DNA of 60,301 nt, the filler included, from Basidioascus undulatus (Eukaryota): NCBI GenBank assembly GCA_000826855.1. It is 13 parts of 13 records of this genome, joined end to end, with 100 filler letters (N's around TTAATTAATTAA, not from the genome) between each part and the next. Parts side by side here need not be neighbours in the genome. Positions count along the whole stretch, not along the records: positions 55,780 to 60,301 come from JTLS01002133.1; 12 more parts are not named here. One strand, 5' to 3'. Position numbers and translations under genes: made by a program. Positions 1-60,301 of this stretch are shown here, piece by piece (position 1 is the first letter of the stretch; each line of letters starts with the position of its first letter). The notes under the pieces were generated by a model. That model was not told the origin of the DNA. It saw nothing but the letters and a program-made list of their open reading frames with translations, and searched no databases.

Positions 1-109
1 ATTTCAAACAAAATAAAACCACTGCCATACACATTCAGCATCAACATCTCCCTCTCCCTCTCCCTCTCGAGCGTGATCCTGAGGCTGATGTGCGCCTCAC
101 CCTGAAAAG

Positions 110-622
110 GCATGCCCATCTTCGCCGCCCCGCTCGAGGCGCTCGCTGCATTCGGGTTCATCGCAGCCGGCGTGCCCGTCTACTTTGCGTTTGCGCGGAG
201 GAGATCGGACCTGACGGGCAGGGTGCCGTCTGTTGTTGGTGCGTCGCAATGCCTCTTTCCTTCGCTCCCCTCCCCCTTCCTTCCCTTCCCTTGCTTTCCC
301 TCCCCGGCCTTGCCTTCTTTCCCCTGGCCTTCCCATCCCATCCCGTCTCATCCCATCCCCTCCCCTCCTCTCCTCTTCCTTTCCCTCTTCCTTCCCCCTT
401 CCTCAGCCCGGTCTAAACGGAGTGCTGCCATTGCTCTTTTGGGCAGATCACATCCCCTCCTGGATACGCTCGAGGATATCTCTGCCCAGTTGGATGAGCT
501 TCGGGCGCGCGAGGGAGGGGTACGCGGGCCTGCCGACGGAGGCGGATGGTGGCGGGGGCGGTGGGAGACGCAGGGGAAGAGGTGGGGAGGAGGTGGTGGA
601 GATGGTTCAGGCGCGGAGATGA
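110..622 (+). CDS. 3' end of an APC/LAT-family amino-acid permease (last two exons, ~110-238 and 447-622; 5' part off-contig)
   Basis: MPIFAAPLEALAAFGFIAAGVPVYFAF resembles the final TM helix of LAT-type permeases. A GTGCGT...CAG intron at 239-446 joins in frame to a hydrophilic tail ending VEMVQARR*. Confidence 0.7.
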
Positions 623-3600
623 GGCGAGGGAGAGGCTCGCCGGGAGACGATCCCATATGTTTTCCGGGTTTCCTTTTCGGTGCGCTTGTGGGCGTGGGGG
701 CCGAACTCGAGGGCACGGCTGCTTCGAGTTCTGTCGAGAGAGTTGGCAACGCACACAAAACGCAACGGCTAGCCCACCGCTGAAGGTCTGCAAGTTCAAT
801 TTCTCTCGGCGCTCTCGTCTCGCCTGTGATTCTCACCTCGTCCATTTATTGTGTCGCTTGCTCACTTCCCATTCTTTGGCAGGACAGCGGCACCGAAACA
901 GCGTAGTAACCTAGACGACTTTCGACTTTCGATCTGCAGCTGCAGATCAGGAAGGGTGTGACTTGCAGACAGCCATTAAGGCTGCTCAGACAGCAAAGAA
1001 TCAATAAACATACAAGTATGATGCTGGCGACCCTGTAAAAATATTATGTTTAGTGAAAAACAACCCAAGCCTCTATGCCCATCTCCCGGTCCAGTTTCGT
1101 ACGCTTCTCGTTCATCCATCGCTGGCATGCGACCTGGCGGTTTCTCGCCTCTACGCCCGCGAGCTGGAGGTGACGTTGCGGTCCAAGGCGCCGTAGAACC
1201 GGGCAGTATCTTCGGGGACTGTGCTCCACCCTGGAGGGGGCGGGTACCACCCACCGATGACTTGAGGAGATGAAGTTGAGAGGGAGGACAGCATCATGGG
1301 GTTGATAAATGGGGGACAAGGGTGGAGGGCGATCAGGGTGTGGACGCCGGATGACATGAAGGAGAGGTGGTGAGGCAGCATTCTGCGGATTTTTTGGGGT
1401 GGTGCCTGTCCTTGATTTATTTTTTCTTACTTTTTGGTCATATTTTTTTTTGCGTAATTAGAGTTCATTACTGTGGCGACGCTGCATGAGTGGAAGCATT
1501 GCCGATACAATGACGGGAGCTGTAGGAGTTGTTGATCGCTGCAGCAGCGCAAAACTCCCAGCAGCAGAGCCAGAAAGGAAAGACGACGTTCACACCAGCA
1601 AGTGTTCATGATCTTGGAACGTCTCTGAGTGAACCTCCAAACACATCTGTGCTCAATTCATGAGAGAGCCGCTTCGCCGCGCAGTCCACTTACTGTGATT
1701 GATTGCCTCGCCAGATCATCCATTGACCGCACCATCGAGTAGGCTGTGGCTCTTAGAAAATGAAATAGTTTCAGGTATAACTGCCAGTTTTTTCAAGGCG
1801 GAATCAGAAGTGCAAGCCTATCCCATTGTAAAAAGAACACAAGCAAGGACAAAAAGGCACGTTACAGCCCACAGCTCCAATAATCATGCCGAGATCTTTA
1901 AGGGACTTGAGATCCGGAAGCTCAAGCCATTCTTCCTCTTCATCTCTGTAATTGGTAGGTCCTGGAAGGAAGGATGAGAAGTCGGCTCTTCCTCACTCGT
2001 CATCTGAGCTGCTCTCAGAACCAGAGCGGTCCGAGACGTCGGCGGGGTTCTCATTGAAGGATCTACAACAACAAAACCCCTCAGGTTAACCGAAATGCAG
2101 CGACAAGTTTATTTGAGGAATGACCTATATAATCCCCCTCCTCCTCGTCCTCCAGCTCCCCGTCCATCCACGTATCCCATGTCAAGCCTTCTGCAGCCCC
2201 TCGGGGCAAGTCAGCGACCCTCTTCCAAAAGCTGACCGGGATAACGCAAGGGGAATCTACCAGGTTGCTTTGTCTCTGCACCTGCGACTGGAATATCAAC
2301 GTTCCCTAGCTCCCTGCTTGTCCACGGAACGGACTCCCACACGTCTGGTGCCGCAGCTATTCGCCCCCGGTCAGGCGTGCTCAAACGCTCGTTATTAAGG
2401 GACAGATTCAATGTACCGGGAACTTAAAGTCTCGGAGCATTCCACAAAGAAGAGCTATCCCGCCCAGTTGTGCCCGAGGGATTTAATGGAACACCTCATG
2501 GCGCTCTCTCCTTTCATATCCCACTTCCTCATTCGCTCGCGCCCGACCACCGCAACGCCGAAATTGCTCCCGCTGTGACCACTCACTTTATGATCCATGT
2601 CTGAAAGACATCGGCACTTGAAGTGGGGGGATATGGCCGTGACCAATGCCGATAGCAATGGCCCCACTACATGCCCCTCACGCCCCCGGAAGCACACCTT
2701 CAACACGCCACAGTTCCCACAAACACCTGATTTCCCCTATACAACTTTTTCCCGCCTAGTCTAGCTACCTTGCCTTGACCGCGCAAGATGCAGTCCCGTA
2801 ACGCTTTGCCCACGCTGTCGCGATGGCAGTTTGGTGCAGACTGACTTCCGCTTTCGCTCGGAGCGCACTTGGACTCCCTGCTATGTACAATTTTACTATG
2901 TCGGCAGAGAAGAGTAGCGGAGACAAGTTGGTGTAGTAGAGAGGGTGGGGTGGGTAAGTGATAAAGCTTTCGGTTCTGTGATTATGCTGCGCTTGCGAGC
3001 TGGTTGGAGGGGACTGCTGGCATTCTGCACGTATACGTAAACGCAACTTTTCGGTAATCTGTCTGCTTGATTCAAGAATTTTGTCAAATTCTGCCCACCC
3101 TCGTCACTGAGAGGGGTCAACCTCGCAAAGGCCGGACGGTGGACGGCGAGGAGAGTCATAAGTCACCGCGCTGCGGCGGTTGAAGGAAGGAGAATGAGAC
3201 TGTCATTCTTCTGTGATGACTCAACCTGTCACAAAGTCCCGGTGATCATACAAACCACTGGCGGCCTTTGAGGTGCTAAGGGCGGGTTGACAATGATTTG
3301 AGCGACTGTGCCGGTTAGGGGGCGACACGCAACGGCAAGGATCTGACGAGGTATTTCAGTAAGTTCAAATCAGAAAACACGGCCTTCGTTCGGTATAGGC
3401 CACTGCTGTCCATTTACTCCCAACTGGCTGCTCGGAACACTCGCACGGGCGAAGGAAGTGGTGGGCTGAAAGGGGTTGGCCAAGCTGCATACAGCGGTGG
3501 ATTACGAAGTTTACCCGCCGGCGGCAAGAATCATTGGCATCTTCGGAACCCCGCTCGACAATGGCGCCTCTTGAGCGACGTCAAATTCACAATCTCCCGG

Positions 3601-4165
3601 AGCCGTAAGGATTGCTTTCGAGAATACTACAGTGAAAATTGCGTTGCAACCCGTTGCAGCCCGACGACTGTGCAGTTTCAGGCCTTTTGCTTCCCTCCAC
3701 CGCCGAGCGCGCCGGAGATCATGCGGCCGAGTGGCCGGCAGCGAAGGTCCTCAAGCGCTCCTTACTCCCTTGGCCCTTCACGCCCGTTGCTTCCTGCGCT
3801 CGTCACCCCCCGTCGACCGCATACACGCTCTGTTTTTCAACGGCTGACCGCGAGCATCTAGAAACCTTCAACCAACCGCACCTTTTGCTGGGCGCTCTTT
3901 CTCGTTCGTCGCGCTCTTCGGGGACTGACTCACGGTGTGGAACGCCACTACACTGCGGGGTACTTGCAGTGCCTTCTATCGCTTCTATCGCGTTGTGGGA
4001 GGTGGATTTCTTTGAACAAACCTCCAAACAACTCTAGTTGAAGGTAAGTCCAAGATTGGATGAAGTGGTCCCCGGTGGGAACTGTCGTGAGCTGAGCACC
4101 CGCACTCCACCCCAGCAGAACCACTCGCCGTCTATCCGTACAATTTTAAGACGCAAAGGGACTCA

Positions 4166-4540
4166 ATGTCCCACCCGATCTCTCCGTCTCCCCCGCTCTC
4201 GCCCTCCTCGTCCCGCTCCTCCCTCGTCTCCTCCGAGCCGCACGACCTCCCTTCCTCCTGTCGCCCGCACCTGCCACCGCTCCTCCTCCACCAGCTCCCT
4301 ACCCCGCACCACACACCGCACGACCTCCGCCCCAAGTCCCGCTCCCTCTGCGCGGCCGCCCACGCGCGGCCGTCCCTGGGCTTCGGGTGGCCGAGCAACG
4401 GCGACGGCGGCGATGGGAGGGTCACGCCGGAGGAGGATGACGGCGAGGAGCGCAGGGGAAGGGAAATGGTCCGTCGCGCGTTCTCGATGAAGGCGCCTGT
4501 GCAGCGCGGGGGGAGGGGTTATCTGTTCGCATTTTTGTGA
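4166..4540 (+). CDS. Hypothetical small Pro/Ser-rich protein
   Basis: 124-aa ATG-initiated ORF with GC3-rich, gene-like codon usage; no recognisable domain. Confidence 0.3.
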   Translation: MSHPISPSPPLSPSSSRSSLVSSEPHDLPSSCRPHLPPLLLHQLPTPHHTPHDLRPKSRSLCAAAHARPSLGFGWPSNGDGGDGRVTPEEDDGEERRGREMVRRAFSMKAPVQRGGRGYLFAFL

Positions 4541-4575
4541 GCAAATTCGTCTGAAGAGCGCGATGAAGGAAAGTA

Positions 4576-4675
4576 NNNNNNNNNNNNNNNNNNNNNNNNN
4601 NNNNNNNNNNNNNNNNNNNTTAATTAATTAANNNNNNNNNNNNNNNNNNNNNNNNNNNNNNNNNNNNNNNNNNNN
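4576..4675. other. Artificial contig spacer (N-run, TTAATTAATTAA, N-run); first of 12
   Basis: The same ~100-nt spacer, which has stops in all six frames, recurs at 9250, 13916, 18580, 23232, 27880, 32525, 37163, 41799, 46427, 51055 and 55680. Segment lengths fall monotonically from 4575 to 4522. Confidence 0.99.
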
Positions 4676-6694
4676 TAAGCGGGCGGGGGGGATGTACATG
4701 TGAGGTGCGGGGCGGGGGCAGGGGGATGGAAAGGGACAATGAAGCGGTATCAATCGTTGTAGAGCGCGTTTCGCAGGCTTCACGATTCGGTAAAGAAGTT
4801 CCGGTATACACCCTATCGCTCTCCAACCTCCGCGACGCTCGCGTCATCGAAAGGGCTTTGTGGGACGCATGTACGTACTAGTGGGCTTCGCGATACCCTT
4901 GCGCAATGTGTCTCCAGATCGTAAAGGTTCCAGGGGACCGCTTTCGTGCCGTTACGTATGGGAGGTGCACCGTTCAACGCGAAGGCCTGCCTGCAGCTCG
5001 CACTCCCATCCTGCGATCGGAGGCTCGAAGGCCGCACGACCCACACTCGCAGCTCTTACACCCGGTGCCGCTCTATCTATCCCCAACCGAAAGACACAGA
5101 TTCTTACCTAGCATGTCCTTTTTTTTCCTTCTCAGCTCCTGCTAAAGCCCAGCGACGGGCCTACACAGCCGACCCACATTATCATCCTCGCGGCTTGAGA
5201 TCCCCCTCCCATCCCAAATACTGTGGCTTTCTTTGACCTCATTGGCGGGAGCACTCTGGAGTGATTCTATTTACATACATGCAACCTCACAAACCGTCCC
5301 AGACACAGCGCCCAGACGCGCTGGGCGCAGGGTGGGACGGAGCCTGCAGGTCCGGCGCGGGCTGCGCCAAAAAGATCCATACATAACTACTTCATGATGT
5401 GCATTGATATCCTCGATCTTTCCCCAAACCCTTTTCATTTGCGGTGGTGTCACACATCACACACATTCTTGACGTTGTGTTCAGCTCTGCTGTGCACGTT
5501 GAACTGCAATGGCGCTCCCGTTTCTGATACACGTCTTGGTCAGGCCGGAGTTGGTCGAGCGTGTCAGCGGGGGACAGGCAAACGGTCTGGGCAACTGAAT
5601 ACTTGATAGACAAAGTTGCCAGCGGAGCGCTGTGCGCAAGGCCACCTATGCTCTGCCTTGAATTTTAGAGCGATCCGGACGACGCCCCAGCGTCTGGCGT
5701 CACTCACCTACTTATGGGAGATCAGATTCTCGACAGCTTACGATATTCTTTCCTGGCACTTGTGCCCAGGCATGCTGCGTAGCGTTCCAAAGGTCAATAT
5801 GATTTGCGCAACTCTCGGTTGCTGGTGCACTTCGGTTATCCCAGTGCTCTGTCTCCTGCACATTCACTTTCAAGGCGTTTAATTCATGATACATACGGAT
5901 AAGTATTCAAGAGGGCCCAGCTTGCATGTCGGCCTCGCACACTGAATATCGCGCAGACCGAGGTGCAGTCGGCTGCCTGTCCACCTTGGGAAGCCTATGA
6001 GAAGCTCGATCCGGTACGCTCGAAGCTATCGATTCCACCTTTAGTGTTATCCTGTAGTCTTTCCCCAACTCTATCTGAGCCAGCAAAACTCCTTGCAAGC
6101 ATGCGCTTCTCTGCGAGGACTCAGATGCGCAGCCCATTGCCGCGGGGGTCCTACTTGCAGAATGAACAGATGCCTTCGTGGGTGCTTTTATACCTAAATT
6201 TTTCGAGAGCTAGAAATACGAAGGAAACTGGGAAGAGGACCGAGCCGAGAGGCGGGACTGGCACGATGTGTCCAGGCCGTGTTGGCGTGATTGCTGCGCC
6301 CCTATCGCGTTTGCCGGGAGTTGAGACGTAAGGGAGACTGCTGGAGACACTGGGGAGTGCTCAGGCCATGTACCGCGAGGAACAACGCAAGGCACGGGTG
6401 TCAAGATCCGAGCGTGGGTACGTGGATACGTCGTCCAGCCTTCCAGGCGAGCAATCTACGTGCAGCAAGCAGTGCGCGAGGGCCATCTGCGACGCTATAG
6501 GATCTCGATAGGCATGCGCCAGGTCACACGCTTACCGTGTGCGTCCCATCGGGTAGAGGCGTGAGAACGGTTCGCACGGAGGCTTTGTATCGAAACCCCC
6601 GTGCTCATTAAAGCTCTCCTTAAAGCTCATAGTGCACTCGGAGATGCTGATTCGGCTTCATTTTCTCTTGGATTCCCCGCGCCCGACCTCATAT

Positions 6695-8194
6695 GTACAT
6701 CCCCCCGCCCTCTCCTCCTCCATCTCCTCCCTCCTCCTCGTCCCCTCCAAACCCCTCTTCAGCTCCTCCACCCACTTCCCTCCCGCCCTGCATCCCTTGT
6801 CTTCCTTCCCTCCCTCCCTCAACTTCGCCCCAAGCAGCGCCCCCACCGCCTCGCCGCACTCCCTTCGCAGCCCCTCATCCTTCACGTAGTGCTCGACCTC
6901 CTCATTCCGCGCCAACCTCCCCGCCATCGGTGGCGGGGCGTTAGTCGGCAAGAACATAGGCTTAGTCTCCTTCTGGGAGGAGAAGGCTGAGGGAGAGCAG
7001 TGAGGCAGGGAGGTGGGTGGCGGGAACTCCTTCGAATATCGCTCATCTGCCCACGAAAAACTCCAAGGAAGGTCTGTTCTGAAAGCGAGTCTGCAGCCGC
7101 AGTCCGCGTCGCACGCTTATCTGAGAGAAGGGGCATGTGCCCCCCAATTGTTCGAAAGTCCGGGCTGCAGAGCTGCAGAATTATGCTTCATGATGATACA
7201 GACTAGTTGCGAGATTGTATATGGGAAAGGACTCTTGAGGTGGACAGGCAACCAGCGGACATGCAGGTGGGCGACGTCGACCCTGTGCCAGATTCACCTG
7301 AATGTGCGAGCCTGCCGCCTGCGCTCGTAACCTATGACTTTCAATAGCTTATATTCTCTTTACTGTTCCATCGATTGACCAGGTTATGGGTAGAGAAACC
7401 TGACACGCGAACTAGTTTCGAGGGGAGGTCAAGTTGAGAGCCCTCAACGAACCTGATGCGTCCGCGCCGTGTCGCTGTAAGGTTCATGACGTTGCTTTCA
7501 GCCTTCAGATCGGTATCAAGGAAGTGGAAAGAATTGGAAGAGCCTATAGAACCCCCATGGTACGTGGGTCGGTACTCAAACGAAACGATAGACTGAGAAG
7601 AGCTGTGGAAGGCCTTGAAAGCGCGAGGGCGTGCAGCACACCACGTGCTACGGAATACAAAGTTTGTATGCATAGGAGGAATCTTTAGTCGCTCAAACAT
7701 AGACATGTGAGAGCGTCGAAAAGCCTGTTGTCCGTCTCCCATGGGGCTGCTCAGAGCGTGCGCATAAACCGCGCGCTGCCTTCGTGGCTCGAGGAGGGCG
7801 TGGGCGGACGATGCTTGCTTCCCCGACGGCTTCAGTCAGGACGGCGGAGGTTCACTAGAGGTGCGCCGACTAGACCGAGATGGTGCTTCAAAACGCCTAG
7901 AAAGTAGCCGTGGCACACTTCCCGCACGCTCGGTCAGCGACGACCCGCCGAGAAAGACGTCCTCCCCGTGCGAGGCGCAATCACACCCATCTCCACAAAT
8001 CACCCTTCCACAGACACTCAAAACAGGACCGTCCATTTACTTCATCCCCCGGCTCAGCGTCCCTGGCCATTGGACTCTACAGGTACAGCCCCCCGCCCTC
8101 TCCTTCTCCCTCGCGCCTCCTCCTCCCCTCCAAGCCTATCTTCAACCTTTTCACCCACTTCCCTCGTGCATTCCTTGCGTTCCATGCCTTCCCT
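6695..8194 (+). repeat. Diverged direct duplication of ~115 bp (6695-6813 and 8083-8194)
   Basis: Shared blocks gtaca.ccccccgccctctcct / cccctccaa.cc..tcttca / cacccacttccctc / tgcat.ccttg..ttcc align by eye in the same order. Confidence 0.8.
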
Positions 8195-8197
8195 ATA

Positions 8198-8672
8198 TTC
8201 CGCTTACTGCGTGGGTAATATTATCGGCCCGTACATGGTCTTCGACAGCGAGGCGCCGCGCGAGACTGACTACGGCGCGACGATCTGCAGCCGCTCTACC
8301 AGAATCGCTGTGATTGAAAGCTACTCCACCAAGCTCTTCTGCCAGGTGTACGATGCCTTCCCCAAACATCTTGCCTGATCGAGGAGCTGTTGACGCCGCT
8401 TGACAGGTTGCACGGCGTGCTCATGTACGGCATCAACAAGCGCCGCGATGCCAAGTGAGTCTCCTTTTTTCAACCTGAAGACATCCAGCTCCAAGTAGGA
8501 ATTTAACTTGTTCACAGGGACGGCCCTCCTCACGCCAAGCGCAGCGCCAACGCAGGCGTGCGCGACGAGACGGAGTACCAGAACAAGGTACGAGAGCCGC
8601 CATCTCGCCCCAACAGTGGCAAGACCAGCTGCTGACATATCGGTTGTATTGACAGGACTGCCGCTCTTTAAT
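8198..8672 (+). pseudogene. 3' fragment of an MFS allantoate-permease (Dal5/ACS family) transporter
   Basis: SAYCVGNIIGPYMVFDSEAPR, then spliced YGINKRRDAK...NAGVRDETEYQNK|DCRSL, matching the family's D-x-T-x-x-x-N-x-x-F-R-Y tail in degenerate form. No 5' portion is present. Confidence 0.75.
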
Positions 8673-9179
8673 GCAATAGGGGCAAGATGTACGAGTTTGA
8701 GAGAAGAAGATACGATCGGTAGATGACTTCTGAGAGGCGGATCAGCTAAGAGGGAGATCCCGGATGGCTTCCGTGTCGTGGTGCTTACTGTGTGGGCTGT
8801 AATGTGAATGTGTTTCGACTGACCGGTTTTGCCTTGCTTCTTGAACGGGCCCCGGGAACACTGTTCTCTTCGTTACAGAAGTTGCAGGGAAAGCAACTGC
8901 AGCGCTCGCCGGCGAACAATTAGCCAGCCATCCAGCGAACCAGCGCCCAACCTGAAGGCGTTGTACGACACCGTTAGAGGGGGCTCTGCATTTATATCTT
9001 GGTCACTTTGAATACAACAGTTCCGATGCAGACTAGAGGGAGGGTAAGGAAGGGATGGGACAAAGAAGTTGCTGCGCGCAAGCGGTGTCCTTGCTCGCAA
9101 TCTCGCTCAGGCGTGCTGTCGCGTTCTTTTCATGTTGTGGCGAAACTCAGAGGAAAATATAATTGAAGAGCAAAAGAAA

Positions 9180-9249
9180 TGGCCACTGCAGGGGTCGAAC
9201 CTGCGACTTTGGAGTTATTAGCTCCACACTCTAACCAACTGAGTTAAGC
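9180..9249 (-). tRNA. tRNA-Ile(AAU), first few 5' nucleotides cut off by the contig end
   Basis: Minus strand reads GCTTAACTCAGTTGGTTAGAGTG-TGGAG-CT-AAT-AA-CTCCA-AAGTC-GCAGG-TTCGACC-CCTGC-AGTGGCCA. D-loop, anticodon stem and T-arm are intact, followed by TTTCTTTT (Pol III terminator-like). Confidence 0.95.
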
Positions 9250-9405
9250 NNNNNNNNNNNNNNNNNNNNNNNNNNNNNNNNNNNNNNNNNNNNTTAATTA
9301 ATTAANNNNNNNNNNNNNNNNNNNNNNNNNNNNNNNNNNNNNNNNNNNNCGGAGAAGGAGGGGAGGGGAGGGGACAAGGGATGCTGGCACTGGGAGAGGT
9401 GCGAT

Positions 9406-11152
9406 CTAGACGGACGCGGTCCATGCGACGAGGTCGACGTTTTTCGCTTTGGACGATACGGTCCAAGGGTGATTCTACGAGGGCGACCGTATCAGCACGC
9501 CGACCCCGCTCTCCTACCCGAAACAAGAGGGCGTGGGGGAGTGAGTGACGCACCAGCAGCTGCTTCGGACTCGGCCTTGCCTCGGGATCCTTCAGCAAGC
9601 AGAGGTCGATGAACTCCTCGGGCTCTTTGGCGAACTTGCCCTCGGGCAAGCGCGGCGCGGGCTCATTGACGATGTGCTGCAGGAGGTCCAAGATGGACAT
9701 CATCGGCTGCCGGTTGCGCGCGGCGGAGACGCTCTTGCGCTTCGCCTTCTGCTTGTCCGCCGCGGCGGCCTTGGATGAGGACGAGATGGAGGACGCGGTG
9801 GGCGGGCGCGTGTTCGAGGGCGAGAGCGTCGAGTTGAGGTCGAACGTGTCCGACTCGGACGAGAATGGGCCGGCACCGCCCGCGCCGGCACTGAAGGGCG
9901 GCGGGCCTTCGCCCTCAGAGGCCGACTTGTCGTCGTCAGAGGAGAAGGGGAAGCGGCCAAGCGCCAGCTCGATCAGACTGATGCCCAGCGACCAGACGTC
10001 CGACTTGACGGTGTACTGCGCGCCTTGAATCCGCTCGGGCTGAGAAAACGGACAGATGCAAGTGGATCAGCTAGGCGGAAAGAGGCGGAAGGAGAGAAGA
10101 CGGCGACGCACACTCATGTACGTACTCGTCCCGACAAACGTGTCCGCGATCGAGTTAATAAGCTCGCCCGAAACGCCAAAGTCGCAGATCTTGATCTGTC
10201 CTTGGGAGTTGACGAGAATGTTGGAGGGCTTCACATCTGTTCAGTCCAGCAATTGAGTTCAGCCGTACGGTTCCTTCCCTGTGTGATACCGGAGGGGTAG
10301 GCTCGAGACGCACCGCGATGGATGATGCGATGGACATCGTAGAGATACGTCAAGCCCTCGAGGACCGCCACCGAGATCTTGCCGCAGACGTCAATGTCGA
10401 TCGGCCCGTGTTTGCGTGATATGGAGTCAAGGGACCTGGACCGCGCAGCCCCAACGTGTTAGAGGGAAGGGGCATGGCCGACTTGACCTCGCTGAGGGCG
10501 AAAGAAAGGGGAAGAGATGCGCACCCCTTGTCCATGTACTCCATGCACATGCAGATATGGGGGTCGTTCAGGAATGCGCCGTAGAAGCTGATGATGTGCT
10601 CGGACGAGCAGTCGTGCATGATCTGCAGCTCGCGCAGGATCTGTCGCCGTACTGCCGGCTTCGCCTCGATCAAGACCACCTACTCCCATCCATCCAATAC
10701 CCACATCAGCTTTCCATCTTCTCCCGCCATCTCCAGCTACTTTCAACCACCCGGGGACGCACTTTCTTCGCCATGATCTTCTTGGTTGGTAGATGCCTCA
10801 CAAGCGTGACCGTCCCTCCGTTCCCGCTCCCCAGCTCATCCAGCGTCTCAAGGTCCTCCCCGCGCAGGTCGAGCTTGAATTCGACGCCAAGCTCGAGGCT
10901 CGCCAGCTGCTCCGACAGCTTGTTGTGGTACGCTCCGCGCGGCTCGACCGCGGGCGGCGGGGGCCGGGCGGACTTGGAGAGGTCCATCGCGGGCGGGCGG
11001 CGCGGCTGCTTGGGCGGCACGGCGGGCGGAGCATCGGAGGAGGTTGACGCGACGGGCGGCGGAGATGGGGAGGGCGGAGGCGGCTCGGGCGCGAGCTGAA
11101 GGCCTTTGAAGTTGCGCTTTTTGCGCACTGTGGAGGAGCCGAGGCCGTTCAT
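9406..11152 (-). CDS. STE7: MAP kinase kinase, Ste7/Fuz7 (pheromone-pathway MEK) type, multi-exon, complete
   Basis: N-terminal docking site [88 protein letters not shown]; ends [21 protein letters not shown]. Confidence 0.93.
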
Positions 11153-12807
11153 GCTGGGAGGGTCGGCGGCGGGGAAGGTCGGGAGGGGGAGATGGAGAGG
11201 AGAGGACTGGGATTATTGGGAAGGCATGCAAGCATCAGTGAAGAGTGAAGAATGAATGATGGGCTGAGGGGTCGCGTGGGGAGTTCGCTGTGCAGGTGAA
11301 ACGCGAGAGGAAAAGAACAGGATAGGGGGTCCTGAGGGATTCCCGCCCGTAGTGAGCTGGCCGGAGAGCACAGGCATCTCGAAGTACCTCGTGGGCAAGG
11401 AGACCGGAAAAGCATGTCTGTACCCTCGCCGAACGAGCAACGACGCTGGGTGGCTCGCACGGAGGGCTGCACGCAGCGCGTTGCCCAGTGTGTTCTCCGG
11501 CTTGCCCCGCCACCTCCTCCGCATCCACGCGTGTTCCAAAGCCCAAACTGGGAGATCACTTACATATGTCGAGCTCCGTGTTCACCAGCACCGACTGGGA
11601 ATCGGAAATTGATCAACGTGCAGACGACTACTCCAGACTGCCAGCTGCGGCGGTCGAGTCCAGGGCGCCGGCGGGCGAGGGCGGCGGCAGGGGCGGCCGG
11701 GGGTAGGTGGCGAGTGTGCTGGTATTCTGTGAAACGTAGGGGAGGCGCCGTTGAGCAGCGTGCGCTCGCTATGGGCAACGACGAGCACGCTATGGATAAC
11801 GGGCGAATACGGCGGGAGCGAGAAGGTGAAAGTCCGCGGAAAGGAGGAAGGAAGCACGCCGCCACGGGTCTTCGACGCGCAGCGGCAGGCTGGCAGCGGC
11901 TCGGGCCGGCCGTTTTGTTTGCCGCACTCCCGACCTCGCCCACAGTGTCTACTCTGCTGGCAATTTCTTGAAATGGGTGCCTCGTTCGCTTCCAAGGTTC
12001 AGAGCGAGAACTTTTATGTGCTTTGAGAATACTGGTATATTATCTCGGGGATTCAGTGGATTCCTCGAATGTCAACTTGTGTGAACTGGAGGATGGCACG
12101 TGACCGTTTTCCCAGGCTTCTTCGCGACTGCACGCTGGCAGGACACTAAGAAATAAGTGCAAGATTCAGGTCCATGTTTGACCAGAATGAAGGGAGGGTA
12201 AGATTAGTTGTCAAGAGGTCGAAAGGACAGTCTGTTCCCACCGGACCAGCGGCAAGTCTAAGCGACAAGTCTAAGATGTTCAGGCTTTGACCGGTTCCAC
12301 CCTGTCGGGAATTGCAGCTGAAAGCGCCCTCCAAGTCCCTCTGCAATCAATAAGACTTCACATAAGCACCCATTGTATCCTCCAGCTCCTTGGCCATGAA
12401 GCTGCGTATGTCGATCTAAGGGGCGCAGCAGTGGGCGGCAGTCTAGCTGGGATCTCGGCTTGCCTGACATGAAAGTTGATGTTGATGAAAGTGAGTACTA
12501 CAATTTTCCCTCAGTGAGACTTATATGAGTTTCTATCTTTTCCAATGCAATCCAGACACGACTAAAGGACGACATGGCGCGTGCAGCATGCGGCACCGAC
12601 AGCGGACCGCCTGTCCATCCGCGCCGTGGTTCCTTCGGACGTGAGCGCAGAACAAAGCCAAACAGAACACGAGCGTGTGGATCAAAGACCTGAATACCTG
12701 AGTCAATGCACCTTGTACTCCTCTCACTATCACACATCGCTTCACCATCGGTCTCTTCGCCACCGCCAGCACCCAGGTCTTCCTCACCAGCTCACCGACC
12801 CACGCAT

Positions 12808-13915
12808 ATGTCCGCATACTCCGGTTACGCGCCATACTGGACGGGTACCACTCCTGACCTGTGCGTTCTCTATCATTCGGTTTCGCGTAGTGTCCACTGA
12901 AGCTGACGTCGGGTTGTGCGGCGCAGCCCCACTTGGCACCCGTCGAGCTCGTGGCGCGGAGGTGACTTTTTCGAGAACCACAACCGGTACCTGGGGTACG
13001 ACGGGTACCAGTCGTTCGGGGTACGTATCTCTACTGCTGGCAATCGCAAAAGGGTGGATTTCTGATATGAATTGGACATGCATTCTTCAGCGGTCTTTCT
13101 TCGACGACATCTGGCGGCGTGTCAAAGGCGTTGCGTCTTCTTGGTTCTCCTCATTGCTCAGATATCTCTTACTTACCAAGTGGGAGGTCCCATAGTTCTG
13201 GAATGACACCGGCGCCCACCTGGACGAGGCCCGCGACGACTACAAGATGGTCTACTCGGGCCAGGTGGACCCATACACTTCCCCGCGCACGCTCGGGAAC
13301 GCAGCGGGGTTCGCAGCGTTCATCACGTGGGACGCTGTGAGCTTCTTTGCCTTTTCTCCTGATGCGGAGGGTGGGAATTGACTGGCGGCGGCGGGTCAGT
13401 ACTACCCGACCTTCACCTCCTACTCGAGCTGGAACCCGGTCGAGCACTACGAGGCCGAGGAGAGCATCGCGGGGATGGCTGTGAGCGAGGCGCTGAAGTA
13501 CGTCTTTCCGTGCAATCACCGCGCTGTTTCCTTAATTGAGGCGCTGACTCCGTATTGGTAGGCTGTGGACCAGGTACGGTAGGTACGATGACAGGGAAGG
13601 GCGCCGGCTGTGCGTAGAAGAAGCCGCCGCGACGGGCGCGAAGTGTTACCACGAGGTGCGACCCCCTCCCTCCCCTCTCCCTACCAAAGCAAACTCACAC
13701 CCCTGCCCCCTGAAACTCAGGCTCGTCGCGCCACCCGCTCCTCCCGCCACGGCAGCCTCGTAGGCGGTATGCCGATGGGCGCGCGGGGCGGCATGGACCC
13801 GTACGCGGACCGGTACGCCGCCGAGCGCGAGATGGACCTCATCGACCGCGAGAACATCCTGGACCAGCGGGAGAGGGACCTTGCGCGGCGGGAGCGGTAC
13901 GGCGGGGGTGGCGGG
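12808..13915 (+). CDS. Multi-exon hypothetical protein, weakly CipC-like core; 3' end off-contig
   Basis: Spliced reading MSAYSGYAPYWT...LGNAAGFAAFITWD...EESIAGMAVSEALKLWTRYG...EEAAATGAKCYHE uses GT-AG introns. The CipC similarity is a recalled pattern only. Confidence 0.6.
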
Positions 13916-14015
13916 NNNNNNNNNNNNNNNNNNNNNNNNNNNNNNNNNNNNNNNNNNNNTTAATTAATTAANNNNNNNNNNNNNNNNNNNNNNNNNNNNN
14001 NNNNNNNNNNNNNNN

Positions 14016-14615
14016 GCCACCTGAGCCTTGCAGCTGTGATCTGCGTTCATCATTGGATCCATAAGATTGCCCATGCCCTTTCCTCACAGCGCCCGCTGCG
14101 CGACGCACCCAGAACCTTCGCCGCGGCGATCATGACGTTGGGGTCATTGCAGGGCAGTGCGGGCTTGAGGTAGTTGTAGAACCTGTACAAGCGCGCCTTG
14201 CGCTCGGGCGTGTCGTCCCCGTCGATATCCAGCAGTCCATCTGTTCCCCCCACCCCATCTCCAGCCTGTGTGAGCACACCCGTGGAAGACGGCAGCGAGG
14301 GCGCCGGCGCGCACCGATGGCGATGATCGCGCCGAGCTTCTCGTGCGCGGCAGAGCTGTTGATGAGCTCGAACAGCCGGCGGTTAATCTCGGACGAGACC
14401 TTCGATACGGCGTCCGCGGTGAGCTCGGCGGAGGAGGTCGTGAGCTGCCCGTCGTCCATCACCTCTTCATCAGTCCCGCCTCGGGAGAAGGGAGCAGGAG
14501 ATGGGGATGAGAGTGGAATCACATATTGCCGCAGCTCCTCGGCGGCTTCTGCTCGCTGCGTCTCGCTGCGGCTGCGCAGGCCGCCGAAGATGCGGACGAG
14601 CGAGTCGTGGAGCAT
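14016..14615 (-). CDS. TOR1: TOR kinase, N-terminal HEAT region (rest off-contig)
   Basis: MLHDSLVRIFGGLRSRSETQRAEAAEELRQY...INRRLFELINSSAAHEKLGAIIAI...RLYRFYNYLKPALPCNDPNVMIAAAKVLG matches the fungal TOR N-terminus. Confidence 0.9.
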
Positions 14616-15012
14616 CGGTGCGCGTGCGTGCGCCGAGGACGCGGGTGAGGGAGGGGAGGGGATCGGTGGGAGGTGCGCGCTCGGGATAGTTCAAAGGTTT
14701 AGGGAAATGGAGAGTCAAGTGGAGATGGTTGAGGGCGAGGGTGAGGGTGCGAGGCAAGTGAAAGGAAGCGAAGGTGATGAGTTGAGTCGAGATGAGAGCG
14801 CGGGTAGCGCGGCTCGAAAGCCGGGCCGGAGAGCCTGCCTTCGAGGCAAGTTCAACCTGCGTATTATTTCGCTCTCATAGCACGCGCAATGCAGAGATAT
14901 CTAAATTAAGCGGGTGTGTATATATGCGTGCGACAATGCAATGCAAGAACTATAGTTCAACGAAAGAGAACGAAGTAAAAAGAGCCCCATCCGACCCCTG
15001 CGCCCCCCTGCA

Positions 15013-16090
15013 CTACCTCCTCCTCTGCAGCGATCCCCACCACCTCCTAGCCCGTCCCAGCAGTCCCTGAACAGGGCTCCTGCTCTGCCCCCCGAACGCC
15101 TCGAACGCCTCCCCCTCGTCCGCGGCGTCGTCGCACTCCCCGCCGCCGGCAGTCGACTGCCAGGCGGCCGTGCTGCCCACTGAGTGCTGCGGGAGGCGCG
15201 CGTACTTGTGCGCGCGCGAGGAGGAAGGCCCGGCGGAGACGAAGCCGTCGAAGGAGGTGATGGACGAGGCGATTGCCGGGTGGCGCGGGAGGCGCGAGGG
15301 CGGGGGCGCGGAGGACGAGGCGGGGAGGGAGTGGTACGTCCCTTGGCGGAGGTGGTGCGAGAAGGAGTAGAGGATCAAGGTGAAGTAGATCTGACAACTC
15401 AACCCGAACGCTCAGTCCCACCATGCCTTGATCCGAACTAGGAGCGCGGGTAACGCACCTTGATCAGCCACCCAGCAACCAGGACGAGCGCAGCAAAGTT
15501 CTTTTCGCGCGCCCAGACGCCCTCCGCAGCGGCGCGGCGCTCGTCGTCGGGGAGGTTTAGGTGGGCGCCGCTGCCGCCCCAGCCGCGGGTGAGGTCGCCG
15601 ACGTCGGCGCGGCGGCCGTCGTGCGGGGTGAAGTAGTACCAGACGCGGAAGAAGAAGACGGAGTAGAGGGTGGAGACGAGGTGGTCGGCGATGAAGAGGT
15701 GCGAGTAGAGGAGCGTCTTGGAGGCGTTCTCCTGTAGCGTTTCAAGGGTTCATCAGCGGGTAGGGGAAAGGGAGGAAGAGGGGAATAGAAGGCGCGCCTC
15801 GGAGATCTGCTTCAGTCCCCAGATGAAGACAGCGAGCGTCCCGACGCTGTAAAGGTACAGGCTGAGCTGGGCGAGGGTCCCGCCAGTGAAGATGACGGTG
15901 ACGCCGTAGATGCCCGCGACCTTGTTGCATACCGCAAACAGCGTCAGAATCGTCGCGCCTGCCTCAACCATGTCAGCTCTCTCTCTCCTGCCATCATAGG
16001 CTTCGAGCCGAACGCACCGAGCTTGATGTCGAGCCCAAAAAACGAGTCCAAGACTGGCAGGTTTTGTTGGAAGCGTGTGTTGACCTTCAT
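15013..16090 (-). CDS. KEI1: Inositolphosphorylceramide synthase regulatory subunit Kei1 (DUF1753)
   Basis: SFFGLDIKL|GATILTLFAVCNKVAGIYG...QLSLYLYS...WYYFTPHDGRR...AGWLIK|IYFTLILYSFSHHLRQGTY; four exons. Confidence 0.88.
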
Positions 16091-16398
16091 TGCGAGCTGT
16101 GCGCTCGCGCGAATGGCCCTGGGAACACTGAGAGAATAAATGAGTGTGTGGCAGTTGAGCGAGCGAAGGAGGAAAGTGAGTGCAGTCAGCTAGAGCAAGG
16201 TCCAGCCTCCGGCGCCCGCTAGGGGAGGGGTTCCGGACTTAACAAAGTTCGATGCAGCTGCCATCTTATCGCCGAAAATTGGGAACGGGCGAGTTGTCGC
16301 GCTTGAACACCTCCTCCGCCTTACACTCTCCAGCCTGCCATCTCCATCGCCCACTAAAAGCTTACATATCTCACGAAACCATTTCCGTACCTACAGCC

Positions 16399-18579
16399 AT
16401 GCCACCCAAACCCGATTGGCCAGACAGCCTCAAGTCAGGCTCCTCCCGCAGTCCCTCCCATCCCGCACCGCGGCTGACCTAACCCGACACGGTCGCGCGA
16501 CCCTCGCAGGAAGTTCGTAGAGCGGACGTTCGCCAAGGCGACGGAAGCGAACAAGGACAAGGTCGCGAAGGAGCTCAAGGATCTCATTCACAAGTGCGTC
16601 GCCGGGCGAGAGGGGGCGGGGCGAGGAGGCTCACTGCACGGCGGGGCGTTTGCAGGGCGTACGCGGCCGACGCGCTCAACACCACCGACTGGACAAAGGT
16701 CGAAATCCAAGCGTGCGTGTCTTTCTCACAATCAGCTCATCCCAACGCTCACACCCCTTTCTACCTCAGCCTCAAGCCACCCACCGGCAAGCGGAAAGCG
16801 TGCGTCCTACCCCTCTCCCCAGCACACAGCCCTCCCATCTCACCCGCCCCCTCCGTCAGCAATTCCGCCTTCCCCTCCTCCTCCTCCTCGATCCTCAGCA
16901 TGCCCGTCGCAGACGAGGCAGACGCGCGGACGAAGCGCGCGCGGCGGTTCGAGCGCGAGCTCGAGATCGAGCGCCGGCGCGAGCGCGGCGAGGACGTGTC
17001 CATGGGCGCGCCCCAGATGAGCCTGTCCCGCTTCGTCAATGCTCCCGACGACCCCGCGCTCGTGAACCGCATGGGCGGGCTCTCGACGGGGAGGAAGAAG
17101 AAGTGGGCCAACTCGAAGATGCCGGGCTTGGAAGACGAGGGGGAAAAGACGTTCGATCCGGTGCGCTGAGGCTCTTCTTCCTGTGGCAGCAGCGCTGGCT
17201 TTAGGGGAAAGAGGAAGATACTCATGATAGGGTTCGAACAGAACGTGATTGACTGGGACCAGTACACGATCGTCGGGACTTCACAGCAGCTCGAGAAGCG
17301 GTATCTGCGTTTGACATCTGTGCGTGTGCCTTCCTCCCTGCCTCCCAGCTCACATTGAACTCATTCCCTCTCACCTTCCTCCCCCGTTCTATTCCACCCC
17401 CAGGCCCCCGACCCCTCAACCATCCGTCCCCTCCCAGTGCTGAAGCAGACGCTCGACCTCCTCAAGCGCAAGTGGCGGCAAGAGAACGACTACAGCTACA
17501 TCTGCGACCAGATGAAGTCTCTGCGGCAGGATCTGACAGTGCGTCCTCTCCCCGCCGCCCTCTCCTCTCCTCTCCCTTTCCCTCCCGCACCATCTCGGCT
17601 GAGCTCCTACGCGACTGCGCAGGTGCAACGCATCAAGAATGACTTTACAGTGTCCGTGTACGAGATACATGCGCGGATAGCGCTCGAGAACGTACGCCCG
17701 TTTCCGCGGTGCGCGTGCTTCGTGCGGCTCTGATCCGTTTCTGGGCTGGCGGACAGGGCGACATGGGCGAGTACAACCAGTGCGCCGCGACGCTGCAACA
17801 TCTCTACGCGCAGTGCGTCTCACTCCTCCCGCTCTCTTCCCCCCTCCGCCTCCCACTCACACGCCTCCCACTCACACGCCTCCCACTCACACGCCTCCCA
17901 CTCACACGCCTCCCATCACAGCAACCTTGCCGGCCACCCGCTCGAGTTCCTAGCGTACAAGATCCTATACCTCCTCTACTCGCGCAACTGGTCCGCCGTC
18001 AATGTCCTCCTCGGCGAGCTCACGCCCGAGCAAAAAGCCGCCGACGCCGTCCGCCACGCCCTGAACGTGAGGAGCGCCATGGCGACTAGCAACTACCATG
18101 CGTTCTTTAGGCTGTTTTTGAGCGCGCCGAATATGGGCGGGTGCGTTTGCGAGGGACGAAGAGAGGGAGCGGGGTGGGGTGGGGTGGAGTGGGGCGGGAG
18201 GCTGATAGGAAGGGAGGGAGGCAGGTACATCATGGACATGTTTATCGAGCGCGAGCGACTGAAGGCACTCATCTTTATGTCGAAATCGTGCGTTCTCTCT
18301 CCCTCTTCCCTCTTCCCTCCCCCACTCGCTTATTCCTCTCCCCGTTTCCCTTTCCTCACCTCTTCAACTCCCCTTCTCCTCCCTCTGCCTTTACCCTCTC
18401 TCGGCTCTAACCCACCCCTATTCCTCAAACGCAAAAGCTACATCCACCTCCCCCTCAAGTACATTGCCTCCGAGCTCGCGTTCGACGACGTGCACGAAGC
18501 GGCGCGCTTCATCGAGGCTCTCAAGGCAAACCACTGGGTCCTCCCCAAGTCCAGCAGCTCTCCCCCCCCGCCTCCGCCT
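16399..18579 (+). CDS. THP3: SAC3/GANP/THP3-family PCI protein (Thp3/LENG8-like); 3' end off-contig
   Basis: [40 protein letters not shown]...[45 protein letters not shown]...[16 protein letters not shown]. Confidence 0.9.
17847..17915 (+). repeat. Intronic minisatellite (CGCCTCCCACTCACA) x4.6
   Basis: Four exact 15-bp units plus a partial unit immediately upstream of a CAG acceptor. Confidence 0.95.
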
Positions 18580-18679
18580 NNNNNNNNNNNNNNNNNNNNN
18601 NNNNNNNNNNNNNNNNNNNNNNNTTAATTAATTAANNNNNNNNNNNNNNNNNNNNNNNNNNNNNNNNNNNNNNNNNNNN

Positions 18680-21015
18680 CGGTACGCTTCCCCCCCCTTC
18701 CCCTACAAGCACACGGTACTTACCGTCCTGACCCTCTCCGCATCCGTGCCTGCCCCCAGCGCGACGCCCTCGACCTTCTCCCCCGTCTTCGCCAGAAACC
18801 CCACCATGCGCTTCGCGCACTCACGGTCGGGCGGGGAGGACAGCGCGGCGGACCAGAAGAGGCGGAGGAACTCGCACGCAGCGGTATGGCAGGAGACGGC
18901 TTGGCGCATTGTGGTGGGGGGGAGCTCATCTGCGCGGGCGGCGGGGGATGAGTGAGAAATGGGAAGATGAGGAAGCTAGAGAAGGAGGATGCGGGGTGGG
19001 GTGAGCTACCTTTCGAGCGCGACGTCGGCCCGCGCGTTTTGATCGACCGCGTCATATCCTCCATCGCCTTGCCCACGTCCTCCTCCGCCAACACCAACTA
19101 CCCCAACTCCGCACTCCAGCATATCAGCCATCCCCCCCGTGCGCCATCTACCCCTTTCGCTCCAACGCACCTCCCCCAAATCCGCCTCCCAATCCCTAAG
19201 CACCCCCCGCATGCGCTCGAGCACAGCAGCCTTGTCCATCCCCTCGTACGCGCGCTCCTCCGCCGTGCCCCCCCCGTCACCCGAAGACGCCGCCCCGCTC
19301 ACGTAGAACGTTTCGCGGTCGGCGACGTCCAGCATTACGGCGGGCGCGGCTTGCGGGTCGTGCAGATCCTCGATGTCGATTTGGGATATGTATCCTTGCG
19401 GCTGAGGAAGAAGATAAGAGATGTGGGCTCAGATTGGTGGGTGAGGCAGGCGGTAGGGTAATGGGAAGCGCACATCTAGCTCGTCCTCGTTCTCTTCTAT
19501 CCTTCGCCGCTTGCCTACGCGCTCGTCCTCCCCTCTGTAAATTGCTTCCAATTTAGCGCACAGGTGAGAGTGAGAGCACCGAGTGGAACGTACAATGACG
19601 ATTCAAGCAAGCGCTGGCTGTGCTCGTTGAAGCGGCGCATGAGCGGGAGCGTCGTGCGCAGCCGCCCAGCCTGCATGGTGATGTCCTTCTGATTTCCCGT
19701 CTGAAATCCCTCAAAAATCAGCACGAGCTTCCCCCTCAGGCGGAGCGACGTCCGTTTACCCACCTCGGTATGGTCCTCCTCCGTCGCGCCCAAATCCAGC
19801 AGGCGGTCCACCACGCCCTCGCCCGCTCTCCGAGGCTCCAAACCTGATCCACATCCCCCGCTCGGCTTAGTTTCTGGTGTAAGGTAGAGAGAGGAAGCAG
19901 CCAGGTCACGTACCGTCGTCTGCCGCCTCCAGATACTTGTCGAAGATGGGGTCGTCCTTCGCCAGGTCCGCGTCTGTGCGGCTGGACGCGCGATGTCGCG
20001 CGAAGAGGTGCGAATGGAAGTAGCGCACCCAGAACTCGGTCTCGTCGAGCTGCAACATTTTCACAGCTTCGTCAACCAGCCGTGTCGGGATGGGGAGGAG
20101 AGGTAGTGGGCAGACGCACGGGTTTGGGGACGTTCTCGACGTAGATCTTCTGAACTATCGGGTACTCCTCGAAGATGTCGTGCACCAGTTGAGGGGTGAT
20201 GGTGATTGTCACATCGCCCGACTGGGAGGATGAGGGGCGCGGGTCGACGAGCGCGGAGGGGCGGCCGGGCCGCTGCGCGGAGGAGAGGGACTCGAGGCGG
20301 AGAAGGTGCTGCGTCCCGCCTCTCCCATCAGTCCGCCCTTAAATGTAAGCGTTGGGTGGATCGGACGCACCTCGCGGCCCTGCCAGAACTCCGTCTCGGT
20401 GATGACATGGTTCACGACCAGCTGCTGGAACAGCTCCCCGAGCGCCGGATCCTTCGTCAAGATGCGCGCTTTGATCGCCGCCTGGTCCTCCGGCGCGCGT
20501 GCGCCGGGCGTACCCGCGCGCGAAGTTGACGGCCCAGCAGCAGTCGCAGCCGGCGCAGGCGACCCGGGCGCGGGGACGGGAGTCTGGGAGCGCGAAGACG
20601 CGGCAGCGGCGACGCTGCTCTCGACCGCCGCGGACGTTGCGGCCCGGTTCTGGGCGACGAACGTCGCGAGATGGTCCTTGAAGGACTCGCGGTCGCCGAG
20701 CGCGGAGATCGGGGAGGTGAACGTGAAGTTGAAGGATTCGGGAGGGTTGACGAGGTCGATCTTGAGCCGGATGGGGGTTGCGCCTGCTTTGGAGGCGAAG
20801 AGGGCTGGCGATCGATGGGGATGGAGATGAGTCTCCGGAATTTCGATAGATGAGCAGCCTGATGGAACCTCACCGTTCAGACGAGAGATTGGGATCCCGA
20901 GGGAGGGCGTGGGCGTGCTAGGCTCGGTCCAGGTGAGGATGCTCGAGGTGAGGGTGAGCGTGCCCGCCTTTCTCTTGTACAGCGTCGGCGCCGATGCCAG
21001 GACCGTCCCCGACAT
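18680..21015 (-). CDS. TFB1: TFIIH subunit Tfb1/p62 (PH domain + BSD domains); 3' end off-contig
   Basis: N-terminal YKRKAGTLTLT PH-like domain; ELFQQLVVNHVITETEFWQGR, ITPQLVHDIFEEYPIVQKIY, EFWVRYFHSHLF, RLLDLGATEEDH, LMRRFNEHSQRLL, CEFLRLFWSA. Confidence 0.9.
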
Positions 21016-21277
21016 GGCCTTGGTATTGTTCCCGACGCTGCTGCTGGGCGTCTGTGTGTCGTGTCAGATGGAGAGGATCAAGGTCTAGGTGCAAGCGCGA
21101 AAGTGCCGCGAGCGGGGCTTTGGGCCGATCGAGCGCACGTGCAAACCCGGCGCCGAACGAAGAAAGTGCGTTCGTCTTCTCCTTTGACTCCCTTCCATCG
21201 CTTCCTCCCCCACCCACACTCGTTTCCCTCACAGAAACTAGATACTCTCTTTTATTTTCGCCTACGGAACCACAGAA

Positions 21278-22432
21278 ATGGCTACTGCCCACGTCGGTCC
21301 ACATCTCCTCCCCTCATAACGAAAGGGTGACTCGCTCACCACACCTTCGCCAACAGAAGAAGATCCTCGTCACCTTCGGTTCGTAGCCGCTTGTGAAGCC
21401 AGCCAGCCGTATCCTCACCGACCCCACACCCGCCAGACTTTGACTGGTCGCTCTCGGACCAGGACACTGACCGATGGGTGTTGGAGGTCAATGCGCCCCA
21501 CCTCCGCCGCAAGATGAAGACGCTCAAGGGGGAGGTGCAGTGGACGGACCTTGTGTGAGTCCATCCTTTCTGCTGCCGGGGCCCAAGGTGCTGAGTTATC
21601 TGTTATTTGTTGTCTGCCAGTGCGCAGACGCTGAAGGAGGCGCACGCGGAGGGGGTCACGCGCGAGCAGATTGAGCACTCGCTCAAGATCATGCCTTTTG
21701 TTCGTCTTTCACTCGTCCCTCCCTCTGTGCTTCTCGGCAAACACGCCAGGTCTGACTCATGGGTGGTGTGTGTACAGCACCCCGCGATGATGCGCGCCGT
21801 CCGCTCCCTGAAACAGCGGAACCCGAACGTCGAGTACCTGATCCTCTCGAACGCCAACTCCGTCTACATCAGCACCATCCTCGCCGAGCACGGCCTGACC
21901 GACCTCTTCCCTAACATCATCACAAATCCGGCGTGCTGGACGGCCGACGGCGCGCTCGACGTCCGCCGCCGCGTCGACCCGAACGGCCCGCAGCACCAAT
22001 GCAAGATCGGGTGCAGCCCGAACATGTGCAAGGGTGCGTCTGAGCGGGCGGTTTTTTAGTGGAAAGGGGAGAGAACGACGTGCTGATGGTCGGCGTCTGT
22101 GGGGAAAAGGTGACGAGCTCGAGGCGTTCATTGCTGCGCGCGGCGGGTGGGAGGCGTACGATCAGGTCGTCTACGTCGGTGACGGGGGTAACGACTTCTG
22201 CCCTGCTCTTGTGCGTCCCATCCCATGCTTCCCTTCCCCGATGTGTGCTGACGTCCTGCTCCGATCGCAGCACCTCCGCAGCACCGACCTCCTCCTCGCG
22301 CGCTTCCCGCGCGCACTCACAACGCGCATCGCGGCCGACGGCGAGCGCCTCGGCCTCAAGTGCGAAGTCTCGCAGTGGGTCGGCGCGTGGGAGGTGGAGG
22401 AGTACTTTGCTGCACTCGCGGGCAAGGCATAG
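21278..22432 (+). CDS. HAD-superfamily phosphatase, PHOSPHO1/PHOSPHO2-like (pyridoxal-phosphate/phosphoethanolamine type)
   Basis: Spliced KKILVTFDFDWSLSDQDTDRWV (motif I), ILSNANSVYI (motif II), CSPNMCKG (motif III), VYVGDGGNDFCP (motif IV). Confidence 0.9.
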
Positions 22433-23383
22433 ACGCCGCGCAGGGGGTGTGCCTTTCTTTTGAGCATATTGGGGTCTGCGGCGCAATAGGTTCAAATCAC
22501 TTTAATTTGTAGGCGGAAGGCAGCTTGTGCTGGTCGTATTGCGGGGTCGCACAGCGCGTGCAAGCGCGTGAATGTGTGGGACGTCATGACTGCCTTTCGA
22601 TGTGGATGGGAAGCAGTACAGCTGGAGGACTTTTAAGCGCAAATCGCATCAGCCAGAGCCCAATGCCACCCCAAGCCGTCGGATCGCCTGCTCCCTCCAC
22701 GCTTCCCTCGCCGGCCTTCATAGCCCGCCACAGCGATTCCCTACCCGTCAAGCCAGACATGGAGGACATGATCGGGCAGTTTGGAGAGGTCCGATTGCCC
22801 TTTGAGAGGGTCGATTTTCTACAACAAGAAGCGGTTTGGTGTCAGCTGCTTGCCCCTCGATGGGAAACGATGCTGTGAGATCGGGGCTGCGATGAGCATG
22901 CACTCACCGGTGGACGTGGCAGGCTCTGGGGATTCGGGAAGGATGGACGCTCGTGGACGAGCCACCAGCATGTTTTGAGGAAAGCGATGGCCTGTGAAGA
23001 TCCGCGTGAAATCGCCAAGCCTTGATGAGCTCTTGGTGTGAAAAAACGTGGCACTCACATTGTCGGCCTTTTCCAGCGCACGCTGGGACGTGCGCTGGGA
23101 TGCTTCGAGCTGCTTTGGAGTGCTGACATCCTGATCTCTTTGTCTTTCTTGAACTTGTCGGATTCGCGGGTGTGGAGCGGGCGGTGGGCGGCTGGGAGTT
23201 AGGCCGCATCTTTTCTTCGCTCACCCCGAAANNNNNNNNNNNNNNNNNNNNNNNNNNNNNNNNNNNNNNNNNNNNTTAATTAATTAANNNNNNNNNNNNN
23301 NNNNNNNNNNNNNNNNNNNNNNNNNNNNNNNGTACCCCTACCCGCGCGGCTCCCCGCGCCCGCACCCCGCCCGACACGCACAG

Positions 23384-24406
23384 GCCACCGCGCCTCCATC
23401 TGCGCGCACACCGACCGCGCGCTCGTTGAGGTCCAGCCGCGCGGCAGGCCGGTGTCGCAGTGCGAGGTGTGTTCCTTCCTTTCCTTCAGCTTCATTTCAA
23501 CGTTCTTCTCGCACGCCGACTGATATTGAGCGCTGCGCGGGCGTTTCAAGCATTGTCGGAGAGCTCGGCGGACTAGGAGCGTGCATACGAGATGCAATGT
23601 GCGCTCGGTGCCTTCCCCCTTCGTTTCCAGGGCTCGGACGGAACAGCTGATGGACTTCTGATGCGGCGCAGTGTGAGGGCGCTTCAGAAACGCAGCGGGA
23701 GGGAAAGCGTGCTGGGCGAGGCGGGACGAGGTTTACACGTGCGCCGCGTTCCTGCCTCCTACTTTCCCTTGACGGCGTGTCATATAACGATCGACTTCCT
23801 CGAATAAGCAGTCGACCCCTCCGTCTCCGCCTGTGAATGCAAGTCCGGCGCGCAGTGCATCTGTTGCTGTGACCCGGCCTTGCCCTCCTCGCCCTCCTCC
23901 TCGTCCTGCTGTGCAAGCATTCCCGTATCTTCCCCCTTCGCATCAGCATCCGCCGACTCCCATCATCAATCCCACTCTTCCTTCCCCGAACCGGTCTTCC
24001 AGCCCGTGTTGCTGGACATGCTCTCTTCCCTGGGCGCTCACGATCCAGGCTGCTGTAGCTCGGAACGTGCGCCCGTCCCTCCCCCTTCCCCTCTCCGTTT
24101 CCTCCCTTTAACAGCTCCCTCACACCACCTTCTTACCCCGCATCCCAGTACCCGCACCGGCACCACCACCTTGCACCTGCCCCTCCCCCACCTCCCCCTC
24201 GGGCTGCCCGGCTTGCGCCCGGCCCTGCGCGGGGAACGACGCCTGTGCGGCCTGCTTCGACTGCGCGACGGGCCTGCGGTACCCTACTGGCATTGGGGTG
24301 GTGGACGTGTGGATGGTCCGGGAGGGGGCGCTGGCTCCGACGCGAGATGAGTGGGGAAGGGATGGGTGGAAAGGGGGGCGACAGCTGTGAGTATCGAGGG
24401 GCGTAA
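23384..24406 (+). CDS. Copper-fist (Ace1/Mac1/Cuf1-family) transcription factor; first exon off-contig
   Basis: GHRASICAHTDRALVEVQPRGRPVSQCE|HCRRARRTRSVHTRCN|C is a copper-fist DNA-binding domain, followed by several Cys clusters. Confidence 0.85.
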
Positions 24407-24702
24407 GCTAGGAGCTCGCGCTTTTTTTAGGAGATGAATGATTTATTGAACATTCTGAGAGAGTGTCATGGGTGGCGCATTAATCGAGATGAAGGACAGG
24501 CAAGCGGCCATGGAAGGAAAGGAGCGGAAACGATTGACTGCCACGCAGCGGTTATGAAACCAGGAGATGCTTCAACAGGCAATACTAAAAGACAGAAGTA
24601 GACCTATTGCAGCACGTTCAAACTCTCGTTTGGTACATGAATCGCATGCGCATATAATAGCGAGCGCGACACGACAACCTCGCCAGCGAACCAGCTGCAA
24701 GA

Positions 24703-25574
24703 CTACAAGACTTCCGCCCGACGCTCCGACGGTGTGCCATCGATTGTCCAGTCCATCATCTGAGTCTCAAGAGATGATTTCCCCTGTACAATCATGGGAC
24801 CGCCAGCCAACAGAGCGCGCTTGCTCGTTCTCGACTGTAATGTGGCTCCCGAACGCGGAGTGGCGCAAGAAAATAGACTTTGTGAGAAAGGACAGCTCTC
24901 GATAAATCTGCCGAAATTCCTCAAGCAAGAAGTGATGTAGGTCTGACTGAGCGACGGATGAGCGTTCGTCGCCATGAGTGTGGACAACATCGGTAGAGAA
25001 GCTGTGGTTGGCAAGCACAAGCATGAAAGGTCGCGGGAGTCCGCATTTCCGTGAAACTCGATGGGCCAATAGAATGATGGACGCTGCACCCGATCAAGTA
25101 CACTCTTGTTCAGCACGTCGTGCATGGTGCCAGGCCAGACAAACTCATCGAGGAGCTTCATGCTTCGAATTGCCCTGAGAATAGGGCAGACCAAGTCCCC
25201 GTTGCTGGCGTACCTCTCAAACTCCCGATTAATTTCAAGACGTAAGATTACTTCGCTGATGAAAGTGAGAACGTCGCCTAATCGCGCCAATGCCTCGTCC
25301 TGTTGGTCCCCGGAGATGAGGAAAAGCGAGGAGCAAACGTTCGATGCGAGTGTGGCATTGCCTGAGAGCGCGCGCGAGAACTTGTCCAGCTGAGATTTGC
25401 TCGTGATCACCGCGGATTGATACAGCTCCTTCCGAGTGATCGGAACGAGCAAGCGAGCAACGAGGCAGAGCGAAGAGTGGCCCAGTCGCGGGTGTAGGCG
25501 AGGGGATGCGGGGGCTCAGCCGCCAGCTCGATGGTGTGGCGGAGGATCTCGAGAAGCAGAGTAGGGACGGTCAT
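24703..25574 (-). pseudogene. F-box-like/LRR-like lineage-specific protein with an early frameshift
   Basis: MTVPTLLLEILRHTIEL...ATLR shifts frame into LCLVARLLVPITRKELYQSAVITSKSQLDKF, a typical fungal F-box-like N-terminus. Confidence 0.55.
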
Positions 25575-27089
25575 ACTTAAGCGTGCGGTGTGGATGGAGG
25601 GGATGGTTCAGGGTGTGGGCAGCCTGGGGGCGGTGAAGAAGTAGTTGCGGTGCGAAGGCAAGGTTGGGAAGCTCCAAACTTGCGCCTCCGCCTGTCACCA
25701 TGACGGGGGCGGACCGGGAGACCAGGGCAAGGTTTGGCCAGAATGCAAGCACCCACTCCGCCCATTCACCAATTCCTTCCCCCGTATCGGACAGCCGGTC
25801 TGGTTCAATTTCATCTAGTCCGCACGCGACCAGCGGAAGGGCCCCAGACACCGCAGGCTACATGTCCCCGGCAAGGCTCAGCCTACAGCAACTGCCACTA
25901 ATTTGGCCATTAGAGGAAATTTGAGACGAATAGGCAAAGCTGCTATGCAGACGCTGAAACCCGGCAGCCCCAGGCTTCCTTTACTGGACCAAGCAACCTA
26001 CTGCGAGCTGAAGCCAATAGAAGATGCTAGAAGCTTGGAAGGAAAGGAAGACACTTTCCAAGAGGACATTGATTGGCAATGGATAGGTGGACTCGGCCTG
26101 GCTGTCTTGTTTGTTGAACGGCCACAGTTGCTATTTGACAAGACGACTGTACATCATTCACGTGCACACTCACAAATGGACACTAAAATTTGGGAGTTTG
26201 AGGTATACGATCAAGAAGTAGTCCTGGTTTCCGTCTGCCAGCCTTCAGAAACAGATCGCCGGTGGCCCATTCGAGTGCCTCAGCTAGGGTATTCAACGCT
26301 GAACGTTCACGCCCTCATCATGAGGTTCACCCTCGGAGCCCTCTCACAGGGACACAAAGAGCTTAAGAAGAAGTCTCATCAAGTTTACGGATTAGGCTGT
26401 GCTGTCGTCTAAAGCAGAGGGCCCGGTGCTGCGATGAAGCGTGAATCATACCCTCATTCCGGGCTCGTGTCCGCTCCGACGCCGGCGAAAAATGCATGAC
26501 GCGACTTCGGCCAGGTATAGGTCCTTTGAGATCCGCTTCCCAACATCCATAATTATTCCATTTCAACCACCCCTTCGGGACGGCAGGATCAGCAGATGGA
26601 CGAGGTTTACGCGTTGCCTCACACACGCGATCCGTTGCTGACTGGACGGAATGAACCGTCTCGAACCACTTGAATACACAGTTTACCAAATATTGATCAA
26701 TATTCCCTTTAATTCTGGTCAAAGGGGCAGCCAGGCAGAGCCGGTGAAGCATTTTGGAAAAGCTGAAACGCGGACCGCCTCGCAGGACTCTGCTTGTCCA
26801 CCGTCCCACCCCACCAGCTTTGCACAGCTTGGCTTCCTACCATCATCATCCCCTCTCCGCAAGTGAAATCCCTCCATTCCAGCCACCCTTAAGAGCGCAC
26901 TCCGGAAAAGAAGCGATTTGAGACGGTTCTGGCACGCGCGAGTTGGAGCGCAGACGGCACAGCAATCCCCTCTGCTTCCCTGCCTCCGCGCATGGCAGGG
27001 GTCATGGGTAGGCGCTCGCTCCCTTACACAGATTCCGTGGTCAATTTTGAGCCACGGCCAGCTGGAGCGAGCGTCGTGCTGCAGGCTTA

Positions 27090-27712
27090 AGCCTGGTACG
27101 ACCGGGACTCTCCCGCGCGCCTACGCTTCCTGCGCGCCATCGTCTCGCGCCCTGCTCTCGGAGCGCATGTCCGGGACCTTCGTGTCCAATGGGGGGACGG
27201 CTACTCCGACGCGAAGCATCTCGCGGCTATAGAGCTGTTCGAGCCTGCTGCTGCAGCGCACGGGATGCCCGACCATCTGCGGGCCGCAGTTAAACCCGGC
27301 CAGAGTGGGACCTCACCTGCGAAGTCCTCCTCCTCTATCTCCTGCCGAATCTGCATTCGATCAGAATAGAGCCCTCATTCGAAGTGAGCCTCTTCTTTCG
27401 GGCCATCTCGACGCAGGGTTCGTCAGGCTCGCTCCCGCCCGCTCTGCGCTCGCTGCAGGAGCTCACGCTCGCCTGGGAAGACCTGCCATCCGGCGAGATT
27501 CAAATATCCTCTCCTGGTTTGCGCTGCCCTCGCTCCACACCCTTTCCGTACACGGCGTCGATGGAAGCGTTGGGTGGGGCTCCGTGGAGGAGTACGACCG
27601 CCAGCTCGAAGCGCTCAGAGGCACCTCGACTGTCACGGACCTCACGCTCACATTCAACCAAGTCATCGAGACCCCCGGCACGCTTGCGAATGCGAGTGCG
27701 AGGAAAGGGTGA
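27090..27712 (+). pseudogene. Degenerate LRR-like protein fragment
   Basis: LRSLQELTLAW and FALPSLHTLSVHG...TSTVTDLTLTF lie in different frames. Confidence 0.4.
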
Positions 27713-28145
27713 GTGCGAAGGGCAGTACGAGTGCGAGTGGGGGGGCGGGTGCGAGTGCCCAGGCGAGTGCGAACATCAGTGTGAAGGTCTGTAGATGTGA
27801 GAGTGAATCGAGTCGAGTGGTCGAAGAAGGGTCGAAGGTCGCCGGCTTTCCACACCCAACAACTGCAGTACCGCAGTACNNNNNNNNNNNNNNNNNNNNN
27901 NNNNNNNNNNNNNNNNNNNNNNNTTAATTAATTAANNNNNNNNNNNNNNNNNNNNNNNNNNNNNNNNNNNNNNNNNNNNGTACTGTTTCTTGGGCATCGG
28001 GTCCCAGCAAAATGTTCAAGCACGCGCCCTTTGCATTGCCGTGCGGCCCGCCAGTGCATCCGTCGATCATCTCCGTCTCGGCCGTCTAAAACCAAGCGCG
28101 TGTGTCTTCGAGTCTCGTTCTGTTCAACTCTCCACCTTCCTCATC

Positions 28146-29024
28146 ATGGACAGCCTATCTCTCCCTCCTTCGGGAGCCCCGACTCCTCATCCCAAGCCCT
28201 ACCTGACGCTCTACCCGTCCGCTACAAACCACCTCGCCGGCACAGTCTATTTCCGCACTGCCCCGGACCCGGACGGTAAAGCGCTCTACACGCTCGAGAC
28301 TGCCGCACCGACGCCATCTACGGGCCGCTCGGTCTGGGGGTGCGAGACGGTCGTGCGCGGCCGAGACGAGAACGGGGAGGAGGAGCTTGCGCGCTTCGAT
28401 GTCTTGAAGGAGTACAACGAGGGGCCGTTCAGCATGCTGGGGAGGACTGAGAAGAAAGTCGGGCAGTTTCTGTGGAGAGCAAAGGGGGCCGGAGTGTGCG
28501 TTTGCCCATGTCCTTCTCAAAATGCGCTTGTATCAGCGCATTCGCCAAGTTTGTGGGCTGAACGGAAGGGTAAGGAAGGTACACCAAAGCGTTTGTCGTT
28601 GGCCACTCGCACGAATTCTTTTGGATGTCTGACCACAAGCATGCACGCTCGTTGGTCCGTCCTCACCTCGACTTTCTGATCTCTATCAGAGAACTTTACT
28701 CACTTTCCACACTTTCAGCTATTCTCCTTGGCCGCAGTGAACGATGCGACCCTGTCCCCCCTTGCAGTCTACTACCTGGCCCCTTCGCTCTGCCGCTCTC
28801 TGCCGCCCATGGAGCTTCGGTTTCCCGCAGCCGAATCACGCCGATCCCCTACTCCATGTCTGTCGCCGAAGGGAAAGAGTCCAAACAGAGAGCGGGACGA
28901 AACGCTCCCGCTGCCGAGGTTGGAGTTCCTGGAAGAGCTCCCGCTCGTGCTTGATGTCGATCTGGTTGTCATAACGCTGGTGTTGTTTGAGGTCTTCAGA
29001 AGAAGGGCGGATGGAGGGCGGTAG
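28146..29024 (+). CDS. Hypothetical basidiomycete protein, DUF6593-like, three exons
   Basis: KALYTLET...ELARF...KVGQFL and C-terminal PRLEFLEELPLVLDVDLVVITLVLFEVFRRR; GT-AG introns join the frames. Confidence 0.6.
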
Positions 29025-29344
29025 GTTCATTCAATCGTCGAGACCTAATCCTGCCAATGCCTGCGAGGTGGTTGGACGAAGAAGCGCGGCTGTGAAATGG
29101 CATGGCAGTTCAGTCGGCTTCAGAGGGTATAAACAAATGCAGCAACTGATATCGTGGAACTCTATTTCGAGCGTGTATCCAGTGGCACGGAGGCAGAGAG
29201 TGCGGAAATCGTCGACTGCCATGGCTGAAGTCCTTGTAGTCAGAACGCGATGTGTGGCTTCCGACCCTCTTCGTGCCCCATTGCCAATGAAGACTGCAGA
29301 CGAGCTTTAATGCTGACAGCAAAGTCTCGTCTATGGATATTCCA

Positions 29345-31451
29345 TCAAGGCTCTGCGAAGACAGTCTCGCCAATGTTACAGACGTCAAACGCTCCTTCCG
29401 GGACACCTTCTTTCACAGCAGCAGCGCGCAGGCGCTTGGGCTGTCCAAGAAAGCCTCAACGTGAGCACGACTCGTATCTCACACTAAAAATCGCAGAACG
29501 CAGACTCACAGGCTCGTCGAGGGGCTCGTCCGTCAAGATGAAAGTGCTGTGAAAAGATTCCGTTTACCTGCTCATACCAGGAAAGTCAGGCAAGAAGACC
29601 CTTACCCCCAGTGCTAAGTAGCCAGAAAGAATCTGTGAGCCTATGATTTCCGGTCAAGTGAACGCGAACGCAAGGTGCGCACCATGCCGATCGCCTTGCG
29701 CGCCTTGACGTCCTGGAAGACCTTAACGCTGTCCTCCGGCGAGCAATGAAGGGAGACATCATCCTGCGCGGCGATTATGCGCTGCATTTATCCCAGCGTC
29801 AGCACGATCACCCAGGGTTGCAACTCGAAAACCAGATGCGACTCGCCCAATCGGAATAAGTCCCAGAGCGAATGGGCCCTTGCGCTCTCCGATCTCCTTG
29901 AATGCCGGGCACACCGGCGCCTCGTCTTGCTTCTCGTCGGTGCACGAGCGATAGCCCGTGTCGCCCGCGAACCAGACGTTGGCCGGGGGACGCGAGCTCT
30001 CCGTCTCGCCTGAACGCGGGAGCTCCTGCACGCACCAGGAATCCCACAGTGTAGCGAAGCGGTCGTGGACGCCGCGCGCAGTAAAATGCTGCAGAATGCC
30101 AGAATTAATTGAGCTGTTTGAACTTTAAGTTGCTGCGAGAGGGACGGAGGGAAGGTCGTACTTGCGCAGGCGTGTACGTAAGACGGAGTTGCAGTGCGTC
30201 GGTAGCGCCACCGACAGTGACCTGGCCAATCAAAGTGTCAGCCATGTAGACGTGCTTTGAGAAGCAATGAAGCTTACAGAGACATCCCGCTCATCCCACC
30301 AGTCGAGCTCCGTCGCATGCTTGATTCCGGCGCTCTTGAACCAGCTCGCCGTGCCGAGCGGCACGAAGAAATGCGGCGTGCGCTCGCGTAAGTTCAGCTT
30401 CTTCACGGTCGCGACGTCGAGGTGGTCTGCAGACGAGCGTGATTGATTTAACTCGCGATAGGCAGTCCGAAGGAGTCTCGCTCATACCGTAGTGGTTGTG
30501 GCTAATCCTGTACTTGTCGCAAGCTGTATGAGCACTTTGCGAACCACGAGTTGCACTCACACAAAACGTACAGGACAATGTCAACTTCGGGTATCTCTTC
30601 GATGGTGCAGGGCGGCTCTGTGCCACCAGTTGTTCAGAGAATGCGACAGACATGCATGAAGATGTGACCACGTACGGGTGAAGCGAGCGGGGCCCATGAA
30701 CTGCACAGGAGAACAACCTGAACAGAAGCCTGAGATCTGTCTCCATTCCACTCAAGATACCAATAAACCAACACTTACACTGGCTGAACACTGGGTCAGT
30801 GATAAGCCGGACACCGCGCGGAGAGCCCTCGGGTGAAGGGAGCTCGACGAGGAAGGACGCGTGGCTACGCGAGGCAACTGCATCAGTGAGTGAAAACAGG
30901 GTGGTCACGATGAAAGTCCTACCCCAGCCAGGTCGCTTTGATGAGATCCTTCGCGTCTGCGCGGGAGGCAACCCAGTCCTGCAACAGCAGATCCTCGTTC
31001 AGCTACAATGCAAGTGTTTTCGCAATGTCGACGAAAGCATGCACTGGTTTCACGACCTTCACGACCTCGTCCAAGTTCTCCGGGATTTTGACCTTCCTCC
31101 ACGTTTTCCAGGCGTCGTAATAGTCCCCATAAGTGTGTTCATGGAAGCTGAGCCCTGCGAGCATCCACCGATGAGCATTGAGGCCGCGCTGGATCAACAG
31201 TCGCCCTTACAGGGGTTTCGGAACTTTGTTCCCGCGCTGTTGGCGTGATGCGCAGGCCGCTGAGGCTCTCCTCCGGCCGGTGCTGGCTCGGCAGGAGCAG
31301 TTGAAGAAAGAGTGACAGAGACGGCGGGCGCCCTATGCGGGACAAGATGGGGTGGAGCGGCTGCATGACTCGCAGGATCCATGAAGCGTACGTACATGCG
31401 AGCAGCTTTGGTGAATCGACGTGCAAGTATCCTTATAGGCGGAAGTCGCAT
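29345..31451 (-). CDS. NAPE-hydrolysing phospholipase D (metallo-beta-lactamase fold, Fmp30-like), many short exons
   Basis: PAHHANSAGTKFRNP, TWLG|HASFLVE, ITDPVFS, ISHNHY|DHLD, VWFAGDTGY, FKEIGERKGPFALGLIPIG, IGM|HWG|TFILTDEP; Arg-rich presequence-like N-terminus. Confidence 0.92.
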
Positions 31452-32129
31452 GTCCCGGGTATAAGTGGAAGAAAGTTGAGGAAAGGCAAAACTTGCAGAA
31501 GGGCCCTTGCGACGCGTCCGCGACGGCGCCGGCGGCGCCCCCTTCCGACGTAGGCGGCGTCTTGGCCTACCGATCTTGACCTTCTCACGCACCACCTTCC
31601 GCACCCTCCCTTTCAAGTATACCCTCACGTCTGACAAGAGTCCAACACAAATACTCTCTATATTCCAACAGGATCCCACATTTTCAGGAATACACATCCC
31701 ATCCTTCGCGCAATATCGGCCTCGGCAGTGTAGCGCCCGGCTTCGCTCGCTTCGTTTCATACCCTCCGCTTCGCCTCTCGGGTAGGATTAGACTGGATCG
31801 GGGATCGTGGCAGATTGTGGATCGAATGAACGGGGCGGATTGCTAACTACTAGGTGAGTGCTTGTCCTTCGTTGGCTTTGAGGGACTGAGAGGCAACGGA
31901 GGCGGGCGCTGCGCACCTGAGTGGGAGCTCGGATGAGGTCCATGCGAGCACAGCGGTTTCGATACCGCCGTCCTGAGCTTTCATAATTGCTTCATTCTCC
32001 CCCACACCCTGTCATCTGATATTATAGGTGTTGACCTTCATGCTCCTGCACTGTGCGGCGAGAGTGAGGCAGACAGGGGTGCTGCGCGCTGCAGGGGGTC
32101 GAAGATGAGATAACCGACGATCTCCCTGT

Positions 32130-32524
32130 AGCATCGCGCCTCCCTCGAACCCCACACCCATGGCCTTACCTACACCGTCCAGCGCTTCAAGACGAATACT
32201 GACCCGATGATCTCTCCTCCATCATATGACAAAGCCGCCATGCCTGCCTCACCTCCGCCCTCCACGCCGCACCCTCCCCATCGGCCCTCATCCGACCATG
32301 GACGTGCTACACCTCCGTGCGTCCATCACTCCCTCCACTGACATAGATTCCCACTTACCGAACTTTACACCACTCTTTGATATTTTCGTCTGCAGTTTCC
32401 GCAACCCCGCGCTCGACTTCTCGGACCACGACTTCGCAGCGCCAACCTCGCCGCCGTACCGCGCACAGGACCCGCATCCCCGCCCGCCCTCCGAGACAAT
32501 AACCGCTCTGAACCCTTTCGGTCT
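32130..32524 (+). CDS. Partial hypothetical Pro-rich protein, runs off contig
   Basis: Exon-like open frames (HGLTYTVQRFKTNTDPMISPPSYD...; FRNPALDFSDHDF...) separated by a GT...CTGAC...CAG intron; start uncertain. Confidence 0.35.
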
Positions 32525-32624
32525 NNNNNNNNNNNNNNNNNNNNNNNNNNNNNNNNNNNNNNNNNNNNTTAATTAATTAANNNNNNNNNNNNNNNNNNNN
32601 NNNNNNNNNNNNNNNNNNNNNNNN

Positions 32625-32963
32625 GGGAGTGCCCGCCGCTGTAGGACGAGCGAGCGTGCGAGTGGTGCGAGAGCGCGGAGGTGTGCGAGCCGACGGAGGA
32701 AGGCCCCGGGTGGGTAGACGCGTCGGTGGTGGATGTGAAGGCGAAGCTGCCAGCCCCAACCAAGCGATACCGCAGTCAGCCCCTACACTCTTTACACATT
32801 CTCCTCTGAAGCAAGCAAACAAAAGAGAGTGTGGCACGCACCCCCACTGCTGAGCGCGCTTCCCAGCGCCCGCGAACGACGACCCACCGCCGGACGAGCC
32901 GCGCGAGTGCGAGCGCTTGACTCTGGGGCGGGCGGGGTGCGCGTGCGTGTTTGCCGTAGGCAT
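32625..32963 (-). CDS. 5' part of a hypothetical Ser-rich protein, runs off contig
   Basis: ATG at 32963, one apparent intron, low-complexity open frame to the contig end. Confidence 0.4.
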
Positions 32964-33496
32964 TCAGAAGTAGCTCAAGAGATTAAGGTAACGCCGGCAA
33001 GGGCAGGCAAGGCGAGTAAAGGGGTGCAGCAGGACGAGGAGATAACGAGCAAGTTGTGGGAAGAGGGCGAGGAGCGCGGCTGTGGCCTGGGAGAACAATG
33101 AAAGGAGGTAAGACCCAACGAAGACTGGCAAATGGATGCCATTTGATTGATATGCGCTGTTTCGCAACGTCGCAAAACATCATGTAGCTGCATATCTTGA
33201 AAAAGCAGTCGCCTTGAGCAGACGTCGCACCTGCCGTGCGGTACTTCATGCGCCTGGCCCTGCCGGAGCTCGTACCTGTCTGGAAACCCCAGCACGCCCA
33301 AGCTCCTGCTTGAGCTCATCTCGCATCCAAGGATAGGCCACGACAGTCCAACAATGCACCGAGAGATCTATGCGTCCATGCGGGGCAAGTACTAAGCAAG
33401 TAGCGAATGGCGAACGTGTCCCTCAACGTGTCCGTGTCCCTCCAAATGCTACAACAAGCAAGTCCAACCGCATGCAAAGCAGTCCAGCGCGCCCGC

Positions 33497-35201
33497 TCAC
33501 GCAACGCTCTCCAGCAAGTCCCGCACGAGCTCGTACGTGTAGAACGAGACGCCGCTGGTGTGTTCATCGCGGTCGGGTCAGCCTCCATGACCACACGAAG
33601 GGGAGGAGACTAGACGCACATGGACGGCGCGACCTTGAGCCAGTTCGCCCAAATGCCGCGATACAGTCCGAAGAATCTGTTCAAAAATACGATCCAATCA
33701 TCAGCTACGGGGCGGAGGAAAGAGAAAGATGAAAGACGGAGGATTGCACGCACCCCTCCGCCTTGACAATCTTGATCACCGCGTCCCAAGCTCCATCATA
33801 CTGCGGGCCGAGCGCCGCACTTTTCATGCCGACGACCTGCATCTTTCTCCGCAGCACGTCGCCTGTCCTTGCCCCAAGCTCAGTTTCTCTGCTACCCGCG
33901 CGGGGTGGGGAGAACGGGACGCACAAGGATAAGTGAGCGTCTGCGAGATCGTCCCGGCCAGTGCGCCGCACGCGAGCTTGCTCAGCGCGGCCGTGCCCGT
34001 AGCGGACGCGGGATCGGACGTGGGGAAGAAGCCCTTGAGGGACTCGTACGCCGCAAAGTTCAGTGCGACCTGTCCTCCCCCCACGTCCCCATCCATCAGC
34101 TCTTTCCTCCCCTGCTTACAGGTCCACCGTGCTTGTGGATCGGGGGAAGGACGTACGTAGGGTGCCACGCCCACGCTCGTCGCGACGAGCCCGCGGTACA
34201 GCCCGCGCACACCGCCCTCCTCCCGGTACACCTTGAGGCCCATGCTCCACATGCCCAGCTTCTCCTGCGCGCTTGCCTGCCCCCCGCTGATCCCCAGCGA
34301 GGCGGACGCGATGGACAGCCGGGAGCGCACGAGGTCGAGCGGGTAGGTGGTGGCTTTTCGGGGTGGGTAGGAGGCTTCGTGAGTGTCGCTGAACGAGGGA
34401 AAGGGGAGGAGATGGGGAGGAAGAGAGGTGAAAGGAAGGGGGGAAAGGGGCTAGGGGGGAAGGAATGGAGGGAAGGTGGAAGGGGAGTAGACGCACCGAC
34501 GGAGGCGATCCCCGCCAGGGCGCCGGCGGTCAGACGCTCGGGGGTATTGAGCGTGTGGGTATTGTTTCGCGAGAAGAGCTTCTTGAGCTGCTCGTAGCTC
34601 GCGAACTAGCGAGAAGACAGAAGGGGTGAGGACTTGACTTGGGGGAGAGACAGAGCCGAACGGGTGAGAGAAAGGATGGTCGCACTTGTACAGCGGAGTA
34701 TGGCGCTATCCGCTGTAGTTTAGGGAGTGTCAGGGTGAAAGAGAAGAGGAACGGGAGGCAGTAGGAAAGCGCACCAGGCAGTTGATCCCGTTCCCCCTCA
34801 TCATGCCCTTGAACCCTTCCTCCCTCCAGATCTTGCACAAACCCTGCCAGATGCCCGTATACTGTCCGCCCTGGAAGCTCTGCACTTGTCTGGCGACCAC
34901 CCACCAAACCCACCGGATCAGCATCTCCCCACCCCCCACCTCCCTGCTCTGCCACGCACTGCAAGATTTTGAGCCGCTCAAGCGGTGAGACGACGGTCCT
35001 GCTCGCAGCGCCCGCGCACCCGCCGGCGACAAAGTACTGGAGGAGGCGCTGGCGCTCGGACTGGGTGTGCTGCTTGACCTTCTCCGCGGCCGCGGCGGCC
35101 TGCGAGCGCGTGGTCATGCGCTGGACGGGCGCGGGGGACGTCGGCGGGGGGAGCACCGACGGGCCGGGGGACGTCGAGGAGGAGATGGCGGCTGTGGACA
35201 T
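33497..35201 (-). CDS. Mitochondrial carrier (SLC25A42/YPR011C-like adenine-nucleotide/CoA group), complete
   Basis: Three carrier signatures PLERLK, PLDLVRSR and YPxDVLRRK; GGCAGAASRTVVSP, MRGNGINCL|RIAPYSAVQ, GLYRG repeats. Confidence 0.93.
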
Positions 35202-35789
35202 GGTCGTGTGGGGGCGAGGCGAAAGGGAATCCAAGCGACGGTGGGTCGGTCCAAGAAAAACGAAGAGGAGGAAAGGGGCGGGCGATATCCGGGTCGCTGG
35301 CGGGTCGTCTATTGAGACATTGAAGAGCAATATCAAGCCGCAAAAAGAAGGTAGAACGCGGTGGGCGTCGACTTTGATCCAGCACACGACCGGCTAGGGG
35401 AGAGAGCGACGGCAGCCGAAAGCAGCGAGGGAGCGAGCGAGACGAGAAGGCACGCAACGCCGAAGTCCCGGCCCGAGGACGCCCGAGTCGGGCAATCGAT
35501 GCACCCGACCAAAGTCAGGAGGACTTTGGCGTTTCGACCGTCTCCGACCGGACTGCAGGCTCACAACTTCGGATTTGCATGCGAAAATGCGTGGTTTTGT
35601 ATGGCATGTGGCGCTCTTTCAATGTCATGCTGAAGGTCATTTGAATTTCCGACGCCGCTACACAGCCTGCAGCGACGCGTCGCTGTCGCCGGGCAGTGTC
35701 CATCCACCATACGTACACGCCGTTCAATGGCAAGAGGAGCTGAAGGGAAGGGACATGGACATGGAGAGTGATGGATAGCAGAGGCGGCA

Positions 35790-36200
35790 TGCGGACACAG
35801 CATGAACAGTAGGCGAGAGTACAATACGCTTCGAAGGCCCAACGCCAGTTCAGGCGCCGAGCGCACCAAAGACGACCTTTAGCCCAGCCACGGCGCACGT
35901 ATCCCGCACCGCCCGCATCCACCTCCTCGCGGACCTCGTCGGCATATCCCTGTCCCTTCGTCAAAAACGTAACCGTCCCAAGCTTCGGCGCGAGGGCGTC
36001 CCTCCGTCCAATGTACTGCGCGAGCTCGACAAGTGCGGTGAGCTGCCCTCCGAAGTTGGGCGGACGGAGATGCACGCCGAGCGCCTGGACCGAGGGGCGC
36101 TGAGGGCTGGCCAGACGGTGGAGAGCGAGTGCGGGAACACGATGCTGTGGCTCATGGAGAAACTCATGCTGTCTCTTCGAAAGGCTTCCGGACTGAAATT
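35790..36200 (-). pseudogene. Degenerate SRPBCC/START-like gene fragment
   Basis: SFSMSHSIVFPHSLSTVWPALS resembles the N-terminus of the neighbour at 36611; the frame breaks afterwards. Confidence 0.35.
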
Positions 36201-36610
36201 GAAATGGATGTTGGAAGGAGGAAACAAGCTGGAGGAGTTGACGGTTAAAGATAGAGAGGTCAGCGACGCCTCAGTCGGGAACTCGAGGCGCGTGGGCCGC
36301 GAGTGAAATGAACGTCCTGGCGGGATTCCCGGTGGTCTTCGCCTCCTTGCACTCCCTTTGGGCACTAAAATTGCCCAATTTATCTCTCTAGATTCACTTT
36401 CTATCTTTCTTGCTCGCATGCACGGTCACGATTCGCCAGCTAGCAGTCGGGTAAGGCTCACTTGCAGCGACGAGCCGGAAGCGCCGCCGGAAGGCAAACG
36501 CGCTCCTAACGCGTCTCAGGCAGGTCGCCCCACGCACCTTGCTTTACGACGACCATCATCTGCAGCCATCATTTGCCTTCATCTTCATTTCACATCCGTA
36601 GAGTCCAAAG

Positions 36611-37162
36611 ATGACGACCGCCACTAGCGCGCCCGAAGTCGTGCTCACGAGCCAGCCTTTCAACTTCACCTCCTCGCACTCGATCACGCTCCCCTCCCTT
36701 TCGAGCGCGTCTTCACCGTTCTCGCGACCTCCTCCTCGCTCGAGCCCGTCGCCTGTCTCTCGGGCTCACCGCGTCCTTCACGCTCAAGGACACGACCCCA
36801 TCCCGGTCGCGCCCCGCTCGCTCTCGGCCGCCCGCGGCACGTAATTCCACCCCGAGTCTGACGACGGTCAACCGCAGCTCCCATGCACCAAGTTCGCGCT
36901 GGAGGAGACGATCCCTGTGCTCGGCGGGCTCATCAAGAACAGGGTGCAGATCGAGGGATCGCAGACGGAGGACCGCGAGGGAAGGTGCTGCCTGTACGAG
37001 AGCGTCGCGGTCAAGCAGGGTATTGCCATTTGGAAGTTTAGATATTTTGAGGAGGTGGAAGGTGGGGAAGCGGCGAAGGTGACGGAGAGGATCGAGGGAC
37101 ACTGTCCGGGATGGATGAGGTGGATCGTCGAGAGGGAGTGCAGGAGCGCGCATCTGTACGTG
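36611..37162 (+). pseudogene. Frameshifted SRPBCC/START-like fungal protein
   Basis: FNFTSSHSITLP / LPFERVFTVLA / KFALEETIPVLGGLIK...KVTERIEGHCPGWMRWIVERECRSAH are spread over different frames with an in-frame TAA. Confidence 0.55.
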
Positions 37163-37262
37163 NNNNNNNNNNNNNNNNNNNNNNNNNNNNNNNNNNNNNN
37201 NNNNNNTTAATTAATTAANNNNNNNNNNNNNNNNNNNNNNNNNNNNNNNNNNNNNNNNNNNN

Positions 37263-38286
37263 TGGCGGTGGCGGTGGGGACGGGTAAGGGGACGGTGCCG
37301 GACGCGGCGGCGGCGCGCTCAAGCATGCGCTTCTTGCGCCGACGGAGGTTGCGCTCGTGCGTTGATGACTTGCCTTGCCCTGGGGGAACGAGGGGTTGTC
37401 TGGAAGGATAGAACGTTAATATGTCGGTGAACTGCGAAGAGTGAAGGTAGGCGCAGGAGCGGGGCTAGCTGACGCACTGTGGAGAGGGTTTCGGCTGAGC
37501 AGTGGCGGTGAATGAGGGTATAGGAGCGGGACGCTTGGAGGAAATTCGAGAAGGCGCAGAGGAGGTTGAGGAGGTTGAGGATGTCGCAGATGAGGCGGAA
37601 GAGGACGCGTCGCTCTCGCTGTCGCTCTCGGAGGAAGACTCGTCCGAGTTGGATTCGGATTCGGATGCGGAGGACTCGGAAGAAGACGAGGACGAAGCGG
37701 ACAAAGACGAGGAGGACGAGGAGGGTTGTGGAAGAGGAGCAGATTTCTTGTGCTTGTGCTTTGGTGCCGGTGCGGCAGCAGGGACTCGCCGTTTCTTGGG
37801 CTGTGCGGGCGCTGGGGCAGGGGAGGGAGAGCGCTTGCGCTTCGATGCCGCAGGTACCGGTATAAGCGCAGCTGCGGGGGGCGCGCGACCAAGAGTAGGT
37901 CAGTGCAATGGCGGAGTTGATAGAAGGTAAGTTCTGCGCACCTCCTACGGCCCCAGTCACAGGCAGTGCGAACGCCGTTGCATCCCGCAACTTCAGTCTG
38001 CAAGCATATCGCCCAGTCCCAAGTCAGCGTGCTCTGCTCACTGCACCTCAGGCGCTCTGCCTCTCTCTTGAACTCACCTGACTTCGTCTCCATCCCTCAA
38101 TGTGCCCTCCAGCACCACAAACCCCTCCAGCTCAAGCACGAGCTCCTCCGGGTCTGCCCTTTCGCCGGGCAGGACAGCCGCCACGATGCGCGCCAGGAGG
38201 ACCGGCAGGGGCTCATCGGGCGCGAATGGGAAGAGAAGCTTGGTCTGCGGCAGTGGAGGAGTCGTCTGAAGCTTTAGACGGGCCAT
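37263..38286 (-). CDS. Coilin-like nuclear protein; 3' end off-contig
   Basis: N-terminal MARLKLQTTPPLP...LVLELEGFVVLEGTLRDGDEV domain, S/D/E-rich tract, and VPPGQGKSSTHERNLRRRKKRML motif. Confidence 0.6.
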
Positions 38287-38789
38287 GGTAAGCTGCAATC
38301 GCGGTGTGATGGTGGAGGAGGAAATTGCGGGAGGGATGAGCAGGAACAGGTCTGGCCCGGTCACCTGACGCTAAATAACGAAGAATTGGTAAAGTTTATG
38401 CTGGCAGTTGATTTCCTTAGAGTCCAAGGTACATTCAAAGTGACGAATGAAATTGTTTTCTTGGGTTCTTATATTGATTTGAGTGTCATTTGGGCATCAG
38501 GCCGGTGGTGGCTTCCGTCACTGTGTGTTTTAAACTGGCTTTCCTTCTCGCCATGGATCTCTGCCCACTCGACTTCGGGGTTACTACACACTGTCATCTT
38601 AAACTTGTTGGTCGCTCTACCACTGATCCCCAACGGATCATCAACTCTAGCACTGCCAAGACCAGTCGAAAAGGCTGGGGTACGTGAACGCATAGAGTCT
38701 TCCAATTGTTCGATTGGGTTTGCTTACAAGCCTATTCGGACTTCGTTCTCGCAAACTTCGTCAGAGACACCCGCTTGGCTAGCTACTCA

Positions 38790-40172
38790 GGAATACCGGT
38801 GCGCAGTGTGTCGGCTGTGAACTGGTAGTCCAGCGGGGCGGTGTGAATGAGGAAGCGGCCCTCGGCGCCGCGCTCGTACGCCAGGACATGCGCTCTGTAC
38901 AAGATCCCGCTCGCGTCTAGTCAGCTTTGAGCCTTTAAGATCGGGAGAGGAAAGGGGATGAGATATTGAGACGTACTTAGCAATGTCTCGCACGTCCGCG
39001 AGAGAGACGAACCAGTCGTCAGGGAGCGAGTTTGCCTGGCCCGAGATGATGAACCGCAGCTGCGCGTTGCTCTCCTTCAGCTCAGAGAGCCTTGAGAGGG
39101 TGCTGGACGGGCCCGATGATGAAGCCCGGGTTGATGGACGAGAGCTTGAACGACGGCGAATGCTCTTGCACGAAATCGTACGCGGCTTTCTCCGCCCACT
39201 GTCGCAGTTTGAGCTACCGGTCGGACATAAAATACAAACAGGTGTGTGAAACACCTTCTTGGAATCACCTTCGGGTAACAAAGTACAATGGATTGACAGT
39301 GAGCCTTAGTAAACGGCACACAGAACAACGTTGGACGTACAGTAGGCATAACCCGGGTTGGGCTCCTTCAGGGAGTCCTCTGTTTGAAAAGGTAGGGGAA
39401 GACGTCAGTGCTAAAAATTATACAAATAGGTGCTCAAGCTTACACCTAGGAAATCGGGTTCCAGTCCTTCTCCGCGTAAAAGTCTTGCTGTGCTTGGGAG
39501 TCTTGTCGTCCCAAATGCCACTGGGGATTGACCGGAATGTGAGACAAAGAACCGAACAAAGGTTGACTAGGTACATCCGGAAAGGTTGAAGTGCTTACAC
39601 GGGAGCGCACGAGGAGGTAACGACGAAGTGCTTGACGGACGGCTCCTTCGACGCCGCTGTGATGGCCGAAAGCGTGCCGTCGATAGCAGGACCGTACTGT
39701 GTCGTGTTAGCTTTGAAGCTCCCTATGGACTCTTGCCTCGAGTTCTTGTGTGAGGGGATATGGACGCACGTAGTTTTCCTTGCTGTTCTTGCCCTTCAAG
39801 TGGAAAGGCGAGGCCGTGTGAAACACTGCTTCGACGCCTTCCTCGTCCCCAAACTTACTAGATTATCTTACAAATCTGATAATCCAGAACGGACCAAAAC
39901 TCACCCTTGACGCCCTCGGAAAAGTCGCCTTTAGCGATGTCCTCGATCACGACGTACTCGAACTTGCCCTTGTCGGCAAACGCCTTAAACTATTCAGTGC
40001 TCTTGACGGCTTCGCCCTTCTCGGTTGAGCGCACCTAGCCCCGGACGTGATATCCGGACTTGAGAAGCTCGAGCGCGACGTGAGATCCTACGAAGCCGGA
40101 GACGCCGGAGACGCCGGAGACGCCGGAGACGCCGGAGACGCCGGAGACGACGAGTTTGGCAGAAGCAGCCAT
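38790..40172 (-). pseudogene. NAD(P)-dependent epimerase/aldehyde reductase (Gre2/ARII-like extended SDR) with multiple stops
   Basis: VSGFVGSHVALELLKSGYHVRG*VRS...E*FKAF...EYVVIEDIAKGDF, PAIDGT, EKDWNPIS*, YAY|xDSKK, ADVRDIA|AHVLA. Confidence 0.85.
40095..40148 (-). repeat. Perfect 9-bp tandem repeat (GTCTCCGGC) x6
   Basis: Six exact gccggagac units on the plus strand, encoding (VSG)6. Confidence 0.97.
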
Positions 40173-41008
40173 CCCAACGTTGGGAGGGGTACGGGTGTAG
40201 ATGAGGTTGTTCAGAGTGTTGAAGAGCTGTGGAAGGGAAAGATTGAAAGTATTTAGACGACGCAAGTTCAATTTAAAGGCAAAGTGGAACCTATGCTGAC
40301 TGATAGTGGTAGGGCAGTCGAGCAGTCACGGCTGCATGAAGCTGACGTCAGTAGTGGCCGACGATCACCTCACTGCCTCTGGGAGCATCGCGATCGCCGC
40401 GCCACAAGGAGAGTTGAATTACTGGAGTGGGTGTATGTATCCCAAGCATCAGCGGTCTGGCAGTGCCTAAGTTAATCGAGTGCAAAAGTGGACAACAGGC
40501 GATTAGTTACTGCTCTTGCTACAACTTGCTCGTGCCTTCAAACGTGACAAAGCAAATACACCGACAGTTTCGAACCACATATGTTCTCAACTATCTCTCT
40601 TCAATTTCTCGTTACCGAATGTCTGGCAAGTATCATATTGACTCCCAATCACCATCGACTTCCGCATCGACGAATATCAAGCCCCTCGCTGAACACATCT
40701 CAAAGAGGTGATGCAGCAAGGACGTCCGACTGGTGACGGATCCAGGCATCCCCACAAACTCAGCCGGATAATCCTAAGTGCTGGAAGATAAGCGGTGTCT
40801 AGAATGCTCAGGGTAGGAATCTCCCAGTCAGTGCCATTCCTGTATGCCGGCATTCCCAAGAGAAACGCAGCTTCTATTTCTCACCGACAGCCGGTCCTTG
40901 TTCTCGACTCCCACGCCTCGCTTATCTAATCGCCGATCCTCACGCACCCCTCGCCTTCCTCCTGCCTGCTCTCAATCCACACCACATACCCGCACACCCG
41001 CACACCCA

Positions 41009-41781
41009 ATGCCCCCTAAGCGCAAATCATCGACCCCCACGACCCCCAAGCCGATTCCGAAGCCGAAACCCACGAACCTCTTCTCCTTCAACTACTTCGT
41101 ACGCGCATCGCAGCAGCAGCAGCCACAGCCGGCGGAGGTGAGCAAGAAACCCAAGCTTGAGGCGGGGGGCCAGGGGAATGGGAAGGGCAAGGAGAGGGAG
41201 GTCGTGGTTATCGAGAGTGATGAGGAAGAGGCGGAGGTGGAGAACGGGCTGGTCGGACTGGCGGAGGGGGCGGTCAAGGTAGAGGGGCATGCGGAGGGAA
41301 TGTTGGGTCTGCCGGTCAAGCAGGAGCAGGCGGAGGTGGACACCAAGCCCGAGCTCGACGACACGCCCGAGCAGCCCCTCTTCTTCTACGACGACGACGA
41401 CGACGAGAACGACGAGCCGGGCCCGTCCACGCGTCGCTGCAGCGGAGCGGGGACGGGGGAAGACGACCTTGCACTGCTGGGGCCAGGCTGGGACGATGGG
41501 CCGCCGACGGAGGCTGAGGAGGAAGACGAGGAGGGGGGGCCGAAGTGCCCGATATGCGGGGAGGGACTCCTAGGGCTCAGCGAGATCGTGCGTCCCTCTT
41601 CTCTCTCCTTTCTGTTTCACAGAGTCCGCTTAAGCGCTGTTCACGTCCACAGAAAGCCCAACAGCACGTCAACGCGTGCCTCGACTCGCCCGCATCCACC
41701 ACCGCACCTTCGCCTTCCACCATACCCAAACCCAAGCGAGCACGTAGTCCGGGTCAAGCGTCTGCGCGCGGAGGAACGCTG
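41009..41781 (+). CDS. N-terminus of a UBZ4-zinc-finger DNA-repair protein, probably Pso2/SNM1A; rest off-contig
   Basis: Disordered acidic N-terminus, then CPICGEGLLGLSEI|KAQQHVNACLD (CCHC UBZ4 pattern). The nuclease domain is not visible. Confidence 0.6.
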
Positions 41782-41798
41782 AGATCGGAAGAGCGTCG
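41782..41798 (+). other. Illumina TruSeq adapter read-through
   Basis: The contig terminates in AGATCGGAAGAGCGTCG. Confidence 0.95.
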
Positions 41799-41898
41799 NN
41801 NNNNNNNNNNNNNNNNNNNNNNNNNNNNNNNNNNNNNNNNNNTTAATTAATTAANNNNNNNNNNNNNNNNNNNNNNNNNNNNNNNNNNNNNNNNNNNN

Positions 41899-42233
41899 GG
41901 TAGGGCTGCTGCTGCGGGTAGCCGCCGCCGTAGGGGTAGCCGCCCTGGGGCCCGCCGTAGGGGTAGCCAGCGAAGCCGCCCTGCTGGGGAGGCTGGCCGT
42001 ACGCGGCGTTGTACTGGCCGTACGGCGGCTGGGGAGGAGCGTGCTGGCCGCCAGGACCAGCGGGAGGGCGCTGACCACCCTGGGCCTGCGGGGGCACCGC
42101 CCAGCGGGGGACGAAGCCTGATGCGCCCGGGTTGAAGTTGAAGGACGGCCTGTGGGGGCACGGGGGAGGGTGAGATGCAAGGCCAAGTGAGGACGGCCTG
42201 ATAGGAAACGGGGACTTGCGCGTTGGGGTTCAT
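41899..42233 (-). CDS. SUP35: Translation release factor eRF3 (Sup35) N-terminal PAM2 + prion-like domain; rest off-contig
   Basis: MNPNA|PSFNFNPGASGFVP (overlapping PAM2-like motifs) followed by Q/G/Y/P repeats. The GTPase domain is not visible. Confidence 0.65.
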
Positions 42234-42532
42234 ACTCGCTTGTTTGATACGCTCTGTGTGTGTGCGTCTGTGTGCGGTAATTGAGTATAAGAGTGTCGTC
42301 GCTGTCGACGATGAGCTGGGCGAGGGGGGCAACGGCAAGCCAAGAAAGAGAAGTGGCGGCTTCGCATACTCAACTTTGGCTTTCGGCGAAAGGTTAAATG
42401 CTTATCACCGACATGGGCTCGACTCCGACGTGCTCGCCCGCGCGTCTTGTCTCCTTGGCTCCCTCAGTGACGTCTCTTGATCTCTCGACCTTCGCTCACC
42501 CCGCCATCAAGCACGCCGTCTCTGCGCAGACC

Positions 42533-44081
42533 ATGGCCGAGGACCTCAACAAATTCAAAGTCGTCGATCTCAAGGCGCGCCTCTCTGAGCGCGGCTTGAA
42601 GACGACTGGTCTCAAGGCCGAGGTACGCATCCTTCCCCCACCTGCCTCATCTCACCCTCGACGCGTTAACCGCTTCCCCCTTGCCAGCTCGTCGAACGCC
42701 TCTCCCAGGCCATATCCGCTGACGCTCCTCCCTCCGCTACTGAGCCGAACGGAAACGGCGCGCCTGCCGTGGAGGCGCAGGCTCAGGCCGAGCCGGACGG
42801 AGATGGCAAGAAACGCAAGCGCGATGGGGATGACATTGCGGCCGCTGCTGAGGGCGAATGTGCGTCTTCCCTGTTTTTGATCTCGTCACCTCCATCTCCA
42901 GTTCCCCTCACCCTCCTATCCTCCTCCAGCTCCCCGCAAGCGACCCGCTCCCGCTGCAGCAGCCGTCGACCCAGAACCTCCCGTCGCGCCGGAGCCTGAG
43001 GGCCGGACACACGACGACAACGCCGCTGGCGACCACCCCGGTCCCCTTCCTGCCCCTCCTCCCACCTCCGCCGTTGATCTAGCCCCTACCACCATCCCCG
43101 TGCCCGCCGTAATCCCCACCGACGACACGCCCATCGCGCCTCAGCCGGAGCCCGCGCACGCCAACAACGCCGTAGGCGACGCCCCAGGTCCAGAGCCAGC
43201 TCCAGCACCAGTCGCAGCAGCCGCAGCAGCAGCAGCAGCAGAGGGCGAGACTCCCGTAGCACCCGAGCCCGAGTCAGGGCACGCCGACAACGCACCAGGC
43301 GACGTCCCAAATCCCTCTGGACCTGCTCCTCCCCACTCCCCGTCCCCCTCCGCGCTCGACCCTTCCCTCCCAGAACTCCACTCCACTGCGCACCCCCCAA
43401 CGCGCACCCTCTACGTAACCAACTTCGTCCGCCCGTTCATGACTCCCGATGCGGAGGCATTGTTCGCGGAGCACGGGGACCTCGTAGAGTCGTCCGAGGA
43501 CGGCGAAGTCCGCTTCTTCATGGACGGTACGTCTTCTCCCTACATTTTCACCTTACCCCGTCCACTCATACGCGTGTTCCTTCTCAGGCGTCAAATCCCA
43601 CGCATACGCGACCTTCTCCTCCCTCCCCTCCGCCATTCGCGCCGCGCACGCCATCCACGGGCGCCTCTGGCCCGAGACCGTCCCCGGCGCACGGAACCTG
43701 TCCGTCGAATTCGTGCCCTCGTCCGAGACGCGTCGGCTCGTGAACGAGGAGACCTTCGCATGGAAGAACGGGCGCAAGCGGCTTTCTCTCCATATCCACC
43801 CACCCTCTTCCCCTGAAAGCACGTTCCGCTTCGCACTCGAGCCCTTCGTTCCTCCCTCCGCGATCGCTGCGGCCGCCGCGGCAGGTGCATACGCCCCACG
43901 CGGTCTGCCGCTCCTCTCCGCAGGGCCCACCGCGCCGCGACCTGTCATCGTGCGCGATCTGGAGACGCTCAACATTCCCATCAAGGCTATGCCGCCGAGC
44001 AGGGCGGAGCTGGACAGGAAATGGAAGCATACCAAGGCCAAGCCGAGTCTGTATTGGGCGGAATACGAACCGAAGCAGTGA
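42533..44081 (+). CDS. Acinus-like SAP + RRM + RSB-motif protein
   Basis: SAP: KFKVVDLKARLSERGLKTTGLKAE|LVERL. RRM: TRTLYVTNFVRPF...MD|GVKSHAYATF. RSB-like: LDRKWKHTKAKPSLYW. Confidence 0.85.
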
Positions 44082-44099
44082 GATGAGTAGTGGGACTGG

Positions 44100-46426
44100 A
44101 TTTGATTGTGAAGCAAAATTGTATTGGGTATGATGATCTGATGACTTGTCGCTGCATCAACTGTGCTCAATGAAGCATGCTGTGCTGCTGTCAGACTCTT
44201 GCTATGAGGAAGTTTATGCTTGAACCAGTTGATTGAGTCTCGCAACCAGTTGATGGAGTCTTGCGGATGTGTTGAAGACTTGGGCTGAACACAAGGGAGG
44301 GCTTTTTGTTTGATGCAGTGGAATAGGGCGAGCCTGCCAGTGAGAGCAAGAAAAACATTAGCAGTCATGTTTCCAGGCTGTGGATATTGTCAGGTCTGAC
44401 CTGGATCCCTTACTTTTTGATAACGTGCTGTGTTCATCCAATGCTATATTGTTGGATGAGTCAAACCCTCTGAAGATGGCAGGCTGGCCAGGCTACTGAC
44501 TTATGGCTGCCTTGCAAGATGTATACTTGGAGGGCATTGATATGGGTACTGCGCTGCAACAGCAGGAAAGTATTTGGCATGGCACAGAACAGGACTGATC
44601 TTGGTAGAAGCACTGTCAGAATTGCACAAAATGAAAGAAGCCATTGGGAAGTGTGGAAAAGTGCAGCCCCACCTGCGGAGCAACACTGAAAGCAGTGAGG
44701 ACAGCCATGGGCTGTGTAACTCATGACATGCAAACTTCAGGAAAAATTTCAGATCAGTTATATTCCCTTTCTCCTCTTGCTGTACTGGTATCATCCAAAT
44801 CCATTAGTTCCAGAGGATGTAACCTGAGTGAATTTGTTTCAAAGTGAAACTGCCTGCAAAGGCATTCTTGGGGAGGGGGTCCCAGATTTCAGATAGCATT
44901 GTCCTCATTCAGTGCTCCAAGATGGCCTTTTGTCATGCTGTTTCGATTGTCCTGATCATCGTAAGAACCCAGCCTGTATGTTGTGCCCTGATCATTGGTT
45001 TCCAAAGCAGACGAAGGGCTTGCTGGACTTGGGCAATGATGGTCAGCTGTACTATCATGCTGCAGCCTTTTGCCCCCACCTGCTGGAAATGACATGCCCA
45101 AGCAATGGCACATTCGTCCTGTTCAATTTCCTGTGTTCCACCTCATAAAGTGGCTGCTTCATTTACACTGAATAAGCCACATCCACTGGTATCCACTTTC
45201 AAGAGGTACTGCCAACTGTGCTGCTGTGACCTCCATCCAAACCCAAGGGTGTGCTTCAGGACATAGGCTTGAATCGAGTTTCTGGCATCATTCCAGTTGT
45301 CATTGTGTACATAGCAGATAGGCGGTGTTTTTGGGAGCTAATCACATTCCACTGCAGGGGATCACACAGCCATAGCTGTAGGCCTCAGCCATCTCCCAGC
45401 CATCTCCCAGCAACCACTTGTCATTACTTGCCATCTCGAGTCCATCTGGAGCCGTCTGAGCTCTTTAATAGGCCAAATCTCAATATCATCTGCTAATAAT
45501 ATCTCGCCCACTATGGGTGGAGAGTGTGAGTGTGCGGTGCTTTCCAGATGTGGAGAAGGTAGTGAGGTGCACACTGTTGATGGCAATTGGGCCAGCCAGC
45601 TGGACAAGGTGGAAAAGGTTGCCTGAGGGAATACTGCATGCAATGAAGCAGCTGAACTTATCTGTGAACATGACATCCTTGTCACAGAACATGACAGCAC
45701 AGCAAAGGCACATGAGGTAGGAGATGGAGATGAGGTAGCAGTGCTGTTCTCAGGGCCATAGAGGATGTTGCAGAGGAGGATGGTGTGTGTCTTGCTGTTC
45801 TCAACAATGACAGGGATGGCGAACACCAATGGCAGAAACATTCTGCCCCTTACAGGCAAGCGAGATCACCTCCAGCTGCATTGACTGATATGTGGAGAAG
45901 ATCATGGTTATCATGGTCACTGGTTATCATGTGCAAGGCACCAGAGTTGACAAACCAGCCATTGCCACAGGAGATGGTCTGTGTGGTGACCATCCATGAG
46001 AGGCCTGGGCTGGTTGGTCAATCTCAGCAAGTGTCATGAGAGGAGAGGTCTATGCAAGCATGCTGGTAGGGCCTCTAGATGAGGGGGCCAGAGACAGGGC
46101 TGGTGAGGGAGCTGGAGGAGAGTGTACAGTGTGGATAGGATGCGAGGTTGGCCAACTTCTTCTTGTCCTTGCTGTGGTCTGGGCACTCATTGTTTCAGTG
46201 TGGGCTGTTGCAGAAGTGACACAGGCTTGGCAACTGCCTGCACAGGTGAGTCTCCTTTTTCTTGGTCCTGGCAAGGTTGGCAGCCATGAAGTTTCTGCAG
46301 CAGTCACCCTCCTGGAAGACAAGGGACATGGTTGTGCTCAAGTGTGAGGATACACCCCTTGGTGTGGGCAAGGGTGTAGCCAAGGGCTAGGGAGTGAGAG
46401 TGTAGGACTAGAGGAAATGATGGTGG
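44100..46426 (-). mobile_element. Degenerate Ty1/Copia LTR-retrotransposon internal region
   Basis: Gag-like knuckle CHFCNSPH*NNEC (46183-46221), protease-like WFVNSGALHMIT (45922-45957), then TILLCNILYGPE, in Copia order. Many stops and strong CpG depletion. Boundaries are approximate. Confidence 0.7.
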
Positions 46427-46526
46427 NNNNNNNNNNNNNNNNNNNNNNNNNNNNNNNNNNNNNNNNNNNNTTAATTAATTAANNNNNNNNNNNNNNNNNN
46501 NNNNNNNNNNNNNNNNNNNNNNNNNN

Positions 46527-49500
46527 CCTGCCGGTGACGCCGGCGAGGATGACATGAACGTGGACGACGCTGCGAGCGTTCGGAGTGGCTCCCGCAGCTC
46601 GAGCGAGAGCGGCGGGGAGTCATCTGGTCGTCTGCGCCAGCCGTTCCTCCTTCGCGGTCAGCTGCGCGAGTATCAGCAGACGGGCTTCGAGTGGCTCGTC
46701 AGCCTCTACCACAACGGCACGAACGGCATCCTTGCGGACGAGATGGGCCTCGGGTGCGGTCGTTCGCACTCTTACTCTCTCTGGGGGACTGGGCTGATAG
46801 CGAATCGTCCACAGGAAAACCATCCAGACCATCGCGCTCTTCGCTCACCTCGCGTGCGAGGGCGGCTCTTGGGGCCCGCACCTCGTCATCGTCCCCACCT
46901 CCGTCGTGCGTGTTCCTTACCCTTGCCTGCCCATCCAACGCTGGCTCATCACATGCGCGCTTTCTTCGTAGATGCTCAACTGGGAGATGGAGTTCAAGAA
47001 GTTCCTGCCCGGGTTCAAGGTCCTCACGTACTACGGCAACATCAAGGAGCGCAAGGCGAAGCGCGTCGGGTGGAACACCGAGGTCAGGGTGCAGCTGGAA
47101 GGGCGATCCTAGAGCGTTGGCTCACTCTCAGAAACACAGAACTCGTTCAACGTCTGCATCACCTCGTACCAGCTCGTCCTCGCCGACCAGCACATCTTTC
47201 GACGCAAGGCCTGGCACTACATGGTTCTGGACGAGGCGCATCAGGTAAGGCACTTCCAAGGTTCAGTCGGCGAGAGCCAGAAGCTGAGGCGTACTCCTCA
47301 AACAGATCAAGAACTTTCGCTCCGCTCGCTGGCAGACCCTCCTTGGCTGTACGTCCGCCCGTTTTTCAAATACGAACCAGCTTCTGACATCCTCGCCGTC
47401 TCACAGTCAACTCAAAGAAGCGCTTGCTGCTTACCGGCACTCCTCGTGAGCTTTTTTTCTTCCACCAGTGATCTTCGGGGAAGCTGAAGAGTTTCCTCCC
47501 AGTACAAAACGACCTCTCCGAGCTTTGGGGTGCGAGCCTGCCTTCATTCATCCGCCCCGACGCAGTTGCTGATGAGGATGCTTGCAACAGCCCTGCTCTA
47601 CTTCCTCATGCCCGCGGGCGGCCTCACGCAGAACCTTGAGGGAAGCGGCTTCGCGAACCACAAGGAGTTCTCGGACTGGTTCGGCTCGATTGAGAGCGGC
47701 AAGGCCGTGCAGAGCGGCGAGGCGATGGACGAGGAGATGCGCGCGACGGTCACCAAGCTGCACACGCTGCTGCGTCCATATTTGCTGCGCCGCTTGGTAA
47801 GCTTGGTTTCTCATTCAGCTTATGGTTGCGCACGCTGAAGTGGAATCTTTCGCACAACAGAAAAAGGACGTCGAGCAGCAGATGCCGGCCAAGGTCGAGC
47901 ACGTCGTCTACTGCCGACTTTCGAAGCGGCAGCGTTTCTTGTACGACGAGTACATGGCTCGAGCGCAGACGAGGGAGACGCTGGCGTCGGGCAACTTGTG
48001 AGTTGGCGCTGCTTCTTCCATTCCCTGAGCCTGAATTCACTCGCGACTGTTACGCTTCACAGCATGTCCATCATCAACGTTATGATGCAGCTTCGCCGAG
48101 TCTGCAACCACCCGGATCTCTTCGAAGTCCGCCCGATCGTGACCTCGTTCTCCATGTCGCGCTCCGTCGTCGCCGACTTCGAGATCAAGGAGCTCCTCGT
48201 CCGCCGACGCCTGCTCGCCGGCGACTCGCACGAGCGCCTCGACCTCCACGAGCTCAACCTCGTCCCCGCCTTCCACGAGCGCGTCTCGACCATCGTCTCG
48301 CGCGAGCTAGCGACGCTCGACGCATCGGACCTTCTCCCGTTCGTCAAGCAGGCTCGGCCGGCGCCCGAAGACGTCCCACCGCCCGACTACCGCACCATCG
48401 CCGGCTACAAGCGCCATCGCGCGTTCCAGATGCACCTCGCCGAGGTCGCGCGGTGGAAGCAGATCGCGCGCACGAACTCATGCCGCTGCAGCCGCAGCCC
48501 GATCTATGGCGCCGGCCTCCTTTCGCGCGTCGAACAGCTCAGTGGCCCCAAGATCGTCCCCCTCGACGTGGCCGAGCGCGACCGTCGCGGCTATCTCGAC
48601 CGTTCCGACCTCGTCTCGGCCGCGGTCAAGTCGTACGCGCAGAGAGCCGAGGACATACGCGAGGTCGTCGACACTTACGCGTTCTGCACGCCGAGCGCCG
48701 TCGCTCACGACCTCGCCCAAGCCGCGCTGCCGGGGCTCGATCCCGAGGAGCACCCTGTCCTCCACGATCAGGCGTTTGACACGCTGCACCCGAGCACGGT
48801 CAAGCACCAGATCGCCTTCCCGGACGCGTCGCTCATCCAGTACGACTGCGGCAAGCTGCAAGAGCTCGACGCGCTACTCAAGACGTTCAAGGAGGGCGGC
48901 CACCGCGTGCTCATCTTTACGCAGATGACACGGGTTCTCGACGTGTATGTCTGAGCCCCGCACTTTACCGCGCCAAGCTCGCTTCTGATCCTTCTTTTCC
49001 TGGCAGCCTCGAGATTTTTCTGAACCACCACGGGCACCGCTACCTCCGGCTCGACGGCGCGACCAAGGTCGAGCAGCGGCAAATCCTGACCGAGCGCTTC
49101 AACACCGACCCTCGCATTCTCGCCTTCATCCTCTCCAGCCGCGCCGGCGGCGTCGGCATCAACTTGACCGGCGCAGATCGCGTCGTCTTCTATGACAGCG
49201 ACTGGAACCCTGCTATGGGTGAGTTTGGTTGTCGGAGAAGGCCCTGCGCACCGGCTAACACATCCTCTCTCTTCGTAGACCGTCAATGCCAGGATCGGTG
49301 TGTCTTGCCGTGCTCAAGAGCGATGGACGTGCGGCTGACAGTTTGTTCTTCGTTACAGCTGCCATCGCATCGGCCAGACCCGCGACGTACACATCTACCG
49401 CTTTGTCTCGTCGCACACGATCGAGGAGAACATGCTCCGGAAAGCGAACGTGCGTTGTCATCAATCCCTTCCCATCTACCCAGAGACTGACGCCGTCTTG

Positions 49501-50014
49501 CCTCCCACAGCAAAAAGCCAACCTCGACAACATTGTCATCCAAGAAGGCGACTACACGACAGACTTCCTCCAGCGTTTCGACTGGCGCGACATGCTCGGT
49601 GTGGACGGGCCAGCTGACGATGCAAGCATCACAGACGTCGACACGCCCCGCCCCGTCGAGAGCGCCGCGGCCATCGAGCGCGCGCTCGCGAACGCCGAGG
49701 ACGAGGACGACGCGGCTGCGGCGGTCATCGCACGCGGCGAGATGACCTACGAGCTCGACGAGGCCGACTTCGCAGAGGGCGACCCTGCCGCCGCTGCTGC
49801 TGCCGCTGCGGGTACCCCGGCTGCTGCGGACGACACGACTGCTTCGACGCCCGCTGCTGGGCGGGAGGACGGCGCGCCGCCTCCTGCTGCTGCGGCGGCG
49901 GGGGTAGCTGCGGCTGCGCCTGTGTTGGACGAAGATGAGGATGAGGATGATGGCTCGGTGGATGACTTTATGCTGCGGTTCGTGGAGATGTACTGGGACG
50001 TCATGGGGCTGTAG
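46527..50014 (+). CDS. SWR1: Swr1 SNF2-family chromatin-remodelling ATPase; 5' part off-contig
   Basis: LRGQLREYQ...[37 protein letters not shown], long split-ATPase insert, [37 protein letters not shown]. Confidence 0.95.
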
Positions 50015-50492
50015 AGATGCTCGGCGGGACTTTCTTGCATGAACGAAGAAGCGAAGCAGGGCAAGCCATACTGGCGTGTATCTCTCCGATCTCAGCGTGC
50101 AGCGTGTCCAATTCTTGTCAGTGGCAATCGCGAAGGACAGCACTTCACACAGAGTTTTGCGCTTCAAAGGCGTCCCAGTTACAAGTCAAGTCATCAACCC
50201 GCGATACGGGCGTACACACATCGAACGAAGCTACCTGCGAACTGAACCAAAGAAACCATCACAGGAAAACCGAATGAAAGAAGAGGGGCTCAGGGAAGTC
50301 CCCAAAGTCCGGACAGCAGAACATGAACTGTGGAAAGAATGGAAGAAGCCAACGCAAGTGCGCGAGAAGATGCAGCGCGTTTTCCCTTTCCCTCAACATA
50401 ATGAAACCTCTCCCGCCAACATAATGAATCTCATCTTCACACCATCTACCTCCCTCGTCCCCTTGAAGAACCCGAAAGAGAAAGCGACAGCA

Positions 50493-51054
50493 TCAGCGAT
50501 GCTTGCGCGGGCTAGATCTTGTCGGCAAAGCGTGTGCATGCGCGGCCGAGCGCCGCGCGCGCTTAGTCGGCGTCTGCTGCGTCTCGTGGTGATGCGCGGG
50601 CGGGCCGTCCGCCTCGCGCTTGAGCGGGGCGAGCGCAATCGCGGATACGGACGCCGGATGCGAGTGCGCGTGGAGCGGGGACGGCGCGTACCCGCCGGCG
50701 CCCATCGCAGCGGCGATGCTGGTCAGCGGGGGCGCCGCGTACTCCCCGCCGGCGCAGCTGCTGTGGTTGCTCGCGGGCGGGCTCCCCAAAGCGAGGAGCT
50801 GCAGCGCTGCGGCTTCTTGCTCGCCTGGGCTCGGACGCGTACGCCGCGCGTGCGGCTCTCCGTCGTCAGGCGACGTGCCGTGCGAGGAGGGCGGGGTGAG
50901 CGTCGGCGCACCCCCTCCCCCGGTGTTGGACGTGCCCGCGCTCGCTATGGAGTGAGCTGTCCCCGTGGACGGCGAGCGCAGAGCGGAGGTAAGCCAGTCT
51001 TGGTAGTACGGCGGTCCGCCCGAATGCGGGTGAGAGTAGAACGAGGAGGGGTGG
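50493..51054 (-). CDS. C-terminal exon of a low-complexity, probably nuclear protein; 5' part off-contig
   Basis: The frame is open from the contig end through EQEAAALQLLAL to TPTKRARR...SSPRKHR*. Confidence 0.5.
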
Positions 51055-51164
51055 NNNNNNNNNNNNNNNNNNNNNNNNNNNNNNNNNNNNNNNNNNNNTT
51101 AATTAATTAANNNNNNNNNNNNNNNNNNNNNNNNNNNNNNNNNNNNNNNNNNNNACCCGCGCAG

Positions 51165-51356
51165 ATGTCCGACCGCCCCCTCTACCGCGACCCCTGGGCG
51201 CGCCGCGAAGCCTGGCGCTCCCACCCCATCTTCAACCGCGGCAAGCTCCTGCGCAACCTCTTCCCCGGCTTCGGCATCGCCGTCGTCGCCTTCGCCGGAT
51301 ACGTCGCGGTCGAGAAGGTTGTGCTTACTGCGAAGGCGGAGCCGACTAAGCACTGA
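51165..51356 (+). CDS. NDUFB3: NADH:ubiquinone oxidoreductase subunit B12 (NDUFB3)
   Basis: RDPWARREAWR...LFPGFGIAVVAFAGYVAVE. Confidence 0.92.
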   Translation: MSDRPLYRDPWARREAWRSHPIFNRGKLLRNLFPGFGIAVVAFAGYVAVEKVVLTAKAEPTKH

Positions 51357-53007
51357 GGGATGAAGGGATAGGGAGAGGAGGGGAGGGGAGGGGAATAGAT
51401 GAAGATGTGAAGGGATGTGGATGAGGCTGGTGTGACGGAGTGGGGTGAACGTGGTCCCTACGCCGCGAGAAAGACTATCCCCTCGGCGTACCCGCACCGT
51501 CTTCTTTCCCTCTTCGATCGGCTCATCTGCCCCTCTCATTCGGATTCCATCCTCCCATTCTGGCCCACCGAGCGCTCATTACATCCACGTTCCGCATCTC
51601 GTCTCCCCTCGTCTCCTCCCGCACTGATGCGGCCCAAGTCTGACCCCATCGATCGTGTCCCTTGCCTCACTGCGCGCCCACTCAGCGCGCCCACTCACTC
51701 ATCTTCTTTTCTTCAGGCGGGTCGTGCACGCACATGTCTTTCCTCTTTGGCATGATGGTCCACTCCCAAGCCCTTCTTCCTTTCTTCCAGCATCTCACCA
51801 CCACCTCACTCTCACTGCTACTCGGTCCGCGATGTCACACGACTCCGCCTGATGGCCTCCCCACTCCTCATTCCTCTCCTTGCTCCTCACGCGCCACAAA
51901 GAAAAGAGCGCCCGTGTAGAGCGTGCCTGAACACTCGCAACTGGAAGTGGCTGTTGCGATTCTGTTAACTTGGTTCTCCGCGGTAGTTCATGCGATATGC
52001 GCAACCCTCTGGCCACGAGTTCGAGGAATGAGCACGAGCGCGCTTGCAATCGCCTAGAACCAGCTGCTGCGAGCTCATTGAGGCACTCCCCCTTCTTTGG
52101 CACATAACATTCTACGTAGGTTCCTCACTTCGATCCTCGGCTACTTCGGGATGCGAACGGTTCAGGACAGTAAACACAGCGAGACTGCGCACGCCGCCCT
52201 GCCATGGTAACGTAGTGCTCTGCTTACGAGACATTCGACTGACACGCACGCGTGCCGAAACTCGGTCATGCAGCCTCCGGCTAATATCTTACACTGCAAT
52301 GCGCACCTGTGGGAAAGCAGTAGCAGCACTTGTGCATTCGAGGCTCCGTCTTCGCCACACGCGTACCCTCATCTCTTGCCAGTGGCCGCGAAGATGCACG
52401 ACTCCGCATGCACTGCCCATCCCCAGCTCGAACGGGCGGAGGTTGGGAACGAGCTCTGTGAAGTCCGGTCAGGAGAGCCGTCAGGAGAGAAAGGACTGCC
52501 TGTGAGTGCGAAAAACAGAACGGGGTTGTGAGGGGTGTCAATTTGGCTGCACGGCCGGACGTCAGTACAATGGTTGTGCGTACTGGGTATTACCCTGTTT
52601 AGTGCCGTGCCACTGCTTTCAGTGGACTACATGTACAAGGTCCCAATAAGGAAGTATTTACCGGACACAGGCTTTGAAGGGTCTTTTCGCAGTAAAGCAG
52701 CAACGGAGTCGTTTCGACTCTTGAAAGGCACCGATTCGACGTCGCGTGCGCAACGGACGCCGTCGCGGATTCTCGTCAACTTCGTGCTTGATGCCTACAA
52801 CTGCCTACAAACCCAGGGTCGACTGGCATATGAGCTCTTCCTTCGGTTCATGAGGAGAGGGTCGTTCTGCACACTCCGCCGTGTCGCACAGGCTGGAAAT
52901 CATGAGGCGAACTTCGGCTGGATTCTCACACACCAGCCAGTCGACTGTACATCAGCTCAGCCTCTTTCTCCTCCCTCTTTCAGCATTTCACTGTTCCTCT
53001 CAAGCCT

Positions 53008-54725
53008 TTGAAGCCCTCGAAAGTAACAGGTACAATATCTTCCCGTGCCAGCGTCTCATACCACCGCCGCGAGCCCTTCTCCTTCGAGACCCTAACACAC
53101 CTCTCCGACAGGCTTCTCTCGCCCTCTCTAAACATCCTCGCGCTCCTCCTCACCTCCTGCAGGGGTCGCCTCAAAGTCTTGCAGCTCTTCCCGCGCCTCC
53201 CCTTCTCCCTGGGTCTCCTTCGACAGGCCCGTCCCTGGCTCGTTAGACTCGCAGCGCTCGCTGCGCTCAGGCATGCCGGCGGCGTGCTGAGCCGACTGGC
53301 GATGGAACAGTGGTTGGCGAGCGGATAGGCTGAGGTGGGGGAGGAGGTCGTGCTCATTACTGTTGGTGGGTTTTCTTGGGCTGGGGAAAATATAGAGGGG
53401 TTTTGTTGATTGAGAGAGGGAGCAGGAGCGCGGGGATTGGGGAACGTGTTGTCGGTCTTCTTAAGGAGTACAAGACGGGCGTGAAGATCGCCATCCTTGA
53501 TCGGGTGGTGCCAAAGGAGGACGTTCGTGACACACTCTCTTTTATGGCTATGGGCAGCAAGTTATGGTCATTCTCATCGGTCGGCCATCGCCCAACGTCC
53601 GCTTCTACCAAGTGGACATCACCACGCGGACAAAGTGTCGCAGGTTGCGGCCCAGATTCGTAATAAGGTACGCTGCTTCTTCTCTCCACGAGGGTCACAA
53701 ATATATGAGCTTCCTCTGTCGGCAATGCTATGCAGCTTGGCGACCCGACCGTCTTGTTCAACAACGCGGGCGTAAGTTGTGCGCCGTTTTGCATGCAATA
53801 CCGCCCTGCTGAACCATGCCTTCCATGCCTCGATCATGCGCGCCAAGGCCCTACTGGACTTAACTCGGCAGGTGTTTTAACGTACCCTCAAAGTGAACGT
53901 TTACGGTGCGTACTGCGTTTCCGTCATTCCGGCGGGCATTTGCAAATACTGACCTGCGCTTTACACAGGCGCTTTTAACATCGTCCATGAGTGCTTGACT
54001 GCCATAGTTGTAAAGGTGCTCCTCCATTCGGATTTGAGGGCAACAGGGTCGTATCCGCTGAGTTGTCCATCCGCAGAACCACCGGCACGTCGTGAACGTG
54101 TCCAGCACCGCGGCATACGTGGCTCCGCCGAACCTCGGTAAGAGCCTGGACTGACACTATTTAAATGTCTTACGTACGTCTGAAAGTAAAGGATATGTCT
54201 TCCAGGCGACTATGCTGCCAACAAGGCCGCAATGCTCGCTGTCCACGAAGGCCTGTCGAACGAACTTGTGACGAGGCAAGTCGTGTACATGCATATATGT
54301 TGGTCTTTCTTACCAAAAGGAAGGGTTCAACAGGTACAACGCCCCAAAAGTCCGAACCACCCCCCCTGCAGGTTCGGACTGCGCTGGGCAATGGCGCCGA
54401 GGACCATGACAACCTGTTCATCGACCCCGTCCAGGCGCCGTGGCAGGTGACGCAGCGTATCGTCACATCGGTGAGTCTTTTCCCCACCAACCTCCTTCCC
54501 TTACCCCCTCCCTGGAGGTACTAACAAAGTAGCATGCAACCACAGCTCGACTCCGGCCTCTCGCAGTACCACTTCCTGCCGTCGCACATGGCTTGGGTGC
54601 TTCCACAGCTTCGGTGCTACCCTGCGTCGTACCACCGCTTCGTGATACCCACGGCTGGTCTCAACCATTTCGTCACGAAGGAGAGTGCCGCGCGCACTGC
54701 GGCAGCTGGCTATCGCCCTGAATGA
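53008..54725 (+). pseudogene. Membrane-anchored classical SDR (retinol-dehydrogenase/Tda5-like) with frameshifts and stops
   Basis: RWGEEVVLIT, GSAGIG, LGDPTVLFNNAG, F*RTLKVN, VVNVSS, DYAANKAAMLAVHEGLSNEL; several frame breaks. Confidence 0.85.
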
Positions 54726-55779
54726 GGACCTCGCAGGGTCTCGAGCTGTGCTCCCCATGTATTTCGATTAGCTATCTCCAAGGAGTCAATGCCCCGGGGT
54801 TTTCGCTGTTAATATGGCCTGCTCTTCTCGGGAGTGAAGTACCGTCAATGTCCACGAACGACAATGTGAGTACGAGCACGCTGGCTGTTGGGCTCGTCTT
54901 TACAAGAGCCACTTGTGTATAATCTGGTCAATACCGTACTTCTGTGGAAGCAGTGAGAACACGACTATATAACATTGGGAAAGCAGAAGGGTACCAATCT
55001 TTTTGGGCAGCCCGCGACCCGGTGGATTGGACAACGTTTCTGGATGTGCTGTTCAAGCATCCAGAAGCGTGCTGTATTTGGGAGGTTTCCGTCTGCTGCG
55101 ATTCACTCACAGCTCAAACGAACTGTCCATACAAGCTGTACAAGGGTAGTTCCGTACTATCCACCTCCAAGGTCACGTCCAACGGAGTACAAAGCATCTC
55201 GCGAGCTCGTCAACACACAAACCGTCTTCAGCACCATCCAGGAGTTCACCGCCACAAGCCAGGGGACACCCTTGAGATCCGTCGTCTGACAGATACCCGT
55301 AATCTCCACTGTTCTCGTACTTTGTCCGACCCAGGAAAACCTGCACCCCCGATGCGAGATAGAGCACAATTCGGCCACATGTCCAGGACGCTCTCCGTGA
55401 CCTTCAGGACCTCCTCAAGCAGCTCGTACACCGTATCGTCCGGCCAGCCTGCCCGAGTAAGGCCCTGATCCAGTCCTCGGTGAATTGCACAAGGGAAATC
55501 GTCCGGAGGAAGGAAGACGCGGTGCCGGAGGCAGTGGAGGGGACGGTGAGGCGAGAACCGAGGCGAGAAGGGTCTGCAGAGTTTCGACGTCGCGAATCGC
55601 CGGGAGCAACGCGATGAGCGCGCGCGTTGGTGCGGTGTCGACGGCGTCTGAGGTAGGGGGGAGGGGAAGAGGGGCGCGGNNNNNNNNNNNNNNNNNNNNN
55701 NNNNNNNNNNNNNNNNNNNNNNNTTAATTAATTAANNNNNNNNNNNNNNNNNNNNNNNNNNNNNNNNNNNNNNNNNNNN

Positions 55780-56499
55780 GCACTTCCTCTCTCAGAGAAG
55801 GAGCATAACACAACGCACCATCGTTCTCCGGCTTCCAGCGCGCGTTGAACCGCTCTTCCTCCGCCTCGACGAAGTCGCCCTCCTCATTCTCGACCTTGGG
55901 CTGCGTGTAGCCCTGCACATGGTCAACGCGCAGCGTGCGGTTCAGCACGGACGCGCCGTTCAGGTTGTCCACGGCCAGGACCGTCGAGCGCTGGTCCTCG
56001 TACAGCAGGAACGCGAACCCGCGCGGCTTGCCGGTCGTCTTGTCGCGAGGCATGCTGCATCACCCGCGGCTCAAAGTCAGCAATGTCGATGGGGAGCGGA
56101 ACAGAAGATATGGGGACGCACTTGATATCAGCAATCTCGCCATATCTGCGTGGAGGCAAAGTTCGTTAGGCAAGACAGCGGTCGTCATGAGCGGGACGAT
56201 GCGCACTGGGAGAAGATGGTGAGCACGTCTCCCTCGGTGAGCTGATACGGTAGGCCTCCAACGAAGATGTGCGCCGAGTCTGCACACAGCCAATGCACCA
56301 CAAGCCGTTAGCAAAAGAGCGCGTTTGAAGCGATTACGGGGGCATAAGGACGTACCCTTGTACTGGTCGTGCCAACTCGCGGTGAGACCGAGCTCGAGCT
56401 CGCGGTCGTTCAGCCGCTGGATCTCTTTGACCACGCTGTGCCCAACGCAATTCCATCAGTCAAGACACTTTATGAAAAATTCGGGCATGCGCACTTCAT
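55780..56499 (-). CDS. IST3: RBMX2/Ist3 (Snu17) RES-complex RRM protein, 5' exons
   Basis: MN|VVKEIQRLNDRELELGLTASWHDQYK|DSAHIFVGGLPYQLTEGDVLTIFSQ|YGEI...RGFAFLLYEDQRSTVLAVDNLNG...LRVDHV. Confidence 0.93.
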
Positions 56500-57549
56500 A
56501 ATGTGGCGAACGTAGTCGTGGGTGTGATAAGAGAGCGGTGTGAGGCGTCGAGGACGCGATGAAGCGGAGGGAGGACAAGCTCGACAACCTCGGCTTCATC
56601 CGCGGATCTGGGCGGACGTCCGGGTCACCTTCCATGGGGTTGAATGTCGGATCGTACGTGTGCTTCTGTTTCTGATTTCTCTCTCCCGCTCTTTGGGTAT
56701 TTCAAATGAGTTGAGGAAAGTAATTTCTACATTTCCGGTCCTGGGAGATTGAAGCGGGTGTAGGCACCCCGTTTCACCCCAAACTCGATGGCGAGGACAG
56801 CCGCGAAGTCGTTCCCTTCAGCTCGGAAGTCGTGCAACTCCCCATAACGGTATACTTTAGTCACAGGAACAAAACTTTGTAATATTGGTTGAACACCGCC
56901 TGGGAAAGTTCCCTGTCAGCGTACGCTTGTGCGTTGCACACCTGCATGCGTGCATGCACACCCATTCGTTCAGTGGACCCCTCTAGTGTTGCTGATCCCT
57001 GCAGACAGCCAGCCAAGAGACTGTGATTGTGTGGAATACCTTGCTTGGCGGGTATCCCATCAATGCATACTGGAGGAGAAGTCCAACAGTCAACGTGCAA
57101 TCTGTCTGTCTATGAAAACACTACTGCGACGCAGCCTCGCTCACGCAATGTCGATGCCGCGAAGGTCAATTGCCAGTAAGAACAATTAATGAACCTCGTT
57201 GAAGCAGTGTCCATGTTCGGGGTATAAAATAAAAGGGTATCGCCCTACAAATCCGCCGTCTCCACTTAAAGTATATGAACGCGCTCCTCCTTCGCCTCTT
57301 CAATCCTCCGGGCACACCCGCCCAACCGGCGCCTCCACCCACCCCGGCCGAAAAAGTACCTTGCACTGGGACTTCTTCCGCCCCACGTCCGTCAGGCGCT
57401 CGAACAGCCGGTGGGACATGCAGTCCCCCCAGAGTGCCCGCCAGGGTGCGACGAGGCGCCAGCGGAGGATGTAAGAGTAGAGGAGGTGCGAGGGCTAGTC
57501 GTATTTTGTTTCCTTCTGTTCAAAGGAAAGGGGTGGTGAGAAGGGGAGG

Positions 57550-58439
57550 GAGAGGTTCATGAAAATTCGGGGCCGGGCGGGGGACGAGAGGCGGTGCAGT
57601 GTCGTATGAGGCGAGGAGACACTTGGAGAAGTCGCACTGCGCTTCGGAGCGGAAGCGGAGGGGGAAGGTGGGGGGTGGGTCGACGGTGAGTTGGACGGTG
57701 TCGAAGAGCGAGGGTCTACTGAGTTTTGGGCTGTTCCAGAGGGAATAAGCTGTCAGATGAGAAGATAAGATAGCAAAGAGGTTGAGGAGAATGAGAGCAC
57801 ACCGGAACTGTTGTTGCGGGGCACGAACCACCTTGCGTAGAACGCGGCGATGCCGTTCCAGCAGCTGTTGACGGGTATGGGCTCGTTTCTTCGGAGGAGC
57901 GTCACATTGTCCGCGTGCGCAAAGTACGGCCAGAGCGGCTTGACGCGGTCTCCGCAGAGGTCGCGGGTGACCCATCTGCCCAACGGCGGACGTGGGTGAA
58001 CTCGGCAGGAGGGTGGTGGAGTTGTAGAGGTTAGAGGCGATGTAGTAGTCTGGTTTGGGAGACTTTGTGGAGGGGGAGGGAGGCATTGAAGTCGAAGGAG
58101 GAGGCAGGGAGGAAGGCAGAGGGCGAACCAAGCTGCGCGCGGTCGGGTCCAGCTCGGCCAGTCGTGGGAGATGCGGAGGGAGTGGATGTCGATGAGGAAA
58201 GATATACGGAGGGTAATGATGAGAAGAGCGAGGTACAGGTGCAGTGTGGATGGCAATCTGAAGTATATGACCAGAGTGAGGGTGGTGAAGAATGTGAGGG
58301 AGGCAAGGAAGACGATGCGTTTCCGGCGGTGAAGATAGGAAGAGGATCGAAAGGAGGAGCGACGAGTACGGGGTGCGTTGGGATGGGGGAAGGCGTCGGA
58401 CCAAGCAGAGAGGAGAGTTGTCGTCAAAGTCGTCGTCAT
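57550..58439 (-). pseudogene. GT69 (Cmt1/Cap59-like) mannosyltransferase with internal deletion and frameshifts
   Basis: TM N-terminus and YYIASNLYNSTTLLP are directly followed by WVTRDLCG...WPYF...PIPVNSCWNGIAAF and FRSEAQCDFSKCLLASYD. Confidence 0.8.
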
Positions 58440-59792
58440 TGGCCTCGCTGTGTCGCACGTCGTCGTCGCTATGTCGTCGCGGCTGCGCGAGCTCAGCGAG
58501 CTCGTGCTTCTGTGACTCGCGGCCGCCTGGAAAAAACCTGGGGCAAAAGGTATCAAGTTGGCCATGGGATAGCTTCCCAGCTTTGTCTCGCTGAGCAGTT
58601 GGGGACGATGGGTGTGGAAAGGAATCGTGCACACAGCGATGCAGGCTTGAAAACGGGCAGCTCGGCGTGAACATTCCGTGACCGTCACGGTGCCCCTGTC
58701 AAGTTTCCCTTTTTTTTCGTACATGGCGTCTTGGACTTGGAAACATGTACATTATTGACGTGGAAGCACGTACCCTGAAGGCGCTCAGGGCGCAGGACGG
58801 AGTGGCTGTGGGCGGGAGCACAGCATGAAAAGCGGACGGTAGGTATGTAGGCTTTTATAGGAAGTCAGTGTGTCACTCGCGGTCAATGCAACGCTAGACG
58901 GTCTTCCCCGTCGGAACGCAGCTCCATATACAACCCTATTCATACGTGTGAGCCTTGCGACTCCTTTAGACTTTGGGATCCGCGACTGTGGGGAGAAGAA
59001 GGGGTCCACATAGGCTTGGAAGAGGTACCTGTCCACGTGTGCTAGAAATTTTTGTGACACAGTGGTGAGTGGGCCGCCCGTTCCGACGACAGATTCCGTC
59101 GAATAATTACCCACCAGTTCCGTCGTATAATTACTCCTTGACGCCTGCAATCCCAGGAAACATTAAGTGAAAAACACAAGAGTTTGCGCAGCGTGATCTT
59201 TCGTCGTGGTGGGGAGTGTGGTGAAGCTGACGACAGAAAACACGCAGACATTTGAGAGTGGAAGGCTGTAAATTACGATGACACGTGCGCAGTCCTCTGC
59301 CAGCGGCTGTTTAGCTGCTGTACCTCACCATGTTACAGTACTTGCGGTGAGGAGCTTGAGGCGAAAGAGGCCGCGCGGCTGGGGCGCAGGCCGGGCGAGG
59401 AGGGAAGGTATGGGGTGGCAAGCTAGCAGGGAGCGCGCGAGGGGACGATTTGGAAGATGACTTTTGAGGAGGAGAGGGCGTAGGACGTTGGTCTGGGGAT
59501 GGGGCTAGGGTGAACGGAAGGGGGCGAGGAGGTGGTGTCGGGCGGAGGGGGAGGGAAGGAGGAGGGGCTGCAGGTGGAACGGCGACTGTATCTCAACTCG
59601 GACTCGCGCATGAATTGCTTTTCCTCCATTCGAGCGAGCGACACCCTTTTCATGCACGGCGTCGACCGCTAATCGGCGCTTGACGCAGCAGGGGCAGATG
59701 GGGCCGGTATTTTCGTAGCCGGCAGACATGAGGAAGGCTGGATCTGCACCCTTCTCAGCGGGCATGCAACATACACCCACACTCGCAGCGTC

Positions 59793-60169
59793 TCATCTCC
59801 GATCCCGCTCGTAGTCTCTCCTCCGCTCGCCGTCCCTGTCCCGCTCATCGTACCCTCTCCGCCTATCGTCCTCCCTGCGCGGACTGCGGTTCCGCCCAGG
59901 GTCCCTCCGGACCTCCCTCTCTCGCTCCCTCGACCTATCCCGCCGTCGAGGCGGACTCCTCTCGCGCTCCCTCTCCCTCGACCTGTCCCTCCTCCCCTTC
60001 CGCTTCCTCTCCCGCTTCTCCCTCCGCGCGGCCTTCCGCGCTCGCTGCTCGTCCTTGCTCTCCTTGACTCCTCCGCCCGCGGCAAGCCGCTTCTGCTCCC
60101 GGATATACGCCGCCATCGGGTCCTCCTCGTCCAGACTGTCATCGCTGCTCGCGGCGTCCCCACCCGCGG
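59793..60169 (-). CDS. IST3: RBMX2/Ist3 final exon (DPMAAY motif and RS/RE-rich tail)
   Basis: The CAG acceptor at 60170-60172 is in phase with the donor after KPEND; reads SLDEEDPMAAYIREQKR...RDRSRERE...DRR*. Confidence 0.88.
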
Positions 60170-60218
60170 CTGTCCCAACCCCCCACCCACAGCCCTGGTC
60201 AGCATCTCCTCTCCTCCG

Positions 60219-60301
60219 GCACTTCCTCTCTCAGAGAAGGAGCATAACACAACGCACCATCGTTCTCCGGCTTCCAGCGCGCGTTGAACCGCTCTTCCTC
60301 C
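60219..60301 (+). repeat. Exact 83-nt terminal direct repeat of the contig start (55780-55862)
   Basis: GCACTTCCTCTCTCAGAGAAGG...CCGCTCTTCCTCC is identical at both contig ends; offset 4439. Confidence 0.97.

Follow-up and report, generated by a model that had tools for sequence, protein, structure and literature searches.

A contig of Basidioascus undulatus that closes into a 4439-bp unit carrying an intact RBMX2/Ist3/Cwf29 gene

The last of 13 contigs considered here from the genome assembly of Basidioascus undulatus (GCA_000826855.1) begins and ends with the same bases, and a gene resembling RBMX2/Ist3/Cwf29 runs off its left end and is completed at its right. The question raised by this contig (JTLS01002133.1, positions 55780-60301) is what DNA it represents: a free circle, a head-to-tail repeat that was collapsed to one copy, a linear chromosomal segment with which an assembler formed a loop, or some other artefact. 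The window, being the whole stretch of 60,301 nucleotides that was analysed, is made up of these 13 contigs (4575 to 4522 bases), which are separated by 100-base spacers (N..TTAATTAATTAA..N), and all positions are given along it. Comparison was made with DNA read sets of 2014 (X1) and of 2025 (X2), which differ in contig number and longest contig, and with a further set, X3. The run type of the latter is a tool's guess, but its splicing marks it as RNA.

Closure of the contig and its 83-base overlap

The first 83 bases of the contig (55780-55862) are identical to its last 83 (60219-60301) at 83 of 83 positions, with starts that are 4439 bases apart. The contig is a closed path with a unit length of 4439 bp when each 83-base overlap is counted once, which confirms the identical ends and the unit size reported in the first-pass annotation. 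The first writing of the overlap comprises 39 bases of intron 5 and 44 bases of exon 5 of the RBMX2 gene. Terminal self-overlap was tested for lengths of 11 to 200 bases and was found with the last contig only among the 13 of the window. The ends of the remaining 12 have no second occurrence anywhere in the window (25-mers), and no pair of contigs has common ends. The rest of the window also shows no relationship to the unit, with a best blastn match of 19 bases, no tblastn match and no shared 20-mers. It is a rough assembly, with adapter sequence at the end of one contig and purine- or pyrimidine-rich tracts at the ends of several.

The closure is also present in the read sets. X1 and X2 each have one contig of 3831 bases which runs from 58782 to 60218 and then from 55780 to 58173 with 0 mismatches and 0 gaps. 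This bears out the earlier proposal that the DNA downstream of the RBMX2 gene leads back to the DNA upstream of that same gene. The k=31 contigs of both runs tile the entire 4439-base cycle, again with 0 mismatches and 0 gaps, and they cross the 83 bases once per unit, unbranched and at the depth seen elsewhere in the unit. The end-to-end join is real DNA and it is also present in spliced RNA. Because they occur once per unit in the reads, the 83 bases represent an overlap that the assembler left untrimmed, not a repeat flanking the segment in the genome; the second writing at the right contig end (60219-60301) is not additional DNA. One earlier suggestion, an assembly loop with these 83 bases as its flanking direct repeats, is not supported in its literal form, as a branch or doubled depth would be expected and neither was found. 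There is, though, another repeat that could delimit a linear copy, namely the 224-base piece at 58588-58811. The figure of 83 probably corresponds to k or k-1 of the source assembler.

Genes and spacers of the unit

The RBMX2 gene lies on the minus strand and has six exons. Exon 1 (56495-56540) possesses at least 41 bases of 5′ untranslated region and the start codon (ATG, 56499-56497), and is followed by exon 2 (56356-56435), by exon 3 (56207-56279), where the RRM starts (RRM_1 positions 1-24, frame 56185-56307, E-value 6.5e-4), and by exon 4 (56122-56145) of just 24 bases. Exon 5 (55819-56054) holds the remainder of the RRM (RRM_1 in Pfam, 33.6 bits with a cut-off of 20.7, E-value 3.6e-8) and a conserved stretch behind it. 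Exon 6 (59724-60169), at the other end of the contig, codes for an acidic stretch and a tail rich in R, D, E, and S, with the stop codon (TGA) at 59795-59793 and at least 69 bases of 3′ untranslated region. The intron between exons 5 and 6 is divided by the contig ends into a 5′ part of 49 bases (60170-60218) and a 3′ part of 39 bases (55780-55818), both on the minus strand, and when joined has 88 bases with the form GTGCGT...GCTGAC...CAG. The other four introns have lengths of 59 to 76 bases and likewise follow GTGCG/GTACG..CTRAC..CAG.

These limits come from an X3 contig of 905 bases, whose exon ends define exon 1 and, together with the intron pattern, exons 2 and 4; its splice joint and the intron pattern define both parts of the divided intron. 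It contains all six exons and is spliced at exactly these five introns, and its joint from 60169 to 55819, which is 4351 backwards along the contig, is the intron across the contig ends. The spliced frame has 264 open codons from the ATG to the TGA, and the protein contains ...KPEND/AAGGD...DPMAAY... followed by the R/D/E/S-rich end. It is therefore an intact, expressed and correctly spliced RBMX2/Ist3/Cwf29 gene with a product of 264 residues. The first-pass annotation had described a circularly permuted but intact RBMX2/Ist3 gene, with an 88-nt intron restored on joining the ends and an in-frame KPEND-AAGGD...DPMAAY protein with an RS tail, and both the reconstructed frame and the X3 splicing over the ends agree with this.

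Among solved structures, exon 5 is related to human RBMX2 (5z56_Y, E-value 3.9e-19) and yeast IST3 (E-value 6.7e-14). The top five of the 46 distinct solved sequences matched are RBMX2 (3.9e-19) and forms of IST3 (about 1e-13), the next being PUF60 at 7e-8. A protein search with exon 5, in which 1300 of 1319 candidates were scored, gave identities of at most 78% among the 120 relatives listed, some of which bear the names Cwf29 or 'RNA-binding motif protein, X-linked 2'. We take RBMX2/Ist3 (Snu17)/Cwf29 to be the RRM subunit of the spliceosomal RES complex. The partners of this subunit in the complex are Bud13 and Pml1.

The unit has a second and only other gene, which lies just upstream of RBMX2 on the same strand (57300-58439, minus strand). 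While the earlier account of the gene content was right with regard to RBMX2, it overlooked this gene, a decayed CAP59/Cmt1-like glycosyltransferase (PF11735) recognised by Pfam and by six full-length homologues. The CAP59_mtransfer match scores 52.7 bits (cut-off 28.8), yet it extends over profile positions 160-215 of 242 only. Residues 133-152 of homolog P0001 correspond to 58047-57988 (frame -2) and residues 290-515 to 57974-57327 (frame -3), with residues 153-289 having no counterpart, which marks an internal deletion site at 57975-57987 on the minus strand. Judged against all six homologues, the gene lacks the region that joins the YYIASN motif to the WVTRD block, and its pieces lie in two frames. 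About 137 core residues are missing, and SKC is found in place of SEC. The gene is a dead relic rather than a working member of the family, and the damage looks old because further frame changes are present. The deletion point was also considered as the closing joint of the loop and was set aside, as X1 and X2 cross it without a branch and the gene has these further frame changes. Of protein searches with this frame, the 'longer' one scored 0 of 3959 candidates and the 'near' one 4 of 5162, the latter over 14-17% of the query with 48-62% identity.

Two spacers make up the rest of the unit. One extends from the 3′ end of the CAP59-like gene to the 5′ end of RBMX2 (56541-57299, G+C 0.52) and the other from the 3′ end of RBMX2 to the start codon of the CAP59-like gene (58440-59723), and neither has a recognisable gene. 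A novel closing joint, if present and intergenic, would be located in one of these two. Pfam searches of 39 of the 41 stop-to-stop frames of at least 60 residues matched RRM_1 and CAP59_mtransfer only, and to that extent the earlier statement that genes for replication, integrase, or transposase are absent from the unit holds. The unit has no partition gene and no recognised origin of replication, Rfam gave 0 matches, the tRNA scan gave 0 genes and the tandem-repeat scan found just two short low-complexity arrays. X3 has no cover on the CAP59-like gene and the spacers, from which no inference was drawn.

Gene order was also compared with 80 metagenome RBMX2 loci with exon 5 identities of 64-75%, of which 41 extend 3 kb or more upstream, 43 extend that far downstream, and 28 do so in both directions. 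Exon 5 occurs once per locus (80 hits in 80 of 80 loci). Other parts of the unit were found in 0 of the 80 at E≤1e-4, with matches at chance level only at E≤1 (best 0.012). These relatives are too distant to show the native neighbours of RBMX2, and protein searches with the CAP59-like frame and RBMX2 exon 5 provided no better-assembled close relative.

Branch points, depth and the nature of the unit

There are three k=31 branch points in the cycle, at 58144-58174, 58588-58617, and 58782-58811. The latter two are the ends of the 224-base piece upstream of the CAP59-like gene (58588-58811), which forms a separate k=31 contig in both X1 and X2. The first is a 31-base word (58144-58174) with further copies elsewhere in the genome, and it forms a contig of its own with raised depth (49 in X1 and 80 in X2, the latter being 1.6 times unit depth). 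In addition, a 32-base contig belonging to another locus matches 58019-58048, which codes for YYIASNLYNS, with one mismatch; this footprint of a paralogue is also present in X3 at a depth of 30.8. Regarding the depth of the 224-base piece, the two DNA runs disagree. In X1 it is 19 compared to 18.4 and 16.1 for the remaining cycle contigs, and in X2 it is 86.1 compared to 49.3 and 45, or 1.75-1.9 times as deep. The G+C content of the piece is 0.558 compared to 0.583 for the unit. The ratio of unit to paralogue fragment depth is 18.4/35 = 0.53 in X1 and 49.3/82.5 = 0.60 in X2, bearing in mind that contig depth is not copy number. Among the k=31 contigs on the unit there is no loose end, none continuing into unlike DNA (contigs sharing just 30 bases being outside this view), and no short closure contig of lower depth. 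The missing flanks and closure contig count against a chromosomal repeat, the flanks weakly, because other arms of the repeated 31-mer must exist and they too are absent from these contigs.

The best explanation, which is held tentatively and with a little less than even confidence, is a chromosomal head-to-tail repeat that was collapsed to one 4439-bp unit. In this reading the contig traces a single closed path through the assembly graph, with the 83 bases at its ends repeated by the assembler, and would stand for a chromosomal segment of a basidiomycete-like fungus present head to tail in two or a few copies. Each unit would have a transcribed RBMX2/Ist3/Cwf29 gene, a dead CAP59-type gene, and two spacers; the copies, presumably chromosomal and at least two in number, would have flanks that connect to one of the three branch points in 58144-58811. 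Assemblers commonly collapse tandem repeats (PMC7935868). The source contig passes all three k=31 branch points, which supports such a repeat, as longer words or reads must have supported continuity from unit end to unit start. Support also comes from the finding of no plasmid-like function in 39 of 41 frames, Rfam, or the tRNA scan. The similar unit to paralogue ratio in X1 and X2 speaks more for a fixed feature of the chromosome than for an unstable circle, though only weakly, because contig depth is not copy number. Against the repeat is the cutting of the contig at a site with no k=31 branch; an isolated cycle is cut by a de Bruijn assembler at a branchless site, whereas a flanked low-copy tandem duplication should be cut at the flank junction. 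The doubling of the 224-base piece in X2 fits one linear copy between two such pieces better than an array. A high-copy array was rejected, given that in X1 the unit (18.4) is shallower than both the repeated 31-mer (49) and the paralogue fragment (35); by estimate, a k=31 assembly of 34.6 Mb in 24,453 contigs would also not arise from a baseline several-fold below 18.

A free 4439-bp circular DNA, whether a stable extrachromosomal circle or a mini-ring, would hold the sole copy of RBMX2, the segment having no linear copy in a chromosome. This is considered unlikely, even though the contig has the form expected from an isolated cycle, in that its ends overlap by the length of an assembler word and it is cut arbitrarily in an intron with no k=31 branch. 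X1 depth is alike in all three cycle contigs, flanks are seen in neither DNA run, and the cycle was found in the read sets of both 2014 and 2025. All three branch points fall within 58019-58811, which holds the promoter and the 5′ portion of the CAP59-like gene, and they follow the order of the gene; therefore one paralogue elsewhere with short identical stretches could explain all of them, with none left for flanks. The head-to-tail joint of 60218 to 55780 in the X1 and X2 contigs suits a tandem repeat equally, the joints of a circle and a tandem duplication being identical. A circle has a low prior. Genes for replication or partition are lacking in the unit, as is a recognised origin. DNA circles that lack a centromere are unstable and vary in copy number, yet the depth relative to the paralogue fragment is alike in both runs here. 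Furthermore, the doubling of the 224-base piece in X2 would require an extra identical copy in the genome of X2 that is not in that of X1. A bolder form of this explanation places the only RBMX2/Ist3 copy of a basidiomycete-like fungus on a stably inherited 4.4-kb nuclear circle of ancient origin, beside a CAP59 relic. Such a circle would number roughly one per genome in DNA preparations made eleven years apart and would carry no gene for its own replication or partition; this is improbable.

Nor is it likely that RBMX2 has a single linear chromosomal copy between two direct 224-base pieces, the downstream one being in a neighbouring functional CAP59 paralogue, with no real closure and the assembler having followed a loop in the graph. 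The X2 depths of the 224-base piece (86.1 compared to 49.3 and 45) and of the 31-mer (80) would suit this arrangement, both DNA runs split the cycle exactly at both ends of the piece, and a paralogue with near-identical 5′ sequence exists (the 32-base contig, X3 depth 30.8). No novel joint is required, because every word of the loop would be present in the linear genome. However, the piece is not doubled in X1 (19 compared to 18.4 and 16.1), and with its G+C content near that of the unit a simple composition bias is no explanation for the difference between X1 and X2. A graph-based assembler would also be expected to stop at the 224-base repeat, but the contig passes it and is cut approximately 1.4 kb beyond (approximately 2.8 kb the other way) in an RBMX2 intron. 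Some other pipeline artefact, such as a chimeric join at a short shared word or extension round the loop, seems very improbable. It would accord with the adapter-ended contig and the tract ends of this rough assembly and with 83 not being a common assembler word size; yet two further read sets, in independent k=31 assemblies, gave the same closed tiling with no mismatch.

If the contig is a collapsed tandem repeat or a loop bounded by repeats, the result is an assembly note, with RBMX2 appearing truncated in the linear record. The correct record would then have the contig opened, the 83 duplicate bases removed, and RBMX2 annotated over the ends, because of this apparent truncation. Should a free circle prove true, a core housekeeping gene would reside solely on a small plasmid-like element with no centromere, which would be rare in nature, and the replication and segregation of such DNA would become questions.

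Comparison with known systems

Gene-bearing extrachromosomal circular DNAs of fungi, for instance those of Magnaporthe oryzae (PMC9694575), resemble the unit in being derived from chromosomes, carrying whole genes with a head-to-tail joint, and having no dedicated replication genes. Such circles usually form a rare mixed population beside the chromosomal copy, whereas the unit, as a putative circle, is found at contig-level depth in two read sets with no flanked chromosomal copy seen. With collapsed tandem gene arrays of fungi, such as yeast CUP1 and rDNA, the favoured repeat would have in common a head-to-tail unit collapsed to one copy. These arrays are high-copy, however, while here the copy number cannot be high (paralogue fragments of 35 and 49 in X1 being deeper than the unit at 18.4), and we know of no selective reason for amplification of RBMX2.

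The contig also resembles those with an untrimmed de Bruijn word overlap, having identical ends with nothing beyond them which occur once per unit in the reads. Such overlaps are usually those of plasmids, organelles, phages, or high-copy arrays, whereas here it is a nuclear segment of two genes. The CAP59-like gene has in common with CAP59/Cmt1 (PF11735, 'Cryptococcal mannosyltransferase 1') an N-terminal membrane stretch, YYIASNLYN, WVTRD...CWNG, LRFR...C, and a C-terminal block in the order of the homologues, and differs as a relic with approximately 137 core residues absent, mixed frames, and SEC changed to SKC. The RBMX2/Ist3/Cwf29 protein, with its single N-terminal RRM and an R/D/E/S-rich tail like that of RBMX2, is ordinary, and it is only its location in a closed loop that is unusual.

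Contig ends and the closed unit

The 13 contigs of the window are sorted by length, from 4575 down to 4522 bases, and are separated by spacers (e.g., 55680-55779) of 100 bases composed of 44 N, TTAATTAATTAA and a further 44 N. This linker carries stop codons in all six frames and is an artificial construct, not biology. The ninth contig (37263-41798) terminates on its right side in AGATCGGAAGAGCGTCG (41782-41798), which we take to be Illumina adapter read-through; its presence indicates that reads had not been trimmed and that this end is a dead-end tip of the assembly. Purine- or pyrimidine-rich G/C tracts are also present at several contig starts and stops (e.g., 9350-9379, 18550-18579, and 55650-55679), with one base class reaching up to 0.93 of the last 30 bases; such ends suggest an assembly fragmented by coverage drop-outs or low-complexity repeats.

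The last contig (55780-60301) has a length of 4522 bases, and its two ends (55780-55862 and 60219-60301) are identical in 83 of 83 bases, an exact match which cannot be due to chance and which gives a unit of 4439 bp. The other 12 contigs, tested for overlaps of 11 to 200 bases between their own two ends, have none, and comparison of contig ends across the window identified none repeated in another contig.

Three read runs were found with the unit's words, and their k=31 contigs were placed on one unit. The DNA runs X1 (2014) and X2 (2025) come from separate studies and each contains 0.99 of the unit's sampled words, their independence from the window being incomplete as either could have supplied the assembly; differences in depth, in the number of contigs and in the length of the longest contig mark them as distinct data sets. 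The RNA-like run X3, which shares its sample with X2, contains 0.16 of these words. In X1, and likewise in X2, a single contig of 3831 bases runs from 58782-60218 straight into 55780-58173 with 0 mismatches and 0 gaps, the joint jumping back 4439. X3 possesses a 905-base contig corresponding to the spliced message of RBMX2, a splicing factor gene (56540-56495, 56435-56356, 56279-56207, 56145-56122, 56054-55819, 60169-59724). Its four internal joints have CT..AC ends, that is GT..AG on the RBMX2 strand, while the fifth spans the contig ends, jumping back 4351. Taken together, these contigs therefore show that the contig ends adjoin in the DNA of the organism, and the X3 contig that RBMX2 is transcribed and spliced across them.

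Cyclic assembly paths are put out with a word-length overlap, the same stretch at both ends being the usual signature, and an isolated cycle is cut by the assembler where no branch exists. There is no branch at the site where this contig was cut. The 83 bases are crossed once by one contig in each DNA run, at the same depth as the rest, and represent one stretch of DNA written twice, since there is no k=31 branching at their edges and their depth is not doubled. The first-pass annotation had included among its readings a loop caused by flanking direct repeats. In its literal form, with the 83 bases as a genomic direct repeat on either side of a linear segment, this is rejected, as branched k=31 graphs and doubled depth would be expected, whereas the X1 and X2 contigs pass through once at undoubled depth.

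Gene content of the unit

RBMX2 lies on the minus strand, exiting the left contig end inside an intron and resuming at the right end. With exon ends taken from the separate RNA-like contig of X3, the joined message has an open frame of 264 codons, from ATG at 56499-56497 to TGA at 59795-59793. The intron across the contig ends comprises 88 bases (60170-60218 and 55780-55818; GTGCGT...GCTGAC...CAG), and the four others (59, 76, 61, and 67 bases) have the same pattern. The permuted RBMX2/Ist3 gene and its 88-nt intron, as first annotated, are thus upheld and strengthened by the spliced contig. Exon 5 matches Pfam RRM_1 (E-value 3.6e-8) and exon 3 the first 24 positions of this profile. The closest solved structures are those of human RBMX2 (5z56_Y, E-value 3.9e-19) and, at about 1e-13, yeast IST3, with 7e-8 or worse for the other RRM proteins. 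In a large protein collection, in which 1300 of 1319 candidates gave a score, identity is at most 78% among the 120 relatives listed; those named are mostly from basidiomycetes (Wallemia and many Agaricomycetes), some being designated Cwf29 or "RNA-binding motif protein, X-linked 2". The protein has no unusual feature.

Elsewhere, RBMX2 is an ordinary single chromosomal gene, since exon 5 (64-75% identity) is present once in each of 80 metagenome loci fetched and, in named genomes, the contigs bearing the orthologue reach 4.4 Mb. Neither the unit's CAP59-like gene nor any other part of it was found in these 80 loci, which extend 3 kb or more upstream in 41 cases and 3 kb or more downstream in 43. 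The relatives compared are too distant to reveal the native neighbours of the gene in Basidioascus undulatus.

Directly upstream of RBMX2 and on the same minus strand is a decayed gene for a CAP59/Cmt1-type glycosyltransferase (58439 to about 57300), absent from the first-pass annotation. Its match to PF11735 (CAP59/Cmt1 mannosyltransferase) scores 52.7 bits, but covers only profile positions 160-215 of 242. A full HMMER search identified 142 relatives, the full-length ones having 360-730 residues, and six full-length homologues were mapped back onto the DNA of the unit. For homologue P0001, residues 6-86 correspond to 58325-58080 in a first frame, residues 133-152 (motif YYIASNLYNSTTLLP) to 58047-57988 in a second, and residues 290-515 to 57974-57327 in the first again. 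Residues 153-289, about 137 residues forming the domain core, have no counterpart, the flanking pieces being 13 bases apart. Further downstream, the frame differs again between the LRFR...SKCLLASYD block and the following LHRL...RPRIFMN block. From the start codon, 228 codons can still be read in one frame without a stop. The gene is a relic. At 58019-58048 the unit is matched, but for a single base, by a 32-base contig of another locus, whose depth is 35 (X1), 82.5 (X2), and 30.8 (X3). All branch or paralogue signals (58019-58048, 58144-58174, and 58588-58811) follow the order of the relic gene and are confined to its promoter and 5′ portion. They are most simply read as the trace of a close CAP59 paralogue elsewhere, itself expressed, which has short identical stretches in common with the relic.

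No further family was found with Pfam in 39 of the 41 stop-to-stop frames of at least 60 residues, which agrees, as far as these frames extend, with the earlier statement that the unit holds no replication, integrase or transposase gene. Rfam gave no match to the unit, a tRNA scan identified no gene, and tandem repeats are limited to two short low-complexity arrays. The inter-gene spacer (56541-57299), in which no gene was recognisable, has a higher A+T content than any other part of the unit (its G+C is 0.52 versus 0.58, with windows down to 0.48). Should the unit prove to be a circle, this spacer would be the first candidate place for an origin.

Branch points, depth and the underlying molecule

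In X1 and X2 alike, four pieces cover the cycle: the 3831-base contig (depth 18.4 in X1, 49.3 in X2), a 473-base contig (58145-58617; 16.1, 45), a 224-base contig (58588-58811; 19, 86.1), and a lone 31-mer (58144-58174; 49, 80). Neighbours overlap by 30 bases, which gives three branch points. Relative to the rest of the cycle, the depth of the 224-base piece is 1.75-1.9 in X2 and 1.03-1.18 in X1; it is doubled only in X2, a point on which the two runs disagree.

Real words that form a closed cycle are compatible with a circle, a head-to-tail chromosomal repeat or a single linear copy between two copies of a repeat exceeding the word size. A head-to-tail repeat, which the first-pass annotation had also considered, is our leading reading, held tentatively and at somewhat less than even likelihood. 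The ratio of unit depth to paralogue-fragment depth is similar in X1 (0.53) and X2 (0.60), which weakly favours a fixed chromosomal state. Such a repeat requires flank junctions, for which the three branch points are the only candidates and the depth pattern clearly fits none; loose ends were not seen, yet flanks are possible because contigs sharing only 30 bases were evidently left off the unit. The contig would also be expected to be cut at a flank junction, although a best-overlap assembler, rather than one using a word graph, could output a loop with flanks as such a contig, and an assembler of this kind is conceivable given the unusual overlap length of 83. A high-copy array is excluded by estimate: in X1 the paralogue fragments exceed the unit in depth, and a baseline several-fold below 18 is incompatible with 34.6 Mb in 24,453 contigs in that run. 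A linear single copy between two copies of the 224-base piece fits X2 well and is nevertheless unlikely, as it fails in X1, the G+C of the piece (0.558 versus 0.583 for the unit) gives no ground for bias, and a graph assembler should have stopped the contig at such a repeat. The free circle of the earlier reading would directly explain the form of the contig and the even depth in X1, but we regard it as equally doubtful, since a low prior attaches to a small circle lacking a centromere and replication genes that would carry the sole RBMX2 copy and reach contig-level depth in both preparations despite the eleven years between them. Some other artefact of the pipeline is less probable still. Ordinary chromosomal explanations are ranked first.

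The overlap at the ends of the unit is the same familiar artefact as the untrimmed overlap of circular assembly paths. In yeast, CUP1 and rDNA are examples of tandem arrays whose collapse is a known assembly problem (PMC7935868), and for Magnaporthe oryzae circles that bear genes have been described (PMC9694575). A tandem duplication is described as yielding split reads at a joint of the type that a circle also produces (PMC10462705).
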